Both the position numbers and the translations under genes were made by a program. Positions 1-44,477 of a DNA stretch of 44,477 bases are shown here, one piece after another. The notes beneath the pieces are model-generated. The model saw nothing but the letters and a program-made list of their open reading frames with translations. It was not told the DNA's origin and ran no database searches. Positions within the stretch are counted from its first letter, which is position 1, and every line of letters begins with the position of its first letter. Origin of the DNA: a virus (taxonomy: Duplodnaviria > Caudoviricetes); the IMG/VR virus record IMGVR_UViG_3300048577_000131, positions 1 through 44,477 of that record; one strand, written 5' to 3'.

Positions 1-137
1 CCCTCCTGTGCTGGGGGTTGTGACGCTTTGCGCGTGTGTACTCACGCGCACGTCACTTACTTAGATCAAGTCACCAAATCACAACACGCTGCGTGTGTAG
101 CAACTGCATATTCCACGGCACGCTACCAGAGGCTTTC

Positions 138-1238
138 CTACAAGCCAGCTTGATTGAGACGACGCTCGATCGCAGCGACCTGGTGTGCCAATCCGCGAGC
201 GATGAAGGCCAGCAGCTCGTCCATTCGAAACGAGTACCGGTTGCCGGCAGGACTGTACTCCTGCACGACCTCGAACCCCGCCTCCCTCGCCTCCTGCAGC
301 AAGTTTCCGAAGTCGTCCACGACCTGCGGCATGGCGCCCCATTCCTCGCGGATCTCCGGCTGCTCGTCCCATTCGTCAAAGCAGATGAAGCCGTAGGCAA
401 ACGGGTCCAGGCCGTGAGCCTCCAGGATCGCCACGGCTCCTTGGACCGTCATGCCGATATGCTGCCGCGCCAGCTCCCCCTTCTCCTGCACCATCGTGAG
501 CCACCGGTAGGCCCCAATCTCGCGCCCCAGCTCGATGGCCGCGGCGATCTCGGCGGCGGTCAGTTCGCGCACGGGGGTCTTCTCCCGCGCGTCCGAGGTG
601 TTGATGGTGCCAGTGGCTGCGTACATCACACCCCAGCGGCGGCTGGCTGATCCGACGCTGGAGTAGTTGTCCGCGTTCGGGACCACCGTGCTGGAACTCT
701 CGAAGCCGCTGATCAGGTTGCGGAAGAAGCCATCCGCTCCCAGGCGGAAGTAGTCCGTGGTGCCGAACCTGATGAACACCCCATTTGCATCGGCGCGAAG
801 CCTGGCGTTCCCGGTGCCGATAAGGACGCCAGACGCACCGGAAAACCGGTTGCTGTTGCCGGAGAACTCCTTGTCGCCGCTCACCGTCTGGCTGTTGGCC
901 AGAGTGACGACGTCCGCAGGACCGAGGCTGGACGACGCCCAGGAGGTGATGTTCGAAGGGATCGAGAACAGATTTGTGCCCCAGGTAGCCCCGACCGTGG
1001 CTCCCGTGGCAATGCCGGCCAGCTTCGTTGACTGGGCGGTCGTGAACCCCTGGTACCCCGCCGCGTAGGTAACGGTCAGGGTTCCCGAGGTCGTGACCGG
1101 ACTTCCCGAGATCGAGAAGCCGGCCGGCATCGAGATAGCGACGGACGTGACGGTCCCTCCTGCCCCCGCCACCGTGTCACCAGCAGGCAGCTGGACTGTC
1201 TCTCCGGCGACGCGGACGAGCGGCCTGCGCTGGGTCAC
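138..1238 (-). CDS. Tail fibre/receptor-binding protein with C-terminal intramolecular chaperone (peptidase S74-type)
   Basis: TINTSDAREKT cleavage motif, IGMTVQ, YGFICFD, RYSFRMDEL and coiled-coil end; G/S/T-rich fibre body; GTG start abuts upstream TAA. Confidence 0.88.
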   Translation of the reverse strand: MTQRRPLVRVAGETVQLPAGDTVAGAGGTVTSVAISMPAGFSISGSPVTTSGTLTVTYAAGYQGFTTAQSTKLAGIATGATVGATWGTNLFSIPSNITSWASSSLGPADVVTLANSQTVSGDKEFSGNSNRFSGASGVLIGTGNARLRADANGVFIRFGTTDYFRLGADGFFRNLISGFESSSTVVPNADNYSSVGSASRRWGVMYAATGTINTSDAREKTPVRELTAAEIAAAIELGREIGAYRWLTMVQEKGELARQHIGMTVQGAVAILEAHGLDPFAYGFICFDEWDEQPEIREEWGAMPQVVDDFGNLLQEAREAGFEVVQEYSPAGNRYSFRMDELLAFIARGLAHQVAAIERRLNQAGL

Positions 1239-1754
1239 TTACAGCACCACGTAGTCGTAGTCGTCCGTGACCAGCTCCGTGGCGCTCTTGGCCATGCCCA
1301 GCTTCTGGTCGATCTTGCCGGTGTTGCCGGCGTCGGCCGCGTCCAGCGGCACTGCGATGATGCCCCCGGCAGTGCCCAGGTAGTAGTTGGTGCCAACCGT
1401 CAGGCCGGTGAGCGCGTCGTTGACCGAGTCGAGCGGGTAGCCCGTCCCTTCCGCATCCGCGGCGACGGACTCACGCACGAAGCCGTGGGCCGGGCGCGCG
1501 TTGGAGTTGTCGGCCAGGCGCGCCTTCAGGACGCCGCCGTCGGAGAACCGGTTGTAGAACTTGCCGGCGCCGATCGCCTCGCTGGCGATGATCGGCTCGC
1601 TCGGGTCTGCGCCCGGGTCGTACATCGACGGATCCAGTTTGCCGTCGCTGCCAAGGGCCGGGATCTTGCCGGCGTCGCCAGCACCAGCCGAGGCGATGAC
1701 CGGCGTGTACTGCTTGGTCTCGCCGGCGTTCCGATAGAGGACCTTGTCCACCAT
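1239..1754 (-). CDS. Virion fibre/adaptor protein (beta-clip/cement-like domain)
   Basis: 171 aa, Gly-rich; GLTVGTNYYLGTAGG...QKLGMAKSATEL pattern; in operon with tail fibre. Confidence 0.65.
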   Translation of the reverse strand: MVDKVLYRNAGETKQYTPVIASAGAGDAGKIPALGSDGKLDPSMYDPGADPSEPIIASEAIGAGKFYNRFSDGGVLKARLADNSNARPAHGFVRESVAADAEGTGYPLDSVNDALTGLTVGTNYYLGTAGGIIAVPLDAADAGNTGKIDQKLGMAKSATELVTDDYDYVVL

Positions 1755-1763
1755 TGCTTGCTC

Positions 1764-2492
1764 CTATGCCAGCTTCACTGGCTCATCGAAAGTGAGGTTC
1801 AGGCGGGTCGGCAGCGGGGCGTACCCGACCACGATTTCCCAGCCGGTGGTCGGCGGGGCCTGGGTGAGCGCGCCGTTGGGCCCGGCGAACACGAATCCGG
1901 GGAACCACGACCAGCTAGCGTCATCGATCGATCCGCCGGCCTTGATGCTGATCGCGGCGCCTGCATCGCCCGCGGTGATCGATACGCCCAGCATCCCGGC
2001 GACCGACGCCGCGTCCGTGGGATCGAGGTGGCGGACGCCATCGGCGCCCTCCGAGACCAGCCGCAGGGCCGATACCGTGGCCGCGGCGGGGCGAACCAGG
2101 GGGGCCAGCGAGACAACCGGATCACCAGCGACACCATCGGCGTTCTCGACTTGGATGCCCTCGCCGGCCGCGATCGAGCGCTGGTGCCACGCCCCGTCGC
2201 TTCCACGCGCGGCCAGGCCCATCCCGGCCAGAGCTGCCAGCTTCTGCAGGTTCGCCGGCACCTCGCGGACGAGCCTCCAGACGGTCGATGCGATGCCGCC
2301 GGTTGAGCCGCCAGTGCTGCCCCCCGAGCTCCCGCCGGCCTGGCCGCCTGAGTTGCGGATCTGAGACTCCTGGACCAGAGAGCCGTCCGGCCAGCGCAGA
2401 TCCTTGCCGACGGTTGCCCCGTTGGTGCCATCGCCACCGACGCGGACGACGCGCCCGAGCTGGTCCTTCAGCTTGATCTTCGTCCCGGCCAT
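1764..2492 (-). CDS. Virion fibre/adaptor protein (C-terminal domain paralogous to 1239-1754)
   Basis: TGATG overlap with Rz stop; Gly-Ser linker; WSWFPGFVFAGPNGALTQAPP...VGYA pattern. Confidence 0.65.
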   Translation of the reverse strand: MAGTKIKLKDQLGRVVRVGGDGTNGATVGKDLRWPDGSLVQESQIRNSGGQAGGSSGGSTGGSTGGIASTVWRLVREVPANLQKLAALAGMGLAARGSDGAWHQRSIAAGEGIQVENADGVAGDPVVSLAPLVRPAAATVSALRLVSEGADGVRHLDPTDAASVAGMLGVSITAGDAGAAISIKAGGSIDDASWSWFPGFVFAGPNGALTQAPPTTGWEIVVGYAPLPTRLNLTFDEPVKLA

Positions 2493-2956
2493 CACTGCGC
2501 CACGTAGGCCCGGATTACGGCTTGGCAGGCCGCGAGTTGGTCGTCTGCGTCTCGGCCGGCTCGAACAACAGCCCCCGCAAACTCCGCTCGGCGCTGGGCG
2601 GCCGCATCACGTTCGCGGGCGGCGGCACTGGCGTCGGACAGACGCTGGGTTTCGCAGCTCGCCCAGCCGTCGCGCAGCCGGAGATTGCCAGCACGCAGGT
2701 CAGCAACAACAGCATCAGCGACGGCCGGGGCCGCGGCGCGGGCTTGCTCATGGGTCTCTCCGATCTTGGCCAGGGTGTCGGCCTGCTGGTGCTCGGCGCT
2801 GCGAGCGGTTTCGACGGCCTTGGTCTCGGCCTGGGCCTGCTTGGTGGCCTGCCGGCTCTGGGCCAGATCGGCAGAGCGGTCGCGCCACTCTCGACCCAAC
2901 AGGCAGCCAGCGAGGAACAGCAGGAAGCCGGCCAGGAGATGCGCCCGGGTGATCAC
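2492..2956 (-). CDS. Inner-membrane spanin (Rz-like)
   Basis: N-terminal TM, Ala/Gln-rich coiled coil, ADLRAGNLRLR motif, C-terminal ACQ; follows holin. Confidence 0.88.
   Translation of the reverse strand: MITRAHLLAGFLLFLAGCLLGREWRDRSADLAQSRQATKQAQAETKAVETARSAEHQQADTLAKIGETHEQARAAAPAVADAVVADLRAGNLRLRDGWASCETQRLSDASAAARERDAAAQRRAEFAGAVVRAGRDADDQLAACQAVIRAYVAQ
2515..2751 (-). CDS. Outer-membrane spanin lipoprotein (Rz1-like), embedded in Rz in another frame
   Basis: Hydrophobic signal with lipobox ISG-C, Pro-rich mature region (CPTPVPPPANVMRPP). Confidence 0.82.
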   Translation of the reverse strand: MSKPAPRPRPSLMLLLLTCVLAISGCATAGRAAKPSVCPTPVPPPANVMRPPSAERSLRGLLFEPAETQTTNSRPAKP

Positions 2957-3249
2957 TGCGGCACCTCGATGTTGTGCTTCTTCAGCTCGAACTCCAGGCG
3001 CATGATCCGCATGGTCAGTTCGTAGACCTTGGCCTCAGCGTCCCGCCGCGCCTTGCGCTCCTCGTCCAGCCCGTTCTCCAGCGTCACAAGCCGAGCCTCT
3101 TGGGATGCGATGCGCTCTCCCAGCTGGCCGACCAGCGCGTCGCTGGCCTTGCCCTCCGGCGACAGAAAGCGGTCCCAGGCCACCTTGCCCAGCAAGAGCA
3201 GCAGTCCAAGCCCGCTTCCAACACCCCAGACGGTCGCGTCGTCCATCAC
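2953..3249 (-). CDS. Putative holin
   Basis: 98 aa, N-terminal TM plus coiled coil, between endolysin and spanins with overlapping start/stop codons. Confidence 0.65.
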   Translation of the reverse strand: MMDDATVWGVGSGLGLLLLLGKVAWDRFLSPEGKASDALVGQLGERIASQEARLVTLENGLDEERKARRDAEAKVYELTMRIMRLEFELKKHNIEVPQ

Positions 3250-3686
3250 GCCAACGCCTCCCGGACGCCGGCTGCGATCACCGGCTCCGGCCAGAACAGG
3301 CCGCCGTTCTCGTGCCGCGCAATGGCCATGACCAGCCGCCCAAGCGTCACCTGCCGGTCCAACCGGATGATCTCGGTTGCACCTACGCCAACCTCTCTGG
3401 CCACCTGCCGGACATAGGCACCAGTGTCGTTTTCGACCGGCGGTGCCCAGCGATTGATGATCTCCTTGACCGTCCTCAGCCCGTGCTTGCGCTGGTAGGT
3501 CAGCAGGGTCTTGGCTAGCGCCCGGAACCCCGCCTGCGGCGTCAGGAATACGCAGAAGCGCGGCTCACGCTTGATCGCCTCGGGGCTGCGATCCTCGCCC
3601 TGCCAGGCAACCGCAGTGCGGTCGATGTTCCCGGGGTTGTTGTTACGCACACCCCGGGGAGTCTTCTTGTTCGCTTGCTGGCCCAT
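3246..3686 (-). CDS. Putative endolysin (RNNNPGNI lysozyme-like family, often labelled structural protein P5)
   Basis: RGVRNNNPGNI, RWAPPVENDT..Y, IARHENG motifs; first gene of lysis cassette. Confidence 0.75.
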   Translation of the reverse strand: MGQQANKKTPRGVRNNNPGNIDRTAVAWQGEDRSPEAIKREPRFCVFLTPQAGFRALAKTLLTYQRKHGLRTVKEIINRWAPPVENDTGAYVRQVAREVGVGATEIIRLDRQVTLGRLVMAIARHENGGLFWPEPVIAAGVREALA

Positions 3687-3710
3687 GCCCTGCCCCGTTC
3701 CGTTTCGGAC

Positions 3711-3741
3711 ATGCTGGGGCAGTGGGGATCCGGTTCAACGG
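3711..3741 (-). promoter_or_regulatory. Putative late promoter (lysis)
   Basis: CCG-TTGAAC-N16-CAGCAT upstream of endolysin. Confidence 0.6.
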
Positions 3742-3814
3742 GCAAGAAGCCCAAGAGGGCAGCCGAGGGGTAAGCTGGCAGGCACGACCCAGCCAGCCCA
3801 CCACGGACAGACTT

Positions 3815-4297
3815 ATGGATAAGCTCAACCGCGACCTGCAACGGACGCTATTGGAAGCCCTTGCCGCCTCTTACCCTGAGCCGGTCTATGCGGACTTCCT
3901 TCGTCAGCATGCGCCCGGCTCCGAACTCGAGGTGAACATCGCCTACCTAGGCGAACACGAGCTTGTCGTTGCGTCGTTCATGGGGACCCTGGATGGGGGA
4001 AATCCACTCATGACGGCCAAGATCACGGCCAAGGGGCTGGACTTTCTTGCTGACGATGGTGGCCTTGGCGCCATTCTAGGCGTGCTTACCATTCGGCTCC
4101 ACGAAGACTCCATCAAGCAGCTGATTGCGAGGCAGATCAACGCGTCTGACCTAGCCCCGCCCGACAAGAAGCGATATCTCGATCGGCTGCGAGAGCTGCC
4201 TGCCGAGACCACCAAACACCTTGTACTGAAGATGGTTGATGCTGGTCTAGAGAACTGGCAGAAAGCACTTCCACTGCTTCAAAACATCTTGGGGTAG
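3815..4297 (+). CDS. Moron: hypothetical protein with N-terminal winged-helix-like region
   Basis: ATG 3815; ITAKGLDFLADDGGLGAIL motif; opposite to late strand; TAAGCT -10-like at 3771. Confidence 0.75.
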   Translation: MDKLNRDLQRTLLEALAASYPEPVYADFLRQHAPGSELEVNIAYLGEHELVVASFMGTLDGGNPLMTAKITAKGLDFLADDGGLGAILGVLTIRLHEDSIKQLIARQINASDLAPPDKKRYLDRLRELPAETTKHLVLKMVDAGLENWQKALPLLQNILG

Positions 4298-4415
4298 AAG
4301 GCATCCGGCGGAAGCGGATGTAGGTTTCCGCGTTGATTTTGACGAGGAACTCGTCCTCGTGAGCATCAACGCCGTCGAAGAACAGCCCGCGAGGGGCGAG
4401 TACTACGGCTTCCAT
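4137..4415 (-). CDS. Possible small ORF downstream of late-type promoter, overlapping 3' end of moron
   Basis: ATG 4415 about 30 nt after a -10; 160 bp antisense overlap lowers confidence. Confidence 0.25.
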   Translation of the reverse strand: MEAVVLAPRGLFFDGVDAHEDEFLVKINAETYIRFRRMPSTPRCFEAVEVLSASSLDQHQPSSVQGVWWSRQAALAADRDIASCRAGLGQTR

Positions 4416-4447
4416 CGGGTGACCTGGGCTGGCGGCTGTGATGAATG

Positions 4448-4478
4448 AAGCTACAGGGCCACAGCCGGCGCTCAACGG
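4448..4478 (-). promoter_or_regulatory. Putative late promoter upstream of lysis region
   Basis: CCG-TTGAGC-N16-TAGCTT. Confidence 0.55.
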
Positions 4479-4643
4479 GGCAGCGGGCGCCCCACCAAAG
4501 TCGCCCTCCCCCGGCACTGACCCCGGGTCAGCGCCACCTAGGGCCGGCGCACAGCCCGAATGAGCGCCGGGCAGACCGGCCCCCTGCCCTCCCCGCCACC
4601 CGGTGGTAGGATTCGGCCCATCTAAGGATGGGGGGATAGGGAA

Positions 4644-5189
4644 ATGAGCATTCGAACGACTGTTGTGGCCGTAGCTGCGGCTTCCGCATTGACTGGCTGC
4701 ATGAACCTGGCTACCAAGCCAGCGGAAATCACCGGCTCGTACACGTCGGACGTGAAGTATCAGAGCTACACCTGCGAACAACTCGGCGTCGAGGTGAACT
4801 CGCTGGCCCGCAGGGAAGATCAACTCGCCATTGCGCAGGAGCAGCGCCGCAAGAGCGGAAAGGTGCAGGCATTCTGGCTCGGCTACGGAACTGGCGACGG
4901 CATTGAGGCATCTGAACTCGCAAATGTCCGCGGGGAGAAGGAGGCGGTCCGCCGTTCCATGGACAAGAAGGCATGCGGCGGACCTCAGCAGGCAATTGCG
5001 TCAGCGGCGTCTGCTTCCGCCCATGTCGAGTCAACTGCCCCGGCGACTGGTGCCAGTTCCAGTTGGCGCAGTTGGGGATCGTCCGGCGCGGCGCAAGGCC
5101 AGCAGAAGACGCTTTACCGGTGCCCCGGTGCCAACGGAGCGGAGGTCGTGTCCGAAACACCAGCGGCGGGGTGCATCGTCATCAAGTAA
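4644..5189 (+). CDS. Moron lipoprotein
   Basis: Signal peptide with lipobox LTG-C; paired Cys; C-terminal YRCPGANG..SETP..GC segment; extended -10 TGGTAGGAT at 4604-4612. Confidence 0.85.
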   Translation: MSIRTTVVAVAAASALTGCMNLATKPAEITGSYTSDVKYQSYTCEQLGVEVNSLARREDQLAIAQEQRRKSGKVQAFWLGYGTGDGIEASELANVRGEKEAVRRSMDKKACGGPQQAIASAASASAHVESTAPATGASSSWRSWGSSGAAQGQQKTLYRCPGANGAEVVSETPAAGCIVIK

Positions 5190-5196
5190 GGGAATT

Positions 5197-5228
5197 GCTA
5201 CCACCCCCTCCCGCAGGGTGGTAGCTTT
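5197..5228 (+). terminator. Hairpin after lipoprotein gene, overlapping an extended -10 for the next moron
   Basis: GCTACCACCC-N9-GGGTGGTAGC then TTT; TG-G-TAGCTT at 5219-5227. Confidence 0.5.
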
Positions 5229-5260
5229 GCCGGGTCTAGGGATGGGGGATGGGGATGGGG

Positions 5261-5629
5261 ATGGACAAGCCAAAGATCATGGCTCTATTGATCTGCCTAG
5301 GATGCCCATGGCAATCCTCAGCACAGGTCATGCAGACCACTGGCGACCTCTACCAGACCTGTAAAGATGCTGACTTTGAACGGCTAGGCGATCTTTCAGC
5401 GGCAGCTTGCGGCTACTACATGGCCGGAGCAACTGAAGCCATAGTGATAGCTGGTCAATTAGGCTCTCATCGAAGCTATTGCCTACCCTCGACCATTTTC
5501 CCAAAGCAGGCCGCCGCTGTTTTCGTTAAATGGGCAGAAAAGAACCCAGAGCAATGGCACTACCCCAGAGCTGCCGGCTTGTTCAACGCACTGTCGGAAG
5601 CATTTCCCTGCTCCCCGCGCCAGAACTAG
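5261..5629 (+). CDS. Rap1a/Tai-family immunity protein (periplasmic)
   Basis: Signal peptide; TGDLYQTC, CGYYMAG, YCLP, KWAEKNPEQWH, ALSEAFPC match the Rap1a pattern. Confidence 0.88.
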   Translation: MDKPKIMALLICLGCPWQSSAQVMQTTGDLYQTCKDADFERLGDLSAAACGYYMAGATEAIVIAGQLGSHRSYCLPSTIFPKQAAAVFVKWAEKNPEQWHYPRAAGLFNALSEAFPCSPRQN

Positions 5630-5638
5630 AATCACATC

Positions 5639-5698
5639 ATGAGCCAACCCACAGACATCCAAGACGCCGAGATAGTCCCCACTACCGTGGACGCAAAG
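5639..5698 (+). pseudogene. Probable truncated moron 5' end
   Basis: TAGAAT -10 six nt before ATG (MSQPTDIQDAEIVP), but the frame runs into a terminator after about 20 codons. Confidence 0.35.
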
Positions 5699-5728
5699 AG
5701 AACCCGCCGAGAGGCGGGTTCTGTGTTT
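5699..5728. terminator. Bidirectional intrinsic terminator
   Basis: AGAACCCGCC-GAGA-GGCGGGTTCT between convergent units, T-rich on both sides. Confidence 0.75.
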
Positions 5729-5798
5729 AGGGCGCAGCAGTCAGGCCATCAGCGGGCCAGCATCTATGCCCAGGGGATGTCAGCGCCGGCAGTCCCGA

Positions 5799-6074
5799 TC
5801 ATGCCGCCGCCCTCGCCACAACAGCCTCTTTGCTGAACTCATTCTGTTGCTTGATCAGGCAATCAAGCCCATTCGCCCAGTCCTGCACAACGTAAAGCCC
5901 CATCTCGGCAAGATCGCTGATGTTCCTGCCCTTCTCGTTCCTGATTGCCGAAAACAGCGCGCCGATCTGATTCAGCTGCGCCTGGCACACCTCCAACTCG
6001 CTCAGCAGGCTCTGGATGCGGCTCTCCAGCTGCGCCTCGCGTTCACTGCTACCCGCTACAATCTTGCTTGCCAT
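5799..6074 (-). CDS. Hypothetical helical protein, last gene of arc-ant operon
   Basis: RBS GGGAG, ATG 6074, 91 aa coiled-coil-like. Confidence 0.65.
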   Translation of the reverse strand: MASKIVAGSSEREAQLESRIQSLLSELEVCQAQLNQIGALFSAIRNEKGRNISDLAEMGLYVVQDWANGLDCLIKQQNEFSKEAVVARAAA

Positions 6075-6139
6075 GATCGTCTCCCATTAGACGGTTGTGG
6101 TAGGCCGGGCCGGGAGTCCTACCTCCCGGTTCGGCCGCT

Positions 6140-6352
6140 TTACTTCTTGATGTGGTCTTGCAGTGCCGCGATCAGGCGTTCAGCGGTGGCGTTGTCCAGC
6201 GTCACCGCGTCCACCCCGAGCTCAAACGTCGCCTGCAGCCGATAAATGATCTCCGCACTGATTGATCGGCGACTCTCTGCCGCAGCGACCACAAGCGCTT
6301 GCTGCAAATCAGCCGGGAACCTCAGCTTGAATTGCGCGTACGTGCGACTCAT
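6140..6352 (-). CDS. Arc-family ribbon-helix-helix protein
   Basis: QFKLRFPADL...RRSISAEIIYRL; ATGA overlap with antirepressor. Confidence 0.85.
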   Translation of the reverse strand: MSRTYAQFKLRFPADLQQALVVAAAESRRSISAEIIYRLQATFELGVDAVTLDNATAERLIAALQDHIKK

Positions 6353-7128
6353 GCCGCAGCATCCAGTGGATAGGGGAACAGCGCGCCAATGTCTATGTCA
6401 TAGACCGAAAGCCACGCCCCAGCCGGCCAAGCCTTCACGCTGCCATACCGCTCATCCATCACGTCCACCGCGCCAACTCCGTTGGCTTTGCTCCACGCCC
6501 GAAGCCCAACATAGGCATTCTTGGCGAACTTGGTGCCGATGGCCTTCTCCACTGCGATCACCGTGGCGTGGCGACTATTCCTGCCCAGCTCGTCCCGCAG
6601 CCGGTTTGCCTCACGGACAGCCGCTGAAGCCCTTGCCATTGCCGTAGCTTCGCGCCGGCTGCCGATTTCCGCCTTAGTGGCAATTGCGTGATCCCGCTCC
6701 TTCTCCACCTCAATCCGCCGCTGCTCTGATTCCAGCGCAGCCTGCAGGATTTCCAGCTTGGTCAACTCCCTCGGCTGGGCCTGCTTCTGCTCCAGCTCAG
6801 TCATCCGGTCGAACACCACGGCCTGGATCTCGTAGCTGTAGCTCATCGCCATCAGGCAAGCCTCCCGCTTGGGGAAGGTGTAGAGCGGATTGGCCTTACC
6901 GTTGCTAGCGGTGTAGTAGCCGGAAAAATTTCCGGCTACTGCCGCACCGAGGACTTCGGGGACCTTCTTCAGGAAATCCGAATGTTCCAGCTTGGCGTAA
7001 CCCTTGGACGGGAACGCCGCGCCCTCCAGCCGGGCTTGCTCTGCCCGGAACTCGTTCACGAATTCGACCAGTTCCAAGCTGGTCATCGTCACTTGGGCAT
7101 CGCCCTGCCCGATCACCAGCCCGTTCAT
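6349..7128 (-). CDS. Antirepressor-like protein (Rha-type N-terminus)
   Basis: MTSLELVEF, HSDFLKKVPEVL, FPKREACLMAMSYSY; TKAEIGSRREATAMA C-terminal region; downstream of arc. Confidence 0.8.
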   Translation of the reverse strand: MNGLVIGQGDAQVTMTSLELVEFVNEFRAEQARLEGAAFPSKGYAKLEHSDFLKKVPEVLGAAVAGNFSGYYTASNGKANPLYTFPKREACLMAMSYSYEIQAVVFDRMTELEQKQAQPRELTKLEILQAALESEQRRIEVEKERDHAIATKAEIGSRREATAMARASAAVREANRLRDELGRNSRHATVIAVEKAIGTKFAKNAYVGLRAWSKANGVGAVDVMDERYGSVKAWPAGAWLSVYDIDIGALFPYPLDAAA

Positions 7129-7280
7129 GCGGCCTCCTTCTGCTCGGCCCGCTCCTTCCGCTCTTGGATCGCAATCACGATCTCAGCGGTCAGGCTCCTA
7201 CGATTCTTCTCCTTCTGGGCTTCCAGCCATGTCCTCAGGTCATGAGGGAGCCGGAAGTTGACCTGTACATCGGTACGCAT
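7125..7280 (-). CDS. Arc-like repressor
   Basis: VQVNFRLPHDL...NRRSLTAEIV; RBS AAGGAG; ATG 7280. Confidence 0.85.
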   Translation of the reverse strand: MRTDVQVNFRLPHDLRTWLEAQKEKNRRSLTAEIVIAIQERKERAEQKEAA

Positions 7281-7311
7281 CACCGTTCTCCTTTGTGGTA
7301 GTACGGTGGTA

Positions 7312-7340
7312 GATATACATCCGTGATACATGGCTGTCAA
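7312..7340 (-). promoter_or_regulatory. Pant-like sigma70 promoter for arc-ant operon
   Basis: TTGACA-N17-TATATC; ATGTAT and CTACCAC direct repeats nearby as candidate operators. Confidence 0.7.
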
Positions 7341-7366
7341 CCACGGTGATGCACTACGATTGCCGG

Positions 7367-7639
7367 ATGGCCCGTACAGACCCTCAGTTCAACCTTCGCA
7401 TCCCCATTGACCTCAAGGTGAAGGTGGAGGAAGCGGCAAAAGCCAACGGCCGCTCAGCCACATCAGAAATCCTCGCCAGGCTGGAACAGTCCTTCGCCAT
7501 CGCGGACTCGCCGGAGAAGGAAATTCACCTTTCCCGTATGCAGCTCAACGAGTTGGTGCAGTCCATCACGGACCAGGTCGCCTCGCACTTGGCCGGCGCA
7601 CCTGAGGCGTTGGGGCGCACGCCCAAGAAGGGCAAGTAG
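7367..7639 (+). CDS. Mnt/Arc-family repressor divergent from arc
   Basis: MARTDPQFNLRIP...NGRSATSEILARL; TACGAT -10 six nt before ATG. Confidence 0.88.
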   Translation: MARTDPQFNLRIPIDLKVKVEEAAKANGRSATSEILARLEQSFAIADSPEKEIHLSRMQLNELVQSITDQVASHLAGAPEALGRTPKKGK

Positions 7640-7698
7640 CGTCCGCAGCCCCAGAGCGCCCGATTCTGACCAGCTGGCAACCCTGAAGCGTTACGCTA

Positions 7699-7727
7699 TT
7701 GTCACAGTCCCATTTTGGGACTATGGT
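7699..7727 (+). promoter_or_regulatory. higBA promoter with embedded palindromic operator
   Basis: TTGTCA-N17-TATGGT; AGTCCCA-TTT-TGGGACT at 7706-7722. Confidence 0.75.
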
Positions 7728-7734
7728 GGCACCC

Positions 7735-8040
7735 ATGCGAGTCATCGCCCGCTCAACCCTTGAGACCTTCTGGACCATCCATGCCGATACCAAGCAGCCG
7801 CTACAGGCTTGGTACGACGAGGCGTCTGCGGCCAAGTGGAGAAGTCCACAGGACATCAAGGATGTCTACGCTAGTGCAAGCTTTGTTGGCACCAACCGTG
7901 TGGTGTTCAACATCAAAGGCGGCAATTACCGCCTGATCGCTGCAGTTGCTTACAACTACCAGGCCGTCTACATCAAATTTATCGGCACCCATGCCGAGTA
8001 CGACAAGATCGACGCCGCAACGGTGGAGATGAAGCTATGA
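7735..8040 (+). CDS. higB: HigB-family toxin (mRNA interferase)
   Basis: MRVIARSTLETFW, RVVFNIKGGNYRLI, KFIGTHAEYD. Confidence 0.93.
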   Translation: MRVIARSTLETFWTIHADTKQPLQAWYDEASAAKWRSPQDIKDVYASASFVGTNRVVFNIKGGNYRLIAAVAYNYQAVYIKFIGTHAEYDKIDAATVEMKL

Positions 8041-8396
8041 ATATTCGCCCTATCCGTACCCATGCCGACTACGAGGCTTCCCTACAGGAAGCCTCGTATT
8101 TCTTCGACCACGAACCCGCCCCTGGCACCGAGGATGGCGACAAGTTTGAGATCCTGATCACCCTGATCGAGTCTTACGAAGCCAAGCACTACCCGATTGA
8201 AGCACCCGATCCCGTCGAGGCGATCAAGTTCCGTATGGAGCAATCCGGCCTGACGGCGAAGGATCTGGTTCCCAGCATCGGCCAGCAGAACCGCGTTTAT
8301 GAGGTTCTGAGCGGCAAGCGTGAGTTGACCCTGCCGATGATCAGAAGGCTGCACAGGAATCTTGGTATCCCAGTCGAAAGCCTCGTCGGTGCCTGA
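8037..8396 (+). CDS. higA: HigA-family antitoxin (HTH)
   Basis: IRPIRTHADY, PDPVEAIKFRMEQSGL, EVLSGKRELTLPMIRRL; ATGA overlap with higB. Confidence 0.93.
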   Translation: MNIRPIRTHADYEASLQEASYFFDHEPAPGTEDGDKFEILITLIESYEAKHYPIEAPDPVEAIKFRMEQSGLTAKDLVPSIGQQNRVYEVLSGKRELTLPMIRRLHRNLGIPVESLVGA

Positions 8397-8414
8397 TCCC
8401 ACAGATGTTCAACG

Positions 8415-8447
8415 CAAAGCCCCGCCTAGTGCGGGGCTTTGTTGTTT
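8415..8447 (+). terminator. Intrinsic terminator after higA
   Basis: CAAAGCCCCGC-CTAGT-GCGGGGCTTTG followed by TTGTTT. Confidence 0.8.
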
Positions 8448-8461
8448 GGTAGCTTTGGGCC

Positions 8462-8815
8462 ATGGGCCTCCTCATCGCCGCGCTAACTGTGTGGGACTAC
8501 GTGCTGGCGTATGCAGGCGGTGCGCTCTTCCTATACGCAGGGTTGGTTCTTCTGCCCAAGGGCATACGGCAATTCCTGCTATTCCTCTGGAAGACCATGC
8601 CCAATGGCCGGATCAAGTCATTTCTGTTCAGGTGGCGAGGCCGACCTGACCACTCCATGATCGACCCCCGCGATCCGTGGGTACAGGCTCAGTGGATCAA
8701 AAAGCCCCAACAGCGCACCAACCGCATCAACGCACCCGCAGAATTCATCCCGGGGGAGCGCGTCGACCAGCCTAGAAGCGGAACTCATCAGCAGGGACCG
8801 GAGTCCCGCCAATGA
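8462..8815 (+). CDS. Small membrane protein at the sieA-like position
   Basis: Hydrophobic N-terminal half; convergent with and overlapping the ejection gene; extended -10 TGGTAGCTT six nt before ATG. Confidence 0.6.
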   Translation: MGLLIAALTVWDYVLAYAGGALFLYAGLVLLPKGIRQFLLFLWKTMPNGRIKSFLFRWRGRPDHSMIDPRDPWVQAQWIKKPQQRTNRINAPAEFIPGERVDQPRSGTHQQGPESRQ

Positions 8816-10760
8816 TGTCGATCTCCAGCGGCTGCTGGGTCTGAATCGCCGAGCGCGTCCCTGCCGTACCCAATTGGCTGGCCGCCTTCGTGAAGGTCAG
8901 CACCGCCTCCTCGCGGAACTCCGGCGGAACGCGGGCAAGGATCTCCGCCGCCCTGTACGGATCGAGCATCGCCTCTGACACCAGCATCGCCACTCGCTCG
9001 CCGGCGCGCTTACGCAGGTCGGAGATGTAGCCAGCGGCAACGCCCCGCGTGGGATCAGCCAGAGCAAGCATTCGTTCGCCACCCTCACCCACCGCGTCCT
9101 TCAACGTGTCGATGCCGGCAATGTTGGTTGCGGTGTCGCTGCCTCGAGTCTTGCCCGCGTCCAGCGTGCGAAGCTGGCGCTCCAAGTCCCGGCGTACCGC
9201 ATCTACCGCCTCCTTCTGCGGCTGGTCCAGCATGGCATCGGCGGTGGCCCCCTTGAAGCCGGGGTTCACCCTACGGGCGAGGGGATCGAGATTGCCAGCG
9301 GCACGCAGGAACCCGGAGTTCAGGACGGGGTTCTCTGCAACGTCACGCACGGAATTTGACCGGCCGAGCAGGAGCGCGCCGAGATCAACCTGGTTGGCCT
9401 GCCGCGAGGAGGCGGCGTAGTCCGTCAGGAACTGGCGCCACGCCGGGAAGGAAGCGGCCATCTGGTCGTCCAGCATGTCCCGCACCTGCCCCAGCTGCCC
9501 GGCCGCCAGCTTTGCGCTGGCACGACCATCCAAGCGGCCTGACCGCAGGTAGTCGATCGTCTGCCGGACCAGATGGGCGTCGCCAACCGTGTTGATCCGG
9601 TCCAACTCTCCGGACACGTCACCCAGGGCTTCGCGCACCGTTCGGGAGGCCCCGAACCGCTGTGCAAGCTCGGACAGCCCCTGCTTCACTGGTGCAACGT
9701 CCACCGGGATGTCCTCGATGGGCGCCAGCGTCCGGCTCGCCGCGGCATCTCGCGCTGTCCTGATCGCGTCGGAGGACGCCGCGTCGGCACCGCCAAACAC
9801 GTCGGTCAGCAGCCTCGTGCGTGCCGCGTTGTTCGCGGAATGCCGTTCGTTCAGCAGGGTATCGAATCGTCCAACCTTCGCCGTCGCCAAGGTCTTCTGC
9901 AGGTCGGCCAGCCCGATATCGCCTGCCAGCTCGGCAGTGGTCGGGAGAGAGCCGGGTACGATCTCCCTAGCCGTCTGCCCAGTGAGCGCGCGGAACAGCG
10001 CATTCGGATCTTGGGCGTAGTCCATGATGACGCGACCGGCCTGCGACTCAGCGGCAGCCCGACGCGCAGCAGGGAGCAATGCAGCCACCCTCGAAAGCAG
10101 GGCGCCGGATTTGTTCAACGCCCCGGTGATCGCGCCGCCGGCAACGCCGCCGAAAGCAGCGTTCAGCGAACGGCTCTCCCCACTGGCAACAGGCTGCAGA
10201 GTGCCAAGGAATGCCCCTTGGAGAGCATTGGCGCCTATGGACTTCGGCAGGAACGCAGCGACGGTTGAAGGTGTCTTGGCCGCAGTGCCCGCGATACCGC
10301 CGGCCGCAATTGGCGCAAGGGAGCCGATGACGTTCCCCGCCATACCCGCGCCTGTGCTCATCAAATCCTGATCACCGGCCCGGCGCTCATCGATGTGAGC
10401 CTGTAGCTTGCGCTGCGGGGTGAGGAGGATGTCCTTGGCCTGAGCCGCGGCCTGCGGGTTCACGCCCGAGAACACATCAGCCAGTGCAGGGATGGGCCGG
10501 CTGGCCTGATCCACCAGCGCCTGCGCCGTGCCTTCGCCCCAGTCGACCAGCGCCTTGCCGATACCAGCGCGGAAGCGGTCCAGGCCGCTCATGCTGTCGG
10601 TGACGCGCGGAACGGGCTCTGGCTGCTGCGCCGCTGCCGGCTGCTGCCCTTGGATACGCCGGATCTCGTCGGCGATGACCTTGGCGGCTTCGGTGTCGCC
10701 TGCAGCGTCAGCACGCTCCAGCTTCCCGAACAGCTCATCGACGGTATAGGTGGCTGCCAT
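8772..10760 (-). CDS. Large internal virion/DNA ejection protein
   Basis: 662 aa Ala/Gly-rich helical protein; last of the ejection cluster; TGATG coupling. Confidence 0.75.
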   Translation of the reverse strand: MAATYTVDELFGKLERADAAGDTEAAKVIADEIRRIQGQQPAAAQQPEPVPRVTDSMSGLDRFRAGIGKALVDWGEGTAQALVDQASRPIPALADVFSGVNPQAAAQAKDILLTPQRKLQAHIDERRAGDQDLMSTGAGMAGNVIGSLAPIAAGGIAGTAAKTPSTVAAFLPKSIGANALQGAFLGTLQPVASGESRSLNAAFGGVAGGAITGALNKSGALLSRVAALLPAARRAAAESQAGRVIMDYAQDPNALFRALTGQTAREIVPGSLPTTAELAGDIGLADLQKTLATAKVGRFDTLLNERHSANNAARTRLLTDVFGGADAASSDAIRTARDAAASRTLAPIEDIPVDVAPVKQGLSELAQRFGASRTVREALGDVSGELDRINTVGDAHLVRQTIDYLRSGRLDGRASAKLAAGQLGQVRDMLDDQMAASFPAWRQFLTDYAASSRQANQVDLGALLLGRSNSVRDVAENPVLNSGFLRAAGNLDPLARRVNPGFKGATADAMLDQPQKEAVDAVRRDLERQLRTLDAGKTRGSDTATNIAGIDTLKDAVGEGGERMLALADPTRGVAAGYISDLRKRAGERVAMLVSEAMLDPYRAAEILARVPPEFREEAVLTFTKAASQLGTAGTRSAIQTQQPLEIDIIGGTPVPADEFRF

Positions 10761-11869
10761 CAGTACTTGTCCAGGAGGGATTGGCGGCGGACATCCTGCG
10801 GCGTCGATTCGCCACTGAAGATGGCCCCGGCCGCATTGGGCGCCAAAGCCATCCCCGATCGCTCAGGGCCGAGGCCAGCCGAAATAGCCTCCAGCGCGGT
10901 TTCGCGCGCTCGCGCCTTCTGCTTCAGCGTCGCGTCGGAGTCGCCGGGTTGCGGCAGGTACATGCGCCCGTAGATGTCGAACTCCTGCCCCGTGATGGCT
11001 GCCCCCGTGTCCTTGCGCAGGATCGCCGACAAGAACTCCTGACCGGCCTGTTCTGCCTGCTGCCGTTCCGAGGAAACGATGCCGTTCACCACAGGGGAGT
11101 TTCCAATGAACGGCAGTCCTCGCAGAGCCACGTCGGCAGTGCCACGAAGCTTGCCCTGCTGGCCGCCGGTGGCCGTCATGTTGGGCGCGAGCGTGCCGAG
11201 GAGCTTGTTTGCCGCCGCGCCACGTCGCAGGTAAACGATGTCCTTGGATTGCCCTTCGGTCAGCTTCAGGCCACCGCCAGCGCCAGCAGACGACCCGCTC
11301 GGGTTCCACTGCCCGCGTCGTTGCAGGTCGAACTGCTGCTGAGCAATGCCAAGGCGCCCCAGAGAAGATTGAGCACTGGCACGAGAGGCCGCGGCAGCGG
11401 CATCATCTTTGCGGATTCCCGCCAGGCCCTGCGCAGTAGTCTCTACGCCACCACCACCGGTCAGGTACTGGTTGTTGATCAGGTTCTGTCCCTGCACGGC
11501 CGCCAGTTGAACAGGCTTTCCTTCAAGCGCCGCAAGCAGGGCATTGCGAGTGTCCCAATCGGTTGCTTCGGCTGCCCGCGAACGCAGACCCTGCTGCTGA
11601 ACTTCGCTCTGATAGCCGGAGAACTTCGTCGGATCGACGCCAGCTTCAAACAGCCGGGCAAGGTCACGGGGGCCGCCAAGCGACTGGATGGCATCACCGA
11701 GTCCACGTCGAGCCATCATCTCGCTTCGCTTCTTGGAAGCGTCAAGAAGCAGGTTCTCCACACGCGCAGCCTCCAGCTGCGATCGGCTGTAGGCGCTATC
11801 GCCCCGGCCGAAAGCATCGGCCAAGCTCATGCCGCCTTGGATGAGACGGCTCAGATCGAGGTCAGCCAT
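10760..11869 (-). CDS. Internal virion/ejection protein
   Basis: KLTEGQSKD, FLSAILRKDTGAAIT..E, YLPQPGDS motifs typical of podovirus ejection proteins. Confidence 0.75.
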   Translation of the reverse strand: MADLDLSRLIQGGMSLADAFGRGDSAYSRSQLEAARVENLLLDASKKRSEMMARRGLGDAIQSLGGPRDLARLFEAGVDPTKFSGYQSEVQQQGLRSRAAEATDWDTRNALLAALEGKPVQLAAVQGQNLINNQYLTGGGGVETTAQGLAGIRKDDAAAAASRASAQSSLGRLGIAQQQFDLQRRGQWNPSGSSAGAGGGLKLTEGQSKDIVYLRRGAAANKLLGTLAPNMTATGGQQGKLRGTADVALRGLPFIGNSPVVNGIVSSERQQAEQAGQEFLSAILRKDTGAAITGQEFDIYGRMYLPQPGDSDATLKQKARARETALEAISAGLGPERSGMALAPNAAGAIFSGESTPQDVRRQSLLDKY

Positions 11870-12557
11870 TCATCAGCCCCCACTTCGCCTGCAACTGGCG
11901 ATTCAATGCGTTGTTGGCGTTGCCGAAGTCGGCACCCGCCTTGGTCTGGGTCTGGATCTGCGCCAGGCTTGGCTGGCCCATCCCAGACTGCGCCGCGAAG
12001 CCCGCGCCGGCTCCCATCAGGCTGGAGGCCATATCGACCCAGGGATTGCGCTGGACGCCGCGCAGGCGCAGCTGGGCCAGGTAGTCGTCCGCACGGCTCC
12101 GGCGGCCGATCTGGTCCAGCTCCATCGCCACACGCGCGTCCGCGACACCCTCGCGCTGCCGCTGCTGTGCCGGCGCATCGATGCGGGCCATCAGGTCGGC
12201 AGTCCGTGCGCCGTAGTCGCCGATGCCCAAGGCCGCGTTGTTGGCGTCGACCTGGTATGCACGACTCACCTGCCCCACCTGGCCCAGCCCGCGCTGTGCG
12301 TTGGCCTGAGCCGCGCGCACCTGGTCGAGATACTGGCTGCCGATGGCGGCGCGCTCGTTCTCCGCGCCTTGCGCCGCGCGCTCGCGCATGGCCTCGGCGA
12401 TCGCCTGATCGGCCTCCTGCTGTCGGACGCCCTGCTGCCGGATCTGGCCGGCCAGGATGTTGTCCTGCTTCTTCTGCGTCTGCCGGGTGTTGTAGTAGTT
12501 CGCGCCCGCACTCAGTGCCGTGAGCGCCAGCGGAACCCAAATAGCCTCAGTACCCAT
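11862..12557 (-). CDS. Internal virion/ejection protein
   Basis: Hydrophobic N-terminus, Q/A-rich helix; coupled to neighbours. Confidence 0.7.
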   Translation of the reverse strand: MGTEAIWVPLALTALSAGANYYNTRQTQKKQDNILAGQIRQQGVRQQEADQAIAEAMRERAAQGAENERAAIGSQYLDQVRAAQANAQRGLGQVGQVSRAYQVDANNAALGIGDYGARTADLMARIDAPAQQRQREGVADARVAMELDQIGRRSRADDYLAQLRLRGVQRNPWVDMASSLMGAGAGFAAQSGMGQPSLAQIQTQTKAGADFGNANNALNRQLQAKWGLMNG

Positions 12558-13177
12558 CAGCGGCCCCCAGCGCCGTAGCCGAAGCCCGGCGAGTAGTACA
12601 GGTTGTAGAAGTCCCGGTTCGCCCGGCGCGTTTCGGCCTGGTCACGGCTGGCCTTGGCGATGGTCCCGACGCCCGAGAACAGCTCGCCCAGCGCGTCGGC
12701 GTTGAGCTGCGACCGCGCGCCGGCCAGGTTGTTGCGCAGCGACAGCGCGGCGTTGTTGGCGCCGGTGGTCATGTCCGCGCCCGTCTGCGCCAGCTGGATC
12801 ATGTTCATCCGGCTGGTCTCGTCGGCGTTGCGCAGCTCGTTGGCCGCGCTCTGCGCCAGGCGATCGGCGGTCAGGATGCCCTGCTGGTAGTCCTGACCCA
12901 GCTGCCGGTTGGCGTCGACGGACGCCGAGCCGCCGATCAGCCCGTTTCGCGCCATGGCAAAGCGCAGGCTGCGATCCGCCGCGTCGTGCTGCCGGTCCAG
13001 GTTCTGCCGGTAGAAGCTGCGGCTGGCCGACAGGAAGTCGTTGATGTCGGCCTCGCGCTGAGGGCTGCCGTAGATCTGGTTGATCTGCTGCATCGAACGG
13101 TTGATGTTGGCCTGCCGCAGCCCTTCCTGCTGGGCCGCTTGCTGCGCTGCCTTGTTGGAACCGCCACCGGCGCCCAT
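12557..13177 (-). CDS. Internal virion/ejection protein
   Basis: MGAGGGS start, Q/A-rich, FAMARNGLIGGS motif. Confidence 0.7.
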   Translation of the reverse strand: MGAGGGSNKAAQQAAQQEGLRQANINRSMQQINQIYGSPQREADINDFLSASRSFYRQNLDRQHDAADRSLRFAMARNGLIGGSASVDANRQLGQDYQQGILTADRLAQSAANELRNADETSRMNMIQLAQTGADMTTGANNAALSLRNNLAGARSQLNADALGELFSGVGTIAKASRDQAETRRANRDFYNLYYSPGFGYGAGGR

Positions 13178-13686
13178 TACTCACCCCTCAGCTTCGAGAA
13201 ATGGGCGATGTCCTCGCCCCGCACTCCGAAGTGGCGCCAGACGCCCTCCGGCCGGAATCCCAGCGACCGCTCGAACCACTCGATGGCCTTCTCCCGGGTG
13301 GTGAGGGCGCTGGTCTGCAGGCGATGCGCGCCCGCCTCGTACAGCCGATCCATGAGCCAGCGCGTGGCCTTGGTCATGGCGCGCCACTGCTGGGCCCAGC
13401 CATCCTCGGTGCCGACCATCCAGGCCTGCCACACGCCGGCACCCGCCGGTTGAAAGCCGCCCGCAGCGGCAGGCAGGTTGTCGCCCTGCAGGACGGTGAA
13501 GGCGAATCCCTGCGACTTCTGCGCCGTGTCGATGAAGAACGCCGCGGCAACGTCCGGCGAGAACTCAGCCAGGCCCGTGACGGCCAGGAACTGCGCCTGC
13601 TCGTCCGCGCGCATCCGCTCCGAAAGGAACACCAGATGCGCGGGACGGCAGGGAACGATGTTCGAGGGAAGGCGAGCGGGCAGCAT
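13177..13686 (-). CDS. GNAT-fold phage protein (T7 gp13/P22 gp14 position)
   Basis: RMRADE, AWMVGT, WFERSLGFRPEG motifs; precedes ejection genes. Confidence 0.7.
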   Translation of the reverse strand: MLPARLPSNIVPCRPAHLVFLSERMRADEQAQFLAVTGLAEFSPDVAAAFFIDTAQKSQGFAFTVLQGDNLPAAAGGFQPAGAGVWQAWMVGTEDGWAQQWRAMTKATRWLMDRLYEAGAHRLQTSALTTREKAIEWFERSLGFRPEGVWRHFGVRGEDIAHFSKLRGE

Positions 13687-13692
13687 GGACGT

Positions 13693-13723
13693 ATGCTGCT
13701 GCCCGCCGGAGGGGGTTCAACGG
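13693..13723 (-). promoter_or_regulatory. Putative late promoter (ejection module)
   Basis: CCG-TTGAAC-N16-CAGCAT, six nt before ATG 13686. Confidence 0.6.
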
Positions 13724-13725
13724 AG

Positions 13726-14223
13726 TCAGGACATGCCGCGCAGGTCCTGGAGGTACAGGCCCAGCGCGTTCCACTGCCAGGGCTCGCTGCCGTCGTAGGT
13801 CAGCTTCACTGACAGAGACGGGGCGGCCAACGGCATCGGGATCACCATTCCGGGCACGGTATCCGCTGGCACCGTGTACCCAGGCGTGAACAGGCCGCCG
13901 TTGCTCTGGTCGATGCCGAAGGACACCGACACGGCACCCTCGCCGATGATGTCGAAGCCATACAGCATCTTGGTCACGCCGGGCTGGCCAAACTCGAGCC
14001 ACGGCCACTGGATGATCCCTTCGAACTCTTCGACCTGGCCAGGGGCCACCTCGTCCCCGACCTCGGTGTCGTCCACGAAGTGGATGAAGTCGCCGGAGCG
14101 AAGGTAGAGGCTGTCGCCCGCGATGGCCCAGTCATCCACCACGAACGGCAGCTCGTAGCGGGACCATGCGCCCACCTGCCCCATGCGGGTCATCGAATAG
14201 ACAAAGATCTGCGTACCGTCCAT
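13726..14223 (-). CDS. Tail nozzle/stabilisation protein, C-terminal piece
   Basis: IFVYSM...GAWSRY, QWPWLEFGQPG.TKML.GFD; RBS GGAG inside upstream gene end. Confidence 0.7.
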   Translation of the reverse strand: MDGTQIFVYSMTRMGQVGAWSRYELPFVVDDWAIAGDSLYLRSGDFIHFVDDTEVGDEVAPGQVEEFEGIIQWPWLEFGQPGVTKMLYGFDIIGEGAVSVSFGIDQSNGGLFTPGYTVPADTVPGMVIPMPLAAPSLSVKLTYDGSEPWQWNALGLYLQDLRGMS

Positions 14224-14225
14224 TG

Positions 14226-16550
14226 CTACTCCGCGGTGAGGATGCTGCTCGCGCGAACGAGCCCAGTGGAGGCATCACGGATCTCAAGCAGAGCCCGCGC
14301 GCCCGAGGAAAGCGTGCCGTTCCGGGTCTCGGACAGGCTCTGCCACGTATCGGGGGTGATGTTCGAACTGTCCAGGCTGCCCTCCAGCATGGACACACGC
14401 AGCTCATAGAGCGCGCCGATGCCGAAGACGAGGACCGAGGGAGTGGCCGTTGACCACCACTCGAACATGGGCTCGGCGCCGCTGGTGACCAGCCCCCCGG
14501 TGTTCTCGACAGAGAACTCCCGCGGCGCTGGCACGTCGGCATCGAGCAACCGCACGAAGGCTTGAGCATCCGCGTAGAACGGCCCCTTGCCGTCCAACGT
14601 GAACTCGAGCAGTCCCGCCCAGGTGGTGCTGGTGAAGTAGGACGTGCTGATGTCCCAGCGGGTCTCGCCGCCGGTGGAGGTGCGCGTGCCGAGAATCGGC
14701 GTCGCGTAGTTCCTGTCCAGCTCCATAGTGACGCTCTGGGGAATGACGTCGCCGCGCTCGCCGCCGTCCCAGCCCGGCCGCATCCCCCGATTCTCGCGCG
14801 CAGCAAGGACGCGCAGCACGGAGGCGGACGCGAGCAGCTGGCTCGGGTTTCCCTCGTGGTCCACGAAATTGCTATTGCCCGTGGAGACGATGCTTGCCCC
14901 AATGGGATCGGAGAACTTGCTGGTGGCCACCGCATTGAGCCGGGCGGGCCTGATGACCCAGTTCACGACAATCGTCTCGCCGGAACCCTCGCGCTCGGTC
15001 ACGATCCCCGTTCCCGAGCCGGACGTGACCGGAACTTCCAGGTTGCAGACGAACCGCCCCTCGTCGTTCTGGTTGTAGTAGCTCCGCAGGTCATCAGTGC
15101 GGCCGGTCAAGCTGATCAGCACCGAGTCCTTGGGCGAGGTCAGCCAATCTGGGGCGTTGATGATGTTCCCGAAGAAGAGGGAGACGTTGTCGCTGTAGAA
15201 AACCAAGGTCGGAACCTGCGGGACGGGCGCCGCCTGGGAGAAGGCCAGCCAGTACTGGCCCATCGCCGGGTAGTAGAGGCCCAGCGGTTGGTCGGCGTCG
15301 GCTGCGGCTTCCTGGACCAAGGGATCCACGGGCATGCCCACATCACCTGCCTGGAAGTTGGTGCTGCTCGCCGCAATCCCAACCGTGCGCACGCCCTGGG
15401 AGGCCAGGAAGAACAGGTCGTTGGACACCGGCGCAATGGCGTGGTGCTGGGTGCTTCCCATCGGCAACGCGTCCAGCAGCGCCATGTTGGCCGGGTCCTC
15501 GTCCACCTGCCAGAGCTGGAAGGCCTCGGCGTTGAACACGATCAGGTTGCCGCGGTACAGCCCCATGGCCGTGACCGGGTTCGCCCCGTAGTTCTGCAGG
15601 CCCGTGGGCAGGTAGCCGGCGTCGTTGTCCGTCGACCAATCCAGCGGGTTGACGGTGGCCGAGTAGCGCACGATGTCGTCGTCCCCGCAGAACACCTTGG
15701 ACGCGGCAATGGCCACGATCTTGGTGTTCGGGCAGTTCGGATCCTCCACACGCCGCGAGACGGCCCGCAGGGTGACGGTGCCGTCCTTCACCATGCCGCC
15801 TTCTTCCTCCGGCCACTCCGGTTCCGTTTCGCCGCTGATGTACAGGGGCTCGGCGGTCCACACCACGCGGGTGGCGGCGATCGCCTCCCATGTGACCTCG
15901 TTGTCGACCACCTGCTGCCCGAGGACCGGCGGCCAAGCCGGCTCGCTGGCGTCGGAGAACCCAGACTCGGGCTGCACCGCCTTGTAGGCCAGATCGGCGG
16001 GAAGCCCGGCAAAGGTGCCCTCCACCCACAGGTTGCCTCCCCAGATCGCGTGGTTGTGGTCCGCGACGGACCAGAGCTCGATGCCGGCCCTGCAGTAGGC
16101 CGCGCCTTCAGGACAGATGGCCTCGCAGGTTGAGCGATGGACTGCGCCACCGGCACCGCTGTCCACCTGGTTGCCCTTGTCGATCCTGAGCAGGACGTTG
16201 GAAGCACTGAACCAATGCACCTCCACCCAGCCTCGCGTTGCCCCAGCGATCGAGGCCCCCTGGTCGATCAGGCAGGCAGCCGTGATCTTCTTGCCGACCG
16301 GGACCACCAGCTTCGTCTGGTTCAGCGCGCCGCCGCCGGCCTGGTTGCCCGGCAGTTCGACGTAGGTGCGCCAGCCCCCCTTGGAGACATGCTCGGAGTA
16401 GAAGGCCGAGCCAGTGAAATCCCAGTTGTTCGCCCCATCGGTGAACTCTCCGTTCTCCACGGACGTTGCCGTGGGAGACGGCGCAGTGATGGGAACGACG
16501 ATGTCGCCGGGCTGGTACAGGGTGCCGGATTGCCAGACGGGATACGCCAT
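14226..16550 (-). CDS. Tail nozzle/stabilisation protein, middle piece, with carbohydrate-binding-like N-terminus and extra C-terminal beta domains
   Basis: TAATG start at 16550; EP.WP repeats; propeller-like SKVFC..DIVRYSAT..PLDW, DLFFLASQGVR, GQYWLAF; about 340 aa divergent tail. Confidence 0.75.
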   Translation of the reverse strand: MAYPVWQSGTLYQPGDIVVPITAPSPTATSVENGEFTDGANNWDFTGSAFYSEHVSKGGWRTYVELPGNQAGGGALNQTKLVVPVGKKITAACLIDQGASIAGATRGWVEVHWFSASNVLLRIDKGNQVDSGAGGAVHRSTCEAICPEGAAYCRAGIELWSVADHNHAIWGGNLWVEGTFAGLPADLAYKAVQPESGFSDASEPAWPPVLGQQVVDNEVTWEAIAATRVVWTAEPLYISGETEPEWPEEEGGMVKDGTVTLRAVSRRVEDPNCPNTKIVAIAASKVFCGDDDIVRYSATVNPLDWSTDNDAGYLPTGLQNYGANPVTAMGLYRGNLIVFNAEAFQLWQVDEDPANMALLDALPMGSTQHHAIAPVSNDLFFLASQGVRTVGIAASSTNFQAGDVGMPVDPLVQEAAADADQPLGLYYPAMGQYWLAFSQAAPVPQVPTLVFYSDNVSLFFGNIINAPDWLTSPKDSVLISLTGRTDDLRSYYNQNDEGRFVCNLEVPVTSGSGTGIVTEREGSGETIVVNWVIRPARLNAVATSKFSDPIGASIVSTGNSNFVDHEGNPSQLLASASVLRVLAARENRGMRPGWDGGERGDVIPQSVTMELDRNYATPILGTRTSTGGETRWDISTSYFTSTTWAGLLEFTLDGKGPFYADAQAFVRLLDADVPAPREFSVENTGGLVTSGAEPMFEWWSTATPSVLVFGIGALYELRVSMLEGSLDSSNITPDTWQSLSETRNGTLSSGARALLEIRDASTGLVRASSILTAE

Positions 16551-17332
16551 TACTGCGCCTCGCTGATGTTCGAAGTCGACCGGGAGCCACTGCCGTAGCG
16601 CTCCTTCACGGATGAAGGAACAGGGGTCGTCGGGGTGCCCGTCTCCTGGTCGACGGTGTAGGGGTTCCGGTTGCTGACGTCCTCGATGACCGTCTCGCCA
16701 GGATTGGTGGGCCACGTCGGCTCCACCGTCCCAGAGCGCGGGCTATCGCCCACCGTCTCGGTGACCGCGTACCGGTAGCCGTTGTCCACGACGGGCACGA
16801 CGACATCGCCCAAGGCGCGGCCGACGTTGGGCGCCCAGGGCGTGTACCCCGCGCGGTCCGACTCAACGCGGTACGCCATCCCATTGCCCTCCGTGGGGCG
16901 AACGAGCGTTCCCGGGAGGTAGATGTGGTTCGGCTGCCAGACCTCCCCCTTCTCCAGCCAGTAGTGGCGGATGAGGCCATCGGCAAACTCGGCCACGACG
17001 TACAGGTAGCCGAGGAACGGCAGCGCGAAGTGGATTTCCTTGATGGCGGTCGCCGGTGCCGTGGGGTGCCGGATCACCTCCACCTCGACGCGCGAGGTGC
17101 CCGAGTCGACCACCAGATGCGAGAACACGACGAACTTGCCCTGGAACCAGACAAGGCCCTTCGTCCCTGGCGGGAGCACCACTTCGATGCGCGTGCCAGG
17201 CCGGCACTTGATGGTCCGCGCCGCGGTGACGTACCCGTTCAACAGGTCGTACAGAGAATCGGGCGAGGCCCCGCCCTTGTCGCGCAGGCGGGTAATGCCG
17301 GCCTTTACTGCGGAGAGGTTCTGTTGGCGCAT
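16550..17332 (-). CDS. Tail nozzle/stabilisation protein, N-terminal piece with W-x-P repeats
   Basis: GGASPDSLYDLLNGYV...KCRPGT; PFLGYLYVVAEF; WQPN..Y and GTVEPTWP repeats. Confidence 0.7.
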   Translation of the reverse strand: MRQQNLSAVKAGITRLRDKGGASPDSLYDLLNGYVTAARTIKCRPGTRIEVVLPPGTKGLVWFQGKFVVFSHLVVDSGTSRVEVEVIRHPTAPATAIKEIHFALPFLGYLYVVAEFADGLIRHYWLEKGEVWQPNHIYLPGTLVRPTEGNGMAYRVESDRAGYTPWAPNVGRALGDVVVPVVDNGYRYAVTETVGDSPRSGTVEPTWPTNPGETVIEDVSNRNPYTVDQETGTPTTPVPSSVKERYGSGSRSTSNISEAQ

Positions 17333-17335
17333 GGG

Positions 17336-18070
17336 TCAGGACTCCGGCCAGTCGCCAGCGGAGGCAGGCCGCACTGCCGGCGGAGGCACGCACGCGCCGG
17401 GCACGTAGCGCCGCGTCTGATGGGACTCCGCCACGCGACTGCGAACATAGGCCGTTGCCTGGGCCGCGTAGTTGCCGGCGTCGGGCTGGCTGTAGTGGGC
17501 CTTCGCGTTGGCCAACGCCTGCAGAAAAACAGCCTCCGGGTCCACCGTCAGCACATCGGCGCCCATGGCGAGCTCAGCTGGCCCGAATGCCCCCTTGATG
17601 CGCAGCTTCCATGCAGCATCGGCCGGTGCCGGCCACAGCTCGATGCACTGGCGAATCTCGTAGTGCGTCGGCAGGCCCTGCACGTCCGCCGTGTAGAGCG
17701 TCGGATCGATCCCGCACACCAGCGGGCGCCAGCTGCCGTCACCTTCGGAGATCCCGACCCAGTGGACCTTGCCTGGGTCCAGCACCTTGTCGCAGGCATC
17801 GCTATTGCCGTCCAGGTCATAGAACCGCTGGCCGGCGATCAGGTCCCAGGTGAAGAACCGCTCCTGCCGCATCACGGCGTAGCGCCGGTACAGGAGCTCG
17901 TGGGCGCTGCGCACGAAGTCGTCCAGCAGATCGGCCATCCCCGGCGGCAGCACGCCCATGGCCACCTGAGTAGCGAAGCCCAGGCGCCGGGCGATGCGCA
18001 GCCGCATTTCCTCCAGCGTCACCGTGGGCTGGCCGTCGTCGCACTCGCAGTTGTAGGTCATAGCTGCCAT
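17336..18070 (-). CDS. Head-tail adaptor (tail tubular protein A-like)
   Basis: RBS GAAGGAG; TLEEMRLRIARRLGF, GLPTHYEI...IELWPAP; position after head genes. Confidence 0.7.
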   Translation of the reverse strand: MAAMTYNCECDDGQPTVTLEEMRLRIARRLGFATQVAMGVLPPGMADLLDDFVRSAHELLYRRYAVMRQERFFTWDLIAGQRFYDLDGNSDACDKVLDPGKVHWVGISEGDGSWRPLVCGIDPTLYTADVQGLPTHYEIRQCIELWPAPADAAWKLRIKGAFGPAELAMGADVLTVDPEAVFLQALANAKAHYSQPDAGNYAAQATAYVRSRVAESHQTRRYVPGACVPPPAVRPASAGDWPES

Positions 18071-18085
18071 CGCCTCTCCTTCACG

Positions 18086-18118
18086 AAAAAGGCCGGCCGG
18101 AGTCACCCCCGACCGGCC
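18086..18118 (-). terminator. Intrinsic terminator between head and tail genes
   Basis: GGCCGGTCGG...CCGGCCGGCC stem followed by TTTTT on minus strand. Confidence 0.65.
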
Positions 18119-18144
18119 GCCGTCACCGCCGCCAGCGGGTCGGG

Positions 18145-18729
18145 TTACTGCTTGCGGGACTCGCTCTCGTCATCGATCGCGGCCAGCAGATCTTCACGGC
18201 CCTGCCCTTCGGCTTCCGCCGCCTCGATGGCAACCAGGTCCGCATCGCTCAGGTCCTTCAGCTTCTCGGTGATGGAGGCCACATCGCCGGCCAGCAGCTC
18301 GGTGAAGTCAGTGGCCACCGCCGCATCCTTGCCAGCCTTCGCCGCGGCCTTGGCAGCGTTCTTCTCCGCCCTCTTCTCGGCAGCGGTCTTGGCCGGTGCA
18401 GTGGTCGTGGTCTTCGCCGCGGCCTTGGCAGTCGACGGCTGGCGGCTGTCGATGAACTTCTCCAGGTCCCGCTGACGGTTGAAGTAGCGGGCGCGGGCCG
18501 CGTCGGAGTCGGCATTGCCGCCGTACTTCTTGACCAGGCCGGCGAATGCAGCGCCGACGTCGAAGTCTTCGACCTGCATGTCCTTGGACTCCAGCTCGGT
18601 TACCAGTTCCTCGCCGTAGATCTCTTCGAGGATGGGCTGTTCGAACTCCGGCACGGTGGTCGGGAGCTTGGTGCTGGCGTCACGGTCGATCAGGAGCGTG
18701 ACGAAGGTGAGGATGATGGACTTGGCCAT
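18145..18729 (-). CDS. Head-module protein with A/K-rich linker and small helical C-domain
   Basis: TAATG coupling; L.AIEAAE..G..R..LL.AI C-terminal motif. Confidence 0.7.
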   Translation of the reverse strand: MAKSIILTFVTLLIDRDASTKLPTTVPEFEQPILEEIYGEELVTELESKDMQVEDFDVGAAFAGLVKKYGGNADSDAARARYFNRQRDLEKFIDSRQPSTAKAAAKTTTTAPAKTAAEKRAEKNAAKAAAKAGKDAAVATDFTELLAGDVASITEKLKDLSDADLVAIEAAEAEGQGREDLLAAIDDESESRKQ

Positions 18730-19037
18730 TACTGCACGCCCTCCAGGGTGATGGGGCCCGTGGCAGCGGCACCCAGCTTGACGAACTTCGGCAGGTCGGC
18801 GATCTCGACCACCGGACCCTGCGTCGCGGTCGCGCTCAGCAGCGTGACCCAGCCCGCGTCGCCGCTGGTCGGGGTGGCACCACTGGCCAGACCGGGGTGG
18901 CCCTGCAGCAGCACGCCGCTGGTGACCGAGGCGTTGCCGCCAAGATGGGCCAGCCCTTCGCGCCCCTCCCCGCCCAGCAGCGGGGTCTTCTTCAGGGCAA
19001 CGATGTTCGTGCCCTGTACGGTGATGGTGTTCGGCAT
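18729..19037 (-). CDS. Putative capsid decoration protein
   Basis: 102 aa beta-rich protein directly after capsid; RBS AGGAG. Confidence 0.6.
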   Translation of the reverse strand: MPNTITVQGTNIVALKKTPLLGGEGREGLAHLGGNASVTSGVLLQGHPGLASGATPTSGDAGWVTLLSATATQGPVVEIADLPKFVKLGAAATGPITLEGVQ

Positions 19038-19086
19038 TTCTTTCTCCTGGCCGGCGAGGAATGCCCCGCCGGCACGTTGGGGGTAA

Positions 19087-20148
19087 TCAGGCGATGCTGA
19101 AAACCGCGTTCGAGTTGCGCTTGCGGCAGGTCAGGCCGTAGTCCGCGGTCAGGCCGAAGTAGTACGTGTAGCGGTCGTACACGCGCGGCGGGGTGCGGCG
19201 GATCATCCAGCGGCCCTTGACCGGGCGCAGGCGCAGGGCCTTGCTGTTGAGGAAGTAGCCGCGCTTCTTCCACGGGTAGGTGATCGCACCCAGCTCTTCG
19301 TCCAAGGCATCGAAGGTCGGATCCCACACCACCGGCACGCCCTTGAAGGCCAGCGCCTTGGTGCTCGGGTCCAGCGTCACGCCGCCGGTCGACGCCTGGC
19401 CCAGGTTGATCTGGCGCCCCATGACCTTCAGCGCGTCGGCCTGGATGGCGTCGTACATCGCCGAGCCCACGACGATGAAGTCGGGGTTGCCCAACTTGCC
19501 GTAGGTGATCGTCTGGCGCCACAGGGTTTCCAGCGTCGAGATCAGGTTGCCGGCCGTAGCCGTGCTGATCCCCATCTGCGCCCAGTTGCGCCACCACGGG
19601 GTGGTCGACGCATCGATGCCACCGATGACACCCGCGTTCGGGGTGGTGCTGACCAGCGCGTCCAGGCCCGGTACAGCCTTCGGGTTCGCCGAGCCGTCGA
19701 GGTGGACCTCGCGGTCCCAGTTCTCCTGGAAGCCATCCTTCAGCGTGGTCCAGCCTTCCTGCAGCTTGTCCACGATCTGGATCTTCTCGGCATCGGTCAT
19801 CTGCGCCGACTTGTCGGCGGTCAGGATGATGCCGTTGTTGGCCAGCTCGGTCTCGTTGAGGCTGAAGCCGTCGTGGGCCTCGTAGTGCTGGAACGGCGCC
19901 AGGCGTACGGTGTCCTTCCGGTTGAACGTGACCTGGTCGTCGCCGGAGTAGTTCTGGTAGTTGCTGTCGTTGGTGAAGCGCACCTTCTCGTTAAAGATGC
20001 CGTTACCGAAGACCGTCTCGGTCTTCTTCTCGATCAGCCACTTGGCCAGCGGACGTTCGCTGGTGAACTGGTCGATCGGGTCGTCAGTCGCATAGGACTG
20101 CATCTGGTAGTTGGCGCCGGACGCCAACTGGGCGGGAGTCAAAGGCAT
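19087..20148 (-). CDS. Major capsid protein
   Basis: 353 aa after scaffold; GLDALV, GGID...WWRN, FKGVPVVWDP; RBS GAGG. Confidence 0.88.
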   Translation of the reverse strand: MPLTPAQLASGANYQMQSYATDDPIDQFTSERPLAKWLIEKKTETVFGNGIFNEKVRFTNDSNYQNYSGDDQVTFNRKDTVRLAPFQHYEAHDGFSLNETELANNGIILTADKSAQMTDAEKIQIVDKLQEGWTTLKDGFQENWDREVHLDGSANPKAVPGLDALVSTTPNAGVIGGIDASTTPWWRNWAQMGISTATAGNLISTLETLWRQTITYGKLGNPDFIVVGSAMYDAIQADALKVMGRQINLGQASTGGVTLDPSTKALAFKGVPVVWDPTFDALDEELGAITYPWKKRGYFLNSKALRLRPVKGRWMIRRTPPRVYDRYTYYFGLTADYGLTCRKRNSNAVFSIA

Positions 20149-20286
20149 ATCGCACCTCGGAGGGAAAGAGGAAGCCCGAATGGGCGTGGTCTCTCGCGTT
20201 CCGAGGGCGCGACTCTCGTTTCAGCGCTACCGGCGGCGAACCCGGCTTACGTCACTCGCGATGCCGGCGTTGGCCGGCTGGATCGC

Positions 20287-20317
20287 AATATGCGCCAGCC
20301 GGCATGCCAGTCAACGG
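20287..20317 (-). promoter_or_regulatory. Putative late promoter (capsid)
   Basis: CCG-TTGACT-N16-CATATT followed by about 130 nt structured leader. Confidence 0.6.
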
Positions 20318-20319
20318 GG

Positions 20320-20760
20320 TTATGCAACGTTCGTGTTGAGGCCGGGATTGTCGGGGCGCTGGGTGCCGGCGACATCCGCGCGCGCATCGGCTTCGCTCAA
20401 CGCCGGTAGGCCCGGCTTGCTGCGCTCGTCCCTGTAGAGCTTTTCACGCAGCTGGAACCCGAGAATCTGCCGCACCTTGGCGAGGGCATCTGCTCGTGCG
20501 AAATGGCGTCCGAGAGTCACGTCAGCCTCGCTGGTGTGCAGGTGCACGGCCTGCCCAGTGACGATGAAGCCATTGCGCAGGCGGACGATGCAGAACGTGA
20601 AACGTGCGAAGTCCGGATCAATCTCCGGTTGCACGCCCGCCCCCTGATACGAACCCGCCACACCATCCCGCGCGGTGAAGTACTCGATGTCGATCACCTG
20701 GGCCTCGACCTCATCGGTCGTCACGCCCAAGCTGCAGCGGACTGCCTTCTGCTCGTTCAT
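20320..20760 (-). CDS. Gp49-family protein (N4 gp49/Sf6 gene 66-like), divergent
   Basis: EYFTA.DG, TFCIVRLRNGFIVTG, G...AR..A..K....LGFQLREKL; RBS GGAG; ATG 20760. Confidence 0.75.
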   Translation of the reverse strand: MNEQKAVRCSLGVTTDEVEAQVIDIEYFTARDGVAGSYQGAGVQPEIDPDFARFTFCIVRLRNGFIVTGQAVHLHTSEADVTLGRHFARADALAKVRQILGFQLREKLYRDERSKPGLPALSEADARADVAGTQRPDNPGLNTNVA

Positions 20761-20819
20761 TTTCTGCTCCAGTCGTTGAGCGCCCGCCAGATGGCGAGCG
20801 CGAGGGGATGGCGGCGCAT
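20757..20819 (-). CDS. 20-aa micro-ORF MRRHPLALAIWRALNDWSRK
   Basis: TGATG overlap with scaffold stop and ATGA overlap with Gp49 start. Confidence 0.45.
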   Translation of the reverse strand: MRRHPLALAIWRALNDWSRK

Positions 20820-21967
20820 CAGCGGCCCTGCGTCTTGGCCAGCTGCACCCCGAAGTCGAAGGCGTTCTCCTTCGTCGGGGCCTTGCTGAGGTCCACGCCA
20901 GTGGCGCGGGCCGGGTTGTTGGGCGCCGCTGCCGGCTGGCGCTGCACGGGAGGTGCCACCGGAGCGGGTGCGGCCAGGTAGGCCTTCTGGATCGCCGCGG
21001 CCCACTGCTGGGGCGGCAGGCTGTCCTGGATGACCGCCACCATCGGCTGGATGGCCTTGAACTTGGCGTCGAAGTGCTGCGGGTCGGCGGCACGCAACTG
21101 GGCGCCCAGCGCCTGCACGTCCTGCATCGCCTGCTCCTGCGCCTGGGTGGCGGCCTGCGACTGCTCCATGGCCTGCCGCTGGCGCTGCTGGCTGTCCTGC
21201 TGCAGGGCCGAAGCGCGACGGGTGCGGATCAGTTCCTCCGCGGCCGCCTTGGTCATGTCGCCGTCGGCCACCTGCTTGGCCAGCTCGGGATACTCGGCCA
21301 GCGGGTCGTATCCCGGCGCCGGCCGGCCCAGCTCCTTGGCCAGCCAGGCCATTTCCTGCTGCATGAAGTCGTAGGCCTGCGCCATCGCCGCCGGGTCGCG
21401 CGAGTTGATGGCGGCCAGGTAGTTCAGCGCGTTGCCCATCTGCTGCGGATCTGCGCCGGTGGACTTGATCGTTTCCTCCCACTGCCGGCCGCGCTCGGCG
21501 TCCGGTCGCAGGGTCTCGGCCTCGGCAGCGCGCTCGCTCAGTTCGCGGAAGCGCTTCTGGGTACGCTCGTTGGAAATGCCCAGATCCTTGATCTCGGCGT
21601 CGATGGCATCGGGCTGGTTCGCAGCCTCCGCAGCGGCAGCGGCAGCCGCCGGGTCCGGCTCTCCACCTTCGCCGCCCTCGCCGCCCGGTGCACCAGCACC
21701 GCCTGCGGCAGCGGCAGCGGCAGCACCTGCATCAGCGGCGGCCGCGGCATCTGCAGCAGCCCCATCGACGGCGGCAGCCGGCGCGCCACCGTCCTCCAGC
21801 ACTTCCTGCTCGCGGGCCTTCTCCACGCCCTGGCTGAAGGCGTCCAGCGCCTCGGTGTTGGGGTTGCCGTCGTTGCTGGCGACGGTCGCCGCGGCCTGGG
21901 CGGCAGCGGCTGCAGCGCCGTCATCCTCGATGGCGGTGGTGTCGGGTTCGTTCTGGTCAATTCGCAC
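20819..21967 (-). CDS. Scaffold protein
   Basis: GTG 21967 with RBS GAGGA; acidic Ala-rich N-terminus, ERTQKRFREL, coiled coil; between portal and capsid. Confidence 0.78.
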   Translation of the reverse strand: MRIDQNEPDTTAIEDDGAAAAAAQAAATVASNDGNPNTEALDAFSQGVEKAREQEVLEDGGAPAAAVDGAAADAAAAADAGAAAAAAAGGAGAPGGEGGEGGEPDPAAAAAAAEAANQPDAIDAEIKDLGISNERTQKRFRELSERAAEAETLRPDAERGRQWEETIKSTGADPQQMGNALNYLAAINSRDPAAMAQAYDFMQQEMAWLAKELGRPAPGYDPLAEYPELAKQVADGDMTKAAAEELIRTRRASALQQDSQQRQRQAMEQSQAATQAQEQAMQDVQALGAQLRAADPQHFDAKFKAIQPMVAVIQDSLPPQQWAAAIQKAYLAAPAPVAPPVQRQPAAAPNNPARATGVDLSKAPTKENAFDFGVQLAKTQGR

Positions 21968-21996
21968 GTGTGTGTCCTCGCTGGCGGCGTGTGGGG

Positions 21997-24030
21997 TCAA
22001 ACAGGGGTGATTGCCGGCGGCGTCATCGCAGCCGGGTCGAGCATTGCGGGATCGATGGGCGGCTCACCGCCGGCGGCACCGGCAGCCATCGCCGGGTCAA
22101 TGGCGGCACCACCCATCGGATCGAGCGCAGGGTCAACCGGTGCCGGCGCCTGCGGAATGAAGCTGTACGGGTCGATGCTGGTATCGCCGGCGCGCTTCAC
22201 CGTCTCCACGGCCAGCTGCTCGAGGCAGTTGGCGATGTCCAGTGGCGACGAGCCGCGCATCTGACCGATCTGGATGGCGGACTGCTGAAGCTGCGGCAGC
22301 AGGATCGACCACTGCTGCTGGCGCAGGGCCGTGGCAGGCTTCCCGGACGACCCCGCCCGGATGTCCACCTGCACCACCATGTCCAGCATCTCCGGCTCGG
22401 GGACGTTGAACCACAGCGCATCGGCGCCGGCCCAGTTCGCCGCCTCGTCCTGCGTCAGCCCGTTGGGCGAAACCGCCAGCTCGGCGGTGTAGACGGCCAA
22501 CTCGGAGAGCATCTCGTCCAGGCTGTCGCGGGCGTAGCCGATGCGAGACTCCGTGCCCTGCTGCTGGATGTCGGCCTCGGTCGCGGTCTTGGCGGTCTGG
22601 ATGCTGGAGGACAGCGCCTCCTGCACACCCCAGATCATCTCCAGCTCCGCGCGGATCTGCTGGGTGTCGTACAGCGCCGGGTCGATCTGGTTGTAGCTGA
22701 TCGGGAACACCACCTGGTCCGGCCGCTGGCCCTGCAGGTCCAGCCCCACCATCTCGCTCACCACTGCGCCTTCGAGCTTCTTGGCGTCGTGCGGGTCCAG
22801 GGCTCCACGATCGAAGCCGGTTTTCGGGATCGCGCGGCTGCGGTGGGTCCGGTAGTTGGTACGCGTGCGGTTGTACTCGTCCAGCAGCGAGCGCGAGCGA
22901 TCGACCAGGGACTGTGGGTGGCGCGCGCCGTCGTTCCAGATCACGGCCCAGCTGAAGAACGGGTAGAAGCGCGTCGTCCGCTGCTCGGGCTTGAACGGCT
23001 CGCGCAGGTAGCGCGGGCAGCCCTCGGCCAGGGTGATGACGTGCCCCGTCTCCTTGTTCCACACCTCCCACACGCAGACGCAGGCCTTGCTCGTGTCAGT
23101 GGCACCGGCCGGACCCTTGGAGAAGGCGTCCGCCTGCTCGCCCCTGGCCGCGCCGCCGAAGCCCGCACCGTCTGTGGCCTTGCCCGGAATGCGGAAGTAG
23201 GCCGTTGCCGATCCCAGCACGTCGGCGGCATCGGGATACGTTGCCTTGGCCTTGTCCATCGGCATGAACAGCCGCTGCGCGATCCACGGGCTATCCACGT
23301 ACTGCTGCAGGCACGCGCACTCCGGCGCCTCCTGGATGTCCTCAGCCCGCACGAAGTCGATGCACAGGGCGTTGAAGATGATGCGCTCTGCCTCGTCCTC
23401 GGCCTGCTGCAGGCGCTGCTCGAGTTCTGCGCGCTGCGCGGAGTAATCACCCACCATGCCTTCGGCTAGGGCGCTCTGGAGCTGGCCGATGGCCGCCAGG
23501 CTGGAGCGCAGGCCGGCAATCTCCTGCTGCAGGGCCGGGTTGCTGCCCGTCTCCCGATGCCACGCAGCCTTGAGCCAGCCGATGCCAACGCTCAGGCCGG
23601 AGCGCACCAGCGGGTCGGCCGCGGCCTTCAGCTTGCCCTTCTTCCAGAGCCTGCCGACGACGATCTCCAGCGTGGTGGCGAAGGCCTTGGCCTCCTGCTT
23701 GATGCGCGGGGAGACGGCCTCGGCCAGCTCCACGCTGACCTCAGGGTCACGGGCGTACAGGAACGTAGTCAGGATGCCGACGTAGGTGCCGGCGATCGGC
23801 ACGCGCACGTCGTACACGTCGGTGTTGGCCTGCTCCTGGCAGTAGGTGCGGTCCTTGGCGTAGCCCTCCCGGGCTCCCTTGTCGAACTCGCGTGCTTCCT
23901 CGATCCGCTTCAGCCAATCCTTGACCGCGCCCTCTTCCTCCAGCGTTGCAGCAGCCTGGCGCTCGGCTTCCGCCTGCTCCATCTCGTCTGCTTCGATCGC
24001 CTGGGCCAGCTGGTCGCCTGGACCGGTCAT
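21997..24030 (-). CDS. Portal protein
   Basis: About 677 aa after terL; LYARDP, AKTATEA.IQQ, DIRAGSSGKP; Pro/Ala C-terminal tail. Confidence 0.88.
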   Translation of the reverse strand: MTGPGDQLAQAIEADEMEQAEAERQAAATLEEEGAVKDWLKRIEEAREFDKGAREGYAKDRTYCQEQANTDVYDVRVPIAGTYVGILTTFLYARDPEVSVELAEAVSPRIKQEAKAFATTLEIVVGRLWKKGKLKAAADPLVRSGLSVGIGWLKAAWHRETGSNPALQQEIAGLRSSLAAIGQLQSALAEGMVGDYSAQRAELEQRLQQAEDEAERIIFNALCIDFVRAEDIQEAPECACLQQYVDSPWIAQRLFMPMDKAKATYPDAADVLGSATAYFRIPGKATDGAGFGGAARGEQADAFSKGPAGATDTSKACVCVWEVWNKETGHVITLAEGCPRYLREPFKPEQRTTRFYPFFSWAVIWNDGARHPQSLVDRSRSLLDEYNRTRTNYRTHRSRAIPKTGFDRGALDPHDAKKLEGAVVSEMVGLDLQGQRPDQVVFPISYNQIDPALYDTQQIRAELEMIWGVQEALSSSIQTAKTATEADIQQQGTESRIGYARDSLDEMLSELAVYTAELAVSPNGLTQDEAANWAGADALWFNVPEPEMLDMVVQVDIRAGSSGKPATALRQQQWSILLPQLQQSAIQIGQMRGSSPLDIANCLEQLAVETVKRAGDTSIDPYSFIPQAPAPVDPALDPMGGAAIDPAMAAGAAGGEPPIDPAMLDPAAMTPPAITPV

Positions 24031-25382
24031 AGCATCTTCCTCTTCCGTTCCATCGCGTCGGCCGCCTCGCCGTTGTGCTCGAGCCATTGGCGGCTATAAG
24101 GCGTGATGACCCGACCCCGTTCAACGGAGGTCGGCGCCCTTGCGCTGGCGATGGCCGGGAACCGGCTGTGGATGAAGTAGCCCAGTGCGTCCGGCGGGTG
24201 ATCGAAGCCGGTGGTCTTGTCCGGCATGCCGTTGGCGTCGTAGGCCTGCTTCTCCAGCGCCTCGGTCAACTTGGGGCAGCCCACCGGGTTCACCCGTAGG
24301 CGGCGCACGCCCCTGGCATTGCAGAGCATCGCGTTGACGCTCACCACGCGGGCGCGGATGCGTGGGTTGGCCGGCGGCACCCGGACGACGAACCCGGCCG
24401 CCCGCAGAAGGCCCAGGTCGGACACGCTGGCGTTGTTGGTGTGCGAGCTCTCCCCGCTGGCGTCGGGGTAGACCGCGATGTGCCGATCGCCGAACCGCTC
24501 GCGCAGCGCCACGATCATGGCCGGGGTGTCCCTGACGCCGGTGAACTCTTCCAGCGCCAGCGGCTGGCCGGCCCGGATCACGCAGACGATGGCCGTCATG
24601 TTCATCACGTTGAAGTCCATGCCCACGTGGAGCCGGTCGTCGTCGTTGATCGTGGCCAGGGTGCCGTTGAGCTTGCGGTCGTAGGCCGCGTACACAGAGC
24701 CGCTGGTCAGGTTCACGAACAGGCCGTTGATGTAGGCCTTCACCAGCTGCGCCGGGTACGTCTCGAACAGGGACTCGATGTAGTCGTCCGGCAGGTTGAT
24801 CTCGTTGTCGTAGGTGCTGGCGTGGACCTTGCCGTACAGCTCGGCCTTGGCCGGCTCCTGCCCCGGGATCTGCTCGAACTGCTCATAGACGAAGTTGAAG
24901 CCCTCGGGCGTCGTCGTCACATCGATACCGTTCTGCAGGCCGGGCGCCTTCACGCGCAGGCGGGCGATGATCTTCCGCCAGGCATCATGTGCCTTCCGCT
25001 TCTTCAGCGTGTCGATCTCATCCACCAGACCGCGGCCGATCTTGAAGCCCACGATGCTGGCCGGGTTGTCCATCGACCGGCAGATGGCCGTGCCGCGGTA
25101 CTGCCGGCCGGCGTACAGGTGCACCTCCTTGTTCGACTGGTTGATCTGCGCTCGCAGCCCCCAGTCGAAGGCCACCTCTTCGATCGTCGGGTAGAAGATG
25201 TCGCGGATCTGCGGGTAGCTGGGCGCGAAGTACCCCGTGGGGATCCGTGGGAACTCCCAGGCATGGCGGCACAGGGAACCGCACCCAACCCAGGTCTTGC
25301 CCGAGCCGAAGCCCCCTACGAACGCCCGGAACTTGTGCGGCAGCTGGAGGAACTCTGCCTGCGGCTGGTTAAGCGTCGGCAC
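24027..25382 (-). CDS. terL: Terminase large subunit
   Basis: Walker A GGFGSGKT, Walker B LVDE, TTTPEG, nuclease GMDFN and DHPPDA; start may be GTG 25382 or 25394. Confidence 0.95.
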   Translation of the reverse strand: MPTLNQPQAEFLQLPHKFRAFVGGFGSGKTWVGCGSLCRHAWEFPRIPTGYFAPSYPQIRDIFYPTIEEVAFDWGLRAQINQSNKEVHLYAGRQYRGTAICRSMDNPASIVGFKIGRGLVDEIDTLKKRKAHDAWRKIIARLRVKAPGLQNGIDVTTTPEGFNFVYEQFEQIPGQEPAKAELYGKVHASTYDNEINLPDDYIESLFETYPAQLVKAYINGLFVNLTSGSVYAAYDRKLNGTLATINDDDRLHVGMDFNVMNMTAIVCVIRAGQPLALEEFTGVRDTPAMIVALRERFGDRHIAVYPDASGESSHTNNASVSDLGLLRAAGFVVRVPPANPRIRARVVSVNAMLCNARGVRRLRVNPVGCPKLTEALEKQAYDANGMPDKTTGFDHPPDALGYFIHSRFPAIASARAPTSVERGRVITPYSRQWLEHNGEAADAMERKRKML

Positions 25383-25779
25383 GCTTGCGCCCACTGACCA
25401 CGTTGACCGTCACGGCAACCGGTGGCGGCAAGTCATCGTCGTCCTTCTCGCCCTCATCCAGGCCGGCCAGCTTTGCCTTGCCCATGGTTGCTTGGACCAT
25501 CGCGGCGCCCTGCTCCCGCTTCTTGGCCACCTGGCGAGCTTCTTCCAGCTCGGCGACCAGGCTGGCAATGGTCACCCCATGTGCGGCCAGTGCCACCCCA
25601 CGGAGCTCATCAAGCCTTGCGGCGATCTTGGGGTTGTCCAGCAGCTCCTTCGCCGAGCGGTTGATGGTCTCGGGCTTGGCCTTCTCGGCGCTGTAGCACT
25701 TCCGGTAGGCCTCGCTGGCGTTGCCGCTCTCCAGGTACCGCTGGCAGAACGCCTCCTGCTTGGGGGTGAGTCCCGTCAT
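25369..25779 (-). CDS. terS: Terminase small subunit
   Basis: LTPKQEAFCQRYL..GNASEAYR..Y, A.ELL.NPKI. Confidence 0.92.
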   Translation of the reverse strand: MTGLTPKQEAFCQRYLESGNASEAYRKCYSAEKAKPETINRSAKELLDNPKIAARLDELRGVALAAHGVTIASLVAELEEARQVAKKREQGAAMVQATMGKAKLAGLDEGEKDDDDLPPPVAVTVNVVSGRKRADA

Positions 25780-25783
25780 GGGC

Positions 25784-25993
25784 TCAACCTCCCGATGCGG
25801 TGGATCGCCGATTCCCGGAAGTCATGGCGTCACCGAGGGTCATGGCCCCCGGCCGGCCGCACGCGGCCTCTTCCGTGTCGGCTGCGGGCTGTTGTCGACA
25901 CCTGCCCGCTGGTCGGGCCGGTACTGCAGAGAGCGCCCCGGCCGGCGCTTCGAGATACGGATCGATGGTGTTGGGCGTCTGGCGGTCGCTCAT
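25784..25993 (-). CDS. Hypothetical protein, possible leaderless first late gene
   Basis: ATG six nt after CGTAAT -10; stop 4 nt before terS start. Confidence 0.4.
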   Translation of the reverse strand: MSDRQTPNTIDPYLEAPAGALSAVPARPAGRCRQQPAADTEEAACGRPGAMTLGDAMTSGNRRSTASGG

Positions 25994-25999
25994 GCCGCC

Positions 26000-26030
26000 A
26001 TTACGCGGCAGCGGCCATCTCATGCAACGG
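26000..26030 (-). promoter_or_regulatory. Putative late promoter (packaging)
   Basis: CCG-TTGCAT-N16-CGTAAT. Confidence 0.55.
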
Positions 26031-26462
26031 AGGGAATGGGAGCTGGAGTTGCACGGGTCGCTCGGCTCCGTCGTCCAACTGGGCAGGCTCATCGTCCAGA
26101 GCCCACGCCGGCAGGTGGAAGCGGATGTCCTCTTCCAGGGCGTGCAGGTCAGGGACCGCCGCGTTGCCCCCGCCCATCGGCAACTCCGCATAGGTGCCCA
26201 TCACCCAGTCGTACTGCTCGGCGTAGAAGCGCTCGGTCCTCGCCTCCCCCGCCATGAGCAGGTAGACCTCGGCCTGGCTGTTGATGGCCACCACCGTGCC
26301 GGCCCCCCGGGCGTAGAGCGTCTGGCGGATGCGCTTCTGGAGCCGCTGGGCCAACTCCTGCACCGTGGCACAGTCGTCCAGGCAGAATGCCGGCTTGATG
26401 CGGCGCTCCACCTGCCTACGCGGCGTAGGGTCTCGGTTGGTGTCGTGGTTCGAAGTGGCCAT
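26001..26462 (-). CDS. Hypothetical protein at the Q position (candidate late regulator)
   Basis: RBS GGGAGG, ATG 26462, 153 aa; last early-right gene. Confidence 0.7.
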   Translation of the reverse strand: MATSNHDTNRDPTPRRQVERRIKPAFCLDDCATVQELAQRLQKRIRQTLYARGAGTVVAINSQAEVYLLMAGEARTERFYAEQYDWVMGTYAELPMGGGNAAVPDLHALEEDIRFHLPAWALDDEPAQLDDGAERPVQLQLPFPPLHEMAAAA

Positions 26463-26476
26463 CGCATCCTCCCGCT

Positions 26477-26686
26477 CTACGCATCTCGCAGCTCGTCCAG
26501 GACCTCGTCGTCCAATCGGAACGCCGGCAGGCGACCGTCGATGTCGCACGCACCCTGCCGGTCCGGCTGGCGCCGGCAGTGGAACACCCCGTCGCTCAGC
26601 TCACGGAACTGGCACACCGAGCAGCGCCCATGGCGGCGAACCCGGGCTCGGTAGCGCTTCCACATGCGGGCGTTTGCGTCGGTCAA
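26477..26686 (-). CDS. Small Cys-rich (putative Zn-binding) basic protein
   Basis: TTGA overlap with ruvC-like stop; CSVC...HC...C; Arg-rich N-terminus. Confidence 0.6.
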   Translation of the reverse strand: MTDANARMWKRYRARVRRHGRCSVCQFRELSDGVFHCRRQPDRQGACDIDGRLPAFRLDDEVLDELRDA

Positions 26687-27198
26687 GCGGCCACCCCGCT
26701 GGCCAGGCGCTGTTCCCCGTACAGGGCAATCAGCAGGGCATCGGCCCGGCCGTTGTCCTTCTTCCGCTTCAGCTCGGCCGCCACAGTGGGGAACCGCTGG
26801 ATCGCCAGCACCCGGGACGCATCCTTGGGCTGGCCGGTCAGGCCGAACTGGCGCTTCCAACTGGCCGGCTCGGCGCGGGTGTACGGGATGCCTAGCAGCT
26901 CCAGCACCGCCTTGGCCTTGCCGTAGTGGTCGCCGAAGTTGAACGACGACTGCGCGCCAGCCCTCCGCTCGCCGTCCTTGGGCGGCATCGCCCGGACGCG
27001 CTCAATGACCGCCGACACCGCGGCGCCAGGGTGAAGGTCCCGAGCGGCACGGATGAACAGCGCCACCTGCCGGGCATCCACCTCCCTGTCCTCGCCCAGC
27101 AGCGGCATGTCGATGATCGGGCCAGCCTCGCCGTCGGCCAGCACAGCGATGGCCCCGGAAATGCCTGGGTCGATCCCAAAAATCAGGCGACTTGCCAT
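26683..27198 (-). CDS. RuvC-like Holliday junction resolvase
   Basis: GIDPGISGAIA, VIERV, P.SWK, DNGRADALLIA. Confidence 0.9.
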   Translation of the reverse strand: MASRLIFGIDPGISGAIAVLADGEAGPIIDMPLLGEDREVDARQVALFIRAARDLHPGAAVSAVIERVRAMPPKDGERRAGAQSSFNFGDHYGKAKAVLELLGIPYTRAEPASWKRQFGLTGQPKDASRVLAIQRFPTVAAELKRKKDNGRADALLIALYGEQRLASGVAA

Positions 27199-27566
27199 GC
27201 GCGCGTCCTCAGTTGGTGCTGTTCGATCAGGGTGTTCTGCAGGTCCAGCAGGTAGTCGTCGCTGCCGATCTCCTGCCGGAACCGGCGGGGCTGCTTGGCG
27301 TAGCTGGGGCCGAACAGGCGTTCGCAGGTCTCGGCCGACATGCCGCCGAACGGCTCGCCGCGATGGCTCCAGGAATTCAGGCCGACGGTGAAGTCATGAC
27401 CGCGCCGCTTGGCGCCGTGCTTGCCGCCGACGGTCAGGTGGTGCACCTCGCAGGGGACGTGCCCGAGGCCCAGGCTGTGGGCGACGATGCAGCCAATCTC
27501 GGTGATGGCGTCCATTCGGGTCTGCTGGGCAGCCGTCGGCTTGCCGGTTGAGCGGCCGCGCTTCAT
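27183..27566 (-). CDS. Ref/NinG-like HNH nuclease
   Basis: GCIV, EVHHL, RRGHDFTVGL...HRG, FGPS; nin-region position. Confidence 0.75.
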   Translation of the reverse strand: MKRGRSTGKPTAAQQTRMDAITEIGCIVAHSLGLGHVPCEVHHLTVGGKHGAKRRGHDFTVGLNSWSHRGEPFGGMSAETCERLFGPSYAKQPRRFRQEIGSDDYLLDLQNTLIEQHQLRTRAWQVA

Positions 27567-27634
27567 GCAGCACCCCATTTCCGAAGAGCCCGAACTAAAC
27601 TCCGGCCCACAACATCAGGGGAACATTGACATCC

Positions 27635-28261
27635 ATGAAGGAATCGATCACAGGACGAGACCTGTTCGTCATCAGCACCGTATGCACTGGATTTGGCGTG
27701 CTTCTGGCTTGGGGCCTGTTCTACCGATGGGGGAGTGCACCGCCATCCAAACCCATTGACTGGCCGGCTTGGGCACAAGCAATTGGCAGCATCATTGCCA
27801 TTGCCGTGGCCATAGCGGTTCCTTGGTCCATACATCGAGCTGCGGAGGCGTCTGATAAGCGCGTTGAGTATCTGCAAGCCACAACGATCGCAGGCGCATT
27901 CCAACCATTCATTAGCTACTACCGCGGCCGAGCAAATTCTCTTCGCAAGATGCTTGAGCAGAATTACTCGGAGAAGCAAATTGCGGAGTTGGTTCCAAAG
28001 AATGCCTTTGATGTTGCGCCGACCATTCAGCAGTTCCATCCAAAGCTCTACATGCTTGGCGAGGCGGGCATTGTGGCTAGTGAATTCGTTGCGAATTTGT
28101 TCTGGATGTCGCTCTACATGGAGATACTTCACAAGGGGCATGGTGGGAATGCTAGGGACCAGGCACTCATTGATTGCAAGAACCTGATTGCAGTCGCAGA
28201 TGAGCTCGAACCATTGATCAACCCGTTCTGTAGACCCCGCGATAGACGAGTTAGGAAGTAG
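27635..28261 (+). CDS. Moron membrane protein (two N-terminal TMs plus soluble domain)
   Basis: Visibly AT-richer; WPAWAQAIGSIIAIAVAIAVP; antisense to nin operon. Confidence 0.8.
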   Translation: MKESITGRDLFVISTVCTGFGVLLAWGLFYRWGSAPPSKPIDWPAWAQAIGSIIAIAVAIAVPWSIHRAAEASDKRVEYLQATTIAGAFQPFISYYRGRANSLRKMLEQNYSEKQIAELVPKNAFDVAPTIQQFHPKLYMLGEAGIVASEFVANLFWMSLYMEILHKGHGGNARDQALIDCKNLIAVADELEPLINPFCRPRDRRVRK

Positions 28262-28269
28262 GCTGAACT

Positions 28270-28725
28270 TCATGCAACCCTCCGCTGCTGCTCGCCGTAG
28301 TCGCGATACCGCGGTTCGTTCAGCCGCACACCGTTCTCCACGGCCCAGGCCTGCGCGAAGGTGATCAGGTCCGCCATGTCGCCCACGGACATGGTCCGGG
28401 TCTGCACGGCCAGGTTCACCACGCTGGCGCCGTCCAGCGACGGCACGATGTCGCCCTGCTGCCGGCTTTCGGTACGCGCCCAGGCGTCGACCAGCAGGCG
28501 CTTCCAGCCCTCCTTGTCGATCCAGCGGCCGGCCCACTGCCGCTGCTGGGCGATGTCCTCGCAGATGGCATGGAGCATCGCGTTCTGCTCCAGACTGCGA
28601 GTGGACTTGCACTCCTTGACCTCGACGCGGACGGCCCGGCCGAGCTCCAGGTACTGGCAGGCAAAGCGCCAGGCCGCGGCCATGCGGTCCCGGGCGTTCT
28701 CGGCCCGGAGGATGAAGGTACTCAT
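28270..28725 (-). CDS. ninB: NinB-family recombination protein
   Basis: TRSLEQNAMLHA...DIA.Q..W.G, WK.L, IVPSLDG, TRTMSV..M.DLI. Confidence 0.9.
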   Translation of the reverse strand: MSTFILRAENARDRMAAAWRFACQYLELGRAVRVEVKECKSTRSLEQNAMLHAICEDIAQQRQWAGRWIDKEGWKRLLVDAWARTESRQQGDIVPSLDGASVVNLAVQTRTMSVGDMADLITFAQAWAVENGVRLNEPRYRDYGEQQRRVA

Positions 28726-30218
28726 TGGTCACCTGCCCTTGCCGCAGCAGCCGTGGTCTTCATCCGGCCGAAGCCGGCCGCCTTCGCGGGCTTGTCGGGG
28801 GTAGTGGCGATGGGCGCCGGCTGCCAGTACTCCGGCAGGTTCGAGAACCGGAACTGTTCCGGCTGGTACAGCACGCGAACGTCGCCGGACGGGCCGTTGC
28901 GCTGGATGCCCACGATCAGCTCGGCCGTGCCGCGGTAGCGGGTGTTCCGGTCGTAGATCTCATCGCGGTAGATGAACACCACCGCGTCGGCGTCCTGCTC
29001 GATGGAGCCGGAGTCGCGCAGGTCCGAGACAATGGGGCGCTTGTCGGGCCGCTTCTCCAGGTCCCGGTTGAGCTGGGACAGCAGCAGCACCGGCACCTTC
29101 AACTCGGCCGCCATCAGCTTCAGCGCCCGGGTGATCTCGCCGATGCCGGCGGCACGGTTGTCCCCCACCACGGTCATCAGCTGCAGGTAGTCGATCACCA
29201 CCAGGCCCAGCGGGTTGCGGGCATGCTGCCGGCGCACCTGCGCAACCACATGCTCCACGCGAGCATTGCGCGGCCGGCTCACGAAGATGGCGGCCTCGCG
29301 CAGACGCTTCATCGCGCGGGTGACGTTGCTCCAGTCGTTGTCGTCCAGCTCGCCCGATCGGATCCGCTGGCCGTCGATCCCGCCGATACTCGCCAGCATG
29401 CGATCGCCCAGTTCCTCGGGCTGCATCTCGAAGCTGAAGACCGCCACGGCCTTGTGCTGCTGCAGCGCCACCCACTCGGCGATGTTCTGCGCCAAGGTGG
29501 TCTTGCCCATCTTCGGGCGGGCTGCCAGGACGTACAGCCCGCCCGGCTGCAGGCCGCCCAGCAGTGCGTCCAGGTCCGTGATGCCCGTGGACAGCCCATG
29601 CACCTGGGTGCCGGCCGTGGCGCGCTCGGACAGGCGGTCGTAGACCCGCTGCATCACCGGCGCGACCGACTCGAGCTCGCACGGCTCGCTGTCCAGCAAC
29701 CCACCGATGCGGCTCTGGGCCTCGCCCACCAGCTCCACGCTGCTGCGGCCGTCCGGAGCGAACCCATCGTTCACCATCGCCGTGCCGACGTCGATCAGCT
29801 GCCGCAGCCTGGCCTTGTCGGCCACGATCTCGGCATAGGCCCGGATGTTCGCCGCCGACGGCGTGGTGCTGGCCAGCTCCAGCAGGTAGGCACCCTCGCC
29901 CACCTGATCCAGCTTGCCGCGAGACTCGAACCACTCGCCGATGGTCACCGCGTCGAAGGGCTGCTCCTTGGCGGCCAACTCGGCGATGGCTCGGAAAATC
30001 AGCTGGTGGTCACGGCGGTAGAAGTCCTTGGCCGTCACCACGTCCGCCACGTTCCACCAGGCCCGCGCCACCAACATCAGGCCGCCCAGCACGGCCTGCT
30101 CGGCGTCGATGCTGTGCGGGGGAACACGGGCGCCCTGCGGTGCTGCGGACTCCTTGGTGCCGGCGTACAGAGCCGCCATCCGCTCCAGCTCGCCCTGGGT
30201 GTCGATCGGCGCGGTCAT
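28722..30218 (-). CDS. dnaB: Phage-encoded DnaB-like replicative helicase
   Basis: PPHSIDAEQAVLG, AARPKMGKT, IDYLQL, LSQLNR, DLRDSGSIEQDAD. Confidence 0.96.
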   Translation of the reverse strand: MTAPIDTQGELERMAALYAGTKESAAPQGARVPPHSIDAEQAVLGGLMLVARAWWNVADVVTAKDFYRRDHQLIFRAIAELAAKEQPFDAVTIGEWFESRGKLDQVGEGAYLLELASTTPSAANIRAYAEIVADKARLRQLIDVGTAMVNDGFAPDGRSSVELVGEAQSRIGGLLDSEPCELESVAPVMQRVYDRLSERATAGTQVHGLSTGITDLDALLGGLQPGGLYVLAARPKMGKTTLAQNIAEWVALQQHKAVAVFSFEMQPEELGDRMLASIGGIDGQRIRSGELDDNDWSNVTRAMKRLREAAIFVSRPRNARVEHVVAQVRRQHARNPLGLVVIDYLQLMTVVGDNRAAGIGEITRALKLMAAELKVPVLLLSQLNRDLEKRPDKRPIVSDLRDSGSIEQDADAVVFIYRDEIYDRNTRYRGTAELIVGIQRNGPSGDVRVLYQPEQFRFSNLPEYWQPAPIATTPDKPAKAAGFGRMKTTAAAARAGDQ

Positions 30219-31039
30219 GCCGCATCCCCCAGCGCGGTCACGGCCTGGTCCATGATCTGTGCGAAGCGGTCCTCGGCCAGCAGCACGTCCAGGTTCTGCT
30301 TCCAGCGCGGATTGTTCGGGTTCGGCACTTCGCCGCGCAGCCACGGGTCAGCGGCGCACTGCTCGAAGTAGGCCTGCCAGAAGGCCGCGGCGTCGTACTC
30401 CCAGCCCAACTGCCGGCACAGCTGGCGGGCCAGCTTGTCCGCGGCCAGCACCCGCCGCTGGCGTTTCGGGTTCAGCACCACGATGCGCTGGCAGCTCGGC
30501 AGCAGCTGGTGGTAGGCAGCCAGGACGATCTCGGCCGTCTTGCCGCCAGGGTGCGGATGCACGGTTGCGGCTTGCGGGGCGTCCGGCAGCAGGTCGACGG
30601 CGTCGTCCGGCGGCTGCGAATCCGAACGAAGTGAGGATTGCTCTCCTCCCTTCCCTTCCCCTCCATTCCACTCCGGGGGTGAGGGCTCGTCGAGCGCTCG
30701 CCGAGCATCAGCAGAGAAAGGCGGATGCTTGTACGTCGGCTTGTCGATTTTCTGGTGCTTCTTCCAGCCAGTGACGTGCAGGAATTCCTTGGAATCGCTG
30801 GTATAGAAGGCGATCAGGCCATTCGACGAAAGCTCGTCGAGCAGTCCCTGAACATCCACCGAGGAAATGTCGTCACCGGGGAAGATTTCAGCCTTGATCG
30901 TCTTGGCACTGGCCACGTGGTTGCCGGCGTCGTCGCAGAAATTCCACAGGCCGATGAACATCAGCCGAGCCATCGGCGAGCATTCCATCACCTGCTCGCT
31001 GGACCAGAACTCGGGCTTCACGGATCGAATCCTGGCCAT
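30215..31039 (-). CDS. Phage replication initiator
   Basis: MARIRSVKPEFW...ARL.FIGLW..CDD.G, GWKKHQKI; upstream of helicase. Confidence 0.85.
   Translation of the reverse strand: MARIRSVKPEFWSSEQVMECSPMARLMFIGLWNFCDDAGNHVASAKTIKAEIFPGDDISSVDVQGLLDELSSNGLIAFYTSDSKEFLHVTGWKKHQKIDKPTYKHPPFSADARRALDEPSPPEWNGGEGKGGEQSSLRSDSQPPDDAVDLLPDAPQAATVHPHPGGKTAEIVLAAYHQLLPSCQRIVVLNPKRQRRVLAADKLARQLCRQLGWEYDAAAFWQAYFEQCAADPWLRGEVPNPNNPRWKQNLDVLLAEDRFAQIMDQAVTALGDAA
30645..30842. repeat. Candidate replication origin: palindromic iterons and purine tract within initiator gene
   Basis: GCTCGTCGAGC 30685 and 30832, GCTCGCCGAGC 30696, TTCGACGAA 30822; pyrimidine tract about 30645-30674. Confidence 0.45.
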
Positions 31040-31134
31040 CACGCACCCCGCAGCAGCTGGAGGCAGCCGGCGATGTGCCAGCGCTGCTGGACCAGCCAGA
31101 TGGCCCTTTCCAGGGGATCGGTCATGTACCTCAT
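31039..31134 (-). CDS. 31-aa micro-ORF
   Basis: ATGA overlap with cII-like stop and TGATG overlap with initiator start. Confidence 0.5.
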   Translation of the reverse strand: MRYMTDPLERAIWLVQQRWHIAGCLQLLRGA

Positions 31135-31523
31135 GCCGCCACCCCGCCCAGCCGCGCCATGCGGCCCTGCAGTGCCTCCAGCCCCTTCACCGCGGCGATG
31201 AACTCGCGCTGCAGCTGGGCGGCCTCGTCCTCGGGGTTCAGCGGCTGCGGCTCGGTGTAGCCTGCGTCCCGGGCCTCATAGTGCGCCAGGATGTGCACGC
31301 CGGCCTTGCGCGCTGCGCGCCGGATCAGCCGCAGCTCGCCCAGGTCCAGCTTCTCGCGCTTGTCGGGGTTCAGGCAGTGCGCCAGCTTCCGGCCGGCCTC
31401 GTCCGCCGGCATGGCCGGCCAGAGAGTCGAGCCCACGACCTTGTTCCCGCCCAGGGCGGTAACGCAGTCGCGGATCGCGTCCTCGTAGGTCTCGTAAAAC
31501 AGGGGCAGTTGGTGGTCCGCCAT
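31131..31523 (-). CDS. CII-like transcriptional regulator
   Basis: ALGG.K.VG..LWP, L..CLNPDKREKL; position between cro and replication genes; RBS GAGG. Confidence 0.7.
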   Translation of the reverse strand: MADHQLPLFYETYEDAIRDCVTALGGNKVVGSTLWPAMPADEAGRKLAHCLNPDKREKLDLGELRLIRRAARKAGVHILAHYEARDAGYTEPQPLNPEDEAAQLQREFIAAVKGLEALQGRMARLGGVAA

Positions 31524-31539
31524 GGTGGTTTCCTCGGTG

Positions 31540-31566
31540 GTCCCACCGCGTGGGACTGCGTGGGAC
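31540..31566 (+). promoter_or_regulatory. PRE-like CII-binding repeats
   Basis: GCGTGGGAC twice at 10-bp period (31548, 31558) plus inverted GTCCCAC, next to cII start. Confidence 0.5.
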
Positions 31567-31620
31567 AGGCTCATCAGGTCGAAATAAGGGCCCAGCCCCG
31601 AAGGACCGAGCCGCGTGGAG

Positions 31621-31794
31621 TCAGTGGAGAAGTGCCCGCAGAACGTCGTAGTGCTGCAGCGCATGTGCGGCCGGCTCTACGCCATCAGCCGCCGCGGTGA
31701 TCGGGTGTCCGTGCGCGTCATCCCGAAGCGCGAAAGGCAGCGCCCCACCCGGCCCGGCGTGGTCGTGCCGTTCCCGGGGCGCTGACGTGGCCAT
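31621..31794 (-). CDS. Hypothetical small protein
   Basis: ATG 1 nt after upstream stop; 57 aa. Confidence 0.35.
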   Translation of the reverse strand: MATSAPRERHDHAGPGGALPFALRDDAHGHPITAAADGVEPAAHALQHYDVLRALLH

Positions 31795-31795
31795 G

Positions 31796-32014
31796 TCAGG
31801 CTGCCACCCCTTCACGTGCCAGCTGCGTCTGCTGCCACTGGGCGAACATCGCCGCCGCGAACTCGGCATTGGTACGCTGCTCGACCAAGGCCCAGAAACC
31901 GATCTCGGCCATGGCATCCTCTGCATAGCCGGCAGGCACCCCGCCATTGGCGGCGCACCACTCCAACATGCGGCCATGGGCCGTGAGCAACCGATCCGAG
32001 GTCTTCTCAGACAT
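31796..32014 (-). CDS. Hypothetical protein after cro
   Basis: RBS GGAGG, ATG 32014, ends EGVAA. Confidence 0.6.
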   Translation of the reverse strand: MSEKTSDRLLTAHGRMLEWCAANGGVPAGYAEDAMAEIGFWALVEQRTNAEFAAAMFAQWQQTQLAREGVAA

Positions 32015-32180
32015 GGCCACCTCCGAACAGATCGACGCGGCACTGGCGAGGCTGGAACGAGCCAAGGCCGAGAGGGACAGCTGGAAAGGTCGCAGCGACC
32101 ACCACTACGCGATGGCTGCGCATCTGGTCGCTGCCCTGGAGAAGGAGCTCGCCAGACTGTTGAGCGAAGGCGAACACTAG
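32013..32180 (+). CDS. 55-aa helical protein antisense within the cro operon
   Basis: MATSEQIDAALARLERAKAERD...; GAGG upstream; start and stop share palindromes with flanking genes. Confidence 0.6.
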   Translation: MATSEQIDAALARLERAKAERDSWKGRSDHHYAMAAHLVAALEKELARLLSEGEH

Positions 32181-32398
32181 GCCGCCTCGCCCTTCTCGGG
32201 CGCCGGGCCGAAGACGTCGGGGCGCAGGTCATGGCGGGAGACGCCGGTGGCTGCCTCAATGGCAATCACGCGCTCCACCGGCACCTTCTTTCGGTCGTAC
32301 CAGCCAGAGATGGAGGGAGACCGGATGCCGAGTCGATTGGCAAGGGCCAGCTGGCTGCCGGCGGCTTCAACTGCTCTGTCGAGGGCTGTCATGTCCAT
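32177..32398 (-). CDS. cro: Cro-like (YdaS-family) HTH regulator
   Basis: AGSQLALANRLGI....ISGW, VP.ERV..IE.ATGVSRHDLRPD.FG. Confidence 0.9.
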   Translation of the reverse strand: MDMTALDRAVEAAGSQLALANRLGIRSPSISGWYDRKKVPVERVIAIEAATGVSRHDLRPDVFGPAPEKGEAA

Positions 32399-32405
32399 AG
32401 CTGCA

Positions 32406-32470
32406 TTAGCTCACGACTAACGATCAAATGCAAGCCAGCAGCTAACCGATTCCAATTAGCCTTTCGCTAA
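32406..32470. promoter_or_regulatory. OR: three operators at 25-bp spacing
   Basis: TTAG-N7-CTAA at 32406 and 32456, CAAG-N7-CTAA at 32431; TAACAT -10 at 32468. Confidence 0.8.
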
Positions 32471-32480
32471 CATCGTGCTC

Positions 32481-33185
32481 ATGGACATCGGCGAAATCAG
32501 ACACCGCAACTTCCAAGCCCTGATCGCGAGCCTCGAGCGAGCCGGTGCAACGACCCGCGCCGCACAAGGCGCCAGGCTTGGCGGATTCCTATCTGCTTCC
32601 TACGTCTCGCAGCTCTTGGGCGGCAAGTACATGGGGGATGAGGTCGCCCGGAAGATAAGCGAGGCCCTTGGCCACGAGCGCGGCTGGATGGACCGGCCAC
32701 AGTGGCCAGACGAGGGGGCGGCATCCATTCCGATCTCTCCCATTGCGACAAACGAAGGTTACGTTCGCGTCGATCAGATCGACGCAACGGGAGGCATGGG
32801 GGGGGCTGTGATCAACGACGATCATCCTGAAATCATTCGCTCAGTCGAGTATGGCGAGGCGTACATCCGGGCGCTCATTGGGTTCGTTCCACCACCTGGC
32901 CGCCTAAAGTTGGTATCCGGCGCAGGGGATTCGATGCGCCCTCTCATTGAGCCTGGAGAGCCCACATTGATGGACTCCGGAGTCACCACGTTCCGCGGCG
33001 ATGGACTCTACTGGATAGGCTTAGGCGACCGCGATGACGGTCACCAGATCAAGATGCTGCAGCAGCGCGGCGATGGTTTGTGGGTGGTCAGCGCTAACCC
33101 ACTCTATCCACCATTTCCGTTCCCGCCGAATGGCCGGATTGGGGGGCAACTCTACATCCGGCACAGGATTGAACGGTTCAACTGA
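32481..33185 (+). CDS. cI: CI-like repressor with S24 autoprotease domain
   Basis: HTH (SASYVSQLL..K.MG...ARKI..ALG...GWMD), GDSMRP serine, QIKML lysine; divergent from cro. Confidence 0.92.
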   Translation: MDIGEIRHRNFQALIASLERAGATTRAAQGARLGGFLSASYVSQLLGGKYMGDEVARKISEALGHERGWMDRPQWPDEGAASIPISPIATNEGYVRVDQIDATGGMGGAVINDDHPEIIRSVEYGEAYIRALIGFVPPPGRLKLVSGAGDSMRPLIEPGEPTLMDSGVTTFRGDGLYWIGLGDRDDGHQIKMLQQRGDGLWVVSANPLYPPFPFPPNGRIGGQLYIRHRIERFN

Positions 33186-33245
33186 GTTCTACCAGGACCC
33201 TTCGTGCCGGAGTTATGTCCACTGATTTTCAGAAGGAGTTTGCGA

Positions 33246-33497
33246 ATGCCCAAGAGTGAAGCCGAGATCGAGCAGCAGAACGTAGATACCCTGAAGATGA
33301 TGGTGGATCAGATCGCTGCATTGCAGCTCGCCGTGCAGGTGATGGCGGAGACTCGACCCGACAGAAGGTCATTGCAGCAAGCGATGAAGACGATCAGGCA
33401 CGACATCAACAGCGATGACGTGGTAAGCAAGGATCAGGCCTTCATGAAAGTGGTGGATGATGCGGAGCGGCTCCTAGGCTTCCGCAAGAGCGGCTAG
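33246..33497 (+). CDS. Hypothetical protein co-transcribed with cI (rex position)
   Basis: RBS AAGGAG; 83 aa helical; followed by terminator. Confidence 0.75.
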   Translation: MPKSEAEIEQQNVDTLKMMVDQIAALQLAVQVMAETRPDRRSLQQAMKTIRHDINSDDVVSKDQAFMKVVDDAERLLGFRKSG

Positions 33498-33517
33498 CGT
33501 TGTACCTCCAGGTGAAC

Positions 33518-33545
33518 AAAGAGCCCCGCTTCGACGGGGCTTTTT
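33518..33545 (+). terminator. Intrinsic terminator of cI operon
   Basis: AGCCCCG-CTTCGA-CGGGGCT then T run. Confidence 0.85.
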
Positions 33546-33582
33546 GCTGGTCGATGGAAATACTGAACGGAAATCGGCGCGT

Positions 33583-33646
33583 TCAGCTGGGAACTAAACT
33601 CTGTTAGCTGTTAGCTATTGACTAAACGTTAGCGCCCGGCTAACGT
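33583..33646 (+). promoter_or_regulatory. PL promoter with OL operators
   Basis: TTGACT(33618)-N17-TAACGT; TTAG-N7-CTAA at 33611 and 33629, variants at 33583 and 33604. Confidence 0.8.
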
Positions 33647-33697
33647 AACTCCATCGCCCCACGACACCCGGATACCCGGAGGGGCTTGGAGACTGGG

Positions 33698-34099
33698 ATG
33701 GCACTGCAGCACCAGACGATGAGCCGGTCCGCGCAGCGGGCCTACGACGACCAGGCGCCGTCTGAGGATGGCGAAGCGCTTGCCGAGCGCATTGACGCCC
33801 TGATCGAGCAGTACCGGGCAAACCCGGCGAAGGTCGCCGAGGCGGACCAGTGGATGTCCGGGACCCTGAGCGAGGCCGCCTATGACGGCATCGAGTCGAT
33901 GTTCGCGGACATTGGCGACCGTATCCCCCCGACCGGGAAGATCCTTGGGTCCGACCTGGAATCCCTGCCCCAGCCTGTGATCGACAAGATCGCCGCGGTT
34001 GCCCGCGAGGCGTCGGCCAGCCGGTCGGTGTACCTGCGCGACCTTGCCGAGGCAGCGGCGAACAGCGAATCGCGGTTCGCTCCGGAGGCTGCGGCATGA
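33698..34099 (+). CDS. Hypothetical, first early-left gene
   Basis: RBS GGAG, ATG 33698; ATGA coupling. Confidence 0.75.
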   Translation: MALQHQTMSRSAQRAYDDQAPSEDGEALAERIDALIEQYRANPAKVAEADQWMSGTLSEAAYDGIESMFADIGDRIPPTGKILGSDLESLPQPVIDKIAAVAREASASRSVYLRDLAEAAANSESRFAPEAAA

Positions 34100-34326
34100 G
34101 CGCCCCCGTGGATGTGCTGACTGACCTGCGCGACGTGGTCCGCATCGCCAAGGCTGCCAGCTTTGGCGTCCCTGGAAACGCACCTCGCATCGAGCGCGCA
34201 GAGAAGGCTATCGCAGCCTTGGCCACGCTGATCGCGGCGGCTGTCGAAAAAGCGACCGACGGCTGCCCGTGCGACAGCTACGAGGCCCTGCGTGTCGCTG
34301 TCCGTAACTGCGGAGGTGACGCATGA
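34096..34326 (+). CDS. Hypothetical (SAPVDV family, related to 39742-40089)
   Basis: ATGA overlaps on both sides. Confidence 0.7.
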   Translation: MSAPVDVLTDLRDVVRIAKAASFGVPGNAPRIERAEKAIAALATLIAAAVEKATDGCPCDSYEALRVAVRNCGGDA

Positions 34327-34688
34327 GCGCGCACAAGCACACGCCGGAATGGAATGTGTCCCGCCTCACTCCGTCCCGTGTCGATACGCCGGACGGCTCA
34401 ATCAGCGTGTCTTGGTCGAGCAACGCAGATGGCGGCGAGCGCAACCGCAAAGCCGAGAATGCTGCCCGCCTGATCGCCGCCGCGCCGGAGCTGCTGGAGG
34501 CGTTGAACAAGCTGACTAGCTTCGTCGTGACTGATGTCGTGGAGAGCTGCAACGGTAACAAGTGCCGCGAGCCGTGGTGCGCAGGCTGCTTTGGCGAAGA
34601 AGTAGCCGAGCAGACGATACGTGAGGCACAGGAGGCGCTAGATGCCGCACGCGCCGCAATCGCCAAGGCTACGGGAGAGCCCGCATGA
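34323..34688 (+). CDS. Hypothetical phage protein with ARLIAAAPELLEAL motif
   Basis: KHTP.W, ARLIAAAPELLEAL, ARAAIAKATG; Cys-rich insert. Confidence 0.8.
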   Translation: MSAHKHTPEWNVSRLTPSRVDTPDGSISVSWSSNADGGERNRKAENAARLIAAAPELLEALNKLTSFVVTDVVESCNGNKCREPWCAGCFGEEVAEQTIREAQEALDAARAAIAKATGEPA

Positions 34689-34807
34689 GCTTCGAGAGAG
34701 CCCTTCAGGTCGCGGCGAAGCAGACCGCGCGCGACATGGTCGTCATCGCTGTGCTGGCGTTTCTTGCCGGCTTCGGTGCGGCAACGCTGCTGGGGGCGCT
34801 GTCGTGA
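34685..34807 (+). CDS. 40-aa membrane peptide
   Basis: MSFERALQ...VVIAVLAFLAGFGAATLLGALS; coupled on both sides; absent from ORF track. Confidence 0.6.
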   Translation: MSFERALQVAAKQTARDMVVIAVLAFLAGFGAATLLGALS

Positions 34808-34938
34808 TCGCCCTGGCCCTGACGATGATCGGCCCGGCGCTGGGTGGCGCGCTGATCCTTCACCTGTGGCAGACCAGGCCGCCGAAACCCCGGCCGCCGA
34901 TGGCCGTGTACCGCCGCCGCAGGCAGGTGCAGCCGTGA
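34804..34938 (+). CDS. 44-aa membrane peptide
   Basis: GTGA overlap; TM then Pro/Arg tail. Confidence 0.6.
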   Translation: MIALALTMIGPALGGALILHLWQTRPPKPRPPMAVYRRRRQVQP

Positions 34939-35168
34939 TCCGCCTCGCCCTGTACACCGCGGCGCTGGTGTTCTTCGCCGACATGCTGCGCCGCGCGGTG
35001 ATCGTGCGCGCCGACTCCTTCGTGCTGCCGCTGGCCCTCCTGTGCCTCTGGCTGCTGGTGCTGATCGTCCGCGCCTTCCGCCACGAGCATCGCCGGCTTA
35101 CCCGCCGCCGCACCGACTTCGTCCGCCCGCGCAGCTTCCCCGCCCAGCGCAAGCGCGACACCCGCTGA
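34935..35168 (+). CDS. 77-aa two-TM protein
   Basis: GTGA overlap; two hydrophobic segments and Arg-rich tail. Confidence 0.6.
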   Translation: MIRLALYTAALVFFADMLRRAVIVRADSFVLPLALLCLWLLVLIVRAFRHEHRRLTRRRTDFVRPRSFPAQRKRDTR

Positions 35169-35206
35169 TCCCCGCCGGCGTGGCCGGCCCTACGGAGGCA
35201 ACACCC

Positions 35207-35722
35207 ATGTTCCAACTGGAAAAGCACGACTCGGCCATCGCCAACGTCAACCAGCGCATCGAGCGCCATGGCGAGGAACGCGAGCTGGCAGCCGACATCA
35301 AGTTCACCACCAGCGCCGGCAATAGCCTGCTGGACAGCATCGAGAAGGGGCTGAAGGAAGCCCTGTTCCGCAAGCCCGGCAAGGGCGAGCAGCAGGACCT
35401 GCCCATCGGCGACACGCCCCTGTCGGCCGTGAAGTTCCCCAGCCTGGAGCCGCTGAAGCTGGCCCACGAGTTCCTGGGCTACGAGCTGCAGATCGACGGC
35501 CTGCTGGAAGGCGTGGAGCCCATCGTCCTGGTCGACGTGAAGCTGAAGCGCTTCGTGATCGAGCCCAAGGAAGGCGGCAGCGTCGGCCTGTCGTTCACCG
35601 CGTCGGCCAACGTCACGCCCGACGAGCTGGCCGAGCTGTCCGAAGCGCTGATCCGCGAGGACGTGCTGCTGACCCTGACCCCGCCGAAGGCCGCTGCTCA
35701 GCAGACCGACCTGGCCGCCTGA
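35207..35722 (+). CDS. Conserved-looking hypothetical phage protein
   Basis: RBS GGAGG, ATG 35207, strong GC3 bias. Confidence 0.8.
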   Translation: MFQLEKHDSAIANVNQRIERHGEERELAADIKFTTSAGNSLLDSIEKGLKEALFRKPGKGEQQDLPIGDTPLSAVKFPSLEPLKLAHEFLGYELQIDGLLEGVEPIVLVDVKLKRFVIEPKEGGSVGLSFTASANVTPDELAELSEALIREDVLLTLTPPKAAAQQTDLAA

Positions 35723-35833
35723 TCCCCCTGCCCTGCGCACTCCCCAGCGCAGGGCGAACCGCGGCAACTGGCCTCCCCTCCAGTTCCGCACCCGGCCGGG
35801 CGGGTAATCCCGGCACCTATTCCCGAGGCTCCC

Positions 35834-35947
35834 ATGCCCGACCTGTACGACGAGAACGCCGAGTTCCTCGACGTGACCGACGACCGCGAGCCGGAACTGC
35901 CCGGCCCGGTATTCCCGCAAGACCTTTCCCAGCCTGAGGAGTTCTAA
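35834..35947 (+). CDS. 37-aa highly acidic peptide
   Basis: RBS GAGG; MPDLYDENAEFLDVTDDREPELPGPVFPQDLSQPEEF; stop 2 nt before Sak4-like start. Confidence 0.55.
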   Translation: MPDLYDENAEFLDVTDDREPELPGPVFPQDLSQPEEF

Positions 35948-35949
35948 CC

Positions 35950-36843
35950 ATGGCTCTGCGCATCATCCGCTCCACCGACCCCATCACCGTCAGCCGCGTG
36001 AACCTGTGCATCTACGCGGCGCCCGGCCTGGGCAAGACGTCGATCTCCTTCACCGCCGACAAGCCGCTGCTGCTGGACTTTGATCGCGGGGCGCATCGTG
36101 CGGCCAACCGCAAGGACACCGTGCAGGTGGACCGCTGGGAGGACGTGGCCAGCATCACTGCCGACGACCTGGCCGATTTCAACACCGTGGTGGTGGACAC
36201 TGCCGGCCGCGCGCTCGACGTGCTGACCGCTGACATCATCCGTCGGAATCCGAAGGCCGGCCGCGGTGGCGCGCTCACGCTGCAGGGCTACGGCACGCTG
36301 AAGGCTGAGTTCGTGGCGTGGTTGAAGCACCTGAACAGCCTCGGCAAGGACGTGGTGCTGATCGCCCACATGGACGAGCAGCGCAACGGTGACGAGATCA
36401 TCGAGCGCCTGGACGTCCAGGGCGGCAGCAAGGGCGAGATCTACAAGGCCGCCGATGCAATGGGCCGGCTGTCGATCCGCGACGGCAAGCGCATGCTGAA
36501 TTTCAGCCCCACCGACTCGCAGTTCGGCAAGAACCCGGGGCAATTGGACCCGCTGGAAGTGCCACATCCCGAGCGCGCACCGGAATTCCTGGCCGGTGTC
36601 ATCCAGCAGATCAAGGACAAGCTCAACGCGATGACGGAGGAACAGCGTGAGGCGCAGGCTGCGCTGGAGAAGTGGCGCACCAATCTGGCCGACGTGGAGG
36701 ATGCCGACGGCATCAACGGCCTGCTGGACGCGGCGAAGTCCAGCTCGCGCGCCGCGCAGATCCTGCTGCACGACCGGGCAACCGCGCTGGGCCTGACCTT
36801 CGACAAGAAGGTCGGCGAGTACGTCGCACCCAAGGCGGCCTGA
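35950..36843 (+). CDS. Sak4-like ssDNA-annealing ATPase (AAA_24)
   Basis: IYAAPGLGKTS, LLDFDRG, TVVVDT, VVLIAH. Confidence 0.85.
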   Translation: MALRIIRSTDPITVSRVNLCIYAAPGLGKTSISFTADKPLLLDFDRGAHRAANRKDTVQVDRWEDVASITADDLADFNTVVVDTAGRALDVLTADIIRRNPKAGRGGALTLQGYGTLKAEFVAWLKHLNSLGKDVVLIAHMDEQRNGDEIIERLDVQGGSKGEIYKAADAMGRLSIRDGKRMLNFSPTDSQFGKNPGQLDPLEVPHPERAPEFLAGVIQQIKDKLNAMTEEQREAQAALEKWRTNLADVEDADGINGLLDAAKSSSRAAQILLHDRATALGLTFDKKVGEYVAPKAA

Positions 36844-36845
36844 CC

Positions 36846-37430
36846 ATGCTGGCCCGCGTCTCCAATATCGAAGCCTTCCGCCGCTGGCGGGAGGCCGAGG
36901 ATCAGCCGGTGGAGGACTTGATCGAGTTCATCACCGTGGACAACCCGACCCCGGCGATGCTGGCCGGCACCGCGTTCCACGAAGCGCTGGAGCATGCCCA
37001 GCCTGGCACCTACGAGGTGCTGGAGGCGATGGGCTACACGTTCCACCTGCCCGATGCCGAACTGGTGCTGCCGACCATCCGCGAGGTGCGGGCCTATGGC
37101 CAGTACGGCGACCTCACGGTCACCGGCAAGGTGGACTGCCTGGACGGCCGGCGCGTGGACGACCACAAGACCACCAGCCGCTTCGACGCCGAGCGGTATC
37201 TGGCCGGCTACCAGTGGCGGTTCTACCTCGACCTGTTCGGTGCAGACGTGTTCCGCTGGAACGTGTTCGAGCTGCGCGAGGAAGAGCCGCAGGTGTTCCA
37301 GGTGTCCGCCCCACAGCTGCTGGAGATCACCCGCTACCCGGGAATGCACGACGACTGCATGCAGCTGGCGCTGGACTATCTGGCCTTCGCGCACAACCAC
37401 CTGCCTGCCGACATGCCGGAGGCGGCCTGA
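36846..37430 (+). CDS. PD-(D/E)XK exonuclease
   Basis: GTAFHEALE, TGKVD...DDHKTT, YQWRFYL. Confidence 0.8.
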   Translation: MLARVSNIEAFRRWREAEDQPVEDLIEFITVDNPTPAMLAGTAFHEALEHAQPGTYEVLEAMGYTFHLPDAELVLPTIREVRAYGQYGDLTVTGKVDCLDGRRVDDHKTTSRFDAERYLAGYQWRFYLDLFGADVFRWNVFELREEEPQVFQVSAPQLLEITRYPGMHDDCMQLALDYLAFAHNHLPADMPEAA

Positions 37431-37657
37431 TGGGCACCGTCACCTTCCAACCCGAAGAGAGCCGCGCCGGATCGCGCCGCGGCGGTGCCGCCCGGGCTGC
37501 GCTGTACGCACACGTCGTGGAGGGCCAGCTCTGCACGACAGCCCAGATTGCGCGCCGACTGGGCATCTCGCCCGACGCCGCCTACCAGCGGATCAAGAAG
37601 CGCCCGCACCCGCTGACGTGGGATTCCCTGGCCATGAAGTGGAGGAAGGCTGCATGA
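37430..37657 (+). CDS. Small HTH protein
   Basis: TTAQIARRLGISPDAAYQRI; TGATG coupling. Confidence 0.7.
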   Translation: MGTVTFQPEESRAGSRRGGAARAALYAHVVEGQLCTTAQIARRLGISPDAAYQRIKKRPHPLTWDSLAMKWRKAA

Positions 37658-38100
37658 ACTTGCCCTACGAGAACGCCACCAGCGGCGACAAGGCCATCGG
37701 CGAAATCCAGAAGATGCTGCGCGCGTTCGGCTGCCAGCGGTTCGCCACCGGCGAGGACTACGAGACCGGCGAGTTGTTCGTTCAGTTCGAGCATCACGGC
37801 CGGCAGGTGCAACTTCGCGCCAGTGCGAAGGGCTACGCCGTGGCATGGCTGAAGGCACACCCGTTCACCAGCAGGACACGCGGAACCAAGGCGGACCACG
37901 AAGCCAAGGCGCTGAAGATCGGCGGCATCGCCGTCTACTCAATCCTCCGCGACTGGGTGAAGGGCCAGGTCACGGCCATCGAAATCGGAATGCTGACGTT
38001 CGAAGCCGCGTTCCTGTCCCACATCCTGCTGCCGAATGGGCAGACGGTCATCGAGCATATGCACCAGCAGAAGCTGCTGCCGGCGGAGGTGAAGCAGTGA
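37654..38100 (+). CDS. Hypothetical phage protein
   Basis: ATGA coupling; ILRDWVKGQVTAIE.G..TFE.AFL motif. Confidence 0.75.
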   Translation: MNLPYENATSGDKAIGEIQKMLRAFGCQRFATGEDYETGELFVQFEHHGRQVQLRASAKGYAVAWLKAHPFTSRTRGTKADHEAKALKIGGIAVYSILRDWVKGQVTAIEIGMLTFEAAFLSHILLPNGQTVIEHMHQQKLLPAEVKQ

Positions 38101-38354
38101 ACCGGCACTTCACCCGCCGCGTCCCGAAGCGCAACGAAGGCCTCAGCTGGGGCCGCTTCCCGACCGACGACGGCTCCGCTGTGACCTACCGCCTGTTCCG
38201 GCGCGACCACCGAGGCGCGCTGCACATGGAGGCCCGGACCTTCTTCACCAGCGCCGATCCCACCTACATAGCCAAGGTCCTGCGCCACGCAAAGCGCCAG
38301 CTGCGCGACCGCGTGGACGAGATCGACCTGGCCGCCATGGAGCAAGCAGCATGA
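38097..38354 (+). CDS. Hypothetical protein
   Basis: GTGA and ATGA coupling. Confidence 0.65.
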   Translation: MNRHFTRRVPKRNEGLSWGRFPTDDGSAVTYRLFRRDHRGALHMEARTFFTSADPTYIAKVLRHAKRQLRDRVDEIDLAAMEQAA

Positions 38355-39745
38355 GTACCAATCCCCAGGCCAGCCAGCTGGCCGTAGCCATGTTCGAAGC
38401 GTTCGCGCGCAACAGTGGCAACTCGCCTTCCGATCACTTCGACCGCAATGCCGCCGAACAATGGATGCAGCAAGCCCTGGACGAATGCCTGCCGAAGCCA
38501 GCCGCAGCGCAGGAGGCGGCTGCAGAGGTTCTCTCCTGTCGCGTAGGCAATGACACAAGCACAATCGATAAAGCGCTCCCCATAGGAACCAAGCTCTACG
38601 CCGCCCCCGTCACCGCAGCGCCGGCCGACCTGATCGAACGCTGCAGGGAGATTCTCGCGTGGCAGAGGACCGGAGTTCTCCCAGGCGACGCGCTGCGCGC
38701 ATACGCAAACGCCCGGTGGCCCGATGAGCATGACCCGCTGCAGATCGCGGAAAAGGAGACCGCGCGCGAGGCGTTCCGAATCCTTGCCAGGGCTGCCGCG
38801 GCCATCACCCCCGCAGCGCCGGGGATCGACCTGTCCGAAGTCCCGCGCTACACCTTGGCACACGGTGACTTTACGTCGGAGATGCTCGAACACTCGCAAG
38901 GCGCGTGGGTCCGCCTTGGCGACGTGGAATCGGCCCTGATCGACGCCAGCCCTAAGGGGGCGGCACCGCGCTTTGAACTGACCAACGGCCAGATCGCGCA
39001 GCTGTTCAATTTCGGCGGCACGCCGCCCTCCGGCACGTTGCTGGAGGACCAGGACGTGCTCGTGATCCAGAACGCCGATACCGGTCACTCCGGGCCGGGG
39101 TTGTATGCCCACTACGAGGACATGCCCGAGGAGGGCGCTATCTACTTGGACGGCCAGCTGCCGGACAGCCCCAAGGGCGGCAGCGACGCACTGTCCCGTG
39201 CCTACGGCTACCTGTGGCATGTGAACCACCCGGAGGACATTCCGGCCGGCCATCCCTTCATGTCGTCGGACCGCGCCGCAGTGGAGGCGCGCAAGGAACT
39301 GCGCGACATGCTTACCCATCAACAGCGAGGCGAAGGCATCAACTGGGTTCGCCAGAAGCTCCTTGTCGACATGCATGCCACCAGCCCCGAGGCCACGCTG
39401 AACGAACAGTTCGGAAGCGCCGAAGGGTTGAGCGCCCCTGAGGACGATGGCCTCGCGGTACGGCGCGTCGCTGATCACATGGCCCAGGTCATCGACTACA
39501 TCGACAAGCGGTACCCGGACGCGGCGATGCTGGATCGCGGCCCGATCCTCCGCAATATCCGGCAATGGGAGAAGCGGCTGCGTGCCGTACTGGTGGGCAG
39601 CCCCAAGGGCGGCAGCGAGGCGCTGGATGCGCTCCGCGTCGCGTACCGGCATCTGGACGTGGAATCGCTGCGTGTCAGCCACTGCAACGATCTGGCGATC
39701 ATCCACGCCGCAATGCAGGCCGGCGATGCGGAGGTGCGGCCGTGA
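38351..39745 (+). CDS. Mosaic multi-module protein (Ea-region-like)
   Basis: 464 aa; modules joined by SPKG(GS) linkers; LPIGTKLYAAP motif. Confidence 0.75.
   Translation: MSTNPQASQLAVAMFEAFARNSGNSPSDHFDRNAAEQWMQQALDECLPKPAAAQEAAAEVLSCRVGNDTSTIDKALPIGTKLYAAPVTAAPADLIERCREILAWQRTGVLPGDALRAYANARWPDEHDPLQIAEKETAREAFRILARAAAAITPAAPGIDLSEVPRYTLAHGDFTSEMLEHSQGAWVRLGDVESALIDASPKGAAPRFELTNGQIAQLFNFGGTPPSGTLLEDQDVLVIQNADTGHSGPGLYAHYEDMPEEGAIYLDGQLPDSPKGGSDALSRAYGYLWHVNHPEDIPAGHPFMSSDRAAVEARKELRDMLTHQQRGEGINWVRQKLLVDMHATSPEATLNEQFGSAEGLSAPEDDGLAVRRVADHMAQVIDYIDKRYPDAAMLDRGPILRNIRQWEKRLRAVLVGSPKGGSEALDALRVAYRHLDVESLRVSHCNDLAIIHAAMQAGDAEVRP
39166..39618 (+). repeat. 21-bp perfect direct repeat CAGCCCCAAGGGCGGCAGCGA
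   Basis: Copies at 39166-39186 and 39598-39618; degenerate copy at 38947. Confidence 0.9.
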
Positions 39746-40089
39746 GCGAGCTTGCAGATGTTCTATCCGCGCCGGTGGATGTCCGGGCAGTGATGGCACG
39801 CCTGGAGCTGCAAACATTGCAGCGTGGCGGGTCGCCGTCGTGGGAGACCATTGCCTCCGCGCGCGCAGCCATCACCGAGCTGATCGAGGCGGACCAGGAG
39901 TACGACTCTGCGCACGACCACCTGCGCAGCGTCAAGTGCGGATGGAAATTCGACCCAGCGTTCGCCACCGACGAAGAGTGGGCGCCACTTCGGTCGGCGG
40001 AAAAGAGGTTGGAGGCATCAATCGCCCGTCGCGCCGCCGCTCTCGGCCGCGTGCAGGTCAACAGCCACGGCGCGGAGGTGCAGCCGTGA
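39742..40089 (+). CDS. Hypothetical protein
   Basis: GTGA coupling; SAPVDV, ARAAITELIEA. Confidence 0.7.
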   Translation: MSELADVLSAPVDVRAVMARLELQTLQRGGSPSWETIASARAAITELIEADQEYDSAHDHLRSVKCGWKFDPAFATDEEWAPLRSAEKRLEASIARRAAALGRVQVNSHGAEVQP

Positions 40090-40373
40090 GCCAGGTCATC
40101 ATCTTCCCGCGCGGGCAACTGACCGAACTGGACCGCGCGCGCATGGACGAGGTTGGCATCGTCGCCGTCGAGGCCGACAACCCGGAGCAGGTCGTCATCA
40201 CCGCACCCGGCGTACCACTTGCCGGCGCTGATGACCTGATGCTGTCCGCCCTCCATGCCGTTGTGGAGTGCGGATTCGGCTCAGCGGCTACGGAGTTCGC
40301 CAAGGAACTGCGCCGGCGGCTGACGACGCGCGAGACGCAGGCCAACAGCCACGGTGCGGGGGATCGGGCATGA
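40086..40373 (+). CDS. Hypothetical protein
   Basis: GTGA coupling with RBS GGAGG. Confidence 0.7.
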   Translation: MSQVIIFPRGQLTELDRARMDEVGIVAVEADNPEQVVITAPGVPLAGADDLMLSALHAVVECGFGSAATEFAKELRRRLTTRETQANSHGAGDRA

Positions 40374-40570
40374 AGATCAACAAGATGCTTCTCGTCCACG
40401 CCCTGATGGGTGCCGCTGCAGCCATTTCGCTGGAGCCACTGGCGCCTGCCCCTTCCGCCCGCGAGCACGACAAGCTGCCGCGTAAGTTCACCGATGCCCG
40501 CAAGGCCGAGGCCGAAGCCAAGCGGCAGCGCAAGGCGGCGAAACGCGCAAAGGTGGTGCGCCATGGCTGA
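40370..40570 (+). CDS. Small basic protein
   Basis: ATGA coupling; AEAKRQRKAAKR. Confidence 0.6.
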   Translation: MKINKMLLVHALMGAAAAISLEPLAPAPSAREHDKLPRKFTDARKAEAEAKRQRKAAKRAKVVRHG

Positions 40571-40775
40571 GCGGAAGAAGCCGACCGGCTACGTTGCGCG
40601 CTGCCAGTGCGGCGAGATCGTTGGTGCTATCGACTTGGAGCGCAGCGACCGCAAGGACATCGGCCAGATCATGGGGCGCTGGGTTTCCGAGGGCCTGACG
40701 CTGGAGCCGCGCTTCACTGGTAGCTGGAGCTGCCATGTCATTGCATGCGGATGCAAGGAGGCCCGCCATGGCTGA
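40563..40775 (+). CDS. Small Cys-containing protein
   Basis: ARCQCG...C.C. Confidence 0.65.
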   Translation: MAERKKPTGYVARCQCGEIVGAIDLERSDRKDIGQIMGRWVSEGLTLEPRFTGSWSCHVIACGCKEARHG

Positions 40776-41127
40776 CCTGATGCAGCAGGCCCGCGAGCTG
40801 CTTCCGTGCCCATTCTGTGGCGGGGAGGCGACCCTGCGGATGATCGGAAACGTGCACAGCACGCGGAAGTGCGTCGTTAAGTGCAGCGGCTGTCGGTACG
40901 AGCGAACTGATGCCGTTTTGCGCTATGGCGACGAATGGCTGCTGAAGACCGCCATTGCCGCGTGGAACCGCCGCTCCGCCATGCGCGCCGCGCCGGAGGG
41001 GTTCGTGCTGGTGCCGGTAGAGCGCGGCCAGTTGTACGTCTGCCCGACCTGCCACGGCCCTGGCGTTGTCACCAAGGCGGTCCACGACGCTACACGGGCC
41101 GCCCGCCCGCAGGGGGTGAAGGAATGA
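40768..41127 (+). CDS. Lar-family restriction alleviation protein
   Basis: LLPCPFCGG, CSGC, AIAAWNRR; extra CPTC tail. Confidence 0.85.
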   Translation: MADLMQQARELLPCPFCGGEATLRMIGNVHSTRKCVVKCSGCRYERTDAVLRYGDEWLLKTAIAAWNRRSAMRAAPEGFVLVPVERGQLYVCPTCHGPGVVTKAVHDATRAARPQGVKE

Positions 41128-41396
41128 AGGTCGCAATTACTGCAACAATCGCCGTTCTGCTTTCTGCGTGCGGTTCATCATCTCAGGCCGCGTACCCACG
41201 GTATGAATCTGACCGGGAACTCAGAGCCGAAAGGTTCGACGCCTGCATGAAGTTGCTTCCAATCGGGCCAACAAACACGAAGTACAACGATTGGGCAGAG
41301 GTTGTTAGCGAGTGCGAGCTTGCTGCTTACCGGCAATCCTTACGATGCGTCGAGAACTGCCCTGTCTTCAAGGACAGCCCGCAGGGGGTTAAGTGA
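41124..41396 (+). CDS. Small lipoprotein
   Basis: MKVAITATIAVLLSA-C lipobox; four further Cys. Confidence 0.75.
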   Translation: MKVAITATIAVLLSACGSSSQAAYPRYESDRELRAERFDACMKLLPIGPTNTKYNDWAEVVSECELAAYRQSLRCVENCPVFKDSPQGVK

Positions 41397-41397
41397 T

Positions 41398-41631
41398 ATG
41401 GCCGGTGGAATGGAATGGGTGCGCAGGAACTACGGCGTCCCAGCAAAGCGCGGCGGTCGCGTCGAGTACACCGGCGATGGCAGGCCTGAGCTTGGGACGA
41501 TCATCTCTGCAACGGCGAGCGGCCACCTGAAAGTCGAGCTGGATAGCCAGCCCTTGGCCATCAGGCTGCACCCGACGTGGAAAATTCGCTATCTGGACGC
41601 GGACAGCCCGCAGGAGGCGAGCGATGCCTGA
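41398..41631 (+). CDS. Hypothetical phage protein (SH3-like)
   Basis: YGVPAKRGGRVEY.G...GTI, HPTW.IRYL. Confidence 0.75.
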   Translation: MAGGMEWVRRNYGVPAKRGGRVEYTGDGRPELGTIISATASGHLKVELDSQPLAIRLHPTWKIRYLDADSPQEASDA

Positions 41632-41842
41632 CTTCGCCGAGATCCAGCACCATGCCCGGCAGCTGGCCGGTATGTCCGGCGTCGACTTGGAGCGCGCGCC
41701 ACCGCGCACCTGCCGCCTGTGGGAGGCACGCGCACTCGCTATGTTCCACCTGGCCGCCGGCGACAAGGCCGAGGCCCACAAGGTCATGGCGCCGTTCAAG
41801 CGCCCCAACCTGAAACGCAATGGAGGTAGCCGACATGGCTGA
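41624..41842 (+). CDS. Hypothetical protein
   Basis: RBS AGGAGG; overlaps neighbours. Confidence 0.6.
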   Translation: MPDFAEIQHHARQLAGMSGVDLERAPPRTCRLWEARALAMFHLAAGDKAEAHKVMAPFKRPNLKRNGGSRHG

Positions 41843-42068
41843 CGAAATCGCCCTGTGGCCACTGAAGGAGGTCAAGCTCCGGGTCGGCCTCAGCACGGCT
41901 ACGATCTACAGGATGATGGCCAAGGATCTGTTCCCGAAGCCGCGCAAGATCGGCACGAAATCGCTCTGGTTCTCGCCGGAGATCGAGGAATTCATCCTCG
42001 CTGTTGCGGCCGGCAAAGCCTGGTCCCCGAACATGGGGCAAAGCATGGGGCAAGACCTCGCGGCATGA
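41835..42068 (+). CDS. AlpA-family excisionase/recombination directionality factor
   Basis: EV...VGLSTATIYRMM...FPKP.KIG....W...EI; next to att. Confidence 0.88.
   Translation: MADEIALWPLKEVKLRVGLSTATIYRMMAKDLFPKPRKIGTKSLWFSPEIEEFILAVAAGKAWSPNMGQSMGQDLAA
42032..42053 (+). repeat. Integrase arm-type site candidate
   Basis: CATGGGGCAA twice at 12-bp period, about 50 bp from tRNA 3' end. Confidence 0.6.
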
Positions 42069-42093
42069 AAAAAGCCACTGAAATCAGCGGCTT
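42068..42093 (-). terminator. Terminator after tRNA-Ser
   Basis: AAGCCGCTGA-TT-TCAGTGGCTT then TTTT on minus strand. Confidence 0.65.
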
Positions 42094-42104
42094 AGATCAG
42101 GTCT

Positions 42105-42197
42105 TGGCGGAGTGAGAGGGATTCGAACCCTCGATAGAGCTTTTGACCCTATACTCCCTTAGCAGGGGAGCCCCTTCGGCCTCTCGGGCATCACTCC
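42105..42197 (-). tRNA. tRNA-Ser(GCT), prophage attachment site
   Basis: GGAGTGA acceptor stem, CT-GCT-AA anticodon loop, long variable arm, GGTTCGAATCC, encoded CCA. Confidence 0.96.
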
Positions 42198-42239
42198 GTT
42201 TTCTCTTTGCCCTGCCGCGTGTTCCGTGGCAGGGCGCGA

Positions 42240-42269
42240 AGAATACCGTTTAACGGGGTGAAAGGTAAA
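42240..42269 (-). promoter_or_regulatory. tRNA promoter
   Basis: TTTACC-N18-TATTCT with GC-rich discriminator. Confidence 0.5.
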
Positions 42270-42272
42270 CCC

Positions 42273-42476
42273 TTATTCGGAAGTTTCTTCACTTCCCTGT
42301 GCAGCGGGCTCGTCGCCGCGCTGGATACGCTGGAAAATTTCCTCACGGTGCACCGCCACGTCCTTGGGCGCGGTGATACCGATACGTACCTGGTTGCCCT
42401 TGACGCCGAGCACGGTCACGCTGACCGAGTCACCAATCATCAGGGTTTCGCCTACACGGCGAGTCAGGATCAACAT
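42273..42476 (-). CDS. csrA: Carbon storage regulator CsrA
   Basis: [16 protein letters not shown]...[21 protein letters not shown]. Confidence 0.98.
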
Positions 42477-42615
42477 TGTGCGAGTCTCCATGGAACCGGT
42501 GGGGGTTTCCCACCGGCATTGGCGCGCCAAGAACCTGCGCCCCACGACAAAGGGAAAAGACTCCCAATGTTAATGGCAGGCCGCAGGCACCTTCAAGGCG
42601 CGCGGCTGCCTGCGT

Positions 42616-44477
42616 TCATGCCAAGTGTGGCTTGATCCATTCCAGCACGCCGTCGAGCGCGGCGACCAGCCTGGGACCGTCTTCACCGCCACCCTGTGCC
42701 AGATCAGGACGACCACCGCCCTTGCCCCCGATCTGACCGGCGACATGGGACAACAGTTCCCCGGCCTTGACCCTGCCCATTGCCGAGCCATTGACGCCTG
42801 CGACCAGGGAGGCCTTGCCGTCCTGGGTACCGGCCAACAGGATCACCGCATCGCCCAGCTGCTGCTTGAGCCGGTCCATCGCCTCGCGCAGCGCCTTGGC
42901 GTCGAAACCCTCAAGGCGCGCCGCCAGCACCTTCACGCCGCCGATCTCGACCGCCGAAGCACCGAGGTCGGCAGTCGCGCCCGAGGCCAGCTTGGCCTTG
43001 AGGGCCTCCAGCTCGCGCTCGAGCCGCTTCTGCCGCTCGCCGAGCTGGCGGATCTTCTCCACCACATCGGTCGCCGCCCCGCCCAGCAGGCTGGCAGCCT
43101 CGGCCAGGCGGGCTTCCTCGGCATCCACGTGGTCCAGCGCGCCCTGCCCGGTGACGGCCTCGATGCGGCGCACGCCGGACGAGACGCCGCCCTCGGCGGT
43201 GATCTTGAACAGGCCGATGTCGCCGGTGCGCGACACGTGGGTGCCACCGCACAACTCGGTCGAGTAGTCACCCATCTTCAGCACGCGCACGTTCTCGCCG
43301 TACTTTTCGCCGAACAGTGCCATCGCCCCGAAATCCAGCGCCTCCTGCATGCCCATGTGGTGCACTTCGGCGGCGTTGTTGGCGCGGATCTGCTCGTTGA
43401 CCTTGCGCTCGATGAGCGCCAGTTCCGCGCTGCTGATCGGCTGGAAATGCGAGAAATCGAAGCGCAGGCGGTCCGGCGCCACCAGCGAGCCCTTCTGCTG
43501 CACATGGCTGCCCAGCACTTCGCGCAGCGCGGCATGCAGCAGGTGGGTGGCCGAGTGGTTGAGGATGGTGGCACCGCGACGGGCGCTGTCGATCCCGCCG
43601 GCGAGCATGTCGCCGAGCTTGATCACGCCCTGCTTCACGGTACCGACGTGGCCGTGGAACTGGCCGGCGAACTTCTGCGTATCGGCAACCGCAAGCTCCA
43701 CGCCGCTGCAGGACAGCATGCCGGTATCGCCAATCTGGCCGCCGGATTCAGCATAGAACGGCGTCCTGTCGGTGAACAGGATCACCTCGTCACCCGCCTG
43801 CACCTCCTCCACCGGACGGCCGCCCTTGAGCAGGGCAACCACCTTGAGGCCGTCGGCGTGCTGCTGGTCGTACCCCAGGAAGACGGTGGGCGACAGGGTC
43901 GCGACCAGCTCGGCGGGCAGCGTCACGCCACCGCCGAACTTGCCGGCGGCGCGCGCCATCTCGCGCTGGTGCTCCATGGCGCTGTCGAAGCCGGCCATGT
44001 CCACCGTCATGCCGCGCTCGCGGGCGATGTCGGCGGTCAGGTCGACCGGGAAGCCATAGGTGTCGTACAGGCGGAAGGCATCGGCACCCGGAATGACGCC
44101 ATCGTCGACCTTGGCCGCGACGTCGTCGAAGATCTTCATGCCCGCGTCCAGGGTCTCGGCGAACCGCTCCTCCTCGGCCAGCAGCGCCTTGTGCACCGTG
44201 GTGGCGGCGGCCGGCAGCTCCGGATAGGCCTCACCCATCTGCTCGACCAGGGTCGGCACCAGCTTGTGGAAGAACGGCTGGCGCACGCCCAGCATCCAGC
44301 CATGGCGCAGGGCGCGGCGGATGATCCGGCGCAGCACATAGCCGCGGCCTTCGTTGGACGGCAGCACGCCATCGACGATGAGGAACGAACAGGCGCGGAT
44401 ATGGTCGGCGATCACGCGCAGCGACTTGTTCTCCAGGTCGGCGGTGCCGGTCAGCCCGGCCGCCTGGCGGATCAGCG
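42616..44477 (-). CDS. alaS: Alanine-tRNA ligase (5' part outside window)
   Basis: ADHIRA, NHSATHLLH, ELCGGTH, GVRRIEA, GGKGGGRPDLAQGG. Confidence 0.98.
   Translation of the reverse strand, partial: LIRQAAGLTGTADLENKSLRVIADHIRACSFLIVDGVLPSNEGRGYVLRRIIRRALRHGWMLGVRQPFFHKLVPTLVEQMGEAYPELPAAATTVHKALLAEEERFAETLDAGMKIFDDVAAKVDDGVIPGADAFRLYDTYGFPVDLTADIARERGMTVDMAGFDSAMEHQREMARAAGKFGGGVTLPAELVATLSPTVFLGYDQQHADGLKVVALLKGGRPVEEVQAGDEVILFTDRTPFYAESGGQIGDTGMLSCSGVELAVADTQKFAGQFHGHVGTVKQGVIKLGDMLAGGIDSARRGATILNHSATHLLHAALREVLGSHVQQKGSLVAPDRLRFDFSHFQPISSAELALIERKVNEQIRANNAAEVHHMGMQEALDFGAMALFGEKYGENVRVLKMGDYSTELCGGTHVSRTGDIGLFKITAEGGVSSGVRRIEAVTGQGALDHVDAEEARLAEAASLLGGAATDVVEKIRQLGERQKRLERELEALKAKLASGATADLGASAVEIGGVKVLAARLEGFDAKALREAMDRLKQQLGDAVILLAGTQDGKASLVAGVNGSAMGRVKAGELLSHVAGQIGGKGGGRPDLAQGGGEDGPRLVAALDGVLEWIKPHLA

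Follow-up and report, generated by a model that had tools for sequence, protein, structure and literature searches.

A stop-free operon-strand frame over reverse-strand cargo genes in Stenotrophomonas-type prophages, a probable ribosome relay between ninB and ref

Genes inserted in reverse orientation between ninB and ref in Stenotrophomonas-type prophages are overlain, on the operon strand, by a reading frame devoid of stop codons, which begins in the stop of the upstream gene and ends on the start of ref. Judging from comparison of the sequences, this frame, hereafter the bridge, probably works as a relay that hands ribosomes on across the insert, the protein it encodes being irrelevant.

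The window, i.e., the whole 44,477-nt stretch that was analysed (a 44.5-kb virus record), carries on its minus strand a repressor/cro switch, a replication initiator, DnaB, ninB, a ref-like nuclease and a Holliday junction resolvase, and among named relatives, prophages of Stenotrophomonas acidaminiphila come closest to it. The upstream coupled gene is ninB, for the Orf recombination mediator (28270..28725, minus strand; PF05772, E 1e-33; phrog_72), the downstream one encodes the ref-like RecA-dependent nuclease (27183..27566, minus strand; PF16786, E 2e-15), and the Holliday junction resolvase gene (26683..27198, minus strand; phrog_1770, E 9e-35) comes next in the operon. Between ninB and ref, which overlap directly in empty sites, sits an antisense cargo gene of 208 aa (27635..28261, plus strand; an in-frame TTG at 27626 is also possible). 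It is a moron, an extra gene missing from relatives, and its lower GC content (0.51-0.57 vs. about 0.68 in the flanks) agrees with the AT-richness ascribed to it in the earlier note. The bridge (27563..28273, minus strand; 236 aa, MKFSLL...KWGAA) crosses the moron just as that note had described: its ATG at 28273 overlaps the ninB stop in an ATGA, and its TGA at 27565-27563 overlaps the ref ATG at 27566 in another. The two frames are also, as had been remarked, in codon register, so that the bridge needs only the absence of TTA, CTA and TCA from the cargo, and none of the three occurs in its 212 codons. A Shine-Dalgarno-like GGAGGG recognised inside the end of ninB (28278..28283, minus strand) precedes the bridge start, with a duplex energy of -10.0 (mean -9.8 across 27 cargo groups); in empty sites this GGAGGG-type element precedes ref instead. 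On the other strand the cargo has a Shine-Dalgarno-like AGGGGA (27617..27622, plus strand), and similar motifs, regularly spaced, stand before most reverse-strand cargo starts. No intrinsic terminator was called for the cargo on the plus strand, and its stop lies 8 nt from that of ninB. Elsewhere in the window, two adjacent plus-strand genes of low GC content (7723-8396, in an accessory cluster at 3700-8800) resemble a HigB/HigA-type toxin-antitoxin pair, and the ORFs at 42273-44415 resemble host csrA and alanyl-tRNA synthetase, which suggests that host DNA adjoining the attachment site forms the end of the record.

To survey the slot, loci from IMG/VR and GTDB were chosen by homology to ref and not by the presence of a bridge (13 + 61 loci, with Ref as the only query), the gap being measured between ref and the gene that follows DnaB, either ninB or a ninB-like gene of phrog_319. 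A gap of 450-1000 nt was found in 53 loci, the window counted, six of which were set aside for inserts with a GC content of at least 0.62 (L007, L070, L034, L038, L044 and L062; those of L007 and L070 are ordinary sense genes); gaps outside these limits, loci with no DnaB match and L013, with no ref match, were also left out. The remaining 47 loci, all in Stenotrophomonas-type prophages, each contain one long reverse-strand ORF of low GC content, and in 47 of 47 the frame on the operon strand has no internal stop and is coupled on either side, running from a start within the upstream stop (ATGA, GTGA, TGATG or TAATG) to a stop on the ref start. Whether other cargos at the site keep the antisense frame open, a check proposed beforehand, is thereby answered in the affirmative. 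The cargos fall into 28 groups at 70% identity and 27 at 50%, not fully independent because most belong to one family; 21 distinct insert lengths, all 1 mod 3, occur among 27 groups. Relatives with an empty site and a direct ATGA overlap of ninB and ref, which had likewise been called for, were found in L026, L027 and L051, and the cultured phage SBP2phi2 has a ref-like gene with no reverse cargo at that place. In two single genomes near-identical ref regions occur twice, about 52 kb (L001/L002) and about 37 kb (L005/L006) apart, and are either tandem prophages or duplicated assemblies.

The arrangement extends beyond the main cargo family and beyond the counted slots. The slot of L050 (2312-2956) holds an unrelated DUF4145 cargo and is bridged; in L078 a single frame of 465 aa spans two tandem cargos and their spacer and ends with ATGA on a ref-like gene; L046 has a bridged cargo between a ninB-like gene and a methyltransferase; L039, outside the slot count, is bridged; and in L077 the cargo of the window stands before a different ref-like gene, the 236-codon frame being kept with a TGATG junction. 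A bridged cargo is found in the other early operon as well (G015). Several further observations belong to the same subject. The DUF4145 gene of L050 has N-terminal cysteine pairs. At G015:C1:2929-4250 the bridge over the reverse cargo (3141-3752) is of a fusion type: it extends the frame of the operon gene before it without a break and runs on through a small gene downstream. At L008:2720-2970 a reverse ORF of 81 aa is out of codon register with a coupled operon-strand frame of 95 aa. In the window, a plus-strand ORF of 55 codons behind cro (32007-32180) is in register with a minus-strand frame of 56 codons, which starts at the cro stop (TAGTG) and ends 8 nt into the next gene; this is possibly a second, small relay, although its shortness and its GC content of 64% make chance the likely explanation, and the arrangement was found in one of 20 other prophages.

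The moron had been described as flanked by a 9-bp duplication, and CTTCATGCA is indeed present at 27561..27569 (left copy, bridge stop and ref start) and at 28268..28276 (right copy, ninB stop and bridge start), the copies being 707 nt apart, not extendable on either side and the only two on this strand. The target-site duplication implied by that description did not hold up: nine matching junction bases, the longest such match, are seen in one of the 28 cargo groups, that of the window, two or fewer in 19 of 28, and the repeat is absent from L077 with its same cargo. Site-specific insertion of the moron with duplication of a 9-bp target is thus very unlikely, since the insert also has no recombinase and no inverted ends, even if eight of the nine bases match the empty site (GCATGAAG). 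A conserved duplication of this kind is contradicted as a general feature, and an old duplication of the junction may still have occurred. The repeat is best read as the coupling motif GCATGA, present at both junctions, plus three bases.

Evidence for selection on the frame comes from the codons that would close it. Among the 5,484 cargo codons of 28 representatives not one is TTA, CTA or TCA, where about 137 were expected under a conservative synonymous model, whereas the two other frames of these genes contain them 224 and 180 times. For the window gene alone, an open frame has P = 0.006 under the synonymous-codon model and about 0.05 at the rate of control genes, so that the codon statistics proposed earlier are suggestive for the single case and decisive for the family. 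A frame left open by GC-rich codon usage, or inherited from a single ancestor, would be a mere shadow of the cargo, and the core genes (about 68% GC) do contain only 16 such codons in 4,745, just as most cargos do share ancestry. The cargos, however, have a GC content of 50-61% and make free use of other rare codons ending in A (ATA 50, GTA 50 and ACA 44 in the 28 representatives, against 1, 7 and 6 in the 4,745 core codons). Synonymous differences involving A are absent at CTN and TCN (0/26), as compared to 71/140 in the other four-fold boxes (P 1e-7) and 7/33 at GTN (P 0.014), and in diverged pairs the third positions differ at about half of the codons without ever reaching TTA, CTA or TCA, the frame and its junction being kept over 21 lengths. 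Control genes of low GC content from the same phages (20 related prophages and the window, called with a home-made, unvalidated gene finder) contain 1.49 such codons per 100 when co-oriented and 1.42 at operon boundaries, context classes for which the codon-model strand calls of the flanks are too noisy, and six of 36 contain none. An open shadow frame is therefore a most improbable account, and the bridges are better described as long reverse frames that selection maintains on top of a real gene, as in ambigrammatic sequences.

Reverse genes do not all share the property. Among the reverse-embedded genes 20 of 36 are free of the three codons, 16 of these 20 being in the ninB-ref slot, and those of the late region contain antisense stops, some with hairpin terminators of their own. 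Antisense stops in homologues had been named beforehand as what would speak against a relay, and among 68 relatives picked by the membrane motif 52 are open and 16 have stops. The relay is not refuted by them, as the stops fall mostly where the coupled junction is missing: a downstream start coincides with the end of the frame in 37 of the 52 open relatives vs. one of the 16 with stops, and a coupled start opens it in 40 of 52 vs. three of 16. The 15 open relatives with no coupled downstream start by this test count against the relay. Several of the 16 with stops are lower in GC, and the open ones reach down to 0.49.

The two overlapping frames are under very different constraints. Differences over ten close pairs fall 88, 46 and 238 times on cargo codon positions 1, 2 and 3, with pN/pS at 0.11 in the cargo and 1.2 in the bridge, the latter a value that selection on the cargo inflates by mirror effect and that leaves room for weak selection on the bridge; dual coding, with purifying selection on both proteins, is not what these values describe. 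In the pair L003/L059 identity is 0.45 for the bridge and 0.81 for the cargo, and mean column identity of the bridge is 14%. The structure model of the cargo is helical and confident (pLDDT 89.6, pTM 0.72), that of the bridge shows no confident fold (pLDDT 63.3, pTM 0.32), and 20 non-self homologues were found for the cargo protein, against a single one for the bridge in 5.8 billion proteins; a Pfam and PHROG search assigned the bridge to no family. The cargo is taken as the real protein because pN/pS, fold models and homologue counts all favour it, and on this comparative evidence the bridge would be only kept open. A functional bridge protein, e.g., an antidote to the cargo as anti-Tab or Ith, forming a true dual-coding pair with it, could explain the strong Shine-Dalgarno motif and coupled start, which the bridge has like any operon gene, and anti-Tab itself lies on the operon strand beside the minus-strand tab (PMC10884400). 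The bridge model does show helices, and the pair formed by the window and L077 is an exception that leans to conservation of the bridge (9, 0 and 6 differences at cargo codon positions 1, 2 and 3, clustered in the 5' part except for one). The far faster loss of identity in the bridge, its pN/pS, column identity, single non-self homologue and low pTM, and the fact that unrelated cargo and a two-gene span share the same design, nevertheless make such an antidote quite improbable. A C-terminal alanine degron on the bridge was considered and dropped: all but one of the 27 bridges scored end in Ala, an ending which is not diagnostic because the ATGA overlap, and neighbouring real genes, give the same.

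The cargo of the window has two predicted membrane helices with a W-x-Q motif, followed by an all-helical domain, the hydrophobic stretches lying at residues 10-28 and 49-67. The slot cargo proteins share the N-terminal hydrophobic helix and the W-x-Q motif, and a stretch above 1.6 on the Kyte-Doolittle scale is present in 23 of 28 groups. Pfam, PHROG, PADLOC and solved-fold searches returned no known defence or exclusion family for the cargo, its best PHROG match being phrog_33632 (unknown function; E 0.002). Its genomic context makes phage exclusion or defence at the membrane a likely role.

A putative promoter of the cargo is suggested by a -10-like element that coincides with the ref start or lies shortly ahead of it. 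Read on the cargo strand, this start is CATGCT in 42 of 49 cargo loci and in none of 24 others; TTGCCG precedes it by 17 nt, within ref. After de-duplication xAxxxT stands at the ref start in 24 of 28 cargo groups vs. one of 16 cargo-free loci; the remaining four groups, the window included, have TA[AG]A[AC]T in a longer spacer (0/40 others), which brings the element to 28 of 28 vs. one of 16. We take these hexamers to be -10 elements by the usual consensus, and that of the window would be TAAACT (27596..27601, plus strand), which a consensus promoter scan of the window did not call. In two RNA runs of one study, contigs with neither strand nor level cover the cargo (27675-28117 and 27624-28048) and the repressor, with no listed cover over ref and the resolvase, and two other runs show an even, DNA-like cover throughout; these contigs are at most a weak hint.

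In another reading, that of a noncontiguous-operon switch, translation of the frame serves above all to let the early transcript pass across the cargo and shut it off in lytic growth, coupling to ref being a by-product. Cargo and operon are convergent by geometry, the -10-like element is present in every cargo group, and phages of S. aureus turn defence genes off on induction by antisense nesting (PMC11087260). Collision of polymerases, on the other hand, needs transcription only, and silencing leaves unexplained the precise coincidence of the frame's stop with the following start in the 47 slot loci and in most open relatives. We regard it as unlikely to be the main function, while noting that silencing and relay are compatible.

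The relay itself may be pictured as follows. In the lysogen the cargo would be expressed from a promoter of its own. Once the prophage is induced, the early transcript would traverse the cargo backwards, and ribosomes finishing ninB would re-initiate on the bridge. These would cover about 700 nt of AT-richer RNA, otherwise naked and exposed to Rho termination or decay, and re-initiation at ref would sustain expression of ref, of the resolvase and of the genes that follow. A likely reason for the codon-to-codon register is that TTA and CTA (Leu) and TCA (Ser) can all be removed silently there, and a frame that stops exactly on the next start favours coupling. Coupling and avoidance of Rho-dependent polarity are not mutually exclusive. 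Translational coupling at ATGA and TGATG overlaps was seen in 13 of the 14 pairs tested (PMC6728339), and in lambda, blocks within the nin region had polar effects on downstream Q (PMC10695390). The ref start has a Shine-Dalgarno-like motif of its own, so that ref may not strictly depend on coupling. On the operon strand the insert has a C/G ratio of 1.06 (about 1.1 in ref itself) and offers no obvious Rho target because it is only mildly C-rich; no late-gene antiterminator was identified downstream in the window. The idea that the complement of the cargo Shine-Dalgarno motif occludes the ribosome-binding site of ref was dropped, as the opening cost of the ref start was 19.2 kcal/mol with cargo (28 loci) vs. 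18.1 without (16 loci; P 0.25). Neither C-richness nor occlusion thus served to tell coupling from Rho polarity. The inference previously drawn, that ribosomes are carried across the insert, is strongly supported on the comparative side by the coupled open frame, the absent stop-forming synonymous codons and the unconserved bridge protein; the implied target-site duplication is not supported.

Parts of this design are known from other systems. The lambda nin region reportedly consists of interlinked genes and offers the same ninB neighbourhood. Ambigrammatic narnaviruses keep two frames in codon-to-codon register and avoid CUA, UUA and UCA. In noncontiguous operons, such as tha/ith of S. aureus phage 80alpha (PMC11087260), an antisense gene with its own promoter, a putative one in our case, is likewise nested in an operon of a temperate phage, and a switch between lysogeny and lysis is likely in both; the nested gene of that system is not described as lying under a stop-free, doubly coupled frame, whereas the cargo of the window is recoded and the operon strand stays translatable. 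Culex narnavirus 1 has a long reverse ORF with no homologues, the translation of which may itself be the function (PMC8316113), and the bridge is similarly a long, homologue-poor reverse ORF over a real gene. Narnaviruses are RNA viruses of eukaryotes with overlap over the whole segment and no operon, while the window is a dsDNA prophage with interchangeable cargos and a frame coupled to its neighbours at both ends. The junction motifs are those of ATGA/TGATG termination-reinitiation coupling (PMC6728339); known chains of this kind link real genes, and in the present one a link is formed by a filler frame that lacks conservation and covers a gene of the opposite strand. Tab of JBD26 is also a minus-strand moron inside a phage operon, with its own promoter (PMC10884400), a putative one in the case of the cargo; anti-Tab is a separate conserved protein beside tab, whereas the bridge lies over the full cargo and shows no conservation. 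Besides these systems, the literature searched, mostly other than subscription papers, contained antisense overlapping genes, and no coupled relay frame over a phage accessory gene.

On balance, we favour the view that temperate phages possess a class of ORFs that exist only to be translated, relays that turn any slot of a coupled early operon into a plug-in site for backward defence genes recoded without TTA, CTA and TCA, the ref start doubling as promoter of the cargo, whereby the slot would provide promoter and relay alike. If this is true, the three-codon gap would be a genome-wide marker of cargo expressed in lysogens, and many annotated hypothetical genes of phage operons would be fillers assigned to the wrong strand. 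Gene callers, and anyone codon-optimising such cargos, should take note of this design. The slot also brings to light a fast-evolving, unannotated family of membrane proteins, in a hotspot that holds a DUF4145 gene as well. The relay predicts polarity from a single base change silent in the cargo, which makes it testable whether translation as such, and not its product, can be the function of a long antisense ORF, and would place selection on a frame for openness alone within a simple bacterial system. For the phages themselves, it would provide a rule for how genes expressed in the lysogen are added to coupled lytic operons.
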